Assembly: GCA_934486825.1 (NCBI GenBank)
Contig: CAKSQF010000001.1
Location: forward strand, 34,905 to 98,904
Length of the DNA: 64,000 nt
Source of the DNA: an uncultured Eubacteriales bacterium
Lineage (GTDB): Bacteria > Bacillota > Clostridia > Oscillospirales > CAG-272
Direction: 5' to 3'
The stretch's first letter is position 1. Every line of letters begins with the position of its first letter. The translations under genes and the position numbers were made by a program. Below, in pieces: positions 1-64,000 of the stretch. The notes beneath the pieces are model-generated. The model was not told the origin of the DNA. It was given only the letters and a program-made list of their open reading frames with translations, and made no database searches.

Positions 1-1
1 A

Positions 2-1147
2 AGCACGGGCATAGGTGATCTTGGCTTTCTGGACGATTTCGATGATAATGTGTTTGAAGGAAGCGCCGAGCTTTGCGAAAATCCCGAGGGCGATGAAAAC
101 GAAATAGCAAATTACATACAGAATTCCAACGCGGACGAGCTTGTCAACGAGATGGGACAGTATTCAAGCGCCGAGGATATGGAAAAAGCGCTCCTTCAGG
201 AGGGATTTTCGATAGACGATCCCGTAAGACTTTATCTGAAGGAAATAGGTAAGGTTTCACTGCTCGGCAGTGAAGCCGAAGCCGAACTTGCACAGACCGT
301 TTACGACGGAATACAGGCACAGACAATGCTGGACGAGCTTCAGAAAGATAAAGCGGCACAAAATGATCCCGCAGTCTCCGAATATCTTGAAACTCTCAGA
401 AAAAAGGTGGAGAAGGGACAGCGCGCGAAGGACAGACTTGTAGAGGCAAACCTGCGGCTTGTTGTCAGCATTGCAAAAAGACATTCCGGCAAAGGACTTT
501 CATTCCTTGATCTTATACAGGAAGGAAATCTCGGACTTCTTAAGGCAGCCGAGAAATTCGATTACCGCAAGGGATATAAATTTTCGACATATGCGACATG
601 GTGGATACGGCAGTCGATAACACGTGCGGTTGCCGATCAGGCAAGGACGATAAGAATACCGGTCCACATGGTTGAAACCATACACCGGCTTTCCCGTGTG
701 TCAAGACAGCTCAATCAGGAACTCGGAAGAGATCCGTCGGTTGATGAAATAGCTGCGGCTATGGGCGTTGCACCCGAAAAGGTGCGCGAAATAATGCGGA
801 TTGCGATGGATCCGGTTTCGCTGGAAACCCCGATAGGCGAGGAAGAGGATTCGCATCTCGGAGACTTTATACGGGACGATACCGCCATGACCCCGTCGGA
901 TTCGGTCTTTCATTCAATGCTCAGGGATGAGCTTCTCAAGGAGCTTCATACCCTCAGTCCGAGGGAAGAGCGCGTCCTTTTGCTCAGATACGGTCTTATT
1001 GACAATCATGTACATACGCTTGAGGAGGTAGGAGCCCAGCTTAATATAACAAGAGAACGTGTCCGCCAGATCGAGGCAAAGGCGCTTCGCAAAATCAGGG
1101 GAAAGATAAGCTTCAAAAGAAAGCATATAAACGATTATATTGATTGA
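2..1147 (+). CDS. rpoD: RNA polymerase sigma-70 family factor, RpoD/SigA-like (paralog 1). The frame is open to the window start, so the 5' end probably lies upstream.
   Basis: Carries region 1.2-like [12 protein letters not shown], region 2 [39 protein letters not shown], region 3 [13 protein letters not shown] and region 4.2 [18 protein letters not shown]. There is no stop codon in frame between nt 2 and the GTG at 50. Confidence 0.85.
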
Positions 1148-1212
1148 TCTGTCCCCCGTGACAGCTCAACGAGCCGGATGAGGTCGGATTTGCCGATCTT
1201 GAATCAGAAAGG

Positions 1213-2430
1213 ATGGCAGATATAATGAATATCAGTGACGTAACAGAAGTGTTCAACGGATCGGACGTTGAAGGAATACTTGAAGGTGCAAATAAAAAAT
1301 CCATATCGGACAGCAATCTGATAGATGCGTTCGGGGATGACGATTTTGACATCGAACATGTGGAAAAGCTTTGTGAAAGCATGGATAATGCGGAAACCGC
1401 TACGAAGGAAGAGACGGTAAACGAAATAAATAATGCCGAAATAGCCGAAATCGAGAACGAAGCGGGACAGTACGGCTCTGCCGAGGAGATGGAAAAGCTT
1501 CTTGCACAGGGCGGACTTGCGATCGACGATCCGGTGAGGATGTACCTGAAGGAAATAGGACAGATACCGCTTCTGACCTCAGAGCAGGAAATGATCTGCG
1601 CACAGCAGATGAAGGAGGGTGCCGAGGCGGACAGCATGCTTGAAAATCCCGAGGGACTTGATCCCGATACGCTTGAACAGCTTAAAAAGCAGAGTGAGCT
1701 CGGAAATGAGGCGAAAAACAAGCTTGTCGAATCCAATCTGCGGCTTGTTGTCAGTGTGGCAAAAAGACATTCGGGCAAGGGACTTTCTTTTCTCGATCTT
1801 ATACAGGAAGGAAATCTGGGACTTCTGAAGGCGGTCGAAAAGTTTGATTACAGCAAAGGATTCAAATTTTCGACATATGCGACATGGTGGATACGTCAGT
1901 CGATAACAAGGGCAATAGCCGATCAGGCAAGAACGATACGGATTCCCGTTCATATGGTCGAAACCATCCATAAAGTGTCACGTGCATCGCGTAAGCTTCT
2001 CCAGGAATACGGAAGAGAGCCTACAAGCGAGGAGATTGCAAAGGAAGTCGATATGCCGGTCGATAAAGTACGCGAGATCATGAAAATCGCAATGGATCCG
2101 GTACCGCTTGAAACTCCTGTCGGAGAAGAGGATGATTCCCAGCTTTACGATTTTATAGAGGATGAGGATTCACCTTCGCCGTCCGACAGCGTTTCTCAGA
2201 GTATGCTGAGAGAACAGCTTGTTTCGGTGCTTCATACGCTTACTCCGAGGGAAGAACAGGTGCTTATGCTTCGTTTCGGACTCAAAGACGGACAGCAGCA
2301 TACCCTTGAAGAGGTCGGAGCCGCATTCCAGATAACGAGGGAGAGAATAAGGCAGATTGAGGCGAAAGCACTGCGTAAGCTGCGTCACCCGAGCCGCTCG
2401 CGTAAATTGCGCGATTATCTCGATAATTGA
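1213..2430 (+). CDS. rpoD: RNA polymerase sigma-70 family factor, RpoD/SigA-like (paralog 2), with an acidic N-terminal region
   Basis: Carries [65 protein letters not shown] and [20 protein letters not shown]. The ATG is preceded by GAAAGG. Confidence 0.9.
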
Positions 2431-2631
2431 CGAAATATTCTTTTTGTTGCAACAAAAATCGTCATTGTGTACAAACTGACGCAGTGTGTTTTGTTACAAA
2501 TGACACCGAAACTGTTTGCTTTTGACAAATTACAAAACAAATATTGTGCAACATGAATTAATAAACTGTGAACAATGTTTTTGACTGATAAAACTGAAAA
2601 AAATATTTCGGTTTTTGAGAGTTTGCACACC

Positions 2632-2660
2632 TTGACAGATTGCGAAATTTATTGTAAAAT
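2632..2660 (+). promoter_or_regulatory. Sigma-70-type promoter for the lipoprotein gene
   Basis: TTGACA (2632-2637), a 17-nt spacer ending in TG, then TAAAAT (2655-2660). Confidence 0.55.
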
Positions 2661-2742
2661 ACGATGTAAATAAGCAGGCGGACGTTATCGCCTGCGGTAT
2701 ATGATATAACTCATTTTTGAGATTCCAAGGAGGAAATCCCGC

Positions 2743-4479
2743 ATGAAAAAACACATTGTAAGCTTCGGTCTTGCATTGCTGATGCTTATTTCTGCTTTGT
2801 CGGTTCTTACAGGTTGTCAGGAGAACCGTAATACTCAGGAAGATAGTGTTGTAAAACCTCTCACACTTACCTTGACTATGGTGACGGGCAGGGAAACTAC
2901 CCCTGAAGGAATAGCCGCCGCTCAGGCAGCAATGAATAAAATAACCGAGAATGATCTCAATATACATGTGGTTCTGCAGCTGTATACCGAGGATGAGTAC
3001 AAGAGTGCGGTTATGGCGAAGCTGAAGGCAAGACAGGCTGATGTGGATGCCGGCATAAAGAAGACATCTATCGGTCAGGAAACGGATAAAAAGATTATCG
3101 AGATCGTCGAAGGACAGAAACGTGAAGTTACCGCTTTCCCCGATCCGTATGAAAACCAGATCGATATCTTCATGATACCCGACAGGGAAATGTATCTTGA
3201 GCTTTACAGTATTGCGAACGCCACCGAGGGCGTAAGGGTCGATTACCTTAACAGATCCGATGTGGATGCGGGTATAACCTCCGAGGATGTGGCCCCGAAG
3301 CTTGTCAAATATATATCGGGGGATCTTTTGGGCTATTGCACCGACGATATCTACGGCGGCTCGATCTCGTTTATCCCGAGAACCTATTACTACGGCGAAT
3401 ACGAATATCTCCTCGTTAAAAAGGAGCTTTTTGATAAGTATCCTTATACCATAACCGATATGAAGAGCCTCCCCGATCTGCGCGAGTATCTTGTTGATGT
3501 TGCGGAAAATGAAAAGGGTGTTACCCCGCTCTATAACATCTTTGATATGGGACTTGTAAGCGTTACGGGTAAGCAGTCGGTTTTCGCAAAGGCGCTTACG
3601 ACCGGAATGAAAGAGAACGATCAGGGTCTTACACCCGGTGCGATAACCACAAGTAGCGATATAAGAAAGATTCTTGCCACATATGTTGACTGCGGGCGCG
3701 TAAACGGGGATTATGCACAGCATAATAAAGAGGTTGATTTCAACGCAAACTTCGCAGCGGCGTTCATAAAGGGTACAGCCGATCTTCCCGCAAAATACGA
3801 GGATGAATATTACGTAATCCGTACCGGTAATCCCGTGGCTGAAAAGTCCGCTATGTTTGATTACTGCTTTGCTCTTTCGAATTATTCGTCCGATGCATCC
3901 AGATGCATGAAGCTGATACAGGAGCTTTATACGAATGAGGCACTGCTCAACGCTCTTCTTTACGGCGAAGAGAACGTAACATATATCAAGGACGAAGAGA
4001 GCGGAATAGTTACAAGAAAGCACAGCGGCGAGGGAAACTCCATATACATAATGGATGAGTATCAGGTCGGAAACGCATTTCTTGCATGGCAGAACAGTGA
4101 GATGAGCGAAGAAGAACTGGAGATATCGGCAGACGGCTGGAGACTTGCAAAGCGGGCATATTCGGATGCGATTTTCTCTCCCTATGCAAGATTCAATGTT
4201 GTGATGGATTCCGAGGAGGATTATACCGATTCAAGTACGGTTCTCCTTGAGGATTATTTCGATCAGCTTGCGGTTCTTTATGATGAACTTTGGGTCAAGC
4301 TTCGTGAGTTTGAAGCGTTTGATTCCACACAGAACGACACGGCGACTGCGGATGAATTCATAACCTATCTTGATAAATGGCTTATGGCACAGGAATGTAT
4401 GAAGCAGATGACCGGTACGCTGAAACGCGGTCTGACACAGCAGTATGTCGTATGGTGGCGTTCCATATACAGCACCTGA
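2743..4479 (+). CDS. Large extracellular solute-binding-type lipoprotein, with no adjacent ABC permease genes
   Basis: Signal peptide with lipobox MKKHIVSFGLALLMLISALSVLTGC. Strong RBS AAGGAGG. The size and composition are typical of family-1-like sugar-binding lipoproteins; the family assignment is an inference. Confidence 0.6.
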   Translation: MKKHIVSFGLALLMLISALSVLTGCQENRNTQEDSVVKPLTLTLTMVTGRETTPEGIAAAQAAMNKITENDLNIHVVLQLYTEDEYKSAVMAKLKARQADVDAGIKKTSIGQETDKKIIEIVEGQKREVTAFPDPYENQIDIFMIPDREMYLELYSIANATEGVRVDYLNRSDVDAGITSEDVAPKLVKYISGDLLGYCTDDIYGGSISFIPRTYYYGEYEYLLVKKELFDKYPYTITDMKSLPDLREYLVDVAENEKGVTPLYNIFDMGLVSVTGKQSVFAKALTTGMKENDQGLTPGAITTSSDIRKILATYVDCGRVNGDYAQHNKEVDFNANFAAAFIKGTADLPAKYEDEYYVIRTGNPVAEKSAMFDYCFALSNYSSDASRCMKLIQELYTNEALLNALLYGEENVTYIKDEESGIVTRKHSGEGNSIYIMDEYQVGNAFLAWQNSEMSEEELEISADGWRLAKRAYSDAIFSPYARFNVVMDSEEDYTDSSTVLLEDYFDQLAVLYDELWVKLREFEAFDSTQNDTATADEFITYLDKWLMAQECMKQMTGTLKRGLTQQYVVWWRSIYST

Positions 4480-4515
4480 TGCTGTATCGCATTAAAATTT
4501 GTTAAATGTTTTTAC

Positions 4516-4543
4516 ACCGATCGACCCGTAAGGGTCGGTCGGT
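4516..4543 (+). terminator. Intrinsic terminator hairpin after the lipoprotein gene
   Basis: ACCGATCGACCC-GTAA-GGGTCGGTCGGT stem-loop followed by a T-rich tract. Confidence 0.6.
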
Positions 4544-4645
4544 ATTCTGATGTTTGAATTGTTGTTGATGTTGAACAAATAAATCCGATTAAATATCTGC
4601 GGTTTGTAAAAAAAATAGAATTTTAATGCATAATTACAGCATGGC

Positions 4646-4674
4646 TTGACTTTTGAAAGGTTGAATGGTATAAT
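4646..4674 (+). promoter_or_regulatory. Sigma-70 promoter of the str operon
   Basis: TTGACT (4646-4651), a 17-nt spacer, then an extended -10 TGGTATAAT (TATAAT at 4669-4674). Confidence 0.65.
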
Positions 4675-4765
4675 AACAAAGTCTAATGATGCGTACTTGT
4701 GTAACAAAGTAATATTGCATTGTCGGATTGATAAACATGATTCTTTACAGAACAGGAGGTGCAGT

Positions 4766-5188
4766 ATGCCAACATTTAACCAGCTTGTAAAGCAGGGCAG
4801 ATCAAAGAAGGTCTTCAAGTCGAAGTCTCCTATGCTTCAAAAGGGATTCAACACTCTGAATAACGCTCCGACGGATCAGAATTCTCCCCAGAAGAGAGGA
4901 GTTTGCACGAAGGTATCGACGACCAGCCCGAAAAAGCCTAACTCGGCTCTTCGTAAGATTGCCAGAGTAAAGCTTACCAACGGTCTCGAAGCAACCACTT
5001 ATATTCCCGGTATCGGACACAATCTTCAGGAACACTCGGTTGTGCTGATTCGCGGCGGACGTGTTCGTGACCTTCCCGGTGTGCGTTACCACATTATTCG
5101 CGGAACGCTTGATACCCAGGGCGTTGATGCCCGCAGACAGAGCCGTTCAAAGTACGGCGCAAAAACCCCCAAAGCAGCAAAGAAGTAA
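4766..5188 (+). CDS. rpsL: 30S ribosomal protein S12
   Basis: Carries [12 protein letters not shown]...SPQKRGVCT...KKPNSALRK...[30 protein letters not shown]. The ATG at 4766 is preceded by AGGAGG. The upstream part of the tracked ORF (4646-4765) overlaps the promoter and is not coding. Confidence 0.97.
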
Positions 5189-5342
5189 TTTGCGGCAAGG
5201 GTAGGTATAAAAAACATCTGATCGTTTGTGCCACCGAGACTGTTAAAGATGAATGTTTATTGAAACCGACAGCCTGAGCACTTAACGGAAGAAAGATTTC
5301 GAGTACCTGTGATATCATTTTTTTATGAAGGAGGGAAGTACA

Positions 5343-5813
5343 GTGCCTAGAAGAGGACGAATTTCCAAAAGAGAAGTATTGCCGGATCCTATGTATAATT
5401 CAAAGCTGGTTACAAAGCTTATAAATAACATAATGTATGACGGCAAAAAGGGAGTTGCTCAGAAGATCGTTTACGATGCATTTGCAATCGTGGAAGAGAA
5501 ATCCGGCAAAAATGCCCTTGAAGTATTTACTACAGCACTGGAGAACATTATGCCTGTTCTCGAGGTAAAGGCTCGCCGTGTCGGCGGCTCAACCTATCAG
5601 GTTCCTATGGATGTAAGACCCGAAAGACGTCAGACACTCGGTCTGCGTTGGCTCAGGACATATTCGAGAAACCGCAGTGAAAACACAATGGCAGAACGCC
5701 TTGCAGCAGAAATTCTTGATGCAAACAACAATATGGGCGGAGCTGTCAAGAAAAAAGAAGAGACCCATAAAATGGCTGAGGCTAACAAGGCTTTCGCTCA
5801 TTACAGATATTGA
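5343..5813 (+). CDS. rpsG: 30S ribosomal protein S7
   Basis: (V)[27 protein letters not shown] matches the canonical S7 N-terminus. The GTG at 5343 lies 7 nt after AAGGAGGG. Confidence 0.95.
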
Positions 5814-5864
5814 TCTGACTTTTGTCAATCGTTTTTGTAGTTTAAAAATTAAGGAGAAAAGTCA

Positions 5865-7970
5865 ATGCCCAGAGAATATTCACTTGAAAATACCCGTAAT
5901 ATCGGTATAATGGCTCATATAGACGCCGGAAAAACGACGACTACCGAGCGTATCCTTTTTTATACGGGTGTAAACCATAAGATCGGCGAGACCCATGACG
6001 GTGAAGCGACGATGGACTGGATGGCTCAGGAGCAGGAAAGAGGTATTACAATTACTTCTGCGGCTACTACCTGCCATTGGAAAAAGGCAGACGGTTCCGC
6101 GCCTGAGACGCGTATCAACATTATTGATACCCCCGGTCACGTTGACTTTACGGTTGAGGTTGAAAGATCGCTCCGCGTGCTTGACGGTTCCGTAACCGTT
6201 CTGTGCGCAAAGGGCGGTGTCGAACCTCAGTCGGAGACCGTGTGGCGTCAGGCTGATAAGTACGGTGTCCCGAGAATGGTCTATGTAAACAAAATGGACA
6301 TAATGGGCGCCAATTTCTACCGCTGCGTGGACATGCTTCATGAAAGACTGAAGGCAAACGCAGTGCCGATTCAGCTTCCTATCGGAGCTGAGGAATCGTT
6401 TAAAGGTATCATTGACCTTATGAACATGGAAGCGGACGTCTATTATGATGAGATGGGTAAGGACATGCGTGTTGAGTCCATTCCCGCGGACATGCTTGAT
6501 AAAGCCAATGACTATCACGCAAAGATGGTGGAAGCTATCGTTGAGACAGATGATGACCTTGCAATGAAGTACCTTGAGGGCGAGGAAATTTCGGTTCCCG
6601 AGCTCAAGGCTGCTCTTCGTAAGGCTACGATCGATAACAAGATCGTGCCTGTCATCTGCGGAACCTCTTATAAAAACAAGGGCGTTCAGAAGCTTCTTGA
6701 TGCCATCGTCGATTATATGCCTGCTCCTACCGATGTTCCTCCGATCAAGGGTATCGACCCCGATGCGGATCCGGATAACAACGAGGTTGAGTGCTATGCA
6801 ACCGACGACGGTAACTTTGCAGCTCTTGCATTCAAGATTATGACAGACCCCTATGTCGGAAAGCTCTGCTTCTTCCGTGTTTACGAAGGAACTCTTCCGG
6901 CGGGTACGACTGTTTATAACTCAACAAAACGTCAGAAAGAAAGAATCGGCCGTATTCTTCAGATGCACGCAAATCAGCGTAAAGACCTTGATATCTGCTA
7001 TTCCGGCGATATTGCCGCAGCAGTCGGTCTGAAATACACCACAACAGGTGATACGCTTTGCAACGAAGATCATCCGGTTGTTCTTGAGTCAATGGAATTC
7101 CCGGAACCTGTTATCAAAGAGGCGATTGAGCCGAAGACAAGAGCTGCTCAGGAAAAGATGGGCATAGCTCTTGCAAAGCTCGCCGAGGAGGATCCGACCT
7201 TCCGTACCTATACCGATGAGGAGACAGGTCAGACAATCATCGCGGGAATGGGTGAGCTTCACCTTGAGATAATTGTTGACCGTCTGCTTCGCGAGTTCAA
7301 GGTCGAGGCGAATATCGGTGCTCCGCAGGTTTCGTATAAGGAAACCATCACAACCTCTGCCGATGAGGATTGCAAGTATGCACGTCAGTCGGGTGGTAAG
7401 GGTCAGTATGGTCATGTCAAGATCACAATTGAGCCCAACGAACCCGGAAAAGGATATGAATTCATCAATAAGGTTGTCGGCGGTGCTATCCCGAAGGAAT
7501 ATATTCCGGCGGTTGATGCAGGTATACAGGGCGCAATGCAGAACGGTATCCTTGCAGGCTACAATGTAGTTGACGTCAAGGTTACACTGTATGACGGTTC
7601 TTATCATGAAGTCGACTCTTCCGAAATGGCGTTCAAGATTGCCGGTTCGATGGCGTTCAAGAATGCGATGAGAAAGGCAAAGCCGGTTCTGACAGAGCCG
7701 ATCATGAAGGTTGTTACAATAACACCTAATGATTATCTCGGATTTGTTATAGGCGACTTCAACAGCCGCAGAGGACAGATCCAGTCAACAGAAGAGCTTT
7801 CGGGCGCAACAGAGGTTATTGCCAATGTGCCGCTCGCAAACATGTTCGGGTATGCTACCGACCTCCGCTCCGGAACACAGGGACGCGGTCAGTATTCTAT
7901 GGAACCCAGCCATTTTGCAGAGGTTCCGAAGAGCATAGCTGAAGAAATCATAAAAAATAAATCCAAATAA
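5865..7970 (+). CDS. fusA: Translation elongation factor G
   Basis: Carries [28 protein letters not shown] and NKMD GTPase motifs. It is 701 aa and sits in the str operon context. Confidence 0.97.
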
Positions 7971-8007
7971 TCAAAAACTTGATTATAAATTTTAGGAGGA
8001 AATTAAA

Positions 8008-9213
8008 ATGGCAAAGGCTAAATTTGAAAGAACAAAGCCCCATGTAAACATTGGTACCATCGGTCACGTTGACCACGGTAAGACCACCCTTACCGCAGCT
8101 ATCACCAAGGCTCTGGCACTGAAGAACTCCAACATCGAGTTCCTTGCATATGACCAGATCGACAACGCTCCCGAGGAAAAGGCTCGTGGAATCACAATTA
8201 ACACCCGTCACGTAGAATATGAGACCGACAAGCGTCACTACGCGCATGTCGACTGCCCCGGCCATGCTGACTATGTCAAGAACATGATTACCGGTGCGGC
8301 TCAGATGGACGGCGCAATCCTCGTTGTTGCAGGTACAGACGGACCTCTTCAGCAGACCCGTGAGCACGTTCTTCTTGCACGTCAGGTCGGCGTTCCCGCA
8401 ATTGTTGTATTCCTTAACAAGTGCGATATCGTTGACGACCCCGAACTTCTCGACCTCGTTGAGATGGAAGTTCGTGACCTTCTCTCGTCCTACGATTTCC
8501 CGGGCGATGACGTTCCGGTAATCCGCGGCTCCGCTCGTGAAGCACTCCTCTCTCCGTCCAAGGATCCGAGCGATCCCGTTTACGCTCCTATCTATGAGCT
8601 TATGGACGCTGTTGATGAGTATATTCCTACTCCTGACCGTCAGGCTGACCTTCCTTTCCTTATGCCTGTCGAGGACGTATTCTCGATCTCCGGCCGTGGT
8701 ACGGTTGCTACCGGTCGTGTAGAGCGTGGTACTGTCAAGATCGGCGACGTTTGCGAAATAGTAGGTCTTTCCGATGAAAAGAAGTCTACAACCGTTACAG
8801 GCGTTGAGATGTTCCATAAGACTGTTGACGTTGCGGAAGCAGGCGATAATATCGGAGCTCTTCTCCGTGGTATCGCAAAGAATGAGATCGAGCGTGGACA
8901 GGTTCTCTGTAAGCCCGGTTCCGTTCATCCTCATACCAAGTTTGTAGGACATGTTTACGTTCTTACCGAAAAGGAAGGCGGACGTCAGAAGCCCTTCTTC
9001 TCAGGCTACCGTCCTCAGTTCTACTTCAGAACAACCGACGTTACCGGTGTTATCACTCTTCCCGAAGGCGTTGATATGTGCCGTCCGGGTGATAACGTTG
9101 ATATGAACGTTGAGCTCATTACTCCTATAGCTATGGAACAGAACCTCCGTTTTGCAATCCGTGAGGGTGGCAGAACCGTTGGTTCGGGTGTCGTTGCATC
9201 CATCATTGCTTAA
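8008..9213 (+). CDS. tuf: Translation elongation factor Tu
   Basis: Carries [41 protein letters not shown] and NKCD. RBS is TAGGAGG. Confidence 0.98.
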
Positions 9214-9251
9214 GTCGGTAATTGAAGCGACCGGTTTGATTTAAAAGTTTG

Positions 9252-9283
9252 TTCCCAAAGGATGCCAAGGTATCCTTTGGGAA
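9252..9283 (+). terminator. Terminator hairpin after tuf
   Basis: TTCCCAAAGGAT-loop-ATCCTTTGGGAA, a perfect 12-bp stem. The trailing T tract is weak. Confidence 0.55.
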
Positions 9284-9300
9284 TAAACAATAATAAAATA

Positions 9301-9432
9301 TCTTTAGGGGTTGGTGAAATTCCACACCGGCGGTGATTGAATTTTCAGAAAATTCATAAGTCCGCGAGCGCAAGTCGCTGATCAGGTCAGATTCCTGTAC
9401 CGACGGTAAAGTCCGGATGGGAAAAGATAGAA
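9301..9432 (+). promoter_or_regulatory. FMN riboswitch (RFN element) aptamer
   Basis: Carries the conserved RFN core strings GGTGAAATTCCACACCGGCGGTG, AGTCCGCGAGCG, GATCAGGTCAGATTCCTGTACCGACGGTAAAGTCCGGATGGGAAAAG. Confidence 0.9.
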
Positions 9433-9440
9433 ATATTTGC

Positions 9441-9467
9441 CCCGACACAGTTGTGTCGGTTTTTTTA
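9441..9467 (+). terminator. Expression-platform terminator of the FMN riboswitch
   Basis: CCGACA-CAGTTG-TGTCGG hairpin followed by TTTTTTT. Confidence 0.75.
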
Positions 9468-9492
9468 TCCTTTCCCCGTTTATGGGGGATAT

Positions 9493-10173
9493 ATGCTTAA
9501 TACTAAAATAAAAAATCATGACCAAATTCAAAAAACAGTAATTCTTGCACTTTTTACTGCGCTTTCTTTTCTGATACAGTTTGTTTTCAGGATAAAGGTT
9601 CAGTTTCTGACCTTTGACGCCAAGGATGCTGTTATGACTGTTGCCGCAATGATATACGGTCCGTTGTACGGACTCATTATATCGTTCGCCGTTGCTTTGT
9701 TGGAGGCAATTACAATAAGCTCAACCGGCATATGGGGTTTTCTGATGAATTTTCTCGGCTCTGCGTCTTTTGTTCTGATTTCTTCGCTTGTTTATAAATA
9801 TAAACGGACGCTTGGCGGGGCGATTGCCGGTTTGTCACTTTCAGTGCTTTTTTCGACTGTAGTTATGCTCGGACTGAATATTCTGATTACCCCGATATAT
9901 ATGGGTGTCGCAGTCAGACAGGTGCTCACTTTGATACCGACCCTTCTGTTGCCTTTCAACCTGATGAAAGCCGTCTTTAATGCCGGACTTGTTCTCCTGC
10001 TGTATAAGCCGATAGTCAGGGCAATGCGTAAGGCAAAACTTGTTGAAAGCGGTGAATATCGGGCAAACGGTAAACGATCGTCTGTCGTGGTTTTTGTACT
10101 TGCATTGATTTTTATAATGATCGGTGTTGTCGGTTTTCTTGTTTTAAACGGAAAAATCAATTTTTTCCGATAA
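9493..10173 (+). CDS. ribU: Riboflavin transporter-like membrane protein (ECF S-component RibU-like)
   Basis: A multi-pass hydrophobic protein of about 226 aa lying immediately downstream of the FMN riboswitch. The ATG at 9493 follows the riboswitch terminator; the tracked start at 9451 lies inside that terminator. Confidence 0.7.
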   Translation: MLNTKIKNHDQIQKTVILALFTALSFLIQFVFRIKVQFLTFDAKDAVMTVAAMIYGPLYGLIISFAVALLEAITISSTGIWGFLMNFLGSASFVLISSLVYKYKRTLGGAIAGLSLSVLFSTVVMLGLNILITPIYMGVAVRQVLTLIPTLLLPFNLMKAVFNAGLVLLLYKPIVRAMRKAKLVESGEYRANGKRSSVVVFVLALIFIMIGVVGFLVLNGKINFFR

Positions 10174-10190
10174 AAGTAAAAGGTTTTGAA

Positions 10191-10694
10191 ATGGTAAAAG
10201 CAATCGAAAATTTTTTTCTCAAAATACTCGGTAAACACCTCTGCGTTTTTTTCTGTTCGATGATACCGATAATAGAGCTTCGCGGCGCTATACCGCTCGG
10301 AGCAGGGCTCGGACTCCCTTTTTGGCAGAATTATCTTATAAGTGTTGTCGGAAATATGTTGCCTGTTCCGTTCATTCTTCTGTTTATCAATGCGATACTC
10401 AAATGGATGTCCGGATGCAGGATCAAGCTGTTTAATAAGATTGCCTCATGGCTTTTCCGTAAAGCCGAAAAGAACCGCGCAAAAATAGAGAAATATACAA
10501 CATGGGGACTTGTTATTTTCGTCGCGATTCCTCTTCCGGGCACCGGAGCATGGACAGGAGCACTTGCGGCATCACTTTTTAACCTTAAATTCAAAAAATC
10601 CATTTTGTCTATTTTTGTCGGAGTGTTGATTGCCGGTCTGATAATGTCGGCGGCATCCTACGGAGTTGTCGGATTTCTTAAAATATTCATGTAA
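10191..10694 (+). CDS. Small membrane protein of the COG2426 / small multidrug export-like family
   Basis: Carries IPIIELRGAIPLG and PLPGTGAWTGALAASLF motifs, with about four TM segments. Confidence 0.5.
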   Translation: MVKAIENFFLKILGKHLCVFFCSMIPIIELRGAIPLGAGLGLPFWQNYLISVVGNMLPVPFILLFINAILKWMSGCRIKLFNKIASWLFRKAEKNRAKIEKYTTWGLVIFVAIPLPGTGAWTGALAASLFNLKFKKSILSIFVGVLIAGLIMSAASYGVVGFLKIFM

Positions 10695-10699
10695 AACTA

Positions 10700-10728
10700 T
10701 TGATTTTTCACATTTGTTGTGATATAAT
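10700..10728 (+). promoter_or_regulatory. Sigma-70 promoter of the metK leader
   Basis: TTGATT (10700-10705), a 17-nt spacer, then TATAAT (10723-10728). Confidence 0.7.
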
Positions 10729-10735
10729 ATCGGTA

Positions 10736-10872
10736 TCTTATCAAGAGTGGCGGAGGGACAGGCCCGACGATGCCACGGCAACCTGCAGTGATGTAAGGTG
10801 CCAATTCCTTGGAGATGAGATCAGATAGATCTCTGTCCTCGGATTTTTCCGGGGATTTTCTGTTGTCGGCAG
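10736..10872 (+). promoter_or_regulatory. SAM-I (S-box) riboswitch
   Basis: TCTTATCAAGAGTGGCGGAGGGACAGGCCCGACGATGCCACGGCAACC...AAGGTGCCAATTCC matches the S-box core. It is followed by metK. Confidence 0.88.
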
Positions 10873-10900
10873 TTGTATGTAAATGAAAGGAAGAGTTAAA

Positions 10901-12076
10901 ATGAAAAAACTGTTTACTTCCGAATCGGTTACCGAAGGTCATCCCGATAAGATCTGCGATCTTATCTCCGATTCGATACTTGATGCAATAATCGCGCAGG
11001 ACCCTATGGCGCGTGTTGCCTGTGAGACTACCGTTACGACCGGTGTTGTCTCGGTGATGGGGGAGATCACTACAAGTGCGTATGTCGATTATGAAAAAAT
11101 AATCCGTGAACGTGTACGTGAAATCGGTTATGACAGGGCAAAATACGGGTTTGACTGCGAAACATGTGCGGTTATGAGTATGATCCATAAGCAATCACCC
11201 GATATTGCGATGGGAGTTGATAAATCGTTTGAAGCAAAGAACGGCGAGGACGGCGCTTACGAAATCGGTGCCGGCGATCAGGGAATGATGTTCGGATACG
11301 CATGTAACGAGACTCCCGAATTGATGCCGATGCCGATTTCGCTCGCACATAAAATGGCAAAGAAGCTTACCGAAGTGCGTAAGAACGGTAGTTTAAGCTA
11401 TCTTCGTCCCGATGGAAAGACTCAGGTAACAGTTGAGTATGACGGTGATCGCCCGATACGCGTTGATACCGTGGTGGTTTCGACACAGCATAATCCGGAC
11501 GTTGAGATAGAGCAGATCAGACGTGATATGCTTGAATATGTAATCAAGCCGACTATACCGGATGGCTTCTTTGATGAAAATACAAAGGTGTATGTCAATC
11601 CGACCGGCAGATTTGTGGTAGGCGGTCCGCAGGGCGATTCCGGACTCACGGGCAGAAAAATAATCGTCGATACATACGGCGGCTACGGCCGTCACGGCGG
11701 CGGCGCTTTTTCCGGAAAGGATCCGACAAAGGTTGACCGTACGGCAGCATATGCCGCAAGATATATCGCAAAAAATATTGTGGCAGCGGGAATCGCAACG
11801 AAATGTGAGGTTCAGCTTGCCTACGCAATAGGTGTGGCAAGACCGGTGTCTCTCATGATTGAAACCTTCGGAACCTCTTCCGTATCCGGTGAAAAGATTG
11901 CCGATGTTGTGATGAAGCTTTGTGATCTCCGTCCGGCTGCCATCATCGAAAAATTCGGACTTCGTCGCCCGATATATGCTTCTCTTGCGGCATACGGACA
12001 GATAGGAAGAGAAGATCTCGGTGTTGCATGGGAAAAGCGTGACCTTGCTCCCGAACTGAAACGAATGCTCGGTTGA
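10901..12076 (+). CDS. metK: S-adenosylmethionine synthetase
   Basis: Carries [36 protein letters not shown] and [15 protein letters not shown]. The ATG at 10901 follows a GAAAGGAAGAG RBS region. Confidence 0.96.
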
Positions 12077-12143
12077 TTGTACGAAAGTTTAAATAAGACA
12101 AATGTACTTTTTTCAGCATAAAATGTATCGGGAGGTAGATTTT

Positions 12144-12296
12144 ATGCTGAAAGTTTTAGCCGAAATAACCATAGCGGTTGTTTGTGTTTATGTCGGTTAT
12201 ACTCTGCTTCACGATATATGCAGATGGCTCGAACATAAACTTCTGTACAGAGAAAATAAAAAAGAACAAAAGACAAAAAAGCGCAAATATAAGTGA
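12144..12296 (+). CDS. Hypothetical small membrane protein (50 aa) with a lysine-rich tail
   Basis: GGGAGG RBS 9 nt upstream of the ATG. It has one hydrophobic helix (LAEITIAVVCVYVGYTLL) and no recognisable family. Confidence 0.3.
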   Translation: MLKVLAEITIAVVCVYVGYTLLHDICRWLEHKLLYRENKKEQKTKKRKYK

Positions 12297-12312
12297 TTGC
12301 GGGTGAAAAATC

Positions 12313-14565
12313 ATGGATCTGAAAGGTAACGATGCCGCTGTGCCCGAAAACGGAGTACATGACGGCAAAGAAACCGTAGAAGGCACAATTGCATATGTTA
12401 CCTATCAGAACGAACAGAACGGCTATTCGGTTTGCGATCTTGATATAGGTAAAGAGGAGATAACCATAGTCGGAATAATGCCGGGAATTTCGGTCGGTGA
12501 AACCATACGTGCACAGGGACATTGGGAGACGCATCAGTCATATGGTGAACAATTCAAGGTGGACTATTACGAAAAAGAGCTTCCCACCTCCGCGGCGTCC
12601 ATGGAAAAATATCTGGCATCGGGCAGTATCAGGGGAATCGGCAAAAAGACCGCAATGAAGATCGTGTCAATGTTCGGCGAGGATACCTTTGACGTTATAG
12701 AAAATCATCCGGATTATCTGACCGATATACCGGGTATAACACCGAAAAAAGCGGGCGAAATATCCGAACAGTTCAAAAGCCAGTTCGGTATGAGAAATGT
12801 TATGATGTTTTGCCGGGATTATTTCGGTCCGGCATTGTCCGTAAAAATATATAAGCAGTTCGGAAGTGGTGCGGTCGAAATTATCAAGCAGAACCCGTAT
12901 ATTCTTTGCGAGCGCGTAAGCGGAATCGGCTTTGAAAGTGCGGATCGGCTTGCCGAATCGCTCGGATTTGACAGATCGAGTGAAGAGAGAATCAAATCCG
13001 GACTCAAATATGCGCTTTCGTGTAATGCGGTTAAAAACGGACATACCTTTATTCCGACGGAAAAGCTGGCAGCACTTACGTCCGGAATCCTTGACGTCAG
13101 CCGTGAATCGGTGGATGAACTGCTTTCGAAGCCGATCGACGGCTTGAAGCTTGTCGAATACGGTGCAGATTCATGCGCATATCTTGAAGAATATTATGAT
13201 GCGGAAAACTATATAGCCCGTAAAATGAATGTTATTTCATCGGCATACAGAAGCGACGGCATTGATGATATATCGCGCCTTCTTGAGCAGATAGAGCATG
13301 AAGAAGGAATAGTGTACGCAAAAAAGCAGAAGAAGGCAATTATCGCCGCTTCGGAAAACGGGATAATGGTTCTGACAGGCGGACCGGGTACCGGTAAAAC
13401 AACGGTAATACGTGCGATAATACGTATCGCCGAACGTCTCGGATATAATGTTGCTCTCGCCGCTCCGACTGGACGCGCGGCAAAAAGAATGTCAGAGGCA
13501 ACCTCGTATGAGGCTAAGACAATACATCGGATGCTTGAGGTCAAATATACCGCCGATGAACCCGAATTTTTGCGTAACGAAAAGAATCTGCTTGATGAAG
13601 AACTGATAATTATAGATGAAGCATCAATGATCGATACACTGCTCATGTCAGCTCTGCTTCATGCAATAAAACCCGGCGCACGCCTTGTGCTCATCGGAGA
13701 CTGCGATCAGCTTCCGTCTGTCGGTGCAGGTCATGTTCTGTGGGATGTGGTCGGCTGTGAGCTTTTTCCGGTAGTCCGGCTTACAGATATATTCAGACAG
13801 GCGCAGGAAAGCAGGATTGTCACAAACGCGCATGCGATAAATAACGGCGAACTGCCTGTCCTTGACGATAAGAAGGGTGACTTCTTCTTTGTGACAAGAG
13901 AAGAGGATCAGATACCGCTTACTGTTGCCGATCTTTGCGTGAATCGCCTGCCTAAACGGTATAATCTGAATGTAAAAAGCGAAATACAGGTAATAACACC
14001 GTCACATAAGGGAGTTGCGGGGACCGAAGCACTCAATGCCTTGCTTCAATCGGCGATAAATCCCCCGGAAAAGGGAAGACCTGAGTATAAATACAAAAAT
14101 ATGGTTTTCCGTACCGGTGACAAGGTAATGCAGATAAAAAACGATTACGATATCGTATGGACTCGCGGCAGTGAAGAGGGCGCCGGAATATTCAACGGCG
14201 ATATAGGGATAATCGACAGGATAAGTTATAATGAAGAAAAAATGTATGTTCTGTTCGACGACCGCCTCGCCGAGTACGGCTTTTCCGATCTGGAAGAGCT
14301 TGAGCACGCATATGCGATAACCGTTCATAAAAGTCAGGGCAGTGAATATCCGGTGGTTGTCATACCGATGTATAATTATACCCCCAAACTGCTTACAAGG
14401 AATCTTCTTTATACCGCAGTTACACGTGCACAGAAAATGGTCGTGCTTGTCGGCAGACCCGAGGTTGTTCAGGGAATGGTTGAAAATAAACGGACGGTAA
14501 ACAGATATACCGGTTTGCGGTATCTGCTCAGAAAAAATGATCTTTCGCTTGAATCTGATAGCTGA
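12313..14565 (+). CDS. recD2: ATP-dependent RecD2-like DNA helicase (SF1)
   Basis: Carries Walker A LTGGPGTGKTT, Walker B LIIIDEASMID, GDCDQLPSVGAG and C-terminal AITVHKSQGSEYP. It is 750 aa with an N-terminal OB/HhH-type region. Confidence 0.88.
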   Translation: MDLKGNDAAVPENGVHDGKETVEGTIAYVTYQNEQNGYSVCDLDIGKEEITIVGIMPGISVGETIRAQGHWETHQSYGEQFKVDYYEKELPTSAASMEKYLASGSIRGIGKKTAMKIVSMFGEDTFDVIENHPDYLTDIPGITPKKAGEISEQFKSQFGMRNVMMFCRDYFGPALSVKIYKQFGSGAVEIIKQNPYILCERVSGIGFESADRLAESLGFDRSSEERIKSGLKYALSCNAVKNGHTFIPTEKLAALTSGILDVSRESVDELLSKPIDGLKLVEYGADSCAYLEEYYDAENYIARKMNVISSAYRSDGIDDISRLLEQIEHEEGIVYAKKQKKAIIAASENGIMVLTGGPGTGKTTVIRAIIRIAERLGYNVALAAPTGRAAKRMSEATSYEAKTIHRMLEVKYTADEPEFLRNEKNLLDEELIIIDEASMIDTLLMSALLHAIKPGARLVLIGDCDQLPSVGAGHVLWDVVGCELFPVVRLTDIFRQAQESRIVTNAHAINNGELPVLDDKKGDFFFVTREEDQIPLTVADLCVNRLPKRYNLNVKSEIQVITPSHKGVAGTEALNALLQSAINPPEKGRPEYKYKNMVFRTGDKVMQIKNDYDIVWTRGSEEGAGIFNGDIGIIDRISYNEEKMYVLFDDRLAEYGFSDLEELEHAYAITVHKSQGSEYPVVVIPMYNYTPKLLTRNLLYTAVTRAQKMVVLVGRPEVVQGMVENKRTVNRYTGLRYLLRKNDLSLESDS

Positions 14566-15328
14566 TTTGCTGTGGCCTCCGATATGTATGTCGTGCGGAT
14601 GTATAATCCCGATCGATTACAGTCGTGATATGGCACTCTGTGATAAATGCTCTGCAAAATTTTCGGTTGAATTGCAGTCGCTTTGTCCGAAATGCGGGAA
14701 TGAGCATATAAAATGCAGATGCAGACCGCGGAATCTTTCGGGAAATGTTTCGGGTTGTATACATGTGTCAAGATATACTCCGTGGGAAAGCGTCACAAAT
14801 AACCTGATACTGCGTGCCAAAGATAACAATTATAAATATCTGTACGAGCTTATGGCAAACGAATCCGTGAAGGCTGTGAAAAAGCGCGTGCCCGATTACA
14901 GACATGCGGTAATAACCTATATGCCGCGCGAGAAATCCAAAATACGAAAATCGGGTGTCGATCAGTCAAAGGATGTAGCAAAGCTCGTTGCGAAAAAGCT
15001 TTCTCTTGATTTCATAAAAGCGATCTGCCGTGTTCATGCCAAAGAGCAGAAAGGTCTTTCATCAAAATAGAGACTTGAAAATGCTTTCTCCGCATATAGA
15101 CTGAATAAGAAGGCAATCCCGGCGGTTGCAGGGAAAACGGTAATCGTTTATGACGATGTTCTGACGACAGGCGCAACCATGTCGGCAGGTGTTGACATCC
15201 TGTTCAGAGCGGGCGCCGCAAGGGTGTTTGTGCTTGCGTTTGCAATGAGATATAATGAAAGAATGAAACCGACGGGTGATGTAGGTGTCGATATCTCAGA
15301 TTACGATGCGTCGGATGAGTTCGAATAA
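14537..15328 (+). pseudogene. comFC: ComF family (ComFC-like phosphoribosyltransferase-fold) gene interrupted by one in-frame TAG at 15068-15070
   Basis: The N-terminal part has Cys-rich zinc-finger-like motifs (CMSCG...CDKC...CPKCG). After the TAG the same frame continues as RLENAFSAYRL...GKTVIVYDDVLTTGATMSAGVDILFRAGAARVFVLAFA, which is the PRTase motif, and ends at the TAA at 15326-15328. Confidence 0.75.
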
Positions 15329-15338
15329 AAACGTAAAT

Positions 15339-15370
15339 AATTGCGGAAGGGAATATCCCCTTCCGCAATT
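15339..15370. terminator. Bidirectional terminator hairpin after comF
   Basis: AATTGCGGAAGGG-AATAT-CCCTTCCGCAATT, a perfect 13-bp stem flanked by A/T runs. Confidence 0.75.
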
Positions 15371-15611
15371 ATTGTTTGTAAATTGTTTCGTTTATGATCC
15401 TGTCAATTGTTTCGTCAAAATCACTGCTTTTCCATTCTCCGTAGTCTCCGGTGTATATGAGTATCGGTTTTTCTTTTATACGGAAAAAGAGAAGCCCAAT
15501 CTCATGACGTGTGCAAAGATAGACAAGCGTGTTTCCGCCGAGCGCGCCTTGATCGCTGTCAACTACCTCAATACAGAAATTAAGATAACGCACCCCGCGT
15601 GGGATTTTCAT
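15369..15611 (-). CDS. Hypothetical 80-aa protein; doubtful
   Basis: The ORF fills the gap between guaA and the comF terminator. Its ATG sits in the loop of the hairpin that looks like the guaA terminator (15594-15629). No family recognised. Confidence 0.25.
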   Translation of the reverse strand: MKIPRGVRYLNFCIEVVDSDQGALGGNTLVYLCTRHEIGLLFFRIKEKPILIYTGDYGEWKSSDFDETIDRIINETIYKQ

Positions 15612-15647
15612 CCCGCATGGGGTGCGCTGTTTGTGCTAAGTTGTTTT

Positions 15648-16628
15648 TTATTCCCACTCGATTGTTCCGGTGGGCTTGGGTGTCAGATCATAGAGAACAC
15701 GGTTTACACCTTCGACCTCATGCGTGATCCTTTCGGTGATCCGACAAAGGAGCGCGAAGGGAACATCTTCGACGGTTGCGGTCATTGCGTCGATCGTGTT
15801 CACCGCACGGATTATCACGGGATAGGCAAATGTGCGTGCGCCGTTCGATATTCCGACCGATTTCATGTCCGGAACAACGGTAAAGTACTGCCATACCTTG
15901 CCGGCAAGTCCTGCCTTGGCAAATTCCTCACGCAGTATTGCGTCAGATTCCCTCACCGCCTCAAGCCGGTCGCGCGTGATAGCGCCGAGACAACGTACTC
16001 CGAGTCCAGGTCCGGGGAACGGCTGACGGTTAACCATTGAGTCGGGAAGACCGAGATATTTTCCGACAACGCGCACTTCGTCCTTGAATAAGAATTTCAG
16101 CGGTTCGACAAGGCTGAATTTAAGATCGTCGGGAAGACCGCCGACATTGTGGTGTGCTTTTACGGGACCCGATTCGAGAATGTCGGGATATATCGTGCCC
16201 TGCGCAAGAAAGTCAATTCCGTCAAGCTTGCGGGCTTCTTCCTCAAATACACGGATAAATTCGGCACCGATTATTTTGCGCTTTTTCTCGGGCTCCGCAA
16301 CTCCGGCAAGCTTGTTCAGAAAACGCTCGGAGGCGTCTACATAAATCAGATTCGCATCCATCTGATTTCTGAAGACTTCAATGACCTGCTCCGGCTCGCC
16401 CTTGCGGAGCAGTCCGTGGTTGACGTGTACACATACGAGCTGTTTGCCGATGGCTTTGATAAGAAGTGCGGCAACTACCGATGAATCGACACCGCCCGAC
16501 AGTGCGAGAAGCACCTTTTTGTCACCTATCTGAGCACGAAGCTCGCTGATCTGTCCGGCAATAAAATCTTCTGCCAGCTCCTTGTTGTTGATCCGTTTCA
16601 TTGTTTCCGGACGCACATTGTTCTGCAT
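15648..16628 (-). CDS. guaA: GMP synthase, ATP-pyrophosphatase/dimerisation portion only (no glutamine amidotransferase domain)
   Basis: Carries the PP-loop [11 protein letters not shown], then [36 protein letters not shown] and the C-terminal KPTGTIEWE. It has its own GGAGGAAC RBS and only 27 nt separate it from the upstream GH43 stop. Confidence 0.9.
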
Positions 16629-16655
16629 TTTTTGTTCCTCCGTTGTTTTTTTATT

Positions 16656-17561
16656 TCAGACTAACTTCAGTATTCCGTTTTCCGGTCTGATCTCTGCCAT
16701 ATACGCCCTGCGCGTGTCGTCGTCCGAGGCGGGAGCACCTGCAACACGTGCATGATAGAACATGTAGTAGTGCCCGTTTTCGACGAGAACACTGTTATGT
16801 CCCGTTCCCTCTTCACCGTCTCCCTTGCGTTTGAACGGGCAATAGGTGTTTTCATCGGGATATTTTTTGAATTTAAGGCTTGTAAGATCGTCGGTATCGC
16901 CGTATGCGACCGAGTAGCCGATGAAATAATTTTCATTCATGTAGCAATTGCCCGAATACATGATGTAATGATAATTGCCGTCCCTGAAATAGAAACCGCC
17001 TTCAATGGTGTGCCAGTGCTGACCTTTGAAAAATCTGTCACGCATGAAAATTTCTTCGTCAAGCGTCGCACGGACGACTACCTTCGGATCGTTTGCGGTC
17101 TGAGTCGGCGAAATCATTTTGTCGATTACGATAAGTGTTCCGGCGCGCGCCGCCTGATAATCGTTGATGCTGTAAATTATGTACAGACCTTCGCTGTTCT
17201 TTATGACATGCGGATCGATTGAAAACGGAACGGTAAGATTGCCGAGCAGAATAAATTCGCCGTCGGGACGGTCGCATACCGCCACACGGATCTGCTCCTT
17301 GTGAACATCAACCTCATTCTTTTCCATCGATGAGTAGTACATGTAGAAGAGCGAACCGTATTTTATAACCGAAGGAGCCCAGTATTCCTTTTCATGCTCG
17401 CTTTTTCTGCAAAATCCGCCGTATTGCCAGTCGGTCATGTTGTCGCTGATGTAGAGCTGTATTCCGTCCGCTCCGGTGGAATACATGTAATATCTGCCGC
17501 CGTCCGATATAACGTACGGATCGGGCTGAGATAGGTCTTTTCTGTCGATGTTAAGCTTCAT
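16656..17561 (-). CDS. Glycoside hydrolase family 43-like protein (beta-xylosidase / arabinofuranosidase type)
   Basis: Carries DPYVISDGGRYYMYST, WAPSVIKYGSLFYMYYS and GTGHNSVLVENGHYYMFYH, which resemble beta-propeller GH43 signatures. The ATG at 17561 is preceded by AGGAGC. Confidence 0.7.
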   Translation of the reverse strand: MKLNIDRKDLSQPDPYVISDGGRYYMYSTGADGIQLYISDNMTDWQYGGFCRKSEHEKEYWAPSVIKYGSLFYMYYSSMEKNEVDVHKEQIRVAVCDRPDGEFILLGNLTVPFSIDPHVIKNSEGLYIIYSINDYQAARAGTLIVIDKMISPTQTANDPKVVVRATLDEEIFMRDRFFKGQHWHTIEGGFYFRDGNYHYIMYSGNCYMNENYFIGYSVAYGDTDDLTSLKFKKYPDENTYCPFKRKGDGEEGTGHNSVLVENGHYYMFYHARVAGAPASDDDTRRAYMAEIRPENGILKLV

Positions 17562-17722
17562 ATCGTTTGTTTGCTCCTGATAAATCTGTTTTGCGGTGCT
17601 ACCGCTGTCGATTATATCATATTTTTTGAAATAATTCAATAGAAATGCCATTTTTTCGCCAGAATACTTGACATTCCGCCTGCATACCATAAAAACATGA
17701 GACAGTGAAAGGAGATATACAG

Positions 17723-18403
17723 TTGAAAAATCCGATAACGGGCAGATTTGCTTTCGAATACCGCAGATTTGCGGTGACCGTTACGAAGAAGGCGGCATAT
17801 TTTTTCAGGCAGTCCGCACCTGTTTTTCTCGCTCTCGCGCTGGTGTTTGTATGGTCGGCTGTCGTGTATAAAAAGTCGGCACCGAAGGCATCTGCCGCGG
17901 CTGTCAAAATGGCAAGAGGCGAGATCGTAAGAGCAATAACCGAAAGTGCAACCGAGGCGATAGCTTCGCTTGAGAGTACCGATTTCAACAGAATCAGCTA
18001 TGGTGAAGACCGCACGATAGCGGCGGTTTCCGCAGATACGGTATCTGTTAATATTGCCGTCCGCAAGGTTCTCGATGCAGTAAACGAATCGGTGAAAAGG
18101 CTCGGAAATATATATGTGAGCCTGCCGATAGGTACGCTTGTCGGCGGTGATTATATGTCGGGAAGAGGTTTCCGACTCAGATTCCGTACCGAGCCGTACG
18201 TCTGCTTTACAACAGATGTAAACAGCGAGCTGTGCGAGGCGGGAATCAATCAGATAAGCCACAAAATAGTCCTGACGGTCATCGCCGATGTAACGCTTGT
18301 GTGCATGGGCTATAACGCAAACTTCATTGAATCTGTAAAAATACCGCTTTCCGAATCGGTAATAATAGGGAAAATCCCCGGCGGGATTATTGTGGAAAAA
18401 TAA
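17723..18403 (+). CDS. yunB: Sporulation protein YunB-like
   Basis: It has an N-terminal TM segment and the conserved YunB core EAGINQISHKIVLTV...PLSESVIIGKIPG. The likely TTG start at 17723 lies 8 nt after AAAGGAG; the tracked GTG at 17705 overlaps the RBS. Confidence 0.65.
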   Translation: MKNPITGRFAFEYRRFAVTVTKKAAYFFRQSAPVFLALALVFVWSAVVYKKSAPKASAAAVKMARGEIVRAITESATEAIASLESTDFNRISYGEDRTIAAVSADTVSVNIAVRKVLDAVNESVKRLGNIYVSLPIGTLVGGDYMSGRGFRLRFRTEPYVCFTTDVNSELCEAGINQISHKIVLTVIADVTLVCMGYNANFIESVKIPLSESVIIGKIPGGIIVEK

Positions 18404-18406
18404 ATT

Positions 18407-19135
18407 TCATATGACCGTTCCGCCGTTTATACCGAGAACCTGTCCGGTTATAAAGGATGCGGCGTCGGAGGCAAGCCAGAAAATGCTTTCGGCGACGTCG
18501 GACGGAAGTCCGTTGCGACCGAGAGGGGTGTCTTCGGCAAGACCGCTAAGCGTTTCTGCTCCGAGATTTTCGGTCATGGCAGTTATAATTACTCCGGGAC
18601 TCACACAGTTGACACGTATTCCGGACGGACCGACTTCCTTCGCAAGCGCCCTTGTCATGCCGATAAGTGCGGCTTTTGATGCCGAGTATATTACCTCACA
18701 GGATCCGCCGACCTCTCCCCACATTGATGATACATATATGATGCTTCCCGATTTGCGGTTTATCATGTCGCCGAGAAATTCTTTTGTAATTAGATATGCC
18801 GAACGGACATTGCTGTCCATGATTCGGTCGTAATCTTCTTCGGAGGTGAGCTGAAAAAGATTCTGGTAAGCGACCCCGGCGCAGCATACCAGAATGTCGG
18901 GAACACCGACCGATTTTCTGAATTCGTTTGCCGCATTTGCGACCTGTTTTCCGTCGCGCAGATCGGCGGCAAGCAGCACTGCCTGTCCGCCCGCGTTTTT
19001 TACGGCATTTGCCGTTTCTTTTCCCGCACCGATGTTGCGGCACCCTATTCCGACTGTGTATCCGGCGTCGGCAAATCTGATTGCAGTCTCTCTGCCGATC
19101 CCGCCGGATGCTCCCGTAATCAAAACTGTTTTCAT
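18407..19135 (-). CDS. SDR-family oxidoreductase (3-oxoacyl-ACP reductase FabG-like)
   Basis: Carries the ITGASGGIGR cofactor motif, the YSASKAA catalytic YxxxK and a C-terminal ITGQVLGINGG. Confidence 0.85.
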   Translation of the reverse strand: MKTVLITGASGGIGRETAIRFADAGYTVGIGCRNIGAGKETANAVKNAGGQAVLLAADLRDGKQVANAANEFRKSVGVPDILVCCAGVAYQNLFQLTSEEDYDRIMDSNVRSAYLITKEFLGDMINRKSGSIIYVSSMWGEVGGSCEVIYSASKAALIGMTRALAKEVGPSGIRVNCVSPGVIITAMTENLGAETLSGLAEDTPLGRNGLPSDVAESIFWLASDAASFITGQVLGINGGTVI

Positions 19136-19232
19136 GTTTTTTCCCCATAAATAATATAGTAAGATTCTATCACATCCCGTGCATGTTGTCAAGTAACCGC
19201 ATGACAAAACGGGGTGTGATTTTGTCGTGCGG

Positions 19233-19805
19233 TTATTTCATGAAAACCGATAAAAGTAACCAGAACGAGAACAGGAAAAGGGAGATTCCCGACCCGGTAA
19301 AAAGGAGAAAATATATCGCCGCAATCCACGCACAAAGCAGTACGACAGCTGACAGTATTTTTGTGTATCGTCCGGCGGTTTCTTCGTCATGATTTATAAG
19401 TATGAGCGATTCTATTGCCCTGCCGCCGTCAAGCGAGCTGACCGGTAAAAGATTCAGAAGCCCGAATGACAGATTCTGAAAAGCAAAAAGTGACAGGGGA
19501 TTATCGCGCGCGGACAGGCAGGGAAGAAAGGCGAGCGCGAAAACAAAATTCGAAGCGGGTCCTGATATGTATACGAAAAAATCACTCATGTATGACGAAA
19601 TGAGCCGTGAACGCCTTATGACAAGTCCGAAAGGAGTGATGTCGATCCTGCTGATTTTTCCGCCGGTAATGCCGATGGCGACGATATGTCCCGCCTCGTG
19701 AATCAGAATTGCGGCGAATATCATCAGTGTGTTGTATGTCGGATGCAGGATAGTATAAAGAATAATGCACAGAAGTGCGGTAAAGGAAAAACGAACTGTC
19801 GGCAT
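19233..19805 (-). CDS. M50 family site-2 metalloprotease (short, membrane-embedded)
   Basis: Carries HEAGH (HExxH) inside a TM segment plus NLLPVSSLDGG (NxxPxxxLDG), across multiple TM helices. Confidence 0.7.
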   Translation of the reverse strand: MPTVRFSFTALLCIILYTILHPTYNTLMIFAAILIHEAGHIVAIGITGGKISRIDITPFGLVIRRSRLISSYMSDFFVYISGPASNFVFALAFLPCLSARDNPLSLFAFQNLSFGLLNLLPVSSLDGGRAIESLILINHDEETAGRYTKILSAVVLLCAWIAAIYFLLFTGSGISLFLFSFWLLLSVFMK

Positions 19806-19906
19806 GACCGTAAAAACCGCCTTATGTCAGATATAACAATTGTATGAATTTTTAAGAAAAAATATAATGTATTTTATACATGTAAATGTTTTTGAGCCGA
19901 ATACAG

Positions 19907-19935
19907 TTGACTCACGGCTGTAAATGTGCTATAAT
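19907..19935 (+). promoter_or_regulatory. Sigma-70 promoter upstream of radC
   Basis: TTGACT (19907-19912), a 17-nt spacer, then TATAAT (19930-19935). Confidence 0.65.
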
Positions 19936-20012
19936 AAAGACCGAAAAGTCAAGCATGCGATCAGCCTGCGCGACTTGCTCGCGCAGATATTTTTGACTTT
20001 CGGAGAGAGAAT

Positions 20013-20723
20013 ATGTCTGAAAAAGTTCCAAATATACATGAAAAGCACAGAGAAAGAATGTTTTCAAAATACATGAGTGCGTCGTCCGATTCTTTTCCGG
20101 ATCACGAGCTTCTTGAGATTTTGCTGTTTTACAGTCGCCCGAGAGTGAACACAAACGATATTGCACATAACCTTATCAATAAGTTCGGATCGTTTACCGC
20201 TGTTTTCGAAGCAAGCGTCGAAGATATTGCACAGGTGGACGGAATGGGAGAGAAAAGTGCCATTCTTGTTAAGCTTGTCTTTGACATAATGAGAAGGTAC
20301 GATCTTGCAAGAATAAAAAAGGCTGAAAATTTTGTCGATAAAAGAACTGCCGGGGAGTATCTTGCTTCAAGATTTGCATATACGGTAAAAGAAAAACTGA
20401 TTATATTGCTGCTGGACAATGACTGTTCGATGATAGATTGCAAGGTCGTTGAAGAGGGGACTGTCAATTGTGTCGATACAAACTTCAGAAAAATTATCAA
20501 TCTGATTTGTTCAGCCAACGCGTCTTCAATATATATTGCCCATAATCACCCGGGCGGAGCGGCAAAGCCGTCGGATGAGGATCTGGCTTTTACATATGAG
20601 CTGAGGGAATTGTGCAGGAATATCGGCGTGACCGTCAATGACCATTTTGTCGTTGCAAACGGAGAGTATACGTCTGTTATCGATTATATGGAGAAAGTGC
20701 GATACGAATCGCTCGGATTATGA
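20013..20723 (+). CDS. radC: RadC-family JAB/MPN domain protein
   Basis: Carries N-terminal HhH-like GMGEKSAIL and the C-terminal JAMM motif AHNHPGGAAKPSDEDL. Confidence 0.85.
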   Translation: MSEKVPNIHEKHRERMFSKYMSASSDSFPDHELLEILLFYSRPRVNTNDIAHNLINKFGSFTAVFEASVEDIAQVDGMGEKSAILVKLVFDIMRRYDLARIKKAENFVDKRTAGEYLASRFAYTVKEKLIILLLDNDCSMIDCKVVEEGTVNCVDTNFRKIINLICSANASSIYIAHNHPGGAAKPSDEDLAFTYELRELCRNIGVTVNDHFVVANGEYTSVIDYMEKVRYESLGL

Positions 20724-23356
20724 AATTTGTTTATTTAGCCATTGCGACATTTTTGCTGGCAGTGTCGATGATTCTGCCCGGATGTACGGTTTCGGACCGT
20801 AATAACGGAACCTTCACCGAGGGGCAGACGTCTGTTCTGCCGCCGATCACCGAAAATGAAATATGTCTGAACGGAAAAGCATTGTACGCCGAAAAGAGCG
20901 GGTTCGAAAATGGTATTGCCGTTGATCCCGACAAAGTCAACAGCCTTGTGCTTACAAATAACGGATATACCGAAATGAAGGCGATTGTTGTTTTCTCGTC
21001 GGAAATAACCTTTCTGTCGGACGGCACCGTACCGTTCGGCAAAAACGGAATATGCCTGTCGGCACTTCCGGGTGAGAAAGCCGCGGCTGAGTTCAGAGCA
21101 GGTGCGGGACATGTCTCGGTTGCGTATTTTTCAAAGGACGGTATTTCAGCAGCCTTTGCCTGTGATTATGCGGGATTTGAACTTGCTCTGTCAGACCGAT
21201 CGTTCGGCTATAATATTGTTACGGCGGCGGCGATCCGAACGGATAAGCAGCTTGATATAACAAGACCGTGCAGAATAACCGTAGACGGCGGGAGCCTCTG
21301 TGTAGCCGATACCGTCTATGTCTGCTACGACGACAGCGAAGGCTTTGAAATTGTATGTTCCGATACGGGCATAGTCGATTTTGATGCCTTCTTTGCGGAT
21401 ACGCCTAAGGCAGAACTTGTGCTTCCGGAGAAACTTGCGGAAAAACTGTTCCCGAAGTCATATTATCTGCGTGCAAAGACAATAAACGGGGAAGAGCTGC
21501 GCAGTAATTATAAGGAAATCGTTTCGGATAAGGCGCTTGCCGACCTCGTTGACGACTCGCGGCTTCCGAGGCTTATCGAAGGAGATACACTGTATTTTTC
21601 GGAGGGAAGCCGGATATCGGACGGGCACAGGATAACCGCTCCGGTTGATTTCGTGTTTGATGACGAAAGCGTAATCGACGGTAAAATATCTGTCGGAAGT
21701 TCGGATGAGTGTATGATTACACTCAAAGCATCCGGGAAATTTGCAAGCAGTCCGCCTATTGTCGTTGATTCCGACCGTGTTGACGTCGTGTGGAATGATT
21801 GCGGGCTGAATATATATGAGATTTGCAGACTTTGGAATTTCCGCACGGTTAACGGCAGACGTTATTCGGACGGACAGCTCGGCGGTGATTCGGACGCAAG
21901 CGACCCGGATGTCAGAATGTTGCAGGGTAAGAATAATATTGCCGAGGATATACAGTGGATATCCGACGGATATCTGCTGCGTGCCCGGATAAGCTGTGTC
22001 GCCGATCCGTCGGCGCTCGGGCAGGCAGTCCTTTCGCTCGGATGTAAGAACGGAAGCGTAAGCTGCGGTGACAGCGTCAATCTGCTTGATCCGCTCGGAG
22101 TGAGCCTGACGCTTACCGATAAAAACGGTAAAAGCTCAAAATATCTTATCGTTACCGAATATGTTCCGACGAAATTGCCGGTTATAGTCATAAACACGGA
22201 GGTTTCCTCCGGTATGATCCCCCGTGACGAGTATGTCAACGGAACGATAAGAATAAACTGCGATTATGCAGACGGTTTTTCGGGTATCGGAACGTCGTCG
22301 ATTCAGATACGCGGACGCGGTAATTCGACATGGAAATGGGAGAAGAAGCCGTATAAGATCAAATTTGATAAAAAGACATCGGTTCTCGGACTGGAAAAGG
22401 CAAAGAAGTGGGTTCTGCTCGCAAATTATTCGGATAAATCGCTTATAAGAAACACGCTTGCTTTTTCTGCCGCAGCCTTCCTTTCGGGGATGAAATATGC
22501 GCCGACCCAGTATCCGGTTGATCTTTTTCTGAACGGCAGGTATGTCGGGGTGTACAGTATAGGTGAGCAGATCGAAGCAAAAAAGGGAAGAGTGGAGCTT
22601 GCGGATAACGGTACCGACCCCGATACCGGGTATCTGATCGAACTCGGCGGAACGTCGGCGGGGGATGTCTGGGATGTTACCTGCTTTTTTACGGAACTGA
22701 GCAAGTACGCAAAAATAAAGGCGCCCGATGAATCAACGCTGACTGTCGAACAGGTTGCGTATATAAAAGAATATTTTACAAAAGCCGAGGAAGCCATAAT
22801 AGCCGGGTCGGGGTACGAGGAGTATATCGATATTGATGCGCTTATCGATTGGTTCCTGCTTCATGAGCTTTCGTATAACCTTGATTCAAGCTTCAGAAGA
22901 AGCTGCTATATAACAAAGGATGCCGGCGGAAAGCTGACAATGGGTCCCGCGTGGGACTTTGACCTTGCATTCGGTAACTTCACACGGGATAAGCTTAACG
23001 GAAAAGGCTGGGCATGCCTTTACGATAACGGAGGCTATCTGTGGCCAAACTGGATGACCTATCTGCTGTCTGACCGGGCATTTATTTCGAAGCTGTCGGC
23101 AAGATGGGAGGAAATAGGCGAGCCGCTCGTCGAATACCTGTTTTCCGAGATAGACAGACTCTACGAGCTGGTGTCGCCGTCCGCAAAATATAATTTTAAG
23201 GTCTGGAATATACTCAACAGAAAAGTCGGATATCAACCGTATGTCCATGTGAAATATAATACATATGAGCTTCAGATGACCTTTCTTAAGGAATATATAA
23301 CAAAACGCGCGGCATGGATGACCGAAAACGTATCGGTGGTCGTAAACAAAAAATGA
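20720..23356 (+). CDS. Lipoprotein with a C-terminal CotH-family (atypical kinase fold) domain
   Basis: Carries the lipobox LPGC. The C-terminal part (PYKIKFDKK...KWVLLANYSDKSLIRNTLAF...GPAWDFDLAFGN...) matches CotH family features. No family is recognised in the N-terminal ~480 aa. Confidence 0.65.
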   Translation: MKFVYLAIATFLLAVSMILPGCTVSDRNNGTFTEGQTSVLPPITENEICLNGKALYAEKSGFENGIAVDPDKVNSLVLTNNGYTEMKAIVVFSSEITFLSDGTVPFGKNGICLSALPGEKAAAEFRAGAGHVSVAYFSKDGISAAFACDYAGFELALSDRSFGYNIVTAAAIRTDKQLDITRPCRITVDGGSLCVADTVYVCYDDSEGFEIVCSDTGIVDFDAFFADTPKAELVLPEKLAEKLFPKSYYLRAKTINGEELRSNYKEIVSDKALADLVDDSRLPRLIEGDTLYFSEGSRISDGHRITAPVDFVFDDESVIDGKISVGSSDECMITLKASGKFASSPPIVVDSDRVDVVWNDCGLNIYEICRLWNFRTVNGRRYSDGQLGGDSDASDPDVRMLQGKNNIAEDIQWISDGYLLRARISCVADPSALGQAVLSLGCKNGSVSCGDSVNLLDPLGVSLTLTDKNGKSSKYLIVTEYVPTKLPVIVINTEVSSGMIPRDEYVNGTIRINCDYADGFSGIGTSSIQIRGRGNSTWKWEKKPYKIKFDKKTSVLGLEKAKKWVLLANYSDKSLIRNTLAFSAAAFLSGMKYAPTQYPVDLFLNGRYVGVYSIGEQIEAKKGRVELADNGTDPDTGYLIELGGTSAGDVWDVTCFFTELSKYAKIKAPDESTLTVEQVAYIKEYFTKAEEAIIAGSGYEEYIDIDALIDWFLLHELSYNLDSSFRRSCYITKDAGGKLTMGPAWDFDLAFGNFTRDKLNGKGWACLYDNGGYLWPNWMTYLLSDRAFISKLSARWEEIGEPLVEYLFSEIDRLYELVSPSAKYNFKVWNILNRKVGYQPYVHVKYNTYELQMTFLKEYITKRAAWMTENVSVVVNKK

Positions 23357-23357
23357 T

Positions 23358-23395
23358 AAAAAGCAGAGACAGATCTGAACCTGTCTCTGCTTTTT
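23358..23395. terminator. Bidirectional terminator between the convergent cotH-like gene and cysK
   Basis: AAAAGCAGAGACAG-loop-CTGTCTCTGCTTTT. Confidence 0.8.
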
Positions 23396-23406
23396 GAATT
23401 TGCCTG

Positions 23407-24339
23407 TCAGTCTGCGAACAACGCTGTCGAAAGATACCTGTCACCCGTGTCCGGGAAGAGGACAACTATTCTTTTTCCCTCGTTTTCGGGACGCTTTGCA
23501 AGAAGTATCGCGGCATGAAGCGCGGCGCCCGATGATATGCCGACGAGAACTCCTTCTTTCTTTCCGATAAGACGTCCCGCCGCGAATGCATCATCATTCT
23601 CTACCGGGATAATTTCGTCGTATACCGATGTGTCAAGTATCTCGGGAACGAATCCTGCTCCGATGCCCTGTATTTTGTGCGGACCGGCAGCTTTGCCCGA
23701 AAGGACAGCCGACGATGCGGGTTCGACCGCGACTACCTTTATATCGGCATCCTTTTCTTTGAGATAACGCCCGGTTCCGGTTATTGTGCCGCCCGTACCG
23801 ACACCCGCAACGAAAAAGTCAAGCTTTCCGTCGGTGTCGGTCCATATTTCGGGTCCGGTCGTCTCATAGTGCGCCTTCGGGTTTGCGGGATTGACAAACT
23901 GCCCCGGTATGAAGCTGTTTTCAATCGAAGCGGCAAGCTCGTTGGCTTTTGCGATTGCTCCCGACATTCCTTTTGAACCTTCCGACAGTACAAGCTCGGC
24001 TCCGTAAGCCTTCATGAGCTGCCTGCGCTCGACCGACATGCTGTCGGGCATCACGATTATAAGTCTGTATCCGCGCGCCGCCGCGACCGATGCAAGACCG
24101 ATACCGGTATTTCCGCTTGTCGGTTCAATTATTACCGATCCGCTTTTGAGTCTGCCGCTTCTTTCGGCATCGTCAAGCATCGCCTTTGCAACACGATCCT
24201 TGACCGAGCCTGCGGGATTCAGAAATTCAAGCTTGGCAATTATTTTTGCCTTAAGTCCCAGTTCTTTTTCTATGTGAGTGAGCTCAAGCAGAGGTGTTTT
24301 TCCGATAAGCTCATCCGCCGATTTGTGTATTGCTGACAT
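23407..24339 (-). CDS. cysK: Cysteine synthase A (O-acetylserine sulfhydrylase)
   Basis: Carries LNPAGSVKDR (PLP lysine), EPTSGNTGIGLA and GVGTGGTITG. The ATG at 24339 is preceded by AGGAGGA. Confidence 0.93.
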   Translation of the reverse strand: MSAIHKSADELIGKTPLLELTHIEKELGLKAKIIAKLEFLNPAGSVKDRVAKAMLDDAERSGRLKSGSVIIEPTSGNTGIGLASVAAARGYRLIIVMPDSMSVERRQLMKAYGAELVLSEGSKGMSGAIAKANELAASIENSFIPGQFVNPANPKAHYETTGPEIWTDTDGKLDFFVAGVGTGGTITGTGRYLKEKDADIKVVAVEPASSAVLSGKAAGPHKIQGIGAGFVPEILDTSVYDEIIPVENDDAFAAGRLIGKKEGVLVGISSGAALHAAILLAKRPENEGKRIVVLFPDTGDRYLSTALFAD

Positions 24340-24355
24340 ATTGTATCCTCCTTTG

Positions 24356-24384
24356 CAATAACCTATCAACTTGATAGGTTATTG
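24356..24384. promoter_or_regulatory. Perfect 14+1+14 palindrome in the cysK leader (candidate operator or leader hairpin)
   Basis: CAATAACCTATCAA-C-TTGATAGGTTATTG, located 4 nt upstream of the cysK RBS. Confidence 0.5.
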
Positions 24385-24475
24385 TAGCATGTAGTGATTG
24401 TTTTGTCAATGACTTTTTAAAAATTTTTTATTTTTGACGAAAAAAACGACTTTTGTAAAAAAAATTTGCTCCCAC

Positions 24476-24504
24476 TTGACTTTTTTCCGAAAATATGATA
24501 CAAT
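24476..24504 (+). promoter_or_regulatory. Sigma-70 promoter of icd
   Basis: TTGACT (24476-24481), a 17-nt spacer with TG, then TACAAT (24499-24504). Confidence 0.65.
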
Positions 24505-24532
24505 GCTGAAATAAAAATAACGGAGAACAGAT

Positions 24533-25759
24533 ATGAAGAAAATAGAAATGAAGACCCCGCTCGTCGAGATGGACGGGGATGAGATGACAAGAGTCATCTG
24601 GAAAATGATAAAGGATATACTGATAAACCCGTATGTCAGGCTGAAATCGGAATATTACGATCTCGGACTTGAAAACCGTAACGCAACGGCTGACAGGGTA
24701 ACGGTCGAAAGCGCGATAGCGACGAAAAAATACGGCGTTGCCGTGAAATGCGCAACGATTACGCCGAACGCCGCGAGAATGACCGAGTATAATCTCAGCG
24801 AAATGTGGAAGTCGCCCAACGGAACAATAAGGGCAATGCTTGACGGTACCGTTTTCCGCGCACCGATAATCGTAAATGGGGTAACTCCGTATATCCCGAG
24901 CTGGAAAAAACCGATAACAATAGCAAGGCACGCTTACGGAGACGTTTATAAAAACTCTGAACTTGCTGTTCCTGCCGGATCAAAGTGCGAGCTTGTATGT
25001 ACCGACAAAAACGGGAAGGAAACCAGAAAGCTTATACACGATTTCGACGGTAACGGGGTAATACAGGGAATACATAATACCGATCGGTCAATCGAAAGCT
25101 TTGCAAGGAGCTGCTTCAATTACGCTCTCGATACAAAGCAGGATCTCTGGTTCTCAACAAAGGATACCATATCCAAAATATACGACCACAGATTCAAGGA
25201 TATTTTTGCCGATCTGTACGAAAATGAATATAAGGAACGCTTTGAGAAGGCGGGAATAACATATTTCTATACACTGATAGACGATGCGGTCGCACGTGTG
25301 GTACGCTCGGATGGCGGATTTATATGGGCACTGAAAAATTATGACGGCGATGTAATGTCGGACATGATAGCAACCGCATACGGCTCGCTTGCAATGATGA
25401 CATCGGTACTTGTTTCTCCCGACGGGGTATATGAGTATGAGGCGGCTCACGGAACCGTTCAGCGCCACTATTATAAGCATCTGAAGGGTGAAAAGACATC
25501 TACAAACAGCGTTGCGACCATATTCGCATGGAGCGGAGCGCTGAAGAAGCGCGGTGAGCTGGACGACCTTTGTGAGCTTGTGACCTTCGGTGAAAAACTT
25601 GAGGCTGCAACCGTCAAAACGATCGAAAGCGGATACATGACCGGTGATCTTGCCGCAATCTCAAAGCTCGATAATATCAAAAAGCTTGATACCGAGGAGT
25701 TTTTGCATGCGGTTGCCGAAACTCTTGAAGGTCTGCTCCGAACCGACGATATTATTTGA
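24533..25759 (+). CDS. icd: NADP-dependent isocitrate dehydrogenase (about 400-aa eukaryote-like subtype)
   Basis: Carries [38 protein letters not shown] and [10 protein letters not shown]. Confidence 0.92.
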
Positions 25760-25767
25760 AAAAACAC

Positions 25768-26026
25768 TTGACAAAATCGATTTTTGTATTATAATATCAT
25801 ATAAGTATAGTTCTTGATACCGTACTTTTCCCGAAGGACATGACAATCGGATACTTCGTCCGCAGAGAGTGATCGTTTGCTGAAAGATCACGTCGGAGCC
25901 CGCTGTTGTTACCACCGTCGGATGAACGCGCAAAAAAATAAAAAAAGTTAAAAGCTCGGGTGGAACCGTGCGGATTGTTGATGATATCGCACCCCGACAT
26001 GCATAAATGCATGTCGGGGTGCTTTT
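25768..26026 (+). promoter_or_regulatory. Promoter plus T-box leader (threonine specifier) with terminator, controlling thrS
   Basis: TTGACA (25768-25773) and TATAAT (25790-25795). Tandem ACC ACC at 25911-25916 is the candidate Thr specifier. The T-box core is AAGCTCGGGTGGAACCGTGCGG (25952-25973). The terminator is GCACCCCGACATGCA-TAAA-TGCATGTCGGGGTGC plus TTTT (25989-26026). Confidence 0.85.
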
Positions 26027-26057
26027 GATTAAAATGTGAAATCAGGAGGAAAACAAA

Positions 26058-27995
26058 ATGAAGCTTAAAGTCAATCATGCCGATCTGGAATCGGATGCGA
26101 TCTCAACTGTCTATGATGCGATAAAGGAAGCGGGACTTATGACGCGCGATGTGCTTGCCGCGTCCGTAGGCGGCAATACCGTGGAGCTTACCGCTCCCGC
26201 TGTTGAAGGAAGCGATATCCTGCCGCTGACATTTGCGGATGAAGAGGGCAGAAGGGTGTTTCGTCATACAGCGTCACATATTCTTGCACAGGCGGTAAAA
26301 CGTCTGTTCCCGGACGCAAAGCTTACAATCGGACCTGCGGTTGATGACGGATTCTATTATGATATCGACAGCGAGGAAACCTTTACAACGGAAAATCTTT
26401 CAAAGCTTGAAGCCGAAATGAAAAAGATTGTGAAGGAAAATCTGAAGATCGAACGGTTTGTTCTTCCGAGAGCCGAAGCCAAAAAGCTTATGGAAGAGAG
26501 AAACGAGCCGTATAAGCTGCTCCTTATAGACCGTGTCCCCGATGGCGAGGATATTTCGTTTTACCGTCAGGGAGAATTTGTGGACCTTTGCGCAGGTCCT
26601 CACCTCTTCTCAACCGGAGCCGTAAAGGCGTTCAAACTTACGCAGTGCACGGGTGCGTACTGGGAAGGCGATTCGTCGAATAAGCAGCTCCAGCGTATCT
26701 ACGGTACCGCATTTCCGACCAAGGACGAGCTGAACGAATTTCTTGCCGCAAGAGAAGAGGCAAGAAAGCGCGATCATAATAAGCTCGGCAGAGAACTCAA
26801 ATTTTTCACAACTGTCGATATCATAGGTCAGGGTCTTCCGATCATGCTTCCGAAGGGCGCAAGGGTTATTCAGATACTGCAAAGATTTGTCGAGGATGAG
26901 GAGCAGAGAAGAGGCTGGCAGCTTACAAAAACGCCTTATATGGCAAAATCCGATCTCTATAAATTGTCAGGTCACTGGGATCACTATCGTGACGGTATGT
27001 TTGTTATGGGCGATCCGGATGCAAAGGAGTGCTTTGCACTTCGTCCGATGACCTGTCCGTTCCAGTATCAGGCGTACCTGTCGGAGGCACGCTCTTACCG
27101 TGATCTGCCTATCCGTTATAATGAAACATCGACGCTTTTCCGTAACGAGGATTCGGGTGAGATGCACGGACTTATCCGCGTGCGCCAGTTTACGATCTCG
27201 GAGGGACATCTGATGTGTCGTCCCGATCAGCTTGAGGATGAGTTCAAAAAATGTCTTGAGCTTTCTGTGTTTATGCTAAAAACTCTCGGACTTTATGATG
27301 ACGTAAGCTATCGCTTCTCTCAGTGGGATCCGAATGACACTCAAAAGTATATAGGAACCGCAGAGGATTGGGATGAAGCACAGGGTGTAATGAAAAAAAT
27401 ACTTGATCACCTTCAGATCCCGTATAAGATCGGCATAGGTGAGGCGGCGTTCTACGGACCGAAGCTCGATATTCAGATAAAGAACGTGTTCGGTAAAGAG
27501 GATACGCTGATTACAATTCAGATCGACCAGTTCCTTGCCGAGAAATTCGGTATGGTATATAACGATCGCGATGACGTAAAGAGAAATCCGTATATTATCC
27601 ACCGCACGTCGATCGGATGCTATGAGCGTACACTTGCACTTCTTATTGAAAAGTATGCGGGTGCGTTCCCGCTCTGGCTTTCGCCTACTCAGGTCAAAGT
27701 GCTTCCGATCGGTACCGAACAGCATGATTTCGCCGAAGGTGTAATGCGCAGACTTATCGATGCGGGTATCGTGCGTACCGAAATCGATGAACGGAATGAA
27801 AAGATCGGCTATAAGATCAGAGAGGCGCAGCTTGAAAAGATACCGTATATGCTTGTAATCGGTGCAAATGAAGCAGAGTCCGGGTCGGTTATGGTCAGAA
27901 ACCGCAAGGGCGAGTCTACCCCCATGTCGGTTGATGAGTTTATCGCAAGAGCAGTCGAAGAGCAGAAGAGCAGATCGCTTGAGCTGACAATGTAA
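26058..27995 (+). CDS. thrS: Threonyl-tRNA synthetase
   Basis: Has the N-terminal TGS domain, the editing domain HTASHILAQAV, and the class II core FRNEDSGEMHGLIRVRQFT. It is 645 aa and lies downstream of the Thr T-box. Confidence 0.96.
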   Translation: MKLKVNHADLESDAISTVYDAIKEAGLMTRDVLAASVGGNTVELTAPAVEGSDILPLTFADEEGRRVFRHTASHILAQAVKRLFPDAKLTIGPAVDDGFYYDIDSEETFTTENLSKLEAEMKKIVKENLKIERFVLPRAEAKKLMEERNEPYKLLLIDRVPDGEDISFYRQGEFVDLCAGPHLFSTGAVKAFKLTQCTGAYWEGDSSNKQLQRIYGTAFPTKDELNEFLAAREEARKRDHNKLGRELKFFTTVDIIGQGLPIMLPKGARVIQILQRFVEDEEQRRGWQLTKTPYMAKSDLYKLSGHWDHYRDGMFVMGDPDAKECFALRPMTCPFQYQAYLSEARSYRDLPIRYNETSTLFRNEDSGEMHGLIRVRQFTISEGHLMCRPDQLEDEFKKCLELSVFMLKTLGLYDDVSYRFSQWDPNDTQKYIGTAEDWDEAQGVMKKILDHLQIPYKIGIGEAAFYGPKLDIQIKNVFGKEDTLITIQIDQFLAEKFGMVYNDRDDVKRNPYIIHRTSIGCYERTLALLIEKYAGAFPLWLSPTQVKVLPIGTEQHDFAEGVMRRLIDAGIVRTEIDERNEKIGYKIREAQLEKIPYMLVIGANEAESGSVMVRNRKGESTPMSVDEFIARAVEEQKSRSLELTM

Positions 27996-28007
27996 TGCTT
28001 TGCGGAT

Positions 28008-28880
28008 ATGAGATATACAATAAAGAACAGACTGCTGACCGTAACGGTTGACAGTATCGGTGCTGAGCTCGTATCCGTAAAGAAGAGGGAAGAGGAATAT
28101 ATCCGGCAGTGCAGGGATACGGAGCTTTGGTCGTCGCATGCTCCGATCCTTTTCCCGGTCTGCGGCAGGCTGAGCGGCGGCGGATATCTGTATGACGGCA
28201 TAAAATACAATATGCCGCTTCACGGATTTGCAAAGGATTTTGATTTTGAAGTCCGCTTTTGCGGCAACGACCGTATTCTTCTGTCCCTGTCAGCGGACGA
28301 AAAATCAAAGGAATTTTTTCCTTTCGAATTCGAATTTATCGTTGAGTACAGGCTGTCGGCAGATACCGTTGATGTAAAAACGGTTGTAAAAAACAGAGGC
28401 GATAAAGTAATGCCGGCGACAGTGGGATTTCATCCGGGATTTGCGGTTGCACGTGATGCGGACTTGCTGTCCGATTGTCGTATTGATTTTGTTGAAGTTT
28501 GCAGTCCGGATAAGCTTTTGCTGTCGGCTGACGGCTTCAATACCGGAAGAAAATGTGCTTTTCCGCTTGAAGACGGACACCTGCTGAATGTTTCGGACAG
28601 TCTGATCGGTGATTGCGGACTCTTTCTCTCAAATACTTCGGGACGTGTGCTGCTTGAGTCGCCGGTCGGGGGAAAGCGGGTTGAGATTGACTGTCACGGA
28701 ATCCCTTACGTCGGTATATGGAGGGAAAACAGTAAGAATGCAGGTTATATCTGCATCGAACCGTGGTGCGGACTTCCGTCATTCGAAGGTGACCTGTCTG
28801 ACATTGAAACAAAAAATGATATGTTCCGTATTCAACCGATGAACGAAAAGAAGATCGGTATACGGATGAAATTTTTCTGA
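28008..28880 (+). CDS. Aldose 1-epimerase family protein
   Basis: Carries PILFPVCGRL...G.KYNMPLHGFA and GFHPGF motifs typical of the mutarotase-like fold. Confidence 0.6.
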   Translation: MRYTIKNRLLTVTVDSIGAELVSVKKREEEYIRQCRDTELWSSHAPILFPVCGRLSGGGYLYDGIKYNMPLHGFAKDFDFEVRFCGNDRILLSLSADEKSKEFFPFEFEFIVEYRLSADTVDVKTVVKNRGDKVMPATVGFHPGFAVARDADLLSDCRIDFVEVCSPDKLLLSADGFNTGRKCAFPLEDGHLLNVSDSLIGDCGLFLSNTSGRVLLESPVGGKRVEIDCHGIPYVGIWRENSKNAGYICIEPWCGLPSFEGDLSDIETKNDMFRIQPMNEKKIGIRMKFF

Positions 28881-28886
28881 AACAGT

Positions 28887-28924
28887 AAAAACACGGTCTG
28901 TCGAAAAACGGCAGACCGTGTTTT
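28887..28924. terminator. Bidirectional terminator between the epimerase gene and clpX
   Basis: AAAACACGGTCTG-loop-CAGACCGTGTTTT. Confidence 0.8.
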
Positions 28925-28932
28925 ATGTTTTG

Positions 28933-30285
28933 TTATGATGCGCTCTCGGTACTTGCTTCAAGTACTTCCTTCGGCAGGGGTTTCGTAATTATTTTCGGCT
29001 GTCCTTTTTTGTTTACCGAATCGGCTGTGATTATTACCTTGGCTACATCATCCCTTGACGGAATGTCGTACATTATGTCAAGCATTATCTCTTCCATAAT
29101 GGCGCGCAGACCGCGGGCGCCCGTTTTGCGCTCGATCGCAAGAGACGCTATCGCCTTTATCGCATCCGGCTCAAATTCAAGCTCAACATTGTCCATTCCG
29201 ATAAGAGCTTTGTATTGCTTTATAAGCGCATTCTTAGGTTCGACAAGTATGCGGGTGAGCGCATTTTCATCAAGTGCATCAAGCGATACTATGACCGGAA
29301 GTCTGCCGACAAGCTCGGGTATCAGCCCGAATTTTACAATGTCGTGAGGTACTACGCTCGCAAGATAGTTTTTCTGCTCAAGCTCTTCCTTTGAGGCAAC
29401 ATCTCCTCCGAAGCCTATTCCCGATTTTACCGATATTCTGTTTTTGATTATTTCGTCCAGTCCTTCAAACGCACCGCCGCAGATAAACAGGATGTTTTCG
29501 GTGTTTATGTGAATGAAGTCCTGATTCGGATGTTTTCTGCCACCCTGAGGAGGAACATTTGCGACAGTGCCTTCAAGTATTTTAAGAAGAGCCTGCTGTA
29601 CGCCTTCACCCGAAACATCACGCGTTATCGAGCGATTCTCGCTTTTTCTGGCTATTTTGTCAATCTCATCGATATAAATAATGCCTTTTTCCGCAAGCTC
29701 AATGTCAAAATCGGCTGCCTGAATCAGTCGGAGCAGAATGTTTTCGACATCCTCACCGACATATCCCGCCTCGGTCAGAGTTGTTGCATCGGCAATTGCA
29801 AAGGGTACCTGCAAGGCTTTTGCGAGATTCTGTGCGAGATATGTTTTTCCGACACCGGTCGGACCGAGCAGGAGTACGTTGGATTTTGATATCTCCACCT
29901 GCTGATCGTCGCCATTGCCGACGGCTTCTTTTTTCTTTCCTTTTCTTGTCTTTTTCAGTTGCGACTTTGATAGGATCCGCTTGTAGTGATTGTATACCGC
30001 AACGCAGAGAGCTTTCTTCGCCGCATCCTGCCCGATGACATATTCGTCAAGCCGATTCTTCAGATCGATCGGTTTCGGGAGCTTGTTCAGTGACAGACCG
30101 TCTCCTGAGTTGTTGTTTATGCGCTCCTGCTCATCTATCAGTTCCGAGCAGACATCAACGCATGCGTCGCAAATAAAAACCCCGGTGGGAGAGGGAATCA
30201 GGTACTCAACCTGATCCTCGGTCCTTCCGCAAAAGGAGCATCTGTTCTGTTTGTATTTGGTTCTGTCGTTTGTTTCGTTAGCCAT
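28933..30285 (-). CDS. clpX: ATP-dependent Clp protease ATP-binding subunit ClpX
   Basis: Carries the zinc finger CSFCGR...CDAC, Walker [11 protein letters not shown] and [10 protein letters not shown]. Confidence 0.96.
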
Positions 30286-30320
30286 TGTTACCTCGTCAGT
30301 TGAACGGTTTTTTTGAGTTT

Positions 30321-30908
30321 TCAGATGCGTTTTTCGATCACTCTGTCAATAAGACCGTATTCGGCTGCCTCTGCCGCCGTCATGAAATTGTCGCGCTCTG
30401 TGTCGGCGGCAATAACATCAATGCTTCTGCCTGTGTTTGCGGCAAGAATCCGGTTGAGATTGTTTTTCGTGCGGATAAGCTGCTCGGCATGGATTTTTAT
30501 GTCTGTTGCCTGACCCTGCATGCCTCCGACCAGAGGCTGGTGAATCATAATTTCGCTGTTCGGAAGCGCGAGGCGTTTTCCTTTTGCTCCGCTTGACAGA
30601 AGAAAAGCTCCCATGCTCGCCGCAAGTCCTATGCATATGGTTGAAACATCGCATTTTATGAAATTCATTGTATCATAAATAGCAAATCCTGCGCTGACCG
30701 AGCCTCCGGGACTGTTTATATAAAGCGAAATGTCCTTGTCGGGGTCTTGCGCTTCAAGGAAAAGCAGCTGTGCAACGACGATCGATGCGGTAACATCGTT
30801 CACTTCGTCCGAGAGGAATATGATCCTGTCGTTAAGAAGTCTTGAGTATATGTCGTATGCACGCTCGCCGCCCGCTGTTTTTTCAATTACCGTTGGTACA
30901 AGTGCCAT
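30321..30908 (-). CDS. clpP: ATP-dependent Clp protease proteolytic subunit ClpP
   Basis: Carries [33 protein letters not shown] (catalytic Ser) and IMIHQP. Confidence 0.97.
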
Positions 30909-31056
30909 TTGATTGCCTCCTTTGTTTATCGGCTGTTTTTTGTGAATTTCTGTATTATAAGCAATAAGGGTACCGAAAATGCGAAAACATAAAACAGTTT
31001 ACACATCCGAAGCACCCTTGCTGTTTTTTATTCCGGCACCCGGAAGGGTGCGCTTT

Positions 31057-32346
31057 TTATTCCTCTGCTTTTACGACTGCGGCATCCTTGCAGAGCTTCA
31101 GAGCCTTGTCGGCGGCAAGATCGGCTTTGATATCCTCGGGATCGACAAGCGATCTGACCTTCTCAAGCTCTACCGAGTATGTGTCGGAGAGACGTTTGAG
31201 TTCGGTCTCAACCTCTTCCTCGCTGACTTCGATTTTTTCAAGTTCCGCAATCTTTTCAAGCGCAAGACGGAGCTTTACCTGTCTTTCTGCCTGCGGACGC
31301 ATTCTTTCGCGCAGCTGGTCAAGGGTGATGCCCATGTACTTGATGTAATCGGAAAGCTTGAGTCCCTGCATCTGGAGACGGCTGTCAAAGTCGCGGAGCT
31401 GATTTTCGGTCTCGGAGACAAACATCGGCTCCGGAATATCGGCAACAAGCTTTTCAACAAGCGCAGCCACAACCTGATCGGTAACGGCGGAATCCGCTCT
31501 GTCGGCAGCTGCTTTTTCAAGTTTAGCCTTTACATCGGCTTCATATTCAGCAACAGTGTTGAATTCCGAAACGTCTTTTACGAATTCGTCATCAAATTCG
31601 GGAAGAACCGTCTCCTTGATCGCGTTGATCTTGGTTTTGAAGACAACGGGAGCGCCTGCGAGCTCTTTTGCGTGGTAATCCTCGGGGAAGCTGACATTTA
31701 CGTCAAATTCCTCACCGACATTGTGACCGACGATCGCTTCTTCAAATCCTGGGATAAAGGTTCCGGAGCCGAGCTTCAGATCAAAATCTTCGCCCTTACC
31801 TCCTTCAAAAGGAGTGCCGTCCTTAAAACCTTCGTAGTTGATGTTTGCGGTGTCGCCTTCCTTGGCGGGACGACCTTCAACATCGGTTGTTCTTGAATTT
31901 CTCTCGCGGACGCGGTCTATTTCGGCTTTAACGGCTTCATCGGTGACAGCGTCCTCATGACGGGTCACCTCAATGCCTTTGTAACCTTCGATCGAAATCT
32001 CGGGCTTTGTATATACCTTTGCGGTGAAGAGAACGCCCTCTTCCTCGGAAGCCGACTTGACGTCATATTCGGGAGCGGAAACCGCCTTTATGCCGGACTC
32101 CTTGAGAGCGGCTTCATATGTCGGCGGAACCAGCTCTTCAAGAGCATCTTCAAAGAAAAATCCCTTGCCGTACATTTTTTCGATAAGGTTGCGGGGCGCG
32201 TGACCCTTGCGGAAGCCGGGAAGCTGTATTGCACCTTTTCTCTTGTTGTAGGATTTGGTTACAGCAGCCGAGAAGGATGCGGCATCAATTTCACATTCGA
32301 GAACCGCAATGTTCTTTTCGTCTCTGTTTACATTTTTCAGACTCAT
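31057..32346 (-). CDS. tig: Trigger factor
   Basis: The N-terminal ribosome-binding region has GFRKGHAPR, and a central FKBP-type PPIase has FIPGFEEAIVGH. It is 429 aa and sits in the tig-clpP-clpX arrangement. Confidence 0.95.
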   Translation of the reverse strand: MSLKNVNRDEKNIAVLECEIDAASFSAAVTKSYNKRKGAIQLPGFRKGHAPRNLIEKMYGKGFFFEDALEELVPPTYEAALKESGIKAVSAPEYDVKSASEEEGVLFTAKVYTKPEISIEGYKGIEVTRHEDAVTDEAVKAEIDRVRERNSRTTDVEGRPAKEGDTANINYEGFKDGTPFEGGKGEDFDLKLGSGTFIPGFEEAIVGHNVGEEFDVNVSFPEDYHAKELAGAPVVFKTKINAIKETVLPEFDDEFVKDVSEFNTVAEYEADVKAKLEKAAADRADSAVTDQVVAALVEKLVADIPEPMFVSETENQLRDFDSRLQMQGLKLSDYIKYMGITLDQLRERMRPQAERQVKLRLALEKIAELEKIEVSEEEVETELKRLSDTYSVELEKVRSLVDPEDIKADLAADKALKLCKDAAVVKAEE

Positions 32347-32391
32347 TTTATTATCCTCCGTTTTTAGTCATACCATTTCACATACTCTGCT

Positions 32392-32420
32392 ATTGTAAAA
32401 CAAAAGAGAGCTTTTGTCAA
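32392..32420 (-). promoter_or_regulatory. Sigma-70 promoter of tig (minus strand)
   Basis: On the minus strand it reads TTGACA, a 17-nt spacer, then TACAAT. Confidence 0.65.
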
Positions 32421-32481
32421 GACTTTAAAAGAAAAAAGTAAAGATTTTGCCGCCTGTCCGAACCCAAATGACACAAAAAAG

Positions 32482-33186
32482 TCACGAACCGACTATTCTG
32501 TACGGTCTGAAGTTCAGAAAATCGGACGAACACAACGTAAATTCTATTCCCTCGGCAACCGTTGTTGCGGGAATTTTGTAAAGACCGTGAATGTGTCCGA
32601 AGAAGCATCTGCGGATGTTGTACTCATGCAAAATGTCAATAAGCTCCCGGCAAACGTAATCGCCGAACAGAGGCGGAAAATGAAATATCACAATCCGCTC
32701 TCCCCGCATGCCGACCGATGCGTCAAGCGACATACGCAGCCTAAGCGCCTCCCTTGCAACGATCTTTTCGTAATCCGCGTTTTCGGGAGCGTTTGTGCTG
32801 TCGCTGTACCACCCGCGGGTGCCGCAGATTACAAATCCGTCGCGCTCTATTGCATTGTTCTGCAAAAAATCAATGTTCGTTATGTTGTTCGCCGATAAAA
32901 AAGCGCGGTTTTTGGAAAGAGTGTTCCACCAGTAATCATGATTGCCGCGCAGGAATATCTTCCTGCCGGGCAGTGACGCGATCAGCCGCAGATCGTCTGC
33001 GGCTTCGTCGAGTGAAATGCCCCACGATATGTCGCCGCCGATTATGACTGTGTCATTATCGGTGACAGAGTCATTCCAGTTTGATACGATCTTGCAGTCG
33101 TGATCCTTCCAGCGCGAACCGAAGATGCCCATCGGTTTGCCGACTCCGGTGGACAGGTGAGTGTCCGAGAGAATATAAAGTGCCAT
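32482..33186 (-). CDS. Calcineurin-like metallophosphoesterase
   Basis: Carries the SDTHL, GGDISW, GNHDYWW and GHIH metal-ligand motifs. Confidence 0.75.
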   Translation of the reverse strand: MALYILSDTHLSTGVGKPMGIFGSRWKDHDCKIVSNWNDSVTDNDTVIIGGDISWGISLDEAADDLRLIASLPGRKIFLRGNHDYWWNTLSKNRAFLSANNITNIDFLQNNAIERDGFVICGTRGWYSDSTNAPENADYEKIVAREALRLRMSLDASVGMRGERIVIFHFPPLFGDYVCRELIDILHEYNIRRCFFGHIHGLYKIPATTVAEGIEFTLCSSDFLNFRPYRIVGS

Positions 33187-33263
33187 TTATTGCCTTTCTT
33201 TCAGTGTTCTGTCCGAATAATCGGACAATTTTGAGCAATACTTTTTCAGAGAGGTGATTACTG

Positions 33264-33443
33264 ATGGAAACCGGAGAAAACGGTAAACAAACGAAGAACA
33301 AAAAGATTGTCTGTAATGTAAAGAATTGCAGCTTCCACAGGGGAGAATGTGACTGTACCGCCGATACGGTGGCAGTGGGTCCGACATTTGCAAACAGTTC
33401 GTCGGATACCGTCTGTGCGACTTTCAAACCAAAGAATCAATAA
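33264..33443 (+). CDS. DUF1540-like small cysteine-rich protein (59 aa; absent from the supplied ORF track)
   Basis: My manual translation gives METGENGKQTKNKKIVCNVKNCSFHRGECDCTADTVAVGPTFANSSSDTVCATFKPKNQ. The CxVxNCxxH...C.A..I.VGP...DT.C.TF pattern is the DUF1540 signature. RBS is GAGAGGTGA. Confidence 0.7.
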   Translation: METGENGKQTKNKKIVCNVKNCSFHRGECDCTADTVAVGPTFANSSSDTVCATFKPKNQ

Positions 33444-34911
33444 AGCTGTTCACGGCAGACTTCATTTCGTCCGCTTTCACAAGACTGTGGAAGCGGATGT
33501 CCTTTGAGATGACCGACCATAAAGGCGCAGGGATAGCTGTTTCGGTGTAATCGGAAAGACGCATGAACAGCTCGCTGTCTTCTCCGGTACTTTCAAGACC
33601 GAGCGCACGGCAGACCGCAGGCGCAAATTTGTAAGGAGACGCGGTCGATACGACAAGTATCGGTCTGTCCTTGTCGGTGCGCTCCTCCGCATACATTTCG
33701 GCTGCCTTGAAGGCGACCGCCGTGTGAGTGTCCGAAAGGTAGGCATAGCGTTCGAAAACAGAGGCGATTTCGGCAAGACAATCAGCCTCGTCGCACCATT
33801 TCCCGACAAAATCGGAGTTTATGGCTTCAAGGACGCTGCCGTCAACCGTGTATCTGCCGTTTGTGTTAAGCTCACGCATGTATTCCGAACAACGCTCGTG
33901 TCCTGCGGTAAGACAGATCAGCCGTTCAAGATTTGAAGAAATCAGTATGTCCATTGACGGAGATACGGTTGTATGAAACGGACGGTTCCTGTCGTAGGTT
34001 CCGGTTGTCAGAAAATCGGTGAGAACATTATTATCATTTGATGCACAGATCAGCTTCCCGATCGGGAGTCCCATCTTTTTTGCGATGTATGCGGCAAGGA
34101 TATTGCCGAAGTTTCCCGTCGGAACGCAGATGTCAAGTCTGTCGCCGAAGCCGATACGTCCGTTTGCTACCATATCACAGTATGCCGATACGTAGTAAAC
34201 GACCTGCGGGACAAGTCTGCCCCAGTTTATCGAGTTTGCGGATGACAGGAAAATTCCCTTTTCTTCAAGCTCGGAGCGGTATTCTGTGTCGGCAAACAGC
34301 TTTTTTACACCGGTCTGCGCATCGTCAAAGTTTCCGTCTATCGCCGTGACGTTTACATTTGATCCTTCCTGCGTCTGCATCTGACGCTTCTGCGTCTCGG
34401 ACACGCCGCGGTCGGGATAAAATACCGATATCGCGGTCTGCGGGACATCTCGGAAGCCTTCAAGTGCGGCTTTGCCGGTATCGCCGGAGGTTGCGACGAG
34501 AATCAGAGCTTTTTTCTGCTCCCCCGTGATCGACAGTGCGCCGGAAAGCAGTCTCGGCATTATCTGAAGCGCCATGTCCTTGAATGCCGACGTGGGACCG
34601 TGCCAAAGCTCAAGTACATACAGATGCTCGTCGAGCTTTTTGACAGGAGCGATCTCTCCGTCAAATTTGTCCGAATATGCGGCGCGCGCATCGCTTAAAA
34701 GCCTGTCATAGCCGTATTCGGGCAGATAAAGCGAAAGGATTGTTGCCGCACGTTCGGGATAGTCCGCACCGATCAGCTTTTCCCACATTTGTCCGGATAT
34801 TTCGGGGAAGACGGTGGGCATATAAAGCCCGCCGTCATCGCAAAGTCCCTTCTTTATTGCCTCGGCAGCCGATATTTCTTCCTTGTTTTCTCTTGTGCTT
34901 CTGTACTTCAT
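33424..34911 (-). CDS. thrC: Threonine synthase (long form)
   Basis: MKYRSTRENKEEISAAEAIKKGL is the typical N-terminus, and GPTSAFKDMALQ holds the PLP lysine. The ATG is at 34911. Confidence 0.92.
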   Translation of the reverse strand: MKYRSTRENKEEISAAEAIKKGLCDDGGLYMPTVFPEISGQMWEKLIGADYPERAATILSLYLPEYGYDRLLSDARAAYSDKFDGEIAPVKKLDEHLYVLELWHGPTSAFKDMALQIMPRLLSGALSITGEQKKALILVATSGDTGKAALEGFRDVPQTAISVFYPDRGVSETQKRQMQTQEGSNVNVTAIDGNFDDAQTGVKKLFADTEYRSELEEKGIFLSSANSINWGRLVPQVVYYVSAYCDMVANGRIGFGDRLDICVPTGNFGNILAAYIAKKMGLPIGKLICASNDNNVLTDFLTTGTYDRNRPFHTTVSPSMDILISSNLERLICLTAGHERCSEYMRELNTNGRYTVDGSVLEAINSDFVGKWCDEADCLAEIASVFERYAYLSDTHTAVAFKAAEMYAEERTDKDRPILVVSTASPYKFAPAVCRALGLESTGEDSELFMRLSDYTETAIPAPLWSVISKDIRFHSLVKADEMKSAVNSFIDSLV

Positions 34912-34928
34912 TTGATTTCCTCTGAATT

Positions 34929-35921
34929 TCAGTTTATTATGTCGTGAGATATGGGTGTGTAAAATAATTCCTTTATTTTTTTCGGGTCGCTTGTCTGCCC
35001 GAGAATCCACATAAGCTTTGTCGTGATCGCTTCAAGAGTCATGTCGTATGCTTCCATAAGATCGAGTGACTCTTTTGCCGACATGCCGACCTCGTAGATT
35101 TCCATGTCACTGCCCTCGTGCGATACCTGTGTCGTCATTACAACGGTGACGCCCGAGTCGATAAGCCGCTTCAGTGCGCCGATGAAATCCCCGTTTGCAT
35201 AGCAGGGAATACCGCCGACGCCGAACGATTCGATGACAATTGCACGGTATCTGCCGGAAAGCCTGTCAAGAATCCACGGATCGGCACCCGGGATCAGCTT
35301 GTATACGAATATTTCCGGGTCAAGCTTTCCGTAAAAGACAGGTTGCCCGTCGGACCTTTCGCTTATATAGTTTATTATTTTCCTGTCGCGTATGTGTGCA
35401 AGCTCGGGGAAGTCAATGGATGAGAATGCGTTGAACGATTTCGATCTCGTTTTCTTCGCGCGGGTGCCGATTATCACCTTTCCGTCAAAAACAACACTGA
35501 CCCCGCCCGCATAATCGCTCGCCGCATACATGAACGCACCGATCAGATTGTTTCTTGCGTCGGTGTCACGCAGATAGATCGATTTCTGAGAGCCGGTGAG
35601 AACTATCGGCTTCGGACTGCTTTGTATCATGTATGACAGAGCGGCAGAGGTGTATGCCATGGTGTCGGTGCCGTGTGTAATTACAAACCCGTCGTAGAGG
35701 TCATAGTTTTCTTTTATAGCCGCCGCAATTCTGATCCAGTGCTCGTGCGTGATGTTCGTACTGTCTATGCAGAAAAGGGAAAGCGTGTCAATGTCGGCGA
35801 TATCGGCGACCTCCGGCACAAAGCCGATTATTTCCTCCGAACTGATCGTCGGAACAAGTCCGTTTTCGGTTGATTTAGAAGCGATCGTTCCTCCGGTCGC
35901 TATAAGAAGGATTTTTTTCAT
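34929..35921 (-). CDS. ansA: L-asparaginase, type I
   Basis: Carries ATGGTIAS and THGTDTMAYT catalytic motifs. It is 330 aa. Confidence 0.88.
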   Translation of the reverse strand: MKKILLIATGGTIASKSTENGLVPTISSEEIIGFVPEVADIADIDTLSLFCIDSTNITHEHWIRIAAAIKENYDLYDGFVITHGTDTMAYTSAALSYMIQSSPKPIVLTGSQKSIYLRDTDARNNLIGAFMYAASDYAGGVSVVFDGKVIIGTRAKKTRSKSFNAFSSIDFPELAHIRDRKIINYISERSDGQPVFYGKLDPEIFVYKLIPGADPWILDRLSGRYRAIVIESFGVGGIPCYANGDFIGALKRLIDSGVTVVMTTQVSHEGSDMEIYEVGMSAKESLDLMEAYDMTLEAITTKLMWILGQTSDPKKIKELFYTPISHDIIN

Positions 35922-35957
35922 TTGTTCGCAGTTCCTTTGCGTTTGCGCTTTTGAAGC

Positions 35958-36392
35958 TTATCTTCGTCCGAAAGCGTTCGGAATATGCTTGAAACGCATA
36001 AGTATAAACTCACCGTACCGGTTGTAATATACTTCGACGACATCGATCCGCGGGCGTCCGATGCTCGGATGGGATTTCAGATAATCGTCGGCGGCGGTTA
36101 TTATGTGCGCCCGCTTGCGGTAATCGACCGCATCCGACGGACGTCCGTATTTTCGCAGATTGTCCGATTCCTCGCGTGCCTTGACTTCGATAAATGCAAG
36201 AATATCGTCTTTCTTCATGATAAGGTCTATTTCGCCGCCCCTTACGCGGTAGTTGCGGAACAACAGCTCATACCCCTGTCCGGCGAGATAGTGTGCAACC
36301 GCTCCCTCAAAGCACTGCCCGATGCCGAAACGTCCGCCGGACGGTCCGCATGTTTCCGCATGCGCCTGCCCGACCTTTTTCCCGAATATCAT
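35958..36392 (-). CDS. yraN: YraN-family (UPF0102) endonuclease-fold protein
   Basis: Carries GEIDLIMKKDDILAFIEVKAR, a PD-(D/E)xK-like motif. It overlaps the rnhB stop, which is the typical rnhB-yraN linkage. Confidence 0.75.
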   Translation of the reverse strand: MIFGKKVGQAHAETCGPSGGRFGIGQCFEGAVAHYLAGQGYELLFRNYRVRGGEIDLIMKKDDILAFIEVKAREESDNLRKYGRPSDAVDYRKRAHIITAADDYLKSHPSIGRPRIDVVEVYYNRYGEFILMRFKHIPNAFGRR

Positions 36393-37012
36393 TTCTTTTC
36401 ACACTCTTTGCAGTCTTTTTTCAAAAAGCCCATAAAGCTTTTTCTGTGTACCGGAGAAACTCCGTATTTCCGTATCATTTCCATGTGATGAGCGGTGCCG
36501 TAGCCTTTGTGTCCGGTAAAGCCGTATTCCGGATATTCGCGGTCAAGCTCGGCACACAGACGGTCTCTGCTGACCTTTGCAAGTATTGATGCGGCGGCTA
36601 TCGACATCGAAAGGCTGTCGCCCTTGATGATCGTAAGCGTGTCGGTGTCAAAGCCTCTCGCAATGTTCCCGTCAACAAGGACGAGGTCGGGGTGCGGTTC
36701 AAGTCCCGCAACGGCACGCCTCATCGCAAGCTGTGATGCGTTGAGAATGTTCATTGAATCGATCTCTTCAACCGATGAAGACGCTATGCAGTATGAGATG
36801 GCTTCCGAACGGATCAGATCAAAAAGCCGTTCCCGCTTTTTTTCGGAAAGCTTTTTGGAATCGTTCAGCCCGTCTATAAACAGCCCGTCCGGAAGGATTA
36901 CCGCGGCGGCAAAGACCGGTCCGGCAAGCGGACCTCTCCCGGCTTCGTCGGTTCCGGCAACGACGGTGTATCCTTTTTCGTGCGCCGATAGTTCGTAATC
37001 ATATGTCGGCAT
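36389..37012 (-). CDS. rnhB: Ribonuclease HII
   Basis: Carries GTDEAGRGPLAGPV and DSKKLSEKKRE. Confidence 0.93.
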   Translation of the reverse strand: MPTYDYELSAHEKGYTVVAGTDEAGRGPLAGPVFAAAVILPDGLFIDGLNDSKKLSEKKRERLFDLIRSEAISYCIASSSVEEIDSMNILNASQLAMRRAVAGLEPHPDLVLVDGNIARGFDTDTLTIIKGDSLSMSIAAASILAKVSRDRLCAELDREYPEYGFTGHKGYGTAHHMEMIRKYGVSPVHRKSFMGFLKKDCKECEKK

Positions 37013-37910
37013 CTGCTGTCAGCTCCTTTTTGACGGCACTTTTCGGCGTGGGCGGATATTCAAGCGTTATTCTGCCGATCTTTCCGCTTCTGAATTCGTC
37101 GAGAAGAACCGACGCCGTGCGCTCTTCGTTGACTTCACCGCCGCTTATCAGAAGCCCGCGCTTTCTTCCGATCAGTGTGAACAGCTCGTAATCGGTGATA
37201 TCGGCAATCTCGTCTTCACTCAGTCTGTATCTTGCGCAGAGCAGGGCGGGTGCGATCTTTCGCAGTCTGCCGCAGAGTATGACGGCAATTTCATCGGTGT
37301 TGAGTATCCTGTCCTTGATTGCACCGGTTATTGCGAGATTTTCGCCTACCCGCCTGTCGTTGAATTTCGGCCAGAGAACGCCGGGCATGTCAAGCAGTTC
37401 GATCCCGTAAGGGGTGACAACCCATTGCTTGTCAAGTGTCACACCCGGTCGGTTTTCGACCTTTGCCTTTTTTGTTTTGGAGAATCTGTTGATAAAAGAC
37501 GACTTGCCGACATTCGGAATACCGACAACCATAGCCCGCAACGCCTTGTTTGCCATGCCTTTTTCTTTGTATCTTGCGATTTTTTCGGCAAGAAGATTTC
37601 TGACTGTCGGCTCTATCTCGGACATACCCGCCCCGCTGACGAAATCACACGGAATGCAGGGGAGCCCGATCGACCTGTAATATTTTTTCCACTGTTCTCC
37701 CATTGACGGATCGGCAAGGGTTGATTTTGAAAAAAGAATAAGTCTCGGTTTGCCCTTGCAAATGCGGTCGATCTCGGGATTTTTGGACGAAATGGGTATG
37801 CGGGCATCGACTATCTCTATTACAAGATCGACGAGCGGAAGACATTCGCCCATCATGCGCCGCGTTTTTGCCATGTGTCCCGGGAACCATTGTATAATTT
37901 CCGAAGGCAT
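36999..37910 (-). CDS. rbgA: Ribosome biogenesis GTPase A (YlqF/RbgA), circularly permuted GTPase
   Basis: Carries IQWFPGHMAK, DARIP and GIPNVGKSSFIN. Confidence 0.92.
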   Translation of the reverse strand: MPSEIIQWFPGHMAKTRRMMGECLPLVDLVIEIVDARIPISSKNPEIDRICKGKPRLILFSKSTLADPSMGEQWKKYYRSIGLPCIPCDFVSGAGMSEIEPTVRNLLAEKIARYKEKGMANKALRAMVVGIPNVGKSSFINRFSKTKKAKVENRPGVTLDKQWVVTPYGIELLDMPGVLWPKFNDRRVGENLAITGAIKDRILNTDEIAVILCGRLRKIAPALLCARYRLSEDEIADITDYELFTLIGRKRGLLISGGEVNEERTASVLLDEFRSGKIGRITLEYPPTPKSAVKKELTADADI

Positions 37911-37957
37911 CGTTGGATGTCCTCCTTCCTTGTTTTTTGCTTTTTATGTGTTTTTGC

Positions 37958-39091
37958 TTATTCGATCTTTCCGAACCTGCCGAGCGGAAGGACGCGGAAG
38001 ATCGCTTTTCCGATAATGCGTCTCTCGTCTATGAAGCCGAAATAACGGCTGTCCTTTGATACTCCGCGATTGTCCCCGAGAACGAAAACACAGCCTTCGG
38101 GGACGGTCCCTTCCCAGCAGTAGTTTTCGTCCGGAACAAGATTTTCGCGCGGGATATTGATGTTTGTATCCCTGTTGACATATTCCTCTTTCAGAAGCGC
38201 TCCGTTCAGCCACACTTCTCCTGTCGTGAAATTGATCTTTACGGTATCTCCACCCATTGCTATGATGCGTTTTACGATCGGTTCGGTCGGCTGTGTCGGC
38301 TCCTGAATAATGACGATGTCTCCGTAGCTTACGGAGCCGATGTTCGAGATGAGCAGAACATCATACTTGTCGGTGCTTGTGTCAACCGTGACCCCGGATG
38401 ACTGATTTCCGATCAGCGTCGGATACATCGATGAACCTTCGACCGGCGAATGACGTATAAAGAGCGACATTACAATCAGTACAAATCCGATCGCATACGC
38501 AAAAAGTTCGTACCAGTCAAAAACATGTGCCGAGAACGACTGACCGCCGATCTCCTTCTTTTCGTCTGCATGGGTGACGCAGACAGTATCGCCGTATACC
38601 GCGGTTTCGAGGCTTTCGAAACTGTCGTAATTTGTCGGGGTACAAGCCTCAGCGATATCGTTTTCGGCTTCACTGCTCCTGTATGATATGAAGCTGTGCG
38701 GAAATTGTTCGGATGCGGGAATACTGTAAAAAACGATTGTGAGAACATACCCGGTCCCCGAACTGTCAAGCGCATCGGTGACCGGTGCAACAAATTCGCT
38801 GTCAATCAGTGAAAGAACCTGCGGATCGTCGGGGTTTCCCGGTGCAATGCAGATAAACGAGCTGTTTTCCCGGTCGGAGGTCGAATCGGGAAGCGAACAG
38901 TCGGATATTGCACGCAGTGCGGCGTCCCGGAGATTACCGTAGAAATCAAAGAAATCGGTGCAGTCGCTGTCGGCAAAGTAACCGGTTTTTCCGGTATGCA
39001 ATATTTTTCCGAGCGCCGTGTCATCGTCGGCGGAAAGTCGGACGGGATCTATTGATTCTGCTGCTTTGCAGAGTAAAAAAATATATTTCAA
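37958..39091 (-). CDS. lepB: Signal peptidase I with a ~195-aa N-terminal extension (start uncertain, no in-frame ATG)
   Basis: The catalytic region has VEGSSMYPTL, VKRIIAMGGDTV and VLGDNRGVSKDSRYFGFI. A TM helix FAYAIGFVLIVMSLFI precedes it. The open frame extends to the TTG at 39106, and a second TTG at 39091 lies 8 nt after GAGGG. Confidence 0.8.
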   Translation of the reverse strand: MKYIFLLCKAAESIDPVRLSADDDTALGKILHTGKTGYFADSDCTDFFDFYGNLRDAALRAISDCSLPDSTSDRENSSFICIAPGNPDDPQVLSLIDSEFVAPVTDALDSSGTGYVLTIVFYSIPASEQFPHSFISYRSSEAENDIAEACTPTNYDSFESLETAVYGDTVCVTHADEKKEIGGQSFSAHVFDWYELFAYAIGFVLIVMSLFIRHSPVEGSSMYPTLIGNQSSGVTVDTSTDKYDVLLISNIGSVSYGDIVIIQEPTQPTEPIVKRIIAMGGDTVKINFTTGEVWLNGALLKEEYVNRDTNINIPRENLVPDENYCWEGTVPEGCVFVLGDNRGVSKDSRYFGFIDERRIIGKAIFRVLPLGRFGKIE

Positions 39092-39240
39092 GTTGATTGC
39101 CCTCAATTCGTTCTGAGCTTTGAAAAAATTTAAAACACGATCATTATATCATAAGCGGAGTAAAAAGTCAACTGTTTTGTCTTTGTATTTCGGTTTGCGG
39201 CGATATCGCGCAAAGAGTACAAAAAATCGGTAAAAAGATA

Positions 39241-39269
39241 TTGAAAAACGTGATAGGGTGTGATATAAT
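39241..39269 (+). promoter_or_regulatory. Sigma-70 promoter
   Basis: TTGAAA (39241-39246), a 17-nt spacer with TG, then TATAAT (39264-39269). Confidence 0.6.
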
Positions 39270-39307
39270 AAAATGGTTGCGAGTATGAAAAAATAAGGAG
39301 ACGACAA

Positions 39308-39763
39308 ATGAAAACAGATATTAAAGAACTGCTTGACAAAATGCTTGATGCCGACGATACCGCCCCTGTTGAAATAGTAAATGACAGAGATGAAAAGGCG
39401 CGGTTCAGTCAGGTCGCACTTGTGCCTGTAACGGTCGATTCGGAGGAATACGAAGGTGAAAAAACAGAGCATTATTTTGCTTTTCTCCAGCCGATCGACG
39501 AAGACGATCAGAAGACCGGTGATACCGTCATATTTGACATTTCGGTCGGACACGGTGAAAAATACACCATTGATGTCGTTACCGATCCTTATCTCATAAA
39601 CGAGCTTTACTCCGAATATCAGAAGATGAGAAAGAACGACGACGGAGAAGAGGATGAGGCTCTTGCCGAGCTTGACGAAGAGATTGCCGAAGACATAAAA
39701 GAGGCTGAAAAGCCGAAAAAGCGTTCCGGATTTTTCGGAAGACTGTTTGGTAAAAAGGACTGA
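39308..39763 (+). CDS. Hypothetical acidic protein (possibly DUF1292-like)
   Basis: A 151-aa, strongly acidic protein with AAGGAG RBS. Its resemblance to DUF1292 (E-rich, YFAFLQPIDEDD) is weak. Confidence 0.35.
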   Translation: MKTDIKELLDKMLDADDTAPVEIVNDRDEKARFSQVALVPVTVDSEEYEGEKTEHYFAFLQPIDEDDQKTGDTVIFDISVGHGEKYTIDVVTDPYLINELYSEYQKMRKNDDGEEDEALAELDEEIAEDIKEAEKPKKRSGFFGRLFGKKD

Positions 39764-39770
39764 AGCCGAT

Positions 39771-40580
39771 ATGATCGAAAAAAACCGTATTGAAAAAAAA
39801 CACGATGTAAAATGCGTTATGCTCGATCTTGACGGCACGGTCTACCTCGGAAGCAGACTCTTTGATTTTACCTGCGATTTTCTTGAACGTATGCGGAGGA
39901 TCGGCATAAAATATCTGTTTCTGACAAATAACTCATCGATGAGCGCCGATGATTACGTGAAGAAATTCAATCGGCTCGGGATACCCGCAAGGCATGAGGA
40001 TATTCTGACATCGGCACATGCCGCCGCCGATTATATCAACTGCACATATAACAGAAAGCGTGCCTTTGTTATGGGTTCGGAAAGCACGAAGAACGAGCTT
40101 GCGGCACACGGCGTCAATGTCTGCGACGATAAACCGGAAATACTTCTGTCCGCATTTGATTTAAATCTCAGCTACGACACACTTACGCGCTTCACGAATT
40201 ATGTTGCCGCGGGCTATCCGTATATTGCAACGCATCCGGATGTGGTCTGTCCCAATGAGAACGGATTCTGGCCCGATCTCGGAAGCTTTACCGAGCTGAT
40301 TTTTGCCTGCACAGGCAGACGTCCCGAGAAAATATGCGGAAAACCGAGTGAGCAGATACTTGTCGCCGCAGAGCATAAAACCGGATTTTCAAGAGAAAAT
40401 CTTCTGATGGTCGGCGACAGACTCAATACCGATATTGCGCTCGGAGAGCACGGCGTGCGCACCGCACTTGTTCTCACCGGTGAATCGAAAATCGAGGATA
40501 TCCCGGGAGCAAGGATAAGACCGACATATGTTTTTGACAGTATAAAGGAGCTTGGAGAAGCACTGGAAGCAGGGCTTTGA
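39771..40580 (+). CDS. HAD-IIA family hydrolase (NagD-like sugar phosphatase)
   Basis: Carries the DLDGTVY nucleophile motif, LTNNSS, GKP and MVGDRLNTDI. Confidence 0.78.
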   Translation: MIEKNRIEKKHDVKCVMLDLDGTVYLGSRLFDFTCDFLERMRRIGIKYLFLTNNSSMSADDYVKKFNRLGIPARHEDILTSAHAAADYINCTYNRKRAFVMGSESTKNELAAHGVNVCDDKPEILLSAFDLNLSYDTLTRFTNYVAAGYPYIATHPDVVCPNENGFWPDLGSFTELIFACTGRRPEKICGKPSEQILVAAEHKTGFSRENLLMVGDRLNTDIALGEHGVRTALVLTGESKIEDIPGARIRPTYVFDSIKELGEALEAGL

Positions 40581-40599
40581 CCGACGGAGGTCACGTACA

Positions 40600-41943
40600 G
40601 TGAAACTTGATAAACAGACTGTAAGGAAAATCGTTTTTCTGATCGTTTTCGCGGTATTTGTCATATTTGCCGTTGTCCGCATAGATGATGTCATAAAATG
40701 CCTGCGTATCGTTCTGAACGCACTTTCTCCGTTCATAATGGGCGGATGCATAGCCTTTGTCATGAACCTGCTGATGCGACCGCTTGAAACGCTGTGGATA
40801 AGACTGTGGAAAAAGCATGAAGCGGCAGGAAAGAGGAGCGCACGTCCCGTCTGCCTCGTCGTAAGCTCGCTTATCGTTTTCGGCGCGGTAATTGCGGTGT
40901 TTTTCATTGTCATTCCGGAAATAGCGAGAACGACCGGCAGTATCATAGATATGCTTCCGCAGTATTTCGACAATCTGAAAAAATGGTGGAAAAGCCTTTC
41001 GGAAACGCTTGCGGGTTATTCGATCGTGCTTCCCGAAATCGATTTCGGTCAGAGTGAACTTGCGGGAAAGCTTGCCGGAATAATTTCGCAGGGCGGGCAG
41101 GCGATTCTTGATAAGACGGTAAATATAACAAAGGGACTTTTTACCGCTGTATTCAATCTTACGATCGGATTTGTTTTCTCAATATATATACTTGCGGGTA
41201 AGGAGAAGCTTGCGAGGCAGATGAGAAAACTGGTAGCCGCAATTCTTCCCGAGGATCGTGCGAAACGGTTCTTTGAAGAGGTCAAACGTGTAAACGTCAC
41301 TTTTTCGAATTTTGTTGCGGGTCAGCTTATCGAAGCCGTAATAATAGGCGTGCTTTGCTTTGTCGGTATGCTGATATTCAAAATGCCGTATGCATCGGTA
41401 GTGTCGGTGCTTGTAGCCGTTACCGCGCTTATTCCGGTGTTCGGTGCGTTCATAGGTACGGCAGTCGGAGCTTTTCTTATTCTTGTGGTAAGCCCTGTCA
41501 AAGCAATATGGTTTGTGATATTCATAATAGTGCTTCAGCAGATTGAGGGCAATGTCATATACCCCCATGTTGCGGGCAGAGCTGTCGGACTTCCGGGAAT
41601 ATGGGTGCTTGTCGCGGTTACTCTCGGTGGCAGTCTGTTCGGGATTGCAGGTATGCTTGTGAGCGTGCCTGTCAGTTCGCTCTGTTATTTTGCGCTCTGC
41701 GAATTTGTCAACAAAAGACTTGAAGAGAAGAACTGCGCCGATGATGAGTTTATAAACGGCGGATGTAAAACCGCCGAAAAAAGTCAGCAGAGCGAAAAGA
41801 ACGAACAGACCGAAAAGGTACGTCGCAAGACGCCTTTTGCGGATTTTGTAAACAGGATTATTGTATTGCTTTTCCGGCGTGGGAAGAAAAAAGACAATAG
41901 CCGGGAAATAAAAACCGATGATGACGACAAAAATAACCGATGA
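40600..41943 (+). CDS. AI-2E family transporter (PerM-like permease) with a basic/acidic C-terminal tail
   Basis: About eight TM segments, with the conserved QQIEGNVIYP..AGRAVGL.. motif. The GTG at 40600 lies 9 nt after GGAGG. Confidence 0.75.
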   Translation: MKLDKQTVRKIVFLIVFAVFVIFAVVRIDDVIKCLRIVLNALSPFIMGGCIAFVMNLLMRPLETLWIRLWKKHEAAGKRSARPVCLVVSSLIVFGAVIAVFFIVIPEIARTTGSIIDMLPQYFDNLKKWWKSLSETLAGYSIVLPEIDFGQSELAGKLAGIISQGGQAILDKTVNITKGLFTAVFNLTIGFVFSIYILAGKEKLARQMRKLVAAILPEDRAKRFFEEVKRVNVTFSNFVAGQLIEAVIIGVLCFVGMLIFKMPYASVVSVLVAVTALIPVFGAFIGTAVGAFLILVVSPVKAIWFVIFIIVLQQIEGNVIYPHVAGRAVGLPGIWVLVAVTLGGSLFGIAGMLVSVPVSSLCYFALCEFVNKRLEEKNCADDEFINGGCKTAEKSQQSEKNEQTEKVRRKTPFADFVNRIIVLLFRRGKKKDNSREIKTDDDDKNNR

Positions 41944-41976
41944 GAAATAAACGATCGGTGAAGGGAGAGAAACCGG

Positions 41977-43947
41977 ATGGATAAATTCGAGCTTGTGAGT
42001 AATTACAGACCGACAGGCGACCAGCCGCAGGCGATCGATCTGCTGTGTGCGGGGATCGAAGCCGGGATGCACGAGCAGACACTTCTCGGTGTCACCGGAT
42101 CGGGAAAGACCTATACAATGGCAAACGTGATAGCGAGGATGAACCGCCCGACGTTGGTGCTCGCACATAATAAAACGCTTGCTGCGCAGCTTTGCTCTGA
42201 GTTCCGTGAACTTTTTCCTCATAATGCGGTCGAGTATTTCGTCTCCTATTATGATTATTATCAGCCCGAAGCCTATATTCCCGGCAAGGATCAGTATATC
42301 GAAAAGGACAGTGCAATAAATGACGAGATAGACCGCTTGCGCCATTCCGCGACATCGTCGCTGATAGAAAGACGGGATGTAATAATTGTTGCAAGTGTTT
42401 CGTGTATTTATTCTCTCGGTGACCCGAATGCCTACAAGGATGAGATTATATCGGTGCGCGTCGGATCACAGCTTACACGTGAGGAGCTTGTCTCAAGACT
42501 TGTGGCAATGAACTACGAAAGAAACGATATAAGCCTGACAAGAGACAAATTCAGAGTGCGCGGCGACGTGATCGAGGTAATGCCGGCGTCACACGACAAA
42601 AAGGCGATAAGGATAGAACTGTTCGGAGATGAGGTTGACCGCATAACCGAGGTCAATACCGTTACCGGCGAAGTAACGAGAAGCATATCATATGTTGCGA
42701 TCTTTCCCGCGACCCACTATGTAATGTCGCAGGACAAAAAAGAGGAGGCGTTGAAGCAGATCGAAGACGAAATGATCGAGCGTGCCGGATTTTTCAGATC
42801 GCAGAACAAGTTCATTGAGGCTCAGCGGATAACCGAGCGGACAAAATACGATTTGGAAATGATCCGTGAGGTCGGCTACTGCTCGGGCGTAGAGAACTAT
42901 TCGCGTGTGTTCTCGGGAAGAGAGCCGGGTTCGACTCCGTATACACTGCTTGACTATTTTCCGAAGGATTTTATAACATTTATCGATGAGAGCCATGTTA
43001 CTCTGCCGCAGGTCAGAGGAATGAGCGGAGGCGATCTGGCAAGAAAAAAGTCGCTTGTCGATTACGGCTTCCGTCTGCCGTCGGCATATGATAACCGCCC
43101 GCTTTTCTTTGATGAATTCGAGGAAAAACTCGGTCAGACCGTCTATGTGTCGGCAACTCCGTCCGATTATGAAAAGAGCAGATCGGGTCAGATCGTCGAA
43201 CAGCTTATACGACCTACCGGACTGCTTGATCCCGAGGTTGAGGTGCGTCCCGTGGACGGTCAGATCGACGATCTCATAGGAGAGATCCGTCTGAGGATCG
43301 CAAGATCGCAACGCGTGCTTGTTACGACGCTTACCAAGAAAATGGCGGAGGATCTCACCGAATATCTTGAAATGCAGCTTCTGCGTGTAAAATATATCCA
43401 CCATAACGTCGATACCATCGAGCGCAGTGAAATAATACGGGATCTTCGTCTCGGTGTTTTCGATGTGCTTGTGGGTGTAAACCTGCTGCGCGAGGGACTG
43501 GATATACCCGAGGTGTCGCTCGTTGCGATACTTGATGCAGATAAGGAAGGCTTTCTGCGGGGTGAGCGCGCACTGATTCAGACAATAGGACGCGCCGCGC
43601 GTAATGCAGAGGGAAAGGTCATAATGTATGCCGATAAAATGACGGATTCGATGAAGGCGGCAATTGATGAGACCCGCCGCCGAAGACAGATACAGGACGC
43701 ATACAATAAAGCAAATAATATAGAACCGAAAACGATAGTAAAGCCGGTGCGCGAGCTGCTTGATCTCGGTAAAAAGGAAAAAGGCTCCGAAAGGACGAAA
43801 GGTAAGCGCGGACCGTCGCCGACGGTTGTTTCTTACTCAATACCCGAGCTTGAACGGCAGATGCTTGCAGCCGCCGAACGCCTTGATTTCGAAAAGGCGG
43901 CAGAGCTTCGCGACCGGATACGGATACTTGAATCCGAAAAAAGCTGA
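41977..43947 (+). CDS. uvrB: Excinuclease ABC subunit B
   Basis: Carries [24 protein letters not shown] and a C-terminal UVR domain ending [11 protein letters not shown]. Confidence 0.97.
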
Positions 43948-43976
43948 AACCGACTGAAAGGAAGGTGAACGTCGGT

Positions 43977-44756
43977 ATGACCGATAAGCGCGTATGTGAC
44001 AGCCCGATAGGTGTGCTTGATTCCGGAATGGGCGGAATAAGTACGCTGAAGACGCTCGTTGCCGAGCTCCCTCACGAAAATTTCATATATTACGGCGATG
44101 ATAAGAACGCACCCTACGGACTGAAAACCGTCGGAGAGGTCAGGATGCTTGCCGAAAACGCGGTTATGTTTCTGCTTGAACGCGGGGCTAAGGCGATCGT
44201 CATTGCATGTAATACCGCGACGGGCGCCGCGGCAACTTATCTGCGTGAAAAATATGCGGACATCCCGATAATCGGTGCCGAACCGGCGATAAAGCCCGCC
44301 GTGAGCTATCGTCACCGATCGAGGATACTTGTAATGGCAACCCCTCTTACACTTTCCACCGAAAGGTTCAGAAGGCTTGCGGATTCGGTAAAAGGGGATT
44401 GCGATATAATCAGTCTGCCGTGTCCCGGACTTGTGGAGCTTGTTGAAGCGGGAAAAACCGAGGGGGACGAGGTTGATAAGACCCTTCACGGTCTGCTTGA
44501 CCGATATGTGGGCAGGATAGATTCGATCGTGCTCGGATGTACGCATTATCCTTTTCTGAGTAAGGCAATTTCGGCAATCGTCGGGGAAAACGTGCCGCTT
44601 TTTGACGGAAACCGCGGCATAGCCGCCGAAACGCACCGCAGACTTGAGGCAGGGCATATTCTCTCCGGTCGCAGAGAAAACGGAAGTGTGTTGTTCGAAA
44701 CAAGCGCGGGTGATGCCGATACGCCGCGTATCGCCCGTACACTGCTCGGTACATAA
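43977..44756 (+). CDS. murI: Glutamate racemase
   Basis: Carries [18 protein letters not shown] and LGCTHYP catalytic Cys motifs. Confidence 0.92.
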
Positions 44757-44784
44757 AAGAAAAAATATTGAAAGAAGTTTTTTT

Positions 44785-47637
44785 GTGAATAAGTCAATTG
44801 TTATAAAGGGTGCAAGAGTCAATAACCTTAAAAATATTTCGCTGGAGATTCCGAGGGATAAGCTTGTGATATTTACCGGTCTGTCCGGATCGGGAAAATC
44901 GTCGCTCGCGTTCGATACCATCTATGCCGAGGGGCATCGGAGATTTGTCGAATCGCTTTCGTCTTACGCGCGCATGTTCATCGGACAGATGGACAAGCCG
45001 GATGTCGATTTTATCGAGGGACTGTCCCCCTGTATATCAATAGATCAGAAAACAACGTCGAAAAATCCGCGTTCAACGGTCGGAACGGTCACCGAAATAT
45101 ATGACTATCTGCGACTGCTGTATGCGAGAGTCGGTGTTCCGCATTGCCCTGTCTGCGGTAAAGAAATACGCAGAACGACGGTCGATCAGGTCATAGATAA
45201 GATTATGGCACTGCCGGACGGAAGCCGTTTTATGATCCTTTCTCCGGTCGTGCGTGATAAAAAGGGCATGCATCAGAAGGTATTTGAGGATGCAAAAAAA
45301 TCGGGATTTGTACGTGCACGCGTTGACGGGTCGCTTTATGATCTTTTGGAAAATATTGCTCTTGACAAAAATCTCAAACATTCGGTTGATATCGTCGTTG
45401 ACAGACTTGTGTTGCGCGACGGAGTGCGTTCGCGACTTGCGGATTCGGTAGAGACGGCGTTCCGTCAGAGCGACGGACTTCTGACCGTGGTTGTGCTCGG
45501 GGAAAAGGAGGAAGAGCTTCATTTTTCGCTCAACTATGCCTGCGATGAGCATAAGATTGCTTTTGCGGAAATGGAACCGAGAATGTTTTCCTTCAATAAC
45601 CCGCTCGGAGCCTGCCCGGAGTGTGCGGGACTCGGTGAAATGCCGAGACTGTCGCCCGATAAAATGATACCGAATAAAAATCTTTCTCTGCGTCAGGGAG
45701 CAATTATGGTCAACGGCTTCAAGTCGCTTGATGACGGAACCTGGAACGGTCCGCTTTTTGAAGCTGTCGGCAAAAATCACGGCTTTACCCTTGATACCCC
45801 TATTTATAAATACTCACCCGAGGCGTACCATGTGCTTCTTTACGGCGATAAAGAAAACACATATACCGTCAAACGCTATTTCGATAACCGCGTGTCAAAT
45901 CAGACGGTCACGTTTGACGGGGTTGTCGGCATGATACAGGCGCGTATGAAGCAGTGGGGCGGTGACTATTACGAAGAGTTTGTGGAGGACATAGTCTGCC
46001 CGAAATGCCATGGCGCAAGACTCAATCCGGAAATGCTGTCGGTAACGGTCGGCGGGAAGAATATATATGAGTTCTGTTCGATGCCGATCTCAAACGAGCT
46101 TGATTTTGTGAACAGCCTTACGTTTTCCGAAAGCGAAGCGTTGATTGCAAAGGAAATAATCAAGGAAATAAAGGCGCGGCTCGGATTTCTTTGTTCTGTC
46201 GGACTTGATTATCTTACCCTCGCAAGAAAAACGGGAAGTCTTTCGGGCGGAGAGGCTCAGCGGATAAGACTTGCCACCCAGATAGGCTCGTCGCTTATGG
46301 GTGTCGTGTATATCCTTGACGAACCTTCCATCGGACTGCATCAGAGAGACAATTCCAAGCTGATAAGAACCCTTAAAAGTCTGCGTGATGTCGGAAATAC
46401 GGTTATCGTGGTAGAGCATGACGAGGAAACTATGGAAGAATCCGATTATATCGTGGATATCGGTCCGGGTGCGGGCATACACGGCGGAGAGGTTGTTGCC
46501 GCCGGAACACCCGCACAGATAAAGAAAAACCCGGCGTCGCTTACCGGCGCATATCTGTCCGGAAGGATGCGTATACCGGTACCTGCAATCCGGAGACCGG
46601 GTAACGGAATGCACCTCACAGTCGTCGGTGCAAGAGAGCATAACCTGAAAAATATAACTGTGGAAATTCCGCTCGGTATGATCGTCTGCGTTACCGGAGT
46701 GTCGGGAAGCGGAAAATCATCGCTTATAAACGGAATACTTCTGAATACACTTGCAAGAGATCTGAACGGCGCATATGCGACCCCCGGGGATCACGACCGC
46801 ATAGACGGTATCCGTCAGCTTGATAAGGTGATAGCAATAGATCAGTCGCCGATAGGCAGAACGCCGAGATCGAACCCCGCAACATACACGGGTCTTTTCA
46901 ATGATATACGCGAGCTTTTCGCACAGACACCGGACGCAAAGGCAAAAGGCTATTCAAGCGGACGTTTCTCGTTCAATGTAAAGGGCGGACGCTGTGAGGC
47001 GTGTCAGGGAGACGGGGTGAAATGTATAGAGATGAATTTTCTGCCCGATGTTTATGTGACCTGCGATGTATGCAAGGGCAAGAGATACAACCACGATACG
47101 CTTGAGGTAAAATATAAAGGAAAGTCAATATTCGATGTGCTTGATATGACGGTTGAGGAGGGAATGTACTTCTTCGAATCGCTTCCGAAGCTCTACCGCA
47201 GACTCAAAACGCTTTATGATGTCGGACTCGGCTATATAAAGATCGGACAGTCTTCAACGACGCTTTCGGGAGGAGAAGCACAGAGAGTCAAACTTGCGAC
47301 CGAGCTGTCGAAGAGAAGTACCGGTAAGACAATGTATATCCTTGATGAGCCTACCACGGGACTTCATACCGCCGATGTCCGTAACCTTATCGGAGTGCTT
47401 GACCGACTTGCGGATGCGGGAAACAGCATTGTTGTGATCGAGCATAACCTTGATATGATAAAAACAGCCGACTATATCATAGATCTCGGCCCCGAGGGCG
47501 GCGACGGAGGCGGAACGGTTGTCACGACAGGCACTCCCGAACAGGTTGCCGCCTGTGAAAAATCATATACCGGTCAGTATCTGAAACGGATACTCGAAAG
47601 AGACGGTACCGGTGCCGAAAACGATCAAAAAAGTTAA
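44785..47637 (+). CDS. uvrA: Excinuclease ABC subunit A
   Basis: (V)[44 protein letters not shown] is the canonical N-terminus. It has a second ABC module [10 protein letters not shown], zinc-finger Cys clusters and LSGGEAQR twice. The tracked upstream extension overlaps murI. Confidence 0.96.
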
Positions 47638-47761
47638 CCCGTTGTGACTTTTTTGAAACATATCCGCTATTTCTCTTGAAATAACGGATCGGGCATAATA
47701 TAATAAGCTTACACTGATTTCCGTGTCCGATAACAGCGGACATGAGTTAACGGAGGATCAC

Positions 47762-48748
47762 ATGACCGACAGAACAAAGTCGCCTCATAACGGTTTTGCC
47801 GAAAGTATTTCGGGTATAAGGCGTGAGGATATAGTCCGCAGTGCGGAGCGACCGAAAAAGAAAAAGGGTCAGATTGTTTCCGGAGCGGTGCGTATAGCGG
47901 TAATGATCCTGTGTGCGGCAGTGTTCGTTTACTGTATGTTTACGATAGTGCAGAATCTGCTCGGATATGCGGAAGCGCAGGATTATTACGATAAGCTTGC
48001 CGATATCTGGAGAGATGATACCGATTGGCTGTCCAATCCGGGCGGGGCGCTTGTTTATTCGCAAAAGGATTACTCGTCACTCGGTGAGAACGAAAACTGC
48101 GGCGAAAAGGAAAGCGGCAACTCCGCAACACTCCCGTTTGTTCCCGCCGAAAGCGATGAAATGATGCGTATACGCGCAAGGCTCGGAGCTTTGTACAGAC
48201 AGAACAGCGATCTTATCGCATGGATATCGATACCCGGAACAATAATTGATTATCCGGTCGTTCAGACAGATAATAACGACTATTATCTCAATCACAGCTT
48301 CAACCGCGATTATCTGCTCGCCGGGACGATATTTGCCGATTACCGCAATGATGCCGACCCGCTTTATAATTACAATACCGTTCTGTACGGTCACAACCTG
48401 AATCTGACCTCCGGAACGATGTTCAGTATACTCAGCAAATATTTTACAAAATCGTTTCTCGACGAGCATCCCGACGTGTATATATATACAAACAGCGGGA
48501 TATACATTTACAGAATATTCAATGTTGCAAAGGTCGCTGCATCAAGCGGCTATATACGGTCTTATTTCCCGGACGGAGCCTCTTTTGTCGAATTCGCAAA
48601 CAAAATGGCGGCAAAGTCGGTGCATAAGGATGAAAATCTGACATTCGATGAGGGCGACCGTATTCTTACACTTTCAACCTGTACGAATGCGCACATATCC
48701 TCCGAACGCTACTGTATCCAGGCAAAATTGGTTGAAATAAGACGCTGA
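47762..48748 (+). CDS. srtB: Class B sortase with an N-terminal membrane anchor
   Basis: Carries IPGTIIDYPVVQTDNNDYYLNHSF, TVLYGHN and the catalytic TLSTC. The ATG at 47762 lies 6 nt after GGAGGA. Confidence 0.78.
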   Translation: MTDRTKSPHNGFAESISGIRREDIVRSAERPKKKKGQIVSGAVRIAVMILCAAVFVYCMFTIVQNLLGYAEAQDYYDKLADIWRDDTDWLSNPGGALVYSQKDYSSLGENENCGEKESGNSATLPFVPAESDEMMRIRARLGALYRQNSDLIAWISIPGTIIDYPVVQTDNNDYYLNHSFNRDYLLAGTIFADYRNDADPLYNYNTVLYGHNLNLTSGTMFSILSKYFTKSFLDEHPDVYIYTNSGIYIYRIFNVAKVAASSGYIRSYFPDGASFVEFANKMAAKSVHKDENLTFDEGDRILTLSTCTNAHISSERYCIQAKLVEIRR

Positions 48749-48797
48749 GACCGATTATATTTATATGTTTATATGATTGAAAGGCAAGGACAATAAA

Positions 48798-49523
48798 ATG
48801 AAACTGTCGGTTATTATTCCGATGTACAATGAATCAAAGGTGATAGGCAATACGCTCGAAACACTGTATAAAACACTCGAAAGAGATTTCGGCAGCGGAG
48901 AATATGAGGTTGTTGTCGTATCGGACGGCTCAACCGATACAAGCGAGGCAATCGTTTCCGACTTTGTCACCTCCCACCCGGGCTTCCGGCTTGTCGCTTA
49001 TAAGCCGAACCGCGGTAAGGGCTATGCGGTAAGGACCGGGATGCTTGAAGCAAAAGGAGATTTTGCGGTCTTTACCGACAGCGATCTGGCTTACGGTGCC
49101 GATGTTCTCGCCGATGTCTATAACCTCCATACCGAAAAAAATGCGGACGTGGTTATCGGCTCGCGCGCGCTGAAGGGCGGCGGATACGACGGCTATACTT
49201 TCTTAAGAAAGCTGATGTCAAAGACGTATCTGAAGGTTATATCGATTGCCGCGGGATTTTCCCACAGCGATTCGCAGGCGGGACTCAAGGGATTTACCGG
49301 AGAATCCGCACGCAGGATATTCACCCATTGCGAAGTTGACAGGTTTGCGTTTGACCTTGAGGCACTGATGATCGCGGATAAGCTGAATCTCAGATTTGCC
49401 GAGCTACCCGTCAAGGTTATAAACCACGGAGAATCAAAGGTCAGCCCTGTGAAGGATGCGCTCAGTATGCTCGCGGAAGTGCGGAAAATGCGTAAAAGAA
49501 TAAAGAAGCTTGATCTTCAGTGA
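48798..49523 (+). CDS. Family 2 glycosyltransferase (polyprenyl-phosphate sugar transferase-like)
   Basis: Carries MKLSVIIPMYNES, VSDGSTD and FTDSDL (DxD). Confidence 0.78.
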   Translation: MKLSVIIPMYNESKVIGNTLETLYKTLERDFGSGEYEVVVVSDGSTDTSEAIVSDFVTSHPGFRLVAYKPNRGKGYAVRTGMLEAKGDFAVFTDSDLAYGADVLADVYNLHTEKNADVVIGSRALKGGGYDGYTFLRKLMSKTYLKVISIAAGFSHSDSQAGLKGFTGESARRIFTHCEVDRFAFDLEALMIADKLNLRFAELPVKVINHGESKVSPVKDALSMLAEVRKMRKRIKKLDLQ

Positions 49524-49527
49524 TCGC

Positions 49528-49560
49528 TTGCCCGACCGCTCGTTTTGAGCGGTCGGGCAA
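49528..49560 (+). terminator. Intrinsic terminator
   Basis: TTGCCCGACCGCTC-GTTTT-GAGCGGTCGGGCAA followed by TTCTTTT. Confidence 0.85.
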
Positions 49561-49660
49561 TTCTTTTGCTAATAGAAAGTCATATTTACAAATTGTTAAT
49601 AGTTAGTACACAAAATAAGGTATAATATCTTGCGTGTTTGTGGTAGATTATAGTCATCGA

Positions 49661-49687
49661 TTAGCACTTGAACACAAAGAGTGCTAA
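49661..49687. promoter_or_regulatory. CIRCE operator (HrcA binding site)
   Basis: TTAGCACTT-N9-GAGTGCTAA matches the consensus TTAGCACTC-N9-GAGTGCTAA. It lies directly upstream of hrcA. Confidence 0.92.
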
Positions 49688-49711
49688 AAAACAAAAGGAG
49701 AGTGAGAAAGG

Positions 49712-50827
49712 ATGGAAGAGATGCGGGAATCTCTGAGTGAGCGGAAAAAGCAGATACTTAAAGCTGTGATTGATGCACATATTTCCTGCGGCGAGCCGGT
49801 TGGTTCAAAGGCTCTTTCACAGGATAAGCATATCTCACTTTCACCGGCAACCATAAGGAATGAGCTTGCCGAGCTTACCGAGATGGGTTATCTCGCACAG
49901 CCGCATACTTCTGCGGGCAGAGTGCCGACAGAGCAGGGTTACAGATTCTACGTGGATACGCTGATGCAGGCATATGACATGACCGCGAGCGAGATACGCG
50001 GACTCAACGAAATGCTTATGGAACGGACCGCAAGGCTTGATAAGATCATCGACAGCGCAGGTCGGCTTGTTTCCGCACTGACGCATTATCCGGCGATAGC
50101 CGTCAGGAGCTTTCCCAAGAAGCAGACTGCAAAATGCATTAACCTGATGAAGATTGCCGACAACGAGCTTCTTGTCATTGTGATGATATCCGAATCGAAT
50201 ATAAAGACGAAGCATCTTGACAGCGAAATCGTACTGACAGATGAGGCGTTGCGGAAAATGCAGAATTCACTCAACGCCACGGTTGTCGGTAAACAGGCGG
50301 AGGAGCTGACGCTCGCGCAGATACTTGCGCTTGAAGAAAGCTTCGGAAGCTACAGATCGCTTGCTTCTCCGATAATAAAAAGCGTGTTCGAAACGCTTGA
50401 CGAGTCGGGAAGCGATGAGCTTCAGATCAGCGGCGTTGACAGATTTCTTGAGTACCCCGAGTTTACCGAGGTCGATAAGCTGAAGGATATGCTCGGGATG
50501 CTGTCGGATAAACAGGATTTGCTGACTCTTGTCCGTAAATCCGAGGGCAGTGATGTCAATATATATATAGGAAGCGAAAACACCGCCGATAAGAGCGGCG
50601 AATCGACTCTTGTTGTGAAGACCATCAGAGTCGGCGGAAAACCGGTCGGGGCAATCGGCGTTATAGGACCGTGCAGAATGGATTATTCAAAGGTGGTGTC
50701 TACAATGGAAACACTGTCCAACAGTATATCCGATATGATGACGGTCGGCAGACCCGCATTGCCGGATGCCGTTAAGAGAGAGCTTCCGGACGGCACCGGA
50801 AATAAAAACGGAAAAGAGGATGAGTAG
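49712..50827 (+). CDS. hrcA: Heat-inducible transcription repressor HrcA
   Basis: N-terminal wHTH LSERKKQILKAVIDAHISCGEPVGSKAL, and ATIRNELAELTEMGYLAQPHTSAGRVPT. Confidence 0.93.
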   Translation: MEEMRESLSERKKQILKAVIDAHISCGEPVGSKALSQDKHISLSPATIRNELAELTEMGYLAQPHTSAGRVPTEQGYRFYVDTLMQAYDMTASEIRGLNEMLMERTARLDKIIDSAGRLVSALTHYPAIAVRSFPKKQTAKCINLMKIADNELLVIVMISESNIKTKHLDSEIVLTDEALRKMQNSLNATVVGKQAEELTLAQILALEESFGSYRSLASPIIKSVFETLDESGSDELQISGVDRFLEYPEFTEVDKLKDMLGMLSDKQDLLTLVRKSEGSDVNIYIGSENTADKSGESTLVVKTIRVGGKPVGAIGVIGPCRMDYSKVVSTMETLSNSISDMMTVGRPALPDAVKRELPDGTGNKNGKEDE

Positions 50828-50831
50828 GTCA

Positions 50832-51410
50832 ATGGACGAGATCAAAGAAGAGAGTAAGAAAGAAGATCAGAAGCGCACGGAAGATGAGACTGCGCAAAAA
50901 GATGAAAAGAAGGATGAGCAACCGGAGAAAAAGTGCAAAAAAGAACTTGCCGAGCTGAAAAAGGAGCTTGCGGAGCTTAGAACAAAGCTTGAAAAGTCGG
51001 AAAAGCAGAACAGCGAACAGAATGATAAGTACCTGCGCGTTGTTGCGGAGTACGATAATTTCCGTAAGCGTTCGGCAAAGGAAAAGGAAGGAATATACGC
51101 GGACGCGTATACCGATGTCCTGAAGGCGATACTTCCGGTTATCGATAATCTTGAAAGAGCGGTACAGTACAGTGAAGGCGATAAGGTGGTCGAAGGCGTA
51201 AAACTTACGCTGAATCAGTTCAGCGCCGCACTTGAAAAGCTCGGAGTTGAGGTTATCCCGACCGAAAAATTCGACCCGAATGTCCATAATGCGGTAATGC
51301 ATGTGGAGGATGATTCGAAGAAGGACGGAGAGATAGTCGAGATATTCCAGAAAGGATATAAAAAAGGCGATAAAATCATACGTTATGCAATGGTAAAAGT
51401 TGCGAATTGA
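50832..51410 (+). CDS. grpE: Nucleotide exchange factor GrpE
   Basis: Lys/Glu-rich coiled coil, then YLRVVAEYDNFRKR and a C-terminal RYAMVKV. An alternative ATG at 50820 overlaps the hrcA stop. Confidence 0.92.
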   Translation: MDEIKEESKKEDQKRTEDETAQKDEKKDEQPEKKCKKELAELKKELAELRTKLEKSEKQNSEQNDKYLRVVAEYDNFRKRSAKEKEGIYADAYTDVLKAILPVIDNLERAVQYSEGDKVVEGVKLTLNQFSAALEKLGVEVIPTEKFDPNVHNAVMHVEDDSKKDGEIVEIFQKGYKKGDKIIRYAMVKVAN

Positions 51411-51465
51411 CCGTATTCCGGTTGTAAAACAGCATATAAACAAATAAAATATATTCAGTAAATAA

Positions 51466-53352
<1,887 letters not shown>

Positions 53353-53441
53353 TGCAAATGCATAACTCTGTACCGGGGAAGGGGCGGAAACGCTCCTTCC
53401 TATGGTGCGTTATTGTATCCTAAAATAAAGGAGAAACAGCA

Positions 53442-54593
53442 ATGGCTGATTCAAAAAGAGATTATTATGAGGTGCTTGGGCTTGACAAAAGCGCATCCGC
53501 CGATGATATAAAGAAGGCGTACCGCACGCTGGCAAAAAAATATCACCCGGATATGAATCCGGGGGATAAGGAAGCGGAAATCAGATTCAAGGAGGTCGGT
53601 GAAGCATATGAGGTGCTTTCCGATCCCGATAAAAAGGCAAAATACGATCAGTACGGTTTTGCGGGAGTTGATCCTAATATGGGAGCCGGCGCAGGCGGAT
53701 ACGGCGGATACAGCGGCGGATTCTCGGCAGATTTCGGCGATCTCGGTGATATTTTTTCGTCCATTTTCGGCGGAGGCATGGGAGGCTCGCCGCGCTCGTC
53801 GAGAAACGGTCCGATACAGGGCGAAACTCTTCAGGAGCAGATCACAATATCTTTTGAAGAGGCGGTTTTCGGGTGCAAGAAGGAAATAAGCTATAACAGG
53901 ATTGAAAAATGTCCGACCTGCGGCGGAAGCGGTGCGGCAAAGGGCAGTACAGTCGAAACCTGTAAGGCTTGCGGCGGAAGCGGACAGGTCCGCTTTTCAC
54001 AGCGGACGATGCTCGGTATGATGCAGTCCACAAGACCCTGCGACAGTTGTCACGGAACAGGTAAAATAATCAAGACTCCCTGTGCGTACTGTAACGGTAA
54101 AGGGTATGTAAGAATCAAAAAGACGCTTGAGATAAATATTGAACCCGGCATTGAGGACGGAACGCCGATAGCAATACGCGGATACGGTAACGACGGCAGA
54201 AACGGCGGTGCGGCGGGCGATCTCGTCGTATACGTCAGAGTAATGCCGCATAAGTTCTTCGAACGCGACGGCGACGATATCTATTTTGATTTTCCGATCT
54301 CGTTTGCCGAGGCGGCACTCGGTGCGGATGTCGATGTCCCGACTCTTGTCGAAGGTCAGACCGAAAAGTATCATATCCCCGAGGGTACGCAGACCGGCAC
54401 TACCTTCTGTATAAAAAACAGAGGCGTAAAGCATTTCAGAGGCAGAGGCTACGGTAATCTGTATTTTAAGGTTAATGTCGAAACTCCGACGGGGCTCAAT
54501 GAAACACAGAAGCAGAAGCTCCGCGAGTTCGCGGAAGCCTGCGGTCCGACAAATTCCGGTAAAAAGCGCGGTTTCATGAAGTGGAAAAAGTAA
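53442..54593 (+). CDS. dnaJ: Molecular chaperone DnaJ
   Basis: J domain YYEVLGL...[11 protein letters not shown], a G/F-rich region, and four CxxCxGxG zinc repeats. Confidence 0.97.
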
Positions 54594-54614
54594 GGTAAAA
54601 GGAAAAACATTCGT

Positions 54615-55535
54615 ATGGATTGGAAACAACTCAGAGTATCATGCTCAAAAGGCGATCTTGACAATGTGTGTGCTTTCATGAGCATGCTTGATAACGGACT
54701 GATGATCGAGGATTACAGCGATATCGACGAAAATCTGAAGCCCATGTACGGGGAGCTTATCGATGACAGTATATTGCATGCCGACCCAGACAGATGCTCG
54801 GTCAGTATATTTGTCCCGGAAGAAAAGCCGCTTTCCGAATATCTTTCGTTCGTAAACGAAAGATTGTCCTGTCTCGGTATCAGGGGAACGGTTGATGTCG
54901 TCGGCGTTAAAGAAGAAGACTGGTATAATGCATGGCGTGCGTATTATAAACCGGTGCATATAGGAAACAGACTTACGGTTGTGCCCGCATGGCAGGAATA
55001 TCATCCGGAGCCGAGTGAAATAACAATAAAAATGGATCCCGGTATGGCGTTCGGAACGGGTACGCATGAGACCACGCGGCTTTGCGCCGCAATGGTCGAA
55101 AGGCATATGCCTGTCGGAGCGAGAGTGCTTGATATAGGAACCGGGAGCGGAATATTGTCGCTTTTCGCACTGAAGCTCGGCGCAAAAGAGGCATATGCGT
55201 ATGATATAGACCCGGTTGCCGTGAGAGTCGCACGTGAAAACGCCAAGGATAACTGCGTGGAGAACTTTTTTTGTGACACCTCCGATCTGCTTAAAAATGT
55301 TGATCTTTCGCACGGTCCTTTTGATTTCGCAATGGCAAATATCGTTGCGGACATACTTATAAGAATGTCGGAAAATGTGTCCGATTACCTGAATAAAGGT
55401 GCAAAGCTCGTCTGCTCGGGAATAATTGAAGGAAGATGTGACGATGTAAAGGACGCAATGATATCGCACGGCTTTGATCTTTGCGATGAAGCTTCCGAAA
55501 ATGACTGGAAGGTACTTGTTTTTGTAAAAAGATAA
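54615..55535 (+). CDS. prmA: Ribosomal protein L11 methyltransferase
   Basis: Carries DPGMAFGTGTHETT and VLDIGTGSGILS (SAM motif I). It sits in the dnaK-operon context. Confidence 0.92.
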   Translation: MDWKQLRVSCSKGDLDNVCAFMSMLDNGLMIEDYSDIDENLKPMYGELIDDSILHADPDRCSVSIFVPEEKPLSEYLSFVNERLSCLGIRGTVDVVGVKEEDWYNAWRAYYKPVHIGNRLTVVPAWQEYHPEPSEITIKMDPGMAFGTGTHETTRLCAAMVERHMPVGARVLDIGTGSGILSLFALKLGAKEAYAYDIDPVAVRVARENAKDNCVENFFCDTSDLLKNVDLSHGPFDFAMANIVADILIRMSENVSDYLNKGAKLVCSGIIEGRCDDVKDAMISHGFDLCDEASENDWKVLVFVKR

Positions 55536-55542
55536 ATATAAA

Positions 55543-55589
55543 ACAGAGGCACGACTGCCGCGGATGTGACAGTCGTGCCTCTGTTTTTG
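55543..55589 (+). terminator. Strong intrinsic terminator ending the dnaK-prmA operon
   Basis: ACAGAGGCACGACTG-loop-CAGTCGTGCCTCTGT plus TTTTT. Confidence 0.88.
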
Positions 55590-55632
55590 TTGTACGGGAA
55601 ACATTTTCGGAAAAAAACGTAAAAAAGCTTCC

Positions 55633-55661
55633 TTGCACCGCGGAATAATATGTGATAAAAT
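55633..55661 (+). promoter_or_regulatory. Sigma-70 promoter in front of the truncated ORF
   Basis: TTGCAC (55633-55638), a 17-nt spacer with TG, then TAAAAT (55656-55661). Confidence 0.55.
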
Positions 55662-55689
55662 AAAACAAATAAATGACCGGAGTTTTGAG

Positions 55690-55824
55690 ATGAATCTGAA
55701 CGTATATGCCGACCCGTCCTTCAGGAAAACCCTTTGGTTTATGCACATTCTGCGCGGTATTGCCGAAGAAGCGGAAAGGCGACATTACCACCCCAAGTCT
55801 GCGGGGAGGGGTAAAACGGGCTAA
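55690..55824 (+). pseudogene. 44-codon ORF that looks like the 5' stub of a longer gene interrupted at the island boundary
   Basis: It has its own promoter and GGAG RBS. The sequence MNLNVYADPSFRKTLWFMHILRGIAEEAERRHY reads like the first beta-alpha unit of a periplasmic-binding-fold regulator (inference). It is then followed by an unrelated basic tail and a stop. Confidence 0.35.
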
Positions 55825-55897
55825 TATCGCGTGAAATGGGCAAATATCTTGCGATTTTGCTCCATATTTTTTGAATTCGAAAATATCTTTCGAAAAA

Positions 55898-55927
55898 ACT
55901 ATGCACTGCAAAATCGCGACTATGCAC
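55898..55927 (+). repeat. Two direct copies of ACTATGCAC spaced 21 bp start-to-start
   Basis: Copies lie at 55898-55906 and 55919-55927. The second overlaps an ATGCACC/GGTGCAT hairpin (55922-55940) that is followed by TTTTT. Confidence 0.8.
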
Positions 55928-56031
55928 CGGATTGGTGCATTTTTTCTTGCGCCAAGGGATCGTAAGACCGCATGAAATTAACGAGCCGAATATTGATTTA
56001 ATTTTGCAATAGTGTACGGCGGTACGCTTGC

Positions 56032-56060
56032 ATTGTAACTCTGACCAAGGTGATTGTCAA
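56032..56060 (-). promoter_or_regulatory. Near-consensus sigma-70 promoter on the minus strand inside the integrase-remnant region
   Basis: On the minus strand it reads TTGACA, a 17-nt spacer (ATCACCTTGGTCAGAGT), then TACAAT. No ORF is evident downstream. Confidence 0.5.
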
Positions 56061-56205
56061 GCCTTAATTCGCATTTAAAAATGTCTTGATTGATAATTAT
56101 TCCAAAGCCTCTGGTGCAGATGATTGAAATAATAATCAGCGTAAAAGCTAATTGAAACGCGTTACATTTCTAAACTGTCAGGCTTAAGAAGAAAATCGTA
56201 TATGC

Positions 56206-56256
56206 TCATACTCTGACGAAATAATTGTTGTTTCCACGTTCTTTGATGTAAGCCAT
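56206..56256 (-). pseudogene. Tyrosine-integrase 5' stub (16 codons, then a stop)
   Basis: The RBS TAGGAGGCTGTT is followed by ATG and MAYIKERGNNNYFVRV*. The M-A-x-I-x-K-R-G-x-x-x-Y pattern is typical of the arm-binding N-terminus of Tn916/ICE-type integrases. The remaining ~250 nt cannot encode a catalytic domain. Confidence 0.45.
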
Positions 56257-56419
56257 AACAGCCTCCTAAAAAAATAGAATGATTGTCAAGCAGTACACCA
56301 TTGCATTATTTCTGCAGAATTAAGACGTTTTTTTGTTATTGTCAGTGTGGAGCGAGTTGCATAATTGTTCGGATTTTTTATGGAAACGCCGGTCATTATC
56401 TTGCATTTCTCTTGCACTG

Positions 56420-56439
56420 ACTATGCACTAACTATGCAC
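56420..56439 (+). repeat. Two more direct copies of ACTATGCAC spaced 11 bp start-to-start
   Basis: Copies lie at 56420-56428 and 56431-56439, in the same orientation as the 55898/55919 pair. Confidence 0.8.
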
Positions 56440-56487
56440 CAAGCCATTAGCGGAATGGTAGAGGCGAATGGAAGCGGCAAAATGAAC

Positions 56488-56527
56488 AAAAAAACGAGCC
56501 AAAATCTTACGATTTGGCTCGTTTTTT
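56488..56527. terminator. Bidirectional terminator hairpin
   Basis: AAAAAACGAGCCAAA-loop-TTTGGCTCGTTTTTT. Confidence 0.75.
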
Positions 56528-56656
56528 GTGCGTTTCATACGAAACTTTGGTACGAGTGTTCATAACAGACTTGCAAAAAGGCGGTCGGACATATTCCTTT
56601 CGTGCCGGTTTTGCCTGTGATACAAGTGAAAAACGAAATTTGAAAGGAAACAAATC

Positions 56657-56782
56657 ATGAAAATTACTTACACAGAAAACAAAAACGGCATCTATTATCC
56701 GAATTTGAGTTTGCCGACAGGCACAACCTATTCCATCGAAAAATATGGTCGGGTGTACCCCCATGAAGGGGTTATGGTGTAA
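56657..56782 (+). pseudogene. TnpV-like N-terminal fragment (41 codons)
   Basis: MKITYTENKNGIYYPNLSLP....KYGR resembles the conserved N-terminus of TnpV-type proteins of clostridial transposons and ICEs (recalled pattern MxITYxxxGDYxxPNLxLP...GKYG). It is truncated and overlaps the convergent HTH gene. Confidence 0.35.
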
Positions 56783-57060
56783 ACATTGCTGGTTTTGCCG
56801 CCGGAAGCGGTGTATTGATGCCGTTTTTCCAGCATTCCTTTGGCACACAGCACCTTGATGGCGCGGTCGACTGTCTCGACTTTTTGAATACCGCATTCCT
56901 TTGCAATCGTGCGTCGGGACGGATACGCAACTCCGGTTTCCCGGTTGCTGTGCATTGCAATGCAGCAGTACACTGCGAGATCGCGCGGGGAGAGTCCCAT
57001 GCTGAAAATTTGATTGTCCACCTGAAAAAAGCCTCCGGGTTGCCATCTTCCCGTCTTCAT
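56728..57060 (-). CDS. Helix-turn-helix domain protein (HTH_36 / replication-initiator-like accessory protein of mobilizable elements)
   Basis: Carries DLAVYCCIAMHSNRETGVAYPSRRTIAKECGIQKVETVDRAIKVLCAKGML, a winged-HTH pattern. Its start overlaps the relaxase stop (ATGA). Confidence 0.6.
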   Translation of the reverse strand: MKTGRWQPGGFFQVDNQIFSMGLSPRDLAVYCCIAMHSNRETGVAYPSRRTIAKECGIQKVETVDRAIKVLCAKGMLEKRHQYTASGGKTSNVYTITPSWGYTRPYFSME

Positions 57061-58547
57061 CGGTCGTTCCTCCCGTCTTTTCTGATGTTTGACGCATTCG
57101 TAACCGTTCCGTCATCCGGCGATTGGTAGCGATCCGGAGCATCGCATTCTATGGTGTGGCGTTCCTCAGGGGGCAGGTCATATTCCCGCCATGTTTTCCG
57201 CATACGCGCGATTCGCTCGGCTTCTACCTGTTGTTCCATGACACCGGAGCGTGTAAGCAGAGCGCGAATATCTTTGCTTTCCCGGCGGATAATCGAAATC
57301 TCTTTTGAAACGGCATGAATTTCGGCTTTCACCGCACGTCGCGTTTCTTCCTTTGTACAACGACGGATCCCGTTGTAAAGATCACTCCGTTCGCGGGTCA
57401 GCGTCGCAAGTTTTGCTTCGTTTCGGTCAAGAAACCGGTCGCAATCTTCCTTTGTTTCCAAATGCTCCCGCCCCATCAGGACCGCCTGCCGTGAGTAAAG
57501 TTCCATTTTATTTCGCGCTTCCATCATATCGGGAGTCAGAGGTTCGTAGCGCTCCGGCGGTTCTTCCGGCGCGAGGAGGTCGGGACCGCCGAGAAGTGCC
57601 ACAAAAGCGCAGACAAGCCCCAACAGCGACGGTTTTCTGCGGTATTGTTCCAAACACCAGGGAAGCGGCGCGGGACGCTCCCGCATTCGCAGGTTGTATG
57701 CGCGGTAGCCCTTGTAATAATGTTCGTAGTCCGGGCGACGGCGGCAACGGTTCATGCGCAGAACGGAATCCATACGTTCGCGTGTAAATTCTTCTCCAAG
57801 GTGATAAATGCGAACCGGTTTTGCCTCTGAAAGTCTGCGGATTGTCGCATATTTTCTCCCGAAATTCGGCTGAAAATCATAGCCCATATCGTGCAGATGG
57901 TGGCAGAGATCATCCCATCCCGAAGAGATCTCCAAAGCGTCCCGAATGGCTTGTGCCATGAGGGAATAGCGTGTTTCCTTTCCCGCTTTTTCGGCAAAGT
58001 GAATCTGCCTCGGTGTCTTTTTACCGGGATTTTCAATCACGGAAAGGCGGTGCATTTGACACAATTCATCCGAAATCCGGCGCAGTTTCCGATATTCACC
58101 CTTGTTGTCATCGTACTTTTTCCCGTCAAGAAAGGACACGCTGTTCCACACAAAATGGTTGTGCAAATGGGCTTTGTTGAGATGGGTTGCAACCACGACC
58201 TGATAGCGATCTCCCCACATTGCACGGGCAAGTGCAACCCCGATGGCATGGCATTGTTCGGGCGTGATTTCTCCCGGCTTGAAGCTTTGACAGGCGTGGT
58301 ACGCAACGTTGCCACCGGTTTTTCCGAAATGTTGCTGTACCCGGAGCATGGCTTCTGTCGGATCGCCGTTACAGTTCAGTGCCGTGATAAAAAGTCGCTT
58401 TTCCTCCATTGGGGCTTCGGTTTTGACCTCGTCAGTTGCATAGTGCAAGGCGGTTGAAAGTCCGACCGCCGTTTTTTGCGGATTGTCTGCATACGCAATG
58501 ACCCGCGCAACACTGTCCTTGATCGGCCACATTTTAGTCGTTGCCAT
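57057..58547 (-). CDS. Relaxase/mobilisation nuclease (MobA/VirD2 superfamily)
   Basis: N-terminus MATTKMWPIKDS...AYADNPQKT and the histidine triad HLNKAHLHNHFVWNSV. The ATG at 58547 lies 6 nt after GGGAGG. Confidence 0.8.
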   Translation of the reverse strand: MATTKMWPIKDSVARVIAYADNPQKTAVGLSTALHYATDEVKTEAPMEEKRLFITALNCNGDPTEAMLRVQQHFGKTGGNVAYHACQSFKPGEITPEQCHAIGVALARAMWGDRYQVVVATHLNKAHLHNHFVWNSVSFLDGKKYDDNKGEYRKLRRISDELCQMHRLSVIENPGKKTPRQIHFAEKAGKETRYSLMAQAIRDALEISSGWDDLCHHLHDMGYDFQPNFGRKYATIRRLSEAKPVRIYHLGEEFTRERMDSVLRMNRCRRRPDYEHYYKGYRAYNLRMRERPAPLPWCLEQYRRKPSLLGLVCAFVALLGGPDLLAPEEPPERYEPLTPDMMEARNKMELYSRQAVLMGREHLETKEDCDRFLDRNEAKLATLTRERSDLYNGIRRCTKEETRRAVKAEIHAVSKEISIIRRESKDIRALLTRSGVMEQQVEAERIARMRKTWREYDLPPEERHTIECDAPDRYQSPDDGTVTNASNIRKDGRNDR

Positions 58548-58971
58548 TCGCATCCTCCCAAAGGTCGCCCGCACGGTAGGCGGCATATTCCCGCTCTCCG
58601 TCCTTGCCGCAGAACTTTTCCGTGACCCGGCGAAAGGTGTTCAGGGACGCTTCTATGGAAGTCAGTTCACCGGAAAAATCCGCGCCGTTTTGCATCTTTC
58701 TGCGTACTTCCGCGCAGAGCATGGAAAGGTCGTCCCGCAGATCATAAAAGGCACGCGGCGGGATTGCACGCACCTGCACACCGCAGGAAAGTTGGCGCAA
58801 CAGTTCCGAAACCGTCAGCCCGACCGCATGGGCAAGCAGTGTGATATGCCGCTTTTCTTCGGGGGTTACCCGCACATTGATGCCAACATCCCGTTCCCGC
58901 TTTGTCTCTTTTGCTTGCCCGCGCAGGAACCGATTCATAGCTTGGCGCTGTTCTTTTTTGCTGTTTGTCAT
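58534..58971 (-). CDS. mobC: MobC-family relaxosome accessory protein
   Basis: Carries INVRVTPEEKRHITLLAHAVGLTVSELLRQL, a ribbon-helix-helix-like MobC signature. It lies directly upstream of the relaxase and overlaps it by 14 nt. An alternative ATG is at 58977. Confidence 0.7.
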   Translation of the reverse strand: MTNSKKEQRQAMNRFLRGQAKETKRERDVGINVRVTPEEKRHITLLAHAVGLTVSELLRQLSCGVQVRAIPPRAFYDLRDDLSMLCAEVRRKMQNGADFSGELTSIEASLNTFRRVTEKFCGKDGEREYAAYRAGDLWEDANGND

Positions 58972-59471
58972 CTTCATTCTCCTTTGCTTTTTTTGATGTG
59001 GGATGTAAGAAATGCGGGGCGAAACGGCGGGGTTATAGGGGCGGCACAGCCCCAATCGTCCGAAAAGGACGCAAGGAAACGGGATTGCCTGCCATACACG
59101 GTGGCAACACCGTGCGGCAATACCTTTCCTATGCTCGCTAAACGACCGGACAGCCTCTTTCAGCGCTCCCGTTTCGCGTATTGCCCGGAAAAAAACAGCA
59201 AAAAAGCCGCTCACAAAAGAAATACCGAAACCATGCACATGGTCTGTACTTCCTATGTAAGCGGCTTATGCCACAAGCGGGAGAACCCGCAAAAAAATAT
59301 TTGGTTGAATATGTTTAACCCTGCCGGGCAATCCTGATACTGGAGGAGTCTGCGCCGATGAAGGGCATATAGAATACCACAATTCTTGCCGTTTGTCAAG
59401 ACATTTTGGAAAAGTTTTTCGGAAAAAGTTGTCGAATGGTCGCAAATTGTCCGAAAAGAGGACAGAAAGAC

Positions 59472-59500
59472 TTGCAAAATGTTCCATGATATGGTATACT
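59472..59500 (+). promoter_or_regulatory. Sigma-70 promoter of the XRE-hsd operon
   Basis: TTGCAA (59472-59477), a 17-nt spacer ending TGG, then TATACT (59495-59500). Confidence 0.6.
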
Positions 59501-59535
59501 ATAAAATGAGAAAAATTAAAGCCGGAGGGAACCCA

Positions 59536-59838
59536 ATGGATGAACGGCAAAGAGCAACGCTGATCCGCAATATGACCGACAACCTGCCCACCCTGCGCAA
59601 GCGGATGGACATCTCGCAGGCAGAGTTTGCCGCGCTGATCGGCGTCAGCCGCAGCACGCTTGCGGCAATCGAAAATCATAAACGCCCCATGACATGGAAT
59701 ATGTTTCTGGCTCTGCTCCTGATCTTTACGAAGAACAAGGAGACGGACAAGCTGTTGAACGCGATGGAGATTTATACAGACGAGCTGAACGGGATTATCA
59801 AACACAGAGAACAGGACGGAGGACAAAACAATGGCTGA
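59536..59838 (+). CDS. XRE-family HTH transcriptional regulator, translationally coupled to hsdM
   Basis: Carries [38 protein letters not shown], an HTH_3 pattern. RBS is GGAGGGA. Its stop overlaps the hsdM start (ATGGCTGA). Confidence 0.75.
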
Positions 59839-61333
59839 AAAAACAACCGCCGACATCGGCTTTGAAAAACAGATATGGGACGCCGCGTGCGTGCTGCGCG
59901 GGAATATGGACGCCTCGGAATACAAAAATGTGGTGCTGGGGCTTATCTTCTTAAAATACATCTCCGACCGTTTCGAGGAGAAGCACCGCGAGCTTGTCGC
60001 GGAAGGCGACGGCTTCGAGGAGGACATCGACGAATACACCTCCGAGGGGATTTTCTTTGTGCCGCAGGGCGCAAGATGGGGCGACATTGCCGCCAAGGCG
60101 CACACACCGGAGATCGGCACAGCGATTGACGAGGCGATGCGCGCGATCGAGAAGGACAACAAGCGCCTGAAAGACATTCTGCCGAAAAACTTTGCCCGTC
60201 CGGAATTGGACAAGCGGCGGCTGGGCGAGGTAGTCGACCTCTTTACCAACATCCGCATGATCGAGCACGGGGACGAAAAAGACATTCTCGGCAGAACCTA
60301 CGAATACTGCCTTTCCAAATTTGCCGAGCAGGAGGGCAAACTGGCGGGCGAATTCTACACGCCGTCCTGCGTGGTGCGCACACTGGTGGAAGTTCTGCAA
60401 CCCTATCACGGGCGGGTGTATGACCCCTGCTGCGGGAGCGGCGGAATGTTTGTGCAGTCGGCGAAATTTGTCGAGAGCCATACCGGAAATATCAACGACA
60501 TTTCGGTCTACGGGCAGGATTCCAACCCGACCACATGGAAAATGGCGCAGATGAACCTTGCCATTCGCGGTATTGATGCCGACCTCGGCAAATTCAATGC
60601 CGATACCTTCTTTAACGATTGCCACCCGACCCTGCGCGCGGATTTTATCATGGCAAATCCGCCGTTTAACCTCTCGGATTGGGGCGCGGACAAGCTGGCG
60701 GACGATGTGCGGTGGCAGTACGGAATGCCGCCGTCCGGCAACGCCAACTTTGCATGGCTTCAGCACATGATTTACCACCTTGCGCCAAACGGGCGCATCG
60801 GCATGGTGCTGGCGAACGGCTCGCTGTCCTCGCAGTCGGGCGGTGAAGGTGAAATCCGCAAAAATATCATCAATGCAGATCTGGTGGACTGCATCGTTGC
60901 CATGCCGACGCAGCTGTTCTATACCACGCAGATTCCGGTTTCGCTGTGGTTCCTCTCCAAGAACAAGAAGCAGAAGGGCAAAACGCTGTTTATTGATGCG
61001 CGCAAGCTCGGCACGATGGTCTCGCGCAAGAACCGCGAGCTGACCGACATGGACATCCGGAAGATTGCCGACACCTACAACGCATTTGCGGACGGCACGC
61101 TGACCGACCAAAAAGGCTTTTGCGCCGTGGCGACCACGCAGGACATCGCAAAGCAGGACTACATTCTCACTCCGGGGCGATATGTCGGCATTGAGGAGCA
61201 GGCGGACGACGGCGAACCGTTCGATGACAAAATGAAGCGCCTGACCGGAGAACTCGCAGGGCTGTTTGAGAAGTCGCACGAGTTGGAACAGGAGATACGC
61301 GAGAAACTGGGGGCGATTGGGTATGAGGTGTGA
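59831..61333 (+). CDS. hsdM: Type I restriction-modification system, DNA methyltransferase subunit M (N6-adenine)
   Basis: N-terminal HsdM_N region [41 protein letters not shown] motif [11 protein letters not shown] and catalytic IMANPPFN. Confidence 0.93.
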
Positions 61334-62504
61334 GTATCGTCAGCTTGGAGATGTGGCAATACAATTTATAGATGGCGACAGGGGAAAGAATTACCCAAGC
61401 AGCAACGAATTCTCAAATGTTGGCTATTGCCTTTTCTTAAATGCAAAAAATGTAACTCCGGATGGATTTTCTTTTGGTGAAGTATCTTTCATAAGCCAAG
61501 AGAAGGACGCCATGCTCCGAAAAGGAAAGCTGGAAAAGAACGATGTGGTATTGACCACACGCGGCACAGTTGGTAATGTAGCTTTTTACGGGGAGAGAGT
61601 TTTGTACTCTAATGCAAGAATCAATTCTGGAATGCTTATAATTCGCCCTGATCCATCCGTTTTTTTTCCGGAATATGTATATTGGTTGTTTCGTTCTGAT
61701 ATTATTCAAAATCAAATTAAAAGATTTTGTTCAGGTATGGCGCAACCTCAACTTCCGATTTCTTCAATTAGAAAATTTGAGATTCCATTGGTTAACATTA
61801 AAACTCAAAAGAAAATCGCCGCCATTCTTTCCGCACTGGATGAAAAAATCGCTACAAATCGGGCGATAAACGATAATTTAGCTGATCTCCTGCAAACGAT
61901 ATATCAAGAGCGGTTCGGCAATGACATTTTGGCAGTAAATCAGGGAGTCCTCTCGGATATTTGCTCATATTCAAGAGACAAAGTAGCTGTCTCTGAGTTG
62001 AACGTCAGAACCTACTTCTCAACGGAAAATATGCTGTCGGGAAAAGCTGGTTCAACCGAGGCGACAAGCCTACCAACTACATCACAGACAACCGCTTGCC
62101 ATAAAGGTGATACGTTGATTTCCAACATTCGTCCTTACTTTAAGAAGATTGTCTACTGTGAGGACAAATGTGGCTGCTCAACCGATGTTCTTTGCTTTAC
62201 GCCAAGTCAGCCGCGATACTCGACGTACCTATTCAGCACCCTATATGCCGACAAATTCTTCGCATTTATGGTTGCTGGATCGAAAGGAACAAAAATGCCT
62301 CGTGGAGATAAGCAACAGATTATGACATACCCTATTGTTCTACCATCAGAAGAAGAGTTAGCCAGGTTTAATACCATTGCTTTACCGCTTATTGATCAGA
62401 TTTATTCTTATAGGGCTGAAAACAAGCGACTTTCTTTACTGAGAGATACACTTCTTACCAAGTTGATGTCCGGCGAGATTGATGTCTCTGACATTCAGCT
62501 CTAA
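61323..62504 (+). CDS. hsdS: Type I restriction-modification system, specificity subunit S (two target-recognition domains)
   Basis: Its ATG overlaps the hsdM stop. The central conserved helix is [33 protein letters not shown] and the C-terminal one is [22 protein letters not shown]. Confidence 0.88.
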
Positions 62505-62541
62505 GCCGCTAAATTATCATTCATTATAAAAGGAGCGTATA

Positions 62542-63285
62542 ATGTCGAAAATTAAAGTTGATATTGATGCTATCACAGGCAATCTGAAAAATATCGGATA
62601 TATTATAAACGATATCGTTGTCGGGGATAACAACGGAACTAATTGGAAGATTGCATTTTCTAATAGCGGAGCTATTGCTACGATCTATGATTCGAATAGA
62701 GTAAAAAACACAGTTGTAAATGGTAAATGTAATCAAGCAGAAAAAGAACAGCTGAAATCAATCATTGACGGGCTTAAAAGTGGAGAATATACAGCAGATC
62801 CGCTTAATGAAACTATTGTAAAACTGATACTTTCCAGAAAAGAAGATTACTATTATGATTTCAAAGAAACACAATATGGGGAGAATAAAAGGTATGATTT
62901 GCTGCATGATATCATTTGCCTTCTGAATAATACGGCGAATAGAGAGGCATATTTGATTATTGGGGTAACAAACGATTATGAACCTATTGGAGTAGAGCAA
63001 AGCATTGAGAGCAACAATTTGATTGACTGGTTCAAACATCTTGCCTTTGCAGGAAATGTTGTACCTGACATTGAGGTCAAACACCTGTTTTATACATATA
63101 AAAAAATTGATGTAATTGTCTGTAAGCCTTCTTTCAATGTACCATACTATCTTGAAAAAAGAGAAGGTAAAGTGGAGCCTTTTCACATATACACACGTGT
63201 AGGAGATACTAATACACCTGTCAACGAAAATGCCTCTCATGAGGATGTGTGCAAGTTGTGGAAGTACCATTTTTCTAATAATTGA
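62542..63285 (+). CDS. Two-domain protein between hsdS and hsdR. The N-terminal ~90 aa form a small alpha/beta module resembling the RNase HIII N-terminal (TBP-like) domain. The C-terminal ~150 aa form an AlbA_2 (Schlafen-like, former divergent AAA_4) domain.
   Basis: RBS AAAGGAG 7 nt upstream. The C-terminal pattern RKEDYYYDFKE...LLHDIICLLNNTANREAYLIIGVTNDYEPIGV...IEVKHLFYTYKKIDVIVCKPSFNVPYYLEK...HIYTRVGDTNTP follows the AlbA_2 consensus (E..EFK ... aNt.GG.l.iGv.d.g.i.G ... v.vi.v..s..PyY ... yiRvGs.t). The N-terminal WKIAFSNSGAIATIYDSNRVKNTVVNGK resembles the ...vtvY.sGKvl.QG strand-turn motif. Confidence 0.55.
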   Translation: MSKIKVDIDAITGNLKNIGYIINDIVVGDNNGTNWKIAFSNSGAIATIYDSNRVKNTVVNGKCNQAEKEQLKSIIDGLKSGEYTADPLNETIVKLILSRKEDYYYDFKETQYGENKRYDLLHDIICLLNNTANREAYLIIGVTNDYEPIGVEQSIESNNLIDWFKHLAFAGNVVPDIEVKHLFYTYKKIDVIVCKPSFNVPYYLEKREGKVEPFHIYTRVGDTNTPVNENASHEDVCKLWKYHFSNN

Positions 63286-63303
63286 TGATAGGGAGAAATA
63301 ATT

Positions 63304-64000
63304 ATGTCATTCACCGAATCTACATACGAAAATGCCGTAATACAACTGTTTGAAGGCATGGGCTACACGCACATATACGCGCCGGACATGGGGCGGGAGG
63401 ACTTTTCCGATCCGCTTATGGGTGGCGTTTTGCGTGACGCGCTGGTTCGCATCAATCGTGGCTTGCCGTTGGAGGCTATCGGTGAGGCACTCTCCAAAAT
63501 CCGCAATTTTGAGGGCGGCAGTCTCGTGGAGAAGAACCGCGTCTTTACGGGCTATTTGCAGGACGGCGTGGAGGTCAACTATACCGTGGGTGGCGAGACC
63601 CGCGCGGCGCTCGTCCGTCTGGTGGACTTCGAGAAGCCGGAAAACAACGATTTCGCGGTGGTCAATCAGTATACCTACATCGAAAACGGCAACAACCGCC
63701 GCCCCGACATCATCCTGTTTGTCAACGGTCTGCCGCTCGTGCTGATGGAGCTCAAAAGCCCCGCCAAAGAGGACGCCGGCGCAGAGGATGCCTATAACCA
63801 GCTGCGCAACTATATGCAGGACATCCCGTCCCTGTTCATCTACAACGCCGTCTGCGTGATCAGCGACCTTTCCACCAACCGCGCGGGCACGATTACCTCC
63901 GGCTTTGACCGCTTTATGGAGTGGAAAACCAAGGACGGCAGATACGAAAACACCGCCTATGCGCAATTTGACACCTTTTATGAGGGGATGTTCCCGAAAG
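63304..64000 (+). CDS. hsdR: Type I restriction enzyme, endonuclease/translocase subunit R (N-terminal part; continues beyond the window)
   Basis: My manual translation gives MSFTESTYENAVIQLFEGMGYTHIY...NNRRPDIILFVNGLPLVLMELKSPA...AYNQLRNYMQDIPSLFIYNA. This is the HsdR N-terminal PD-(D/E)xK nuclease domain (D...ELK). The frame stays open to nt 64000. Confidence 0.88.
   Translation, partial: MSFTESTYENAVIQLFEGMGYTHIYAPDMGREDFSDPLMGGVLRDALVRINRGLPLEAIGEALSKIRNFEGGSLVEKNRVFTGYLQDGVEVNYTVGGETRAALVRLVDFEKPENNDFAVVNQYTYIENGNNRRPDIILFVNGLPLVLMELKSPAKEDAGAEDAYNQLRNYMQDIPSLFIYNAVCVISDLSTNRAGTITSGFDRFMEWKTKDGRYENTAYAQFDTFYEGMFPK

Follow-up and report, generated by a model that had tools for sequence, protein, structure and literature searches.

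Bacterial Schlafens, which are kin of human SLFN11/13 and SAMD9, have only recently been shown (in 2026) to be phage-activated tRNases (PMC13056530; PMC13462974), and phage-triggered tRNA cleavage accompanied by phage resistance has been shown only for RorSlfn5, EcoSlfn7 and CbCash (PMC13056530; PMC13462974). RorSlfn5 and EcoSlfn7 belong to the prokaryotic Schlafen defence nucleases (pSlfn) described by Perez Taboada et al. 2026 (PMC13056530), in which the Slfn/AlbA_2 core with its Ex4(E/D)xK motif shares one polypeptide with an accessory domain, and the tested proteins of this type carry a C-terminal Ig-like or DUF262 domain. RorSlfn5 is a phage-activated tRNase dependent on Ex4DxK, and the Ex4(E/D)xK motif is needed for its defence activity; the fusion classes listed in the same study include 'TBP-like domains (1.5%)' (PMC13056530). 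CbCash is a Mg2+-dependent tRNA loop endonuclease that cuts T- and anticodon loops, with a Mg2+-binding triad, E17/D22/K24, that is required for tRNA cleavage (PMC13462974). Cash possesses a C-terminal Csx15 sensor for cA4, occurs in type III CRISPR loci, and is activated through filament formation.

Several other described systems resemble the locus in position or in domain layout. In 2024, genes embedded in BREX, DISARM or Type I R-M loci were described as defence candidates, or PDCs (bioRxiv 10.1101/2024.01.29.577857); among them is the model PDC-S50, a name for which no literature match was found. True PDC-S50 proteins have ~380-390 aa, with an N-terminal Slfn core and an unannotated C-terminal domain of ~220 aa. 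PrrC of EcoprrI (Type IC) is encoded by a same-strand gene within the hsd operon, consists of an ABC-ATPase and a HEPN domain, is almost exclusively found embedded, and has been shown to be controlled by the Hsd complex. In RnlA (RNase LS) and RNase HIII, a small alpha/beta module lies N-terminal to the ribonuclease domain (HEPN or RNase H), and RnlA requires its TBP-like domains to bind substrate (PMC8266594).

The gene studied here, slfn, lies in a 64,000-nt stretch of DNA from an uncultured Eubacteriales bacterium, which is referred to as the window. Its location inside a Type I hsd operon, put forward in the original prediction, was confirmed by Pfam matches of the flanking genes (Table 1). 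The ORF starts with ATG at 62542 and ends with a stop codon at 63283-63285 on the + strand, is preceded by the RBS AAAGGAG, which ends 7 nt upstream of the ATG, and is separated by 37 nt from the hsdS stop (62504) and by 18 nt from the hsdR ATG (63304), all on one strand. The 247-aa product (the window protein) contains KEDYYYDFKE, NNTANREAYLIIGVTNDYEPIGV, KKIDVIVCKPSFNVPYYL, IYTRVGDTNTP and AIATIYDSNRVKNTVVNGK, so that coordinates, length, RBS, gaps and every quoted motif agree with the original prediction. A chance ORF in low-GC DNA is excluded by the 407 database homologues (E <= 1e-3) and by a confident AlphaFold2 (AF2) model (mean pLDDT 92.7, pTM 0.88), which also backs the proposed two-domain layout. 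No terminator-like site was found on the + strand from the hsdM end to the hsdR start, which is compatible with co-transcription of slfn and hsd and is no proof of it. A promoter-like site at 62514-62543 was discounted as an slfn promoter because it overlaps the start codon.

Table 1. Features of the hsd operon and of the embedded Schlafen gene (window positions)
Feature	Position	Strand	Evidence or remark
Xre-type HTH gene	59386..59838	+	Pfam HTH_3 E 5.7e-8; overlaps hsdM start
hsdM, Type I methyltransferase subunit, 500 aa	59831..61333	+	N6_Mtase E 3e-112, HsdM_N E 1e-30
hsdS, specificity subunit	61323..62504	+	Methylase_S E 4e-22, two stretches
hsdS-cargo junction	62505..62541	+	GCCGCTAAATTATC motif right after hsdS stop, then cassette RBS AAAGGAG
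Low-GC cassette, ~760 bp, sole gene slfn	62536..63291	+	Homology to sister operons lost, then regained
TBP-like + Schlafen (pSlfn) gene	62542..63285	+	247 aa
N-terminal alpha-beta4-alpha module, residues 1-80	62542..62781	+	AF2; TBP-like, predicted nucleic-acid-binding
Linker helix, residues 87-97	62800..62832	+	AF2 model
Schlafen/AlbA_2 nuclease core, residues 101-245	62842..63276	+	PF04326, PDC-S50, Foldseek
Catalytic motif E101-x4-D106-x-K108	62842..62865	+	Invariant; aligned with CbCash triad
hsdR N-terminus	63304..64000	+	HSDR_N E 2e-43; runs off window

The host operon is a Type IC-like R-M system carried on an integrative mobilisable element. The window HsdM is closer to the M protein of EcoR124II (6e-41) than to that of EcoKI (3e-23), and the PDB relatives of HsdR, which has 1022 aa in full (continuation on contig L081), are EcoR124I/II HsdR only (E 5e-30). 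Downstream of hsdR lie a GmrSD Type IV restriction gene (GmrSD_N, GmrSD_C), TnpV and two integrase genes; a search for attachment-site repeats between the left end of the element and the integrase end returned only a 12-mer, probably a chance match. The Xre-type HTH gene is possibly a controller and the first gene of the operon, and for hsdS the start at ATG 61323 is more likely than the TTG at 61266 of the program-called ORF.

Within this operon, slfn and its RBS make up a self-contained cassette in a hypervariable slot between hsdS and hsdR, and homology breakpoints and a drop in GC delimit the insert. The 93-95% nucleotide identity to the sister operons (L082-L087) ends by 62516-62535 and is back at 63292, the hsdR RBS, and the GC content is 33-36% in slfn DNA compared with 55-59% in hsdM and hsdR. 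The sister operons carry PDC-S15, PDC-S19, PDC-S33 and others in the same slot, which is empty in L086, where hsdR follows hsdS directly. In an alignment of four loci, GCCGCTAAATTATC is conserved directly 3' of the hsdS stop codon. The matches of hsdS to the sister loci are confined to its conserved central and C-terminal segments, and slfn keeps its place beside hsdR during hsdS shufflon inversion. In this Type IC-like family, the junction between hsdS and hsdR serves as a cassette site for many different defence candidates, and is useful for mining further systems.

The C-terminal part of the window protein, assigned to AlbA_2/Schlafen in the original prediction, retains this assignment in both profile and structure searches. 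PF04326 (SLFN_AlbA_2), the only Pfam domain of the protein, matches residues 101-228 over profile positions 1-118 of 118, with 43.3 bits against a curated cut-off of 25.3 (E 6e-11). Foldseek searches with the AF2 model gave matches to the AlbA_2 structures 3lmm (E 4.5e-5) and 2kyy, to the SAMD9 tRNase and SLFN11/12/13/14, and further to poxvirus and giant-virus Schlafen-like proteins. The catalytic triad is intact: E101, D106 and K108 are invariant in 37 family sequences, and align residue for residue with E17/D22/K24 of CbCash (PDB 9ylu), the best sequence relative of solved structure. Detection of CbCash needed the family profile (E 1.8e-4), because a single-sequence search of PDB sequences reached only a spurious match (E 0.21). 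The only PHROGs match, to the unknown-function family 29016, also runs via the nuclease domain. As judged from sequence and modelled structure, the protein is a compact pSlfn nuclease.

The N-terminal module (AF2 secondary structure: H8-17, E22-28, E34-39, E44-49, E58-61, H65-80) had been likened to the TBP-like N-domain of RNase HIII; a resemblance to RnlA, TBP and RNase HIII has moderate support, as every match is sub-significant. The top Foldseek matches are RnlA TBP-like domains, at weak scores (E 0.13-0.33, TM 0.41-0.45), the match to archaeal TBP is likewise weak (E 0.057), and hhalign gave a weak 52% probability over 39 columns for the RNase HIII N-domain, which is absent from the top 50 Foldseek matches. 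A beta-hairpin motif, '..T.Y.S....V..GK', aligns with both the RNase HIII N-domain and TBP. The profile match expected for an RNase HIII-N/DUF3378 domain did not materialize: PF11858 (DUF3378) has no match in the window protein at E <= 1, and is sub-threshold (16.8 bits vs a cut-off of 27) in the divergent member P0147 only. Also without counterpart is the fusion of this domain to TIR-like proteins that had been suggested, since a scan of 1.84 billion representatives with the domain profile gave 27 matches, almost all to the same family or its fragments. The exceptions were one AriAB-like ATPase fusion, which is the only other architecture recovered with the N-domain, a stand-alone protein of 95 aa, and a repeat protein judged a false positive. 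AriB has been described as a tRNase (PMC13056530). In the family, mean pairwise identity is 68% for the N-domain and 58% for the nuclease domain. By analogy, the N-domain may be a nucleic-acid-binding module, a role worded as analogy because each TBP-like match is weak (E > 0.05, or 52% in hhalign).

Family relatives occur in human and animal gut Bacillota, and the best 120 of the 407 homologues are full length (243-280 aa), with 48-100% identity. A neighbourhood survey found the predicted hsd linkage to be real and specific, as 19/30 family loci lie immediately beside hsd genes, compared with 0/50 loci of the PDC-S50-like sister family (p = 4.7e-11). The linkage spans two Type I families that are unrelated to each other, with HsdM only ~24% identical and the N-domain ~65% identical between them, and involves two embedding sites, one downstream of hsdS and one downstream of hsdM, where the stop and start codons overlap. 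Metagenomic relatives are found in these same positions. About one third of the family members have no hsd neighbours, and hsd genes are absent within 10 kb at no fewer than five loci (L005, L011, L022, L023, L030); other family loci adjoin Thoeris genes, or RT / Cas3-HD genes. A tblastn search of 50,697 phage genome records gave no match, and plasmids gave no two-domain member, only Slfn-domain matches with 30-39% identity. The extent of hsd adjacency exceeds the prediction of a generic cargo-in-hotspot model; the protein could thus depend on the restriction complex for its function.

Compared with the systems outlined above, the window protein shares with the pSlfn proteins the Slfn/AlbA_2 core, the Ex4(E/D)xK motif, the combination of nuclease and accessory domain in one polypeptide, and the defence-gene surroundings. 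It differs from the RorSlfn5/EcoSlfn7 type in the N-terminal location and TBP-like nature of its accessory domain, which is more conserved than the nuclease, the opposite of RorSlfn5; the published TBP-like pSlfn class probably includes the window family. It has the same E-D-K triad as CbCash, whereas no Csx15-like cA4 sensor, type III CRISPR context or filament activation is evident. Its nuclease domain is of the same subfamily as that of PDC-S50 (PADLOC, E 5.6e-51; residues 88-245 align with positions 5-168 of the 387-position profile), but genuine PDC-S50 members match profile positions 1-383, and the window protein, which has the TBP-like N-domain instead of the PDC-S50 C-terminal domain, is therefore not a full-length match; adjacency to hsd likewise separates the two groups. 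Like PrrC, it is encoded within an hsd operon and is predicted to be a tRNA-targeting, translation-disabling back-up to restriction. Unlike PrrC, for which PADLOC gave no match in the window protein, it lacks an NTPase domain, embedding accounts for about 63-73% of its family's loci, and control by the Hsd complex is a candidate feature. The layout of RnlA and RNase HIII is matched in the N-terminal position of the small module, but here the catalytic partner is a Schlafen domain. The contrast drawn originally with long AlbA_2 + HATPase + wHTH proteins holds, as the window protein stops at residue 247, has no other Pfam domain, and lacks both the HATPase_c-like and wHTH domains found C-terminal to AlbA_2 in proteins annotated as 'RecG-like ATP-dependent helicase'. 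The claim of novelty needs narrowing: proteins of this kind were already published in 2024, when the PDC-S50 model that matches the window nuclease domain appeared, and in 2026, but this architecture was not experimentally tested in those papers. The window gene is thus a good candidate, yet of a kind with precedent.

The explanation that best fits these data, with a probability of roughly 0.55, is that Slfn is a latent, phage-activated tRNase effector, co-expressed with the restriction system and not strictly Hsd-dependent. The protein would be made alongside the restriction enzyme and kept latent, probably as an inactive oligomer, until phage infection activates Mg2+-dependent cleavage of tRNA loops, as in RorSlfn5 and CbCash; the ensuing translation shutdown would act as a second defence layer when phages evade restriction. 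A tRNase function is proposed because the characterised bacterial Schlafens RorSlfn5 and CbCash are tRNases with the same motif, the tRNA target being an extrapolation from weakly aligning relatives (E 1.8e-4 for the family profile against CbCash). For the TBP-like domain, nucleic-acid binding is the most likely role, the ligand being either the substrate tRNA or an RNA/DNA structure acting as a cue. This role is modelled on RnlA and RNase HIII, and is favoured because the domain is more conserved than the nuclease, is well conserved across the two Type I families, has weak TBP-like matches, and is fused once to an AriAB-like protein; a fast-evolving sensor of phage proteins is unlikely. A defence context is suggested by the gene order hsdM-hsdS-slfn-hsdR-gmrSD on a mobile element, together with the family linkage. 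The Hsd proteins are probably not strictly needed for Slfn function, because members exist with no hsd gene within 10 kb.

The last point bears on a PrrC-like alternative, in which Slfn is held inactive by HsdM/S/R and freed by anti-restriction proteins of the Ocr/ArdA/Stp type, making its action R-M-dependent. Such a guardian would suit the embedding in a Type IC-like hsd operon, as for PrrC in EcoprrI (PMC12707154; bioRxiv 10.1101/2024.01.29.577857), the adjacency that is absent from the sister Slfn family, the recurrence at two distinct embedding sites across the two unrelated Type I families, and the fixed place beside hsdR despite shufflon inversion. Strong N-domain conservation is expected of a constant partner, and Slfn and HsdR divergence show a moderate correlation (Spearman 0.44), although plain genetic linkage would give the same correlation. 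The idea is nevertheless doubtful, as at least 5 members have other systems or none as neighbours in place of hsd genes, loci with 97-98% identical HsdR lack slfn and carry other cargo or nothing instead, an N-domain that is ~65% identical where HsdM is ~24% identical is a poor fit to a co-evolving interface, and there is no ATPase or other domain resembling the regulatory part of PrrC. Its strongest version is distinctly doubtful: a second, independent 'PrrC', in which a Schlafen-fold tRNase is silenced by the Type I complex and released by anti-restriction proteins, with the TBP-like domain docking or sensing. If true, restriction-guarding by embedded tRNases would be a convergent, general strategy in gut Bacillota.

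A DNA-directed function is improbable; in that case DNA or RNA-DNA hybrids, and not tRNA, would be bound or cut by the AlbA_2 core and the TBP-like domain, for example in sensing Type I cleavage products, or invader R-loops or replication intermediates. A passage of PMC3710099 cites binding of RNA/DNA hybrids by the RNase HIII TBP-like domain, the SAMD9 AlbA_2 domain has been crystallised with DNA (7ksp), and PMC13462974 offers the speculation that Schlafens linked to R-M may detect DNA-cleavage structures; but tRNA is the substrate of both bacterial Schlafens studied by experiment (PMC13056530; PMC13462974), RorSlfn5 did not act on DNA (PMC13056530), and the catalytic triad is of the RNase type. 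Very unlikely is a passenger without a defence role, whether a selfish or a regulatory insert such as a DNA-binding modulator of hsd expression. The uninformative annotation would permit it, relatives being labelled only 'ATP-binding protein' by NCBI and no NCBIfam model matching the window protein, as would the 30% of pSlfn genes that lie away from defence genes (PMC13056530). A regulator of hsd expression is ranked low because the triad is invariant, in a nuclease domain with only ~58% pairwise identity, and because the protein has no HTH domain. In addition, family neighbourhoods consist mostly of R-M, Thoeris, RT and Cas3-HD genes, and the nuclease domain falls within PDC-S50, a defence-candidate family of PADLOC.

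How an accessory domain controls a Schlafen nuclease is a question that the window family could address. The window protein is among the smallest two-domain Schlafens and has a confident predicted structure, and its family, which is common among Bacillota of the human and animal gut, is tightly hsd-linked, unlike its nearest sister family. As a model, the family would bear on whether embedded Schlafens are autonomous or are restriction-enzyme guards like PrrC, and on the role that a TBP-like domain plays in an RNase. Position 144, immediately past the core beta-strand, is Asn in the window protein and its nearest relatives and Asp in most of the family, a substitution that could alter activity if the residue contributes to catalysis.

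The window protein combines an intact Schlafen nuclease core with a conserved, probably TBP-like partner domain, and its gene is embedded in a Type I hsd operon on a mobile element, with cassette-like exchange. Exactly as the original prediction had it, the 247-aa ORF is separated by 37 nt from the hsdS stop codon and by 18 nt from the hsdR ATG, with a strong ribosome-binding site (AAAGGAG, ending 7 nt upstream of its own ATG), and the sequence motifs quoted there are all present. The naming of its neighbours as Type I genes agrees with the Pfam matches of HsdM (N6_Mtase, E 3e-112, plus HsdM_N), HsdS (Methylase_S, E 4e-22) and HsdR (HSDR_N, E 2e-43). No terminator-like site was found on the + strand from the end of hsdM to the start of hsdR, an interval compatible with co-transcription though not proof of it. 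The gene is real rather than a chance ORF: its DNA has 33-36% GC, 407 proteins are homologous at E <= 1e-3 (full length, 243-280 aa and 48-100% identity throughout the top 120), and AlphaFold2 gives a confident model of the whole protein (37-sequence alignment, mean pLDDT 92.7, pTM 0.88).

The C-terminal part is an AlbA_2/Schlafen domain, as predicted. Residues 101-228 match the whole SLFN_AlbA_2 profile (PF04326) with 43.3 bits against a cut-off of 25.3, and Foldseek comparison with the PDB retrieved bacterial AlbA_2 domains (3lmm, 2kyy), the SAMD9 DNA-binding/tRNase domain (7ksp, 9o0d) and SLFN11/12/13/14, with giant-virus AlbA_2 and poxvirus Schlafen-like proteins found among viral models. 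The best solved relative by family profile is CbCash (9ylu, E 1.8e-4), whose E17, D22 and K24, a Mg2+ centre cutting the T- and anticodon loops of tRNA (PMC13462974), align with E101, D106 and K108 of the window protein. This intact triad is invariant across the family (37-sequence alignment), and in RorSlfn5 both defence and tRNA cleavage need the Ex4(E/D)xK motif (PMC13056530). The matching fold and the invariant triad, aligned with the CbCash/RorSlfn5 motif, show a Schlafen core that is catalytically competent at the level of sequence and predicted structure, and nuclease activity and target may be ascribed to the window protein by analogy. In its testable features, it is a prokaryotic Schlafen. 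At residue 144 (62971-62973), just past the core beta-strand, 89% of the aligned family have Asp; the window protein and its nearest relatives have Asn there, and Asp at 145 instead. The PADLOC candidate PDC-S50 is matched by residues 88-245 (E 5.6e-51) over profile positions 5-168 of 387 only, and because the nuclease domain alone matches, the protein is not a PDC-S50 member. Nor does it belong to the PrrC family, since it has neither the ATPase nor the HEPN domain, although it may be PrrC-like in its working.

In the AlphaFold2 model, residues 1-80 form a helix, four antiparallel strands and a helix, followed by a linker helix (residues 87-97); a separate model of residues 1-98 has a pLDDT of 84. 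The best PDB neighbours of residues 1-98 are RnlA TBP-like domains, all weak matches (E 0.13-0.33, probability 0.6-0.8, TM 0.41-0.45). A broadened N-domain profile aligned a beta-hairpin plus helix of archaeal TATA-binding protein (E 0.057), one divergent family member gave a sub-threshold match to the RNase HIII N-domain (PF11858), and a thin alignment of the RNase HIII N-domain reached 52% probability over 39 columns in hhalign. Each of these results is sub-significant, and they are mutually consistent. Because the weak matches concur, also with the published class of 'TBP-like domains' fused to 1.5% of bacterial Schlafens (PMC13056530), the TBP-like half of the proposed TBP-like/RNase HIII-N-like assignment is probable, while membership of DUF3378 is unproven.

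When 1.84 billion representative proteins were searched by profile, the N-domain turned up almost exclusively in the TBP-like + Schlafen family. The fusion to TIR proteins mentioned in the original prediction was absent from this search, and the sole other architecture was an 880-aa fusion to an AriAB-like (PARIS-type) ABC ATPase (P0139). The domain also exists by itself, as a 95-aa protein (P0141). Mean pairwise identity is 68% in the N-domain and 58% in the nuclease domain, the opposite of the pattern in RorSlfn5, whose phage-sensing domain is the variable part. By analogy, nucleic acid, as substrate or cue, is the most likely ligand of the TBP-like domain, since structural relatives of the domain bind it (the TBP-like domains of RnlA (PMC8266594) and, by a citation in PMC3710099, of RNase HIII are substrate-binding modules), since its conservation is high between hosts as well as between two unrelated Type I families, and since the domain is also fused to an AriAB-like protein, the AriB effector being described as a tRNase (PMC13056530).

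Neighbourhoods were surveyed at 30 genomic loci encoding the two-domain protein. At 13 (group A), slfn lies directly upstream of a Type IC-like hsdR, with hsdM-hsdS(-shufflon) upstream where that flank is present, and six (group B) belong to an unrelated EcoEI-type system with the order hsdM-slfn-(x)-hsdS-...-hsdR, an HsdM ~24% identical to that of group A, and stop and start codons that often overlap. One locus (L005) adjoins Thoeris ThsA/ThsB, another (L011) a reverse transcriptase, a metallophosphatase and a Cas3-HD protein, and nine, several on short contigs, lack an adjacent hsd gene, with an hsd-like match 321 bp (L002) and 3,150 bp (L028) away in two of them. The internal control was the sister family (same nuclease subfamily, PDC-S50 architecture, ~385 aa), of which none of 50 loci has adjacent hsd genes. 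The predicted hsd linkage is strong and specific to the TBP-like + Schlafen architecture (19/30 vs 0/50, Fisher p = 4.7e-11). Group B forms one clade by neighbour joining, and the loci in non-R-M contexts branch among those of group A. Both arrangements recur in metagenomic relatives, including the closest one (78% identity). In a widespread metagenomic variant, the Schlafen gene stays beside hsdR while the hsdS shufflon inverts; comparison of L163 and L164 shows an active phase-variable shufflon, the inverted segment carrying hsdS/recombinase, DUF7724, DUF7723 and DUF4160 genes, and the Schlafen-hsdR pair remaining fixed.

The only solved relatives of the window's HsdR are EcoR124I/II (Type IC), and of the M proteins of EcoR124II and EcoKI, the former is nearer to its HsdM. 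The hsdM-hsdR interval (window 61334-63303) is highly variable in the 80 loci whose HsdR is most closely related (67-98% identity, L082-L161), and only one of them holds the Schlafen gene. In the others it contains hsdS alone, an hsdS shufflon that is invertible and accompanied by a ~327-aa recombinase (26 recombinase genes), single genes for PDC-S15 (FRG domain, E 8e-149), PDC-S19 (DUF3644, E 3e-152), PDC-S33 (RelA/SpoT-like, E 2e-119), a DUF2971 protein, a DUF4238 protein or an SNF2 helicase, and several proteins without family match, e.g. of 681 aa (L089), 270 aa (L082) and 262 aa (L093). The hsdS-hsdR junction of this Type IC-like family is a hypervariable cargo slot, and represents the 'embedding' phenomenon of Payne et al., whose PDC candidates were drawn from the genes that BREX, DISARM and Type I R-M loci enclose, with 96.7% of embedded genes oriented as the flanking system and PrrC almost exclusively embedded in Type I systems (bioRxiv 10.1101/2024.01.29.577857).

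In sister loci with 93-95% nt identity in hsdM and hsdR, homology is lost at the end of hsdM, only short conserved hsdS segments match in between, and homology returns at 63292, the hsdR ribosome-binding site; in L086, hsdR follows hsdS directly with no cargo. Thus, the Schlafen gene is a ~760 bp cassette with its own ribosome-binding site, inserted immediately past the conserved GCCGCTAAATTATC junction. The motif TAAGCCGCTAAATTATC, directly after the hsdS stop codon, is conserved across loci with different downstream cargo and may be a cassette recombination/insertion point or a conserved 3' element. Within window 61300-63300, the GC content of hsdS and the Schlafen gene (33-45%) contrasts with that of flanking hsdM/hsdR (55-59%), which suggests that hsdS and cargo came from a lower-GC donor through recombination between the conserved hsdM/hsdR flanks.

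An Xre HTH gene overlaps the hsdM start, and upstream of the operon, on the minus strand, are an HTH_36 gene, a MobA-type relaxase and a NikA-like gene. Beyond the window, the contig continues with hsdR (1022 aa), a GmrSD Type IV restriction gene, TnpV and two integrase (tyrosine-recombinase) genes. Given these surroundings, an integrative mobilisable element carries the hsd operon as defence cargo; comparison of the element's left end with the integrase end identified no attachment-site repeat.

Coordinates of the Schlafen gene and associated features (window positions unless a locus is named; L081 is the window's contig continued)
Feature	Location	Strand	Remarks
Schlafen gene	62542-63285	+	ATG start
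Mobilisable element with hsd operon	56728-59838 and L081:4553-8215		relaxase, NikA-like, GmrSD, TnpV, integrases
prmA	54615-55535		just outside the element's left end
TAAGCCGCTAAATTATC motif	62502-62520; L086 ~1255-1275; L083 ~5815-5835; L087 ~1322-1342		
AriAB-like fusion P0139	L171:8001-10643		PADLOC AriAB E 1.4e-27; stand-alone locus beside transposase remnants
Shufflon inversion	L163 vs L164 (1563-5962)		two metagenomic copies of the same operon
Extra embedded genes, EcoEI-type operons	L014:12534-13691; L019:13044-14228; L168:9025-10017; L168:3407-4468; L015:11530-12186		

We favour an autonomous defence effector, with a probability of about 0.55. Produced along with the restriction enzyme, the Schlafen protein would be a latent tRNA endonuclease that depends on Mg2+, providing a second line of defence via translation shutdown, and its TBP-like domain would bind nucleic acid. 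The main rival, a hypothetical guard mechanism like that of PrrC, draws on the embedded position of the gene and on an hsd adjacency absent from the sister family. However, family members without hsd genes exist, sister operons with near-identical HsdR hold other cargo, the N-domain is conserved across divergent Hsd proteins, and Slfn divergence correlates moderately with that of HsdR (Spearman 0.44), as expected from plain linkage. Guarding appears rather unlikely. That the function is directed at DNA or hybrid is improbable, and a role outside defence very improbable.

The original prediction was largely right in its reading of domains and context and overstated the novelty, since proteins of this kind were published in 2024-2026. 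Embedded defence genes, bacterial Schlafen tRNases, the 'TBP-like' fusion class and the Schlafen-R-M link are already known from that literature, with more than half of Schlafen homologues linked to R-M or other nucleases (PMC13462974). The 2024-2026 papers on prokaryotic Schlafens and embedding yielded no experimental test of the TBP-like + Schlafen architecture, no quantified Type I tie of this architecture but not its sister, and no report that its accessory domain is more conserved than its nuclease.

The EcoEI-type operons with slfn after hsdM contain further embedded genes, for HAD-family hydrolase-like proteins (~390 aa), a DUF2806 protein, a DUF4160 protein and small unknown ORFs (~180-220 aa), and in one such operon a Fic gene lies upstream of hsdM.
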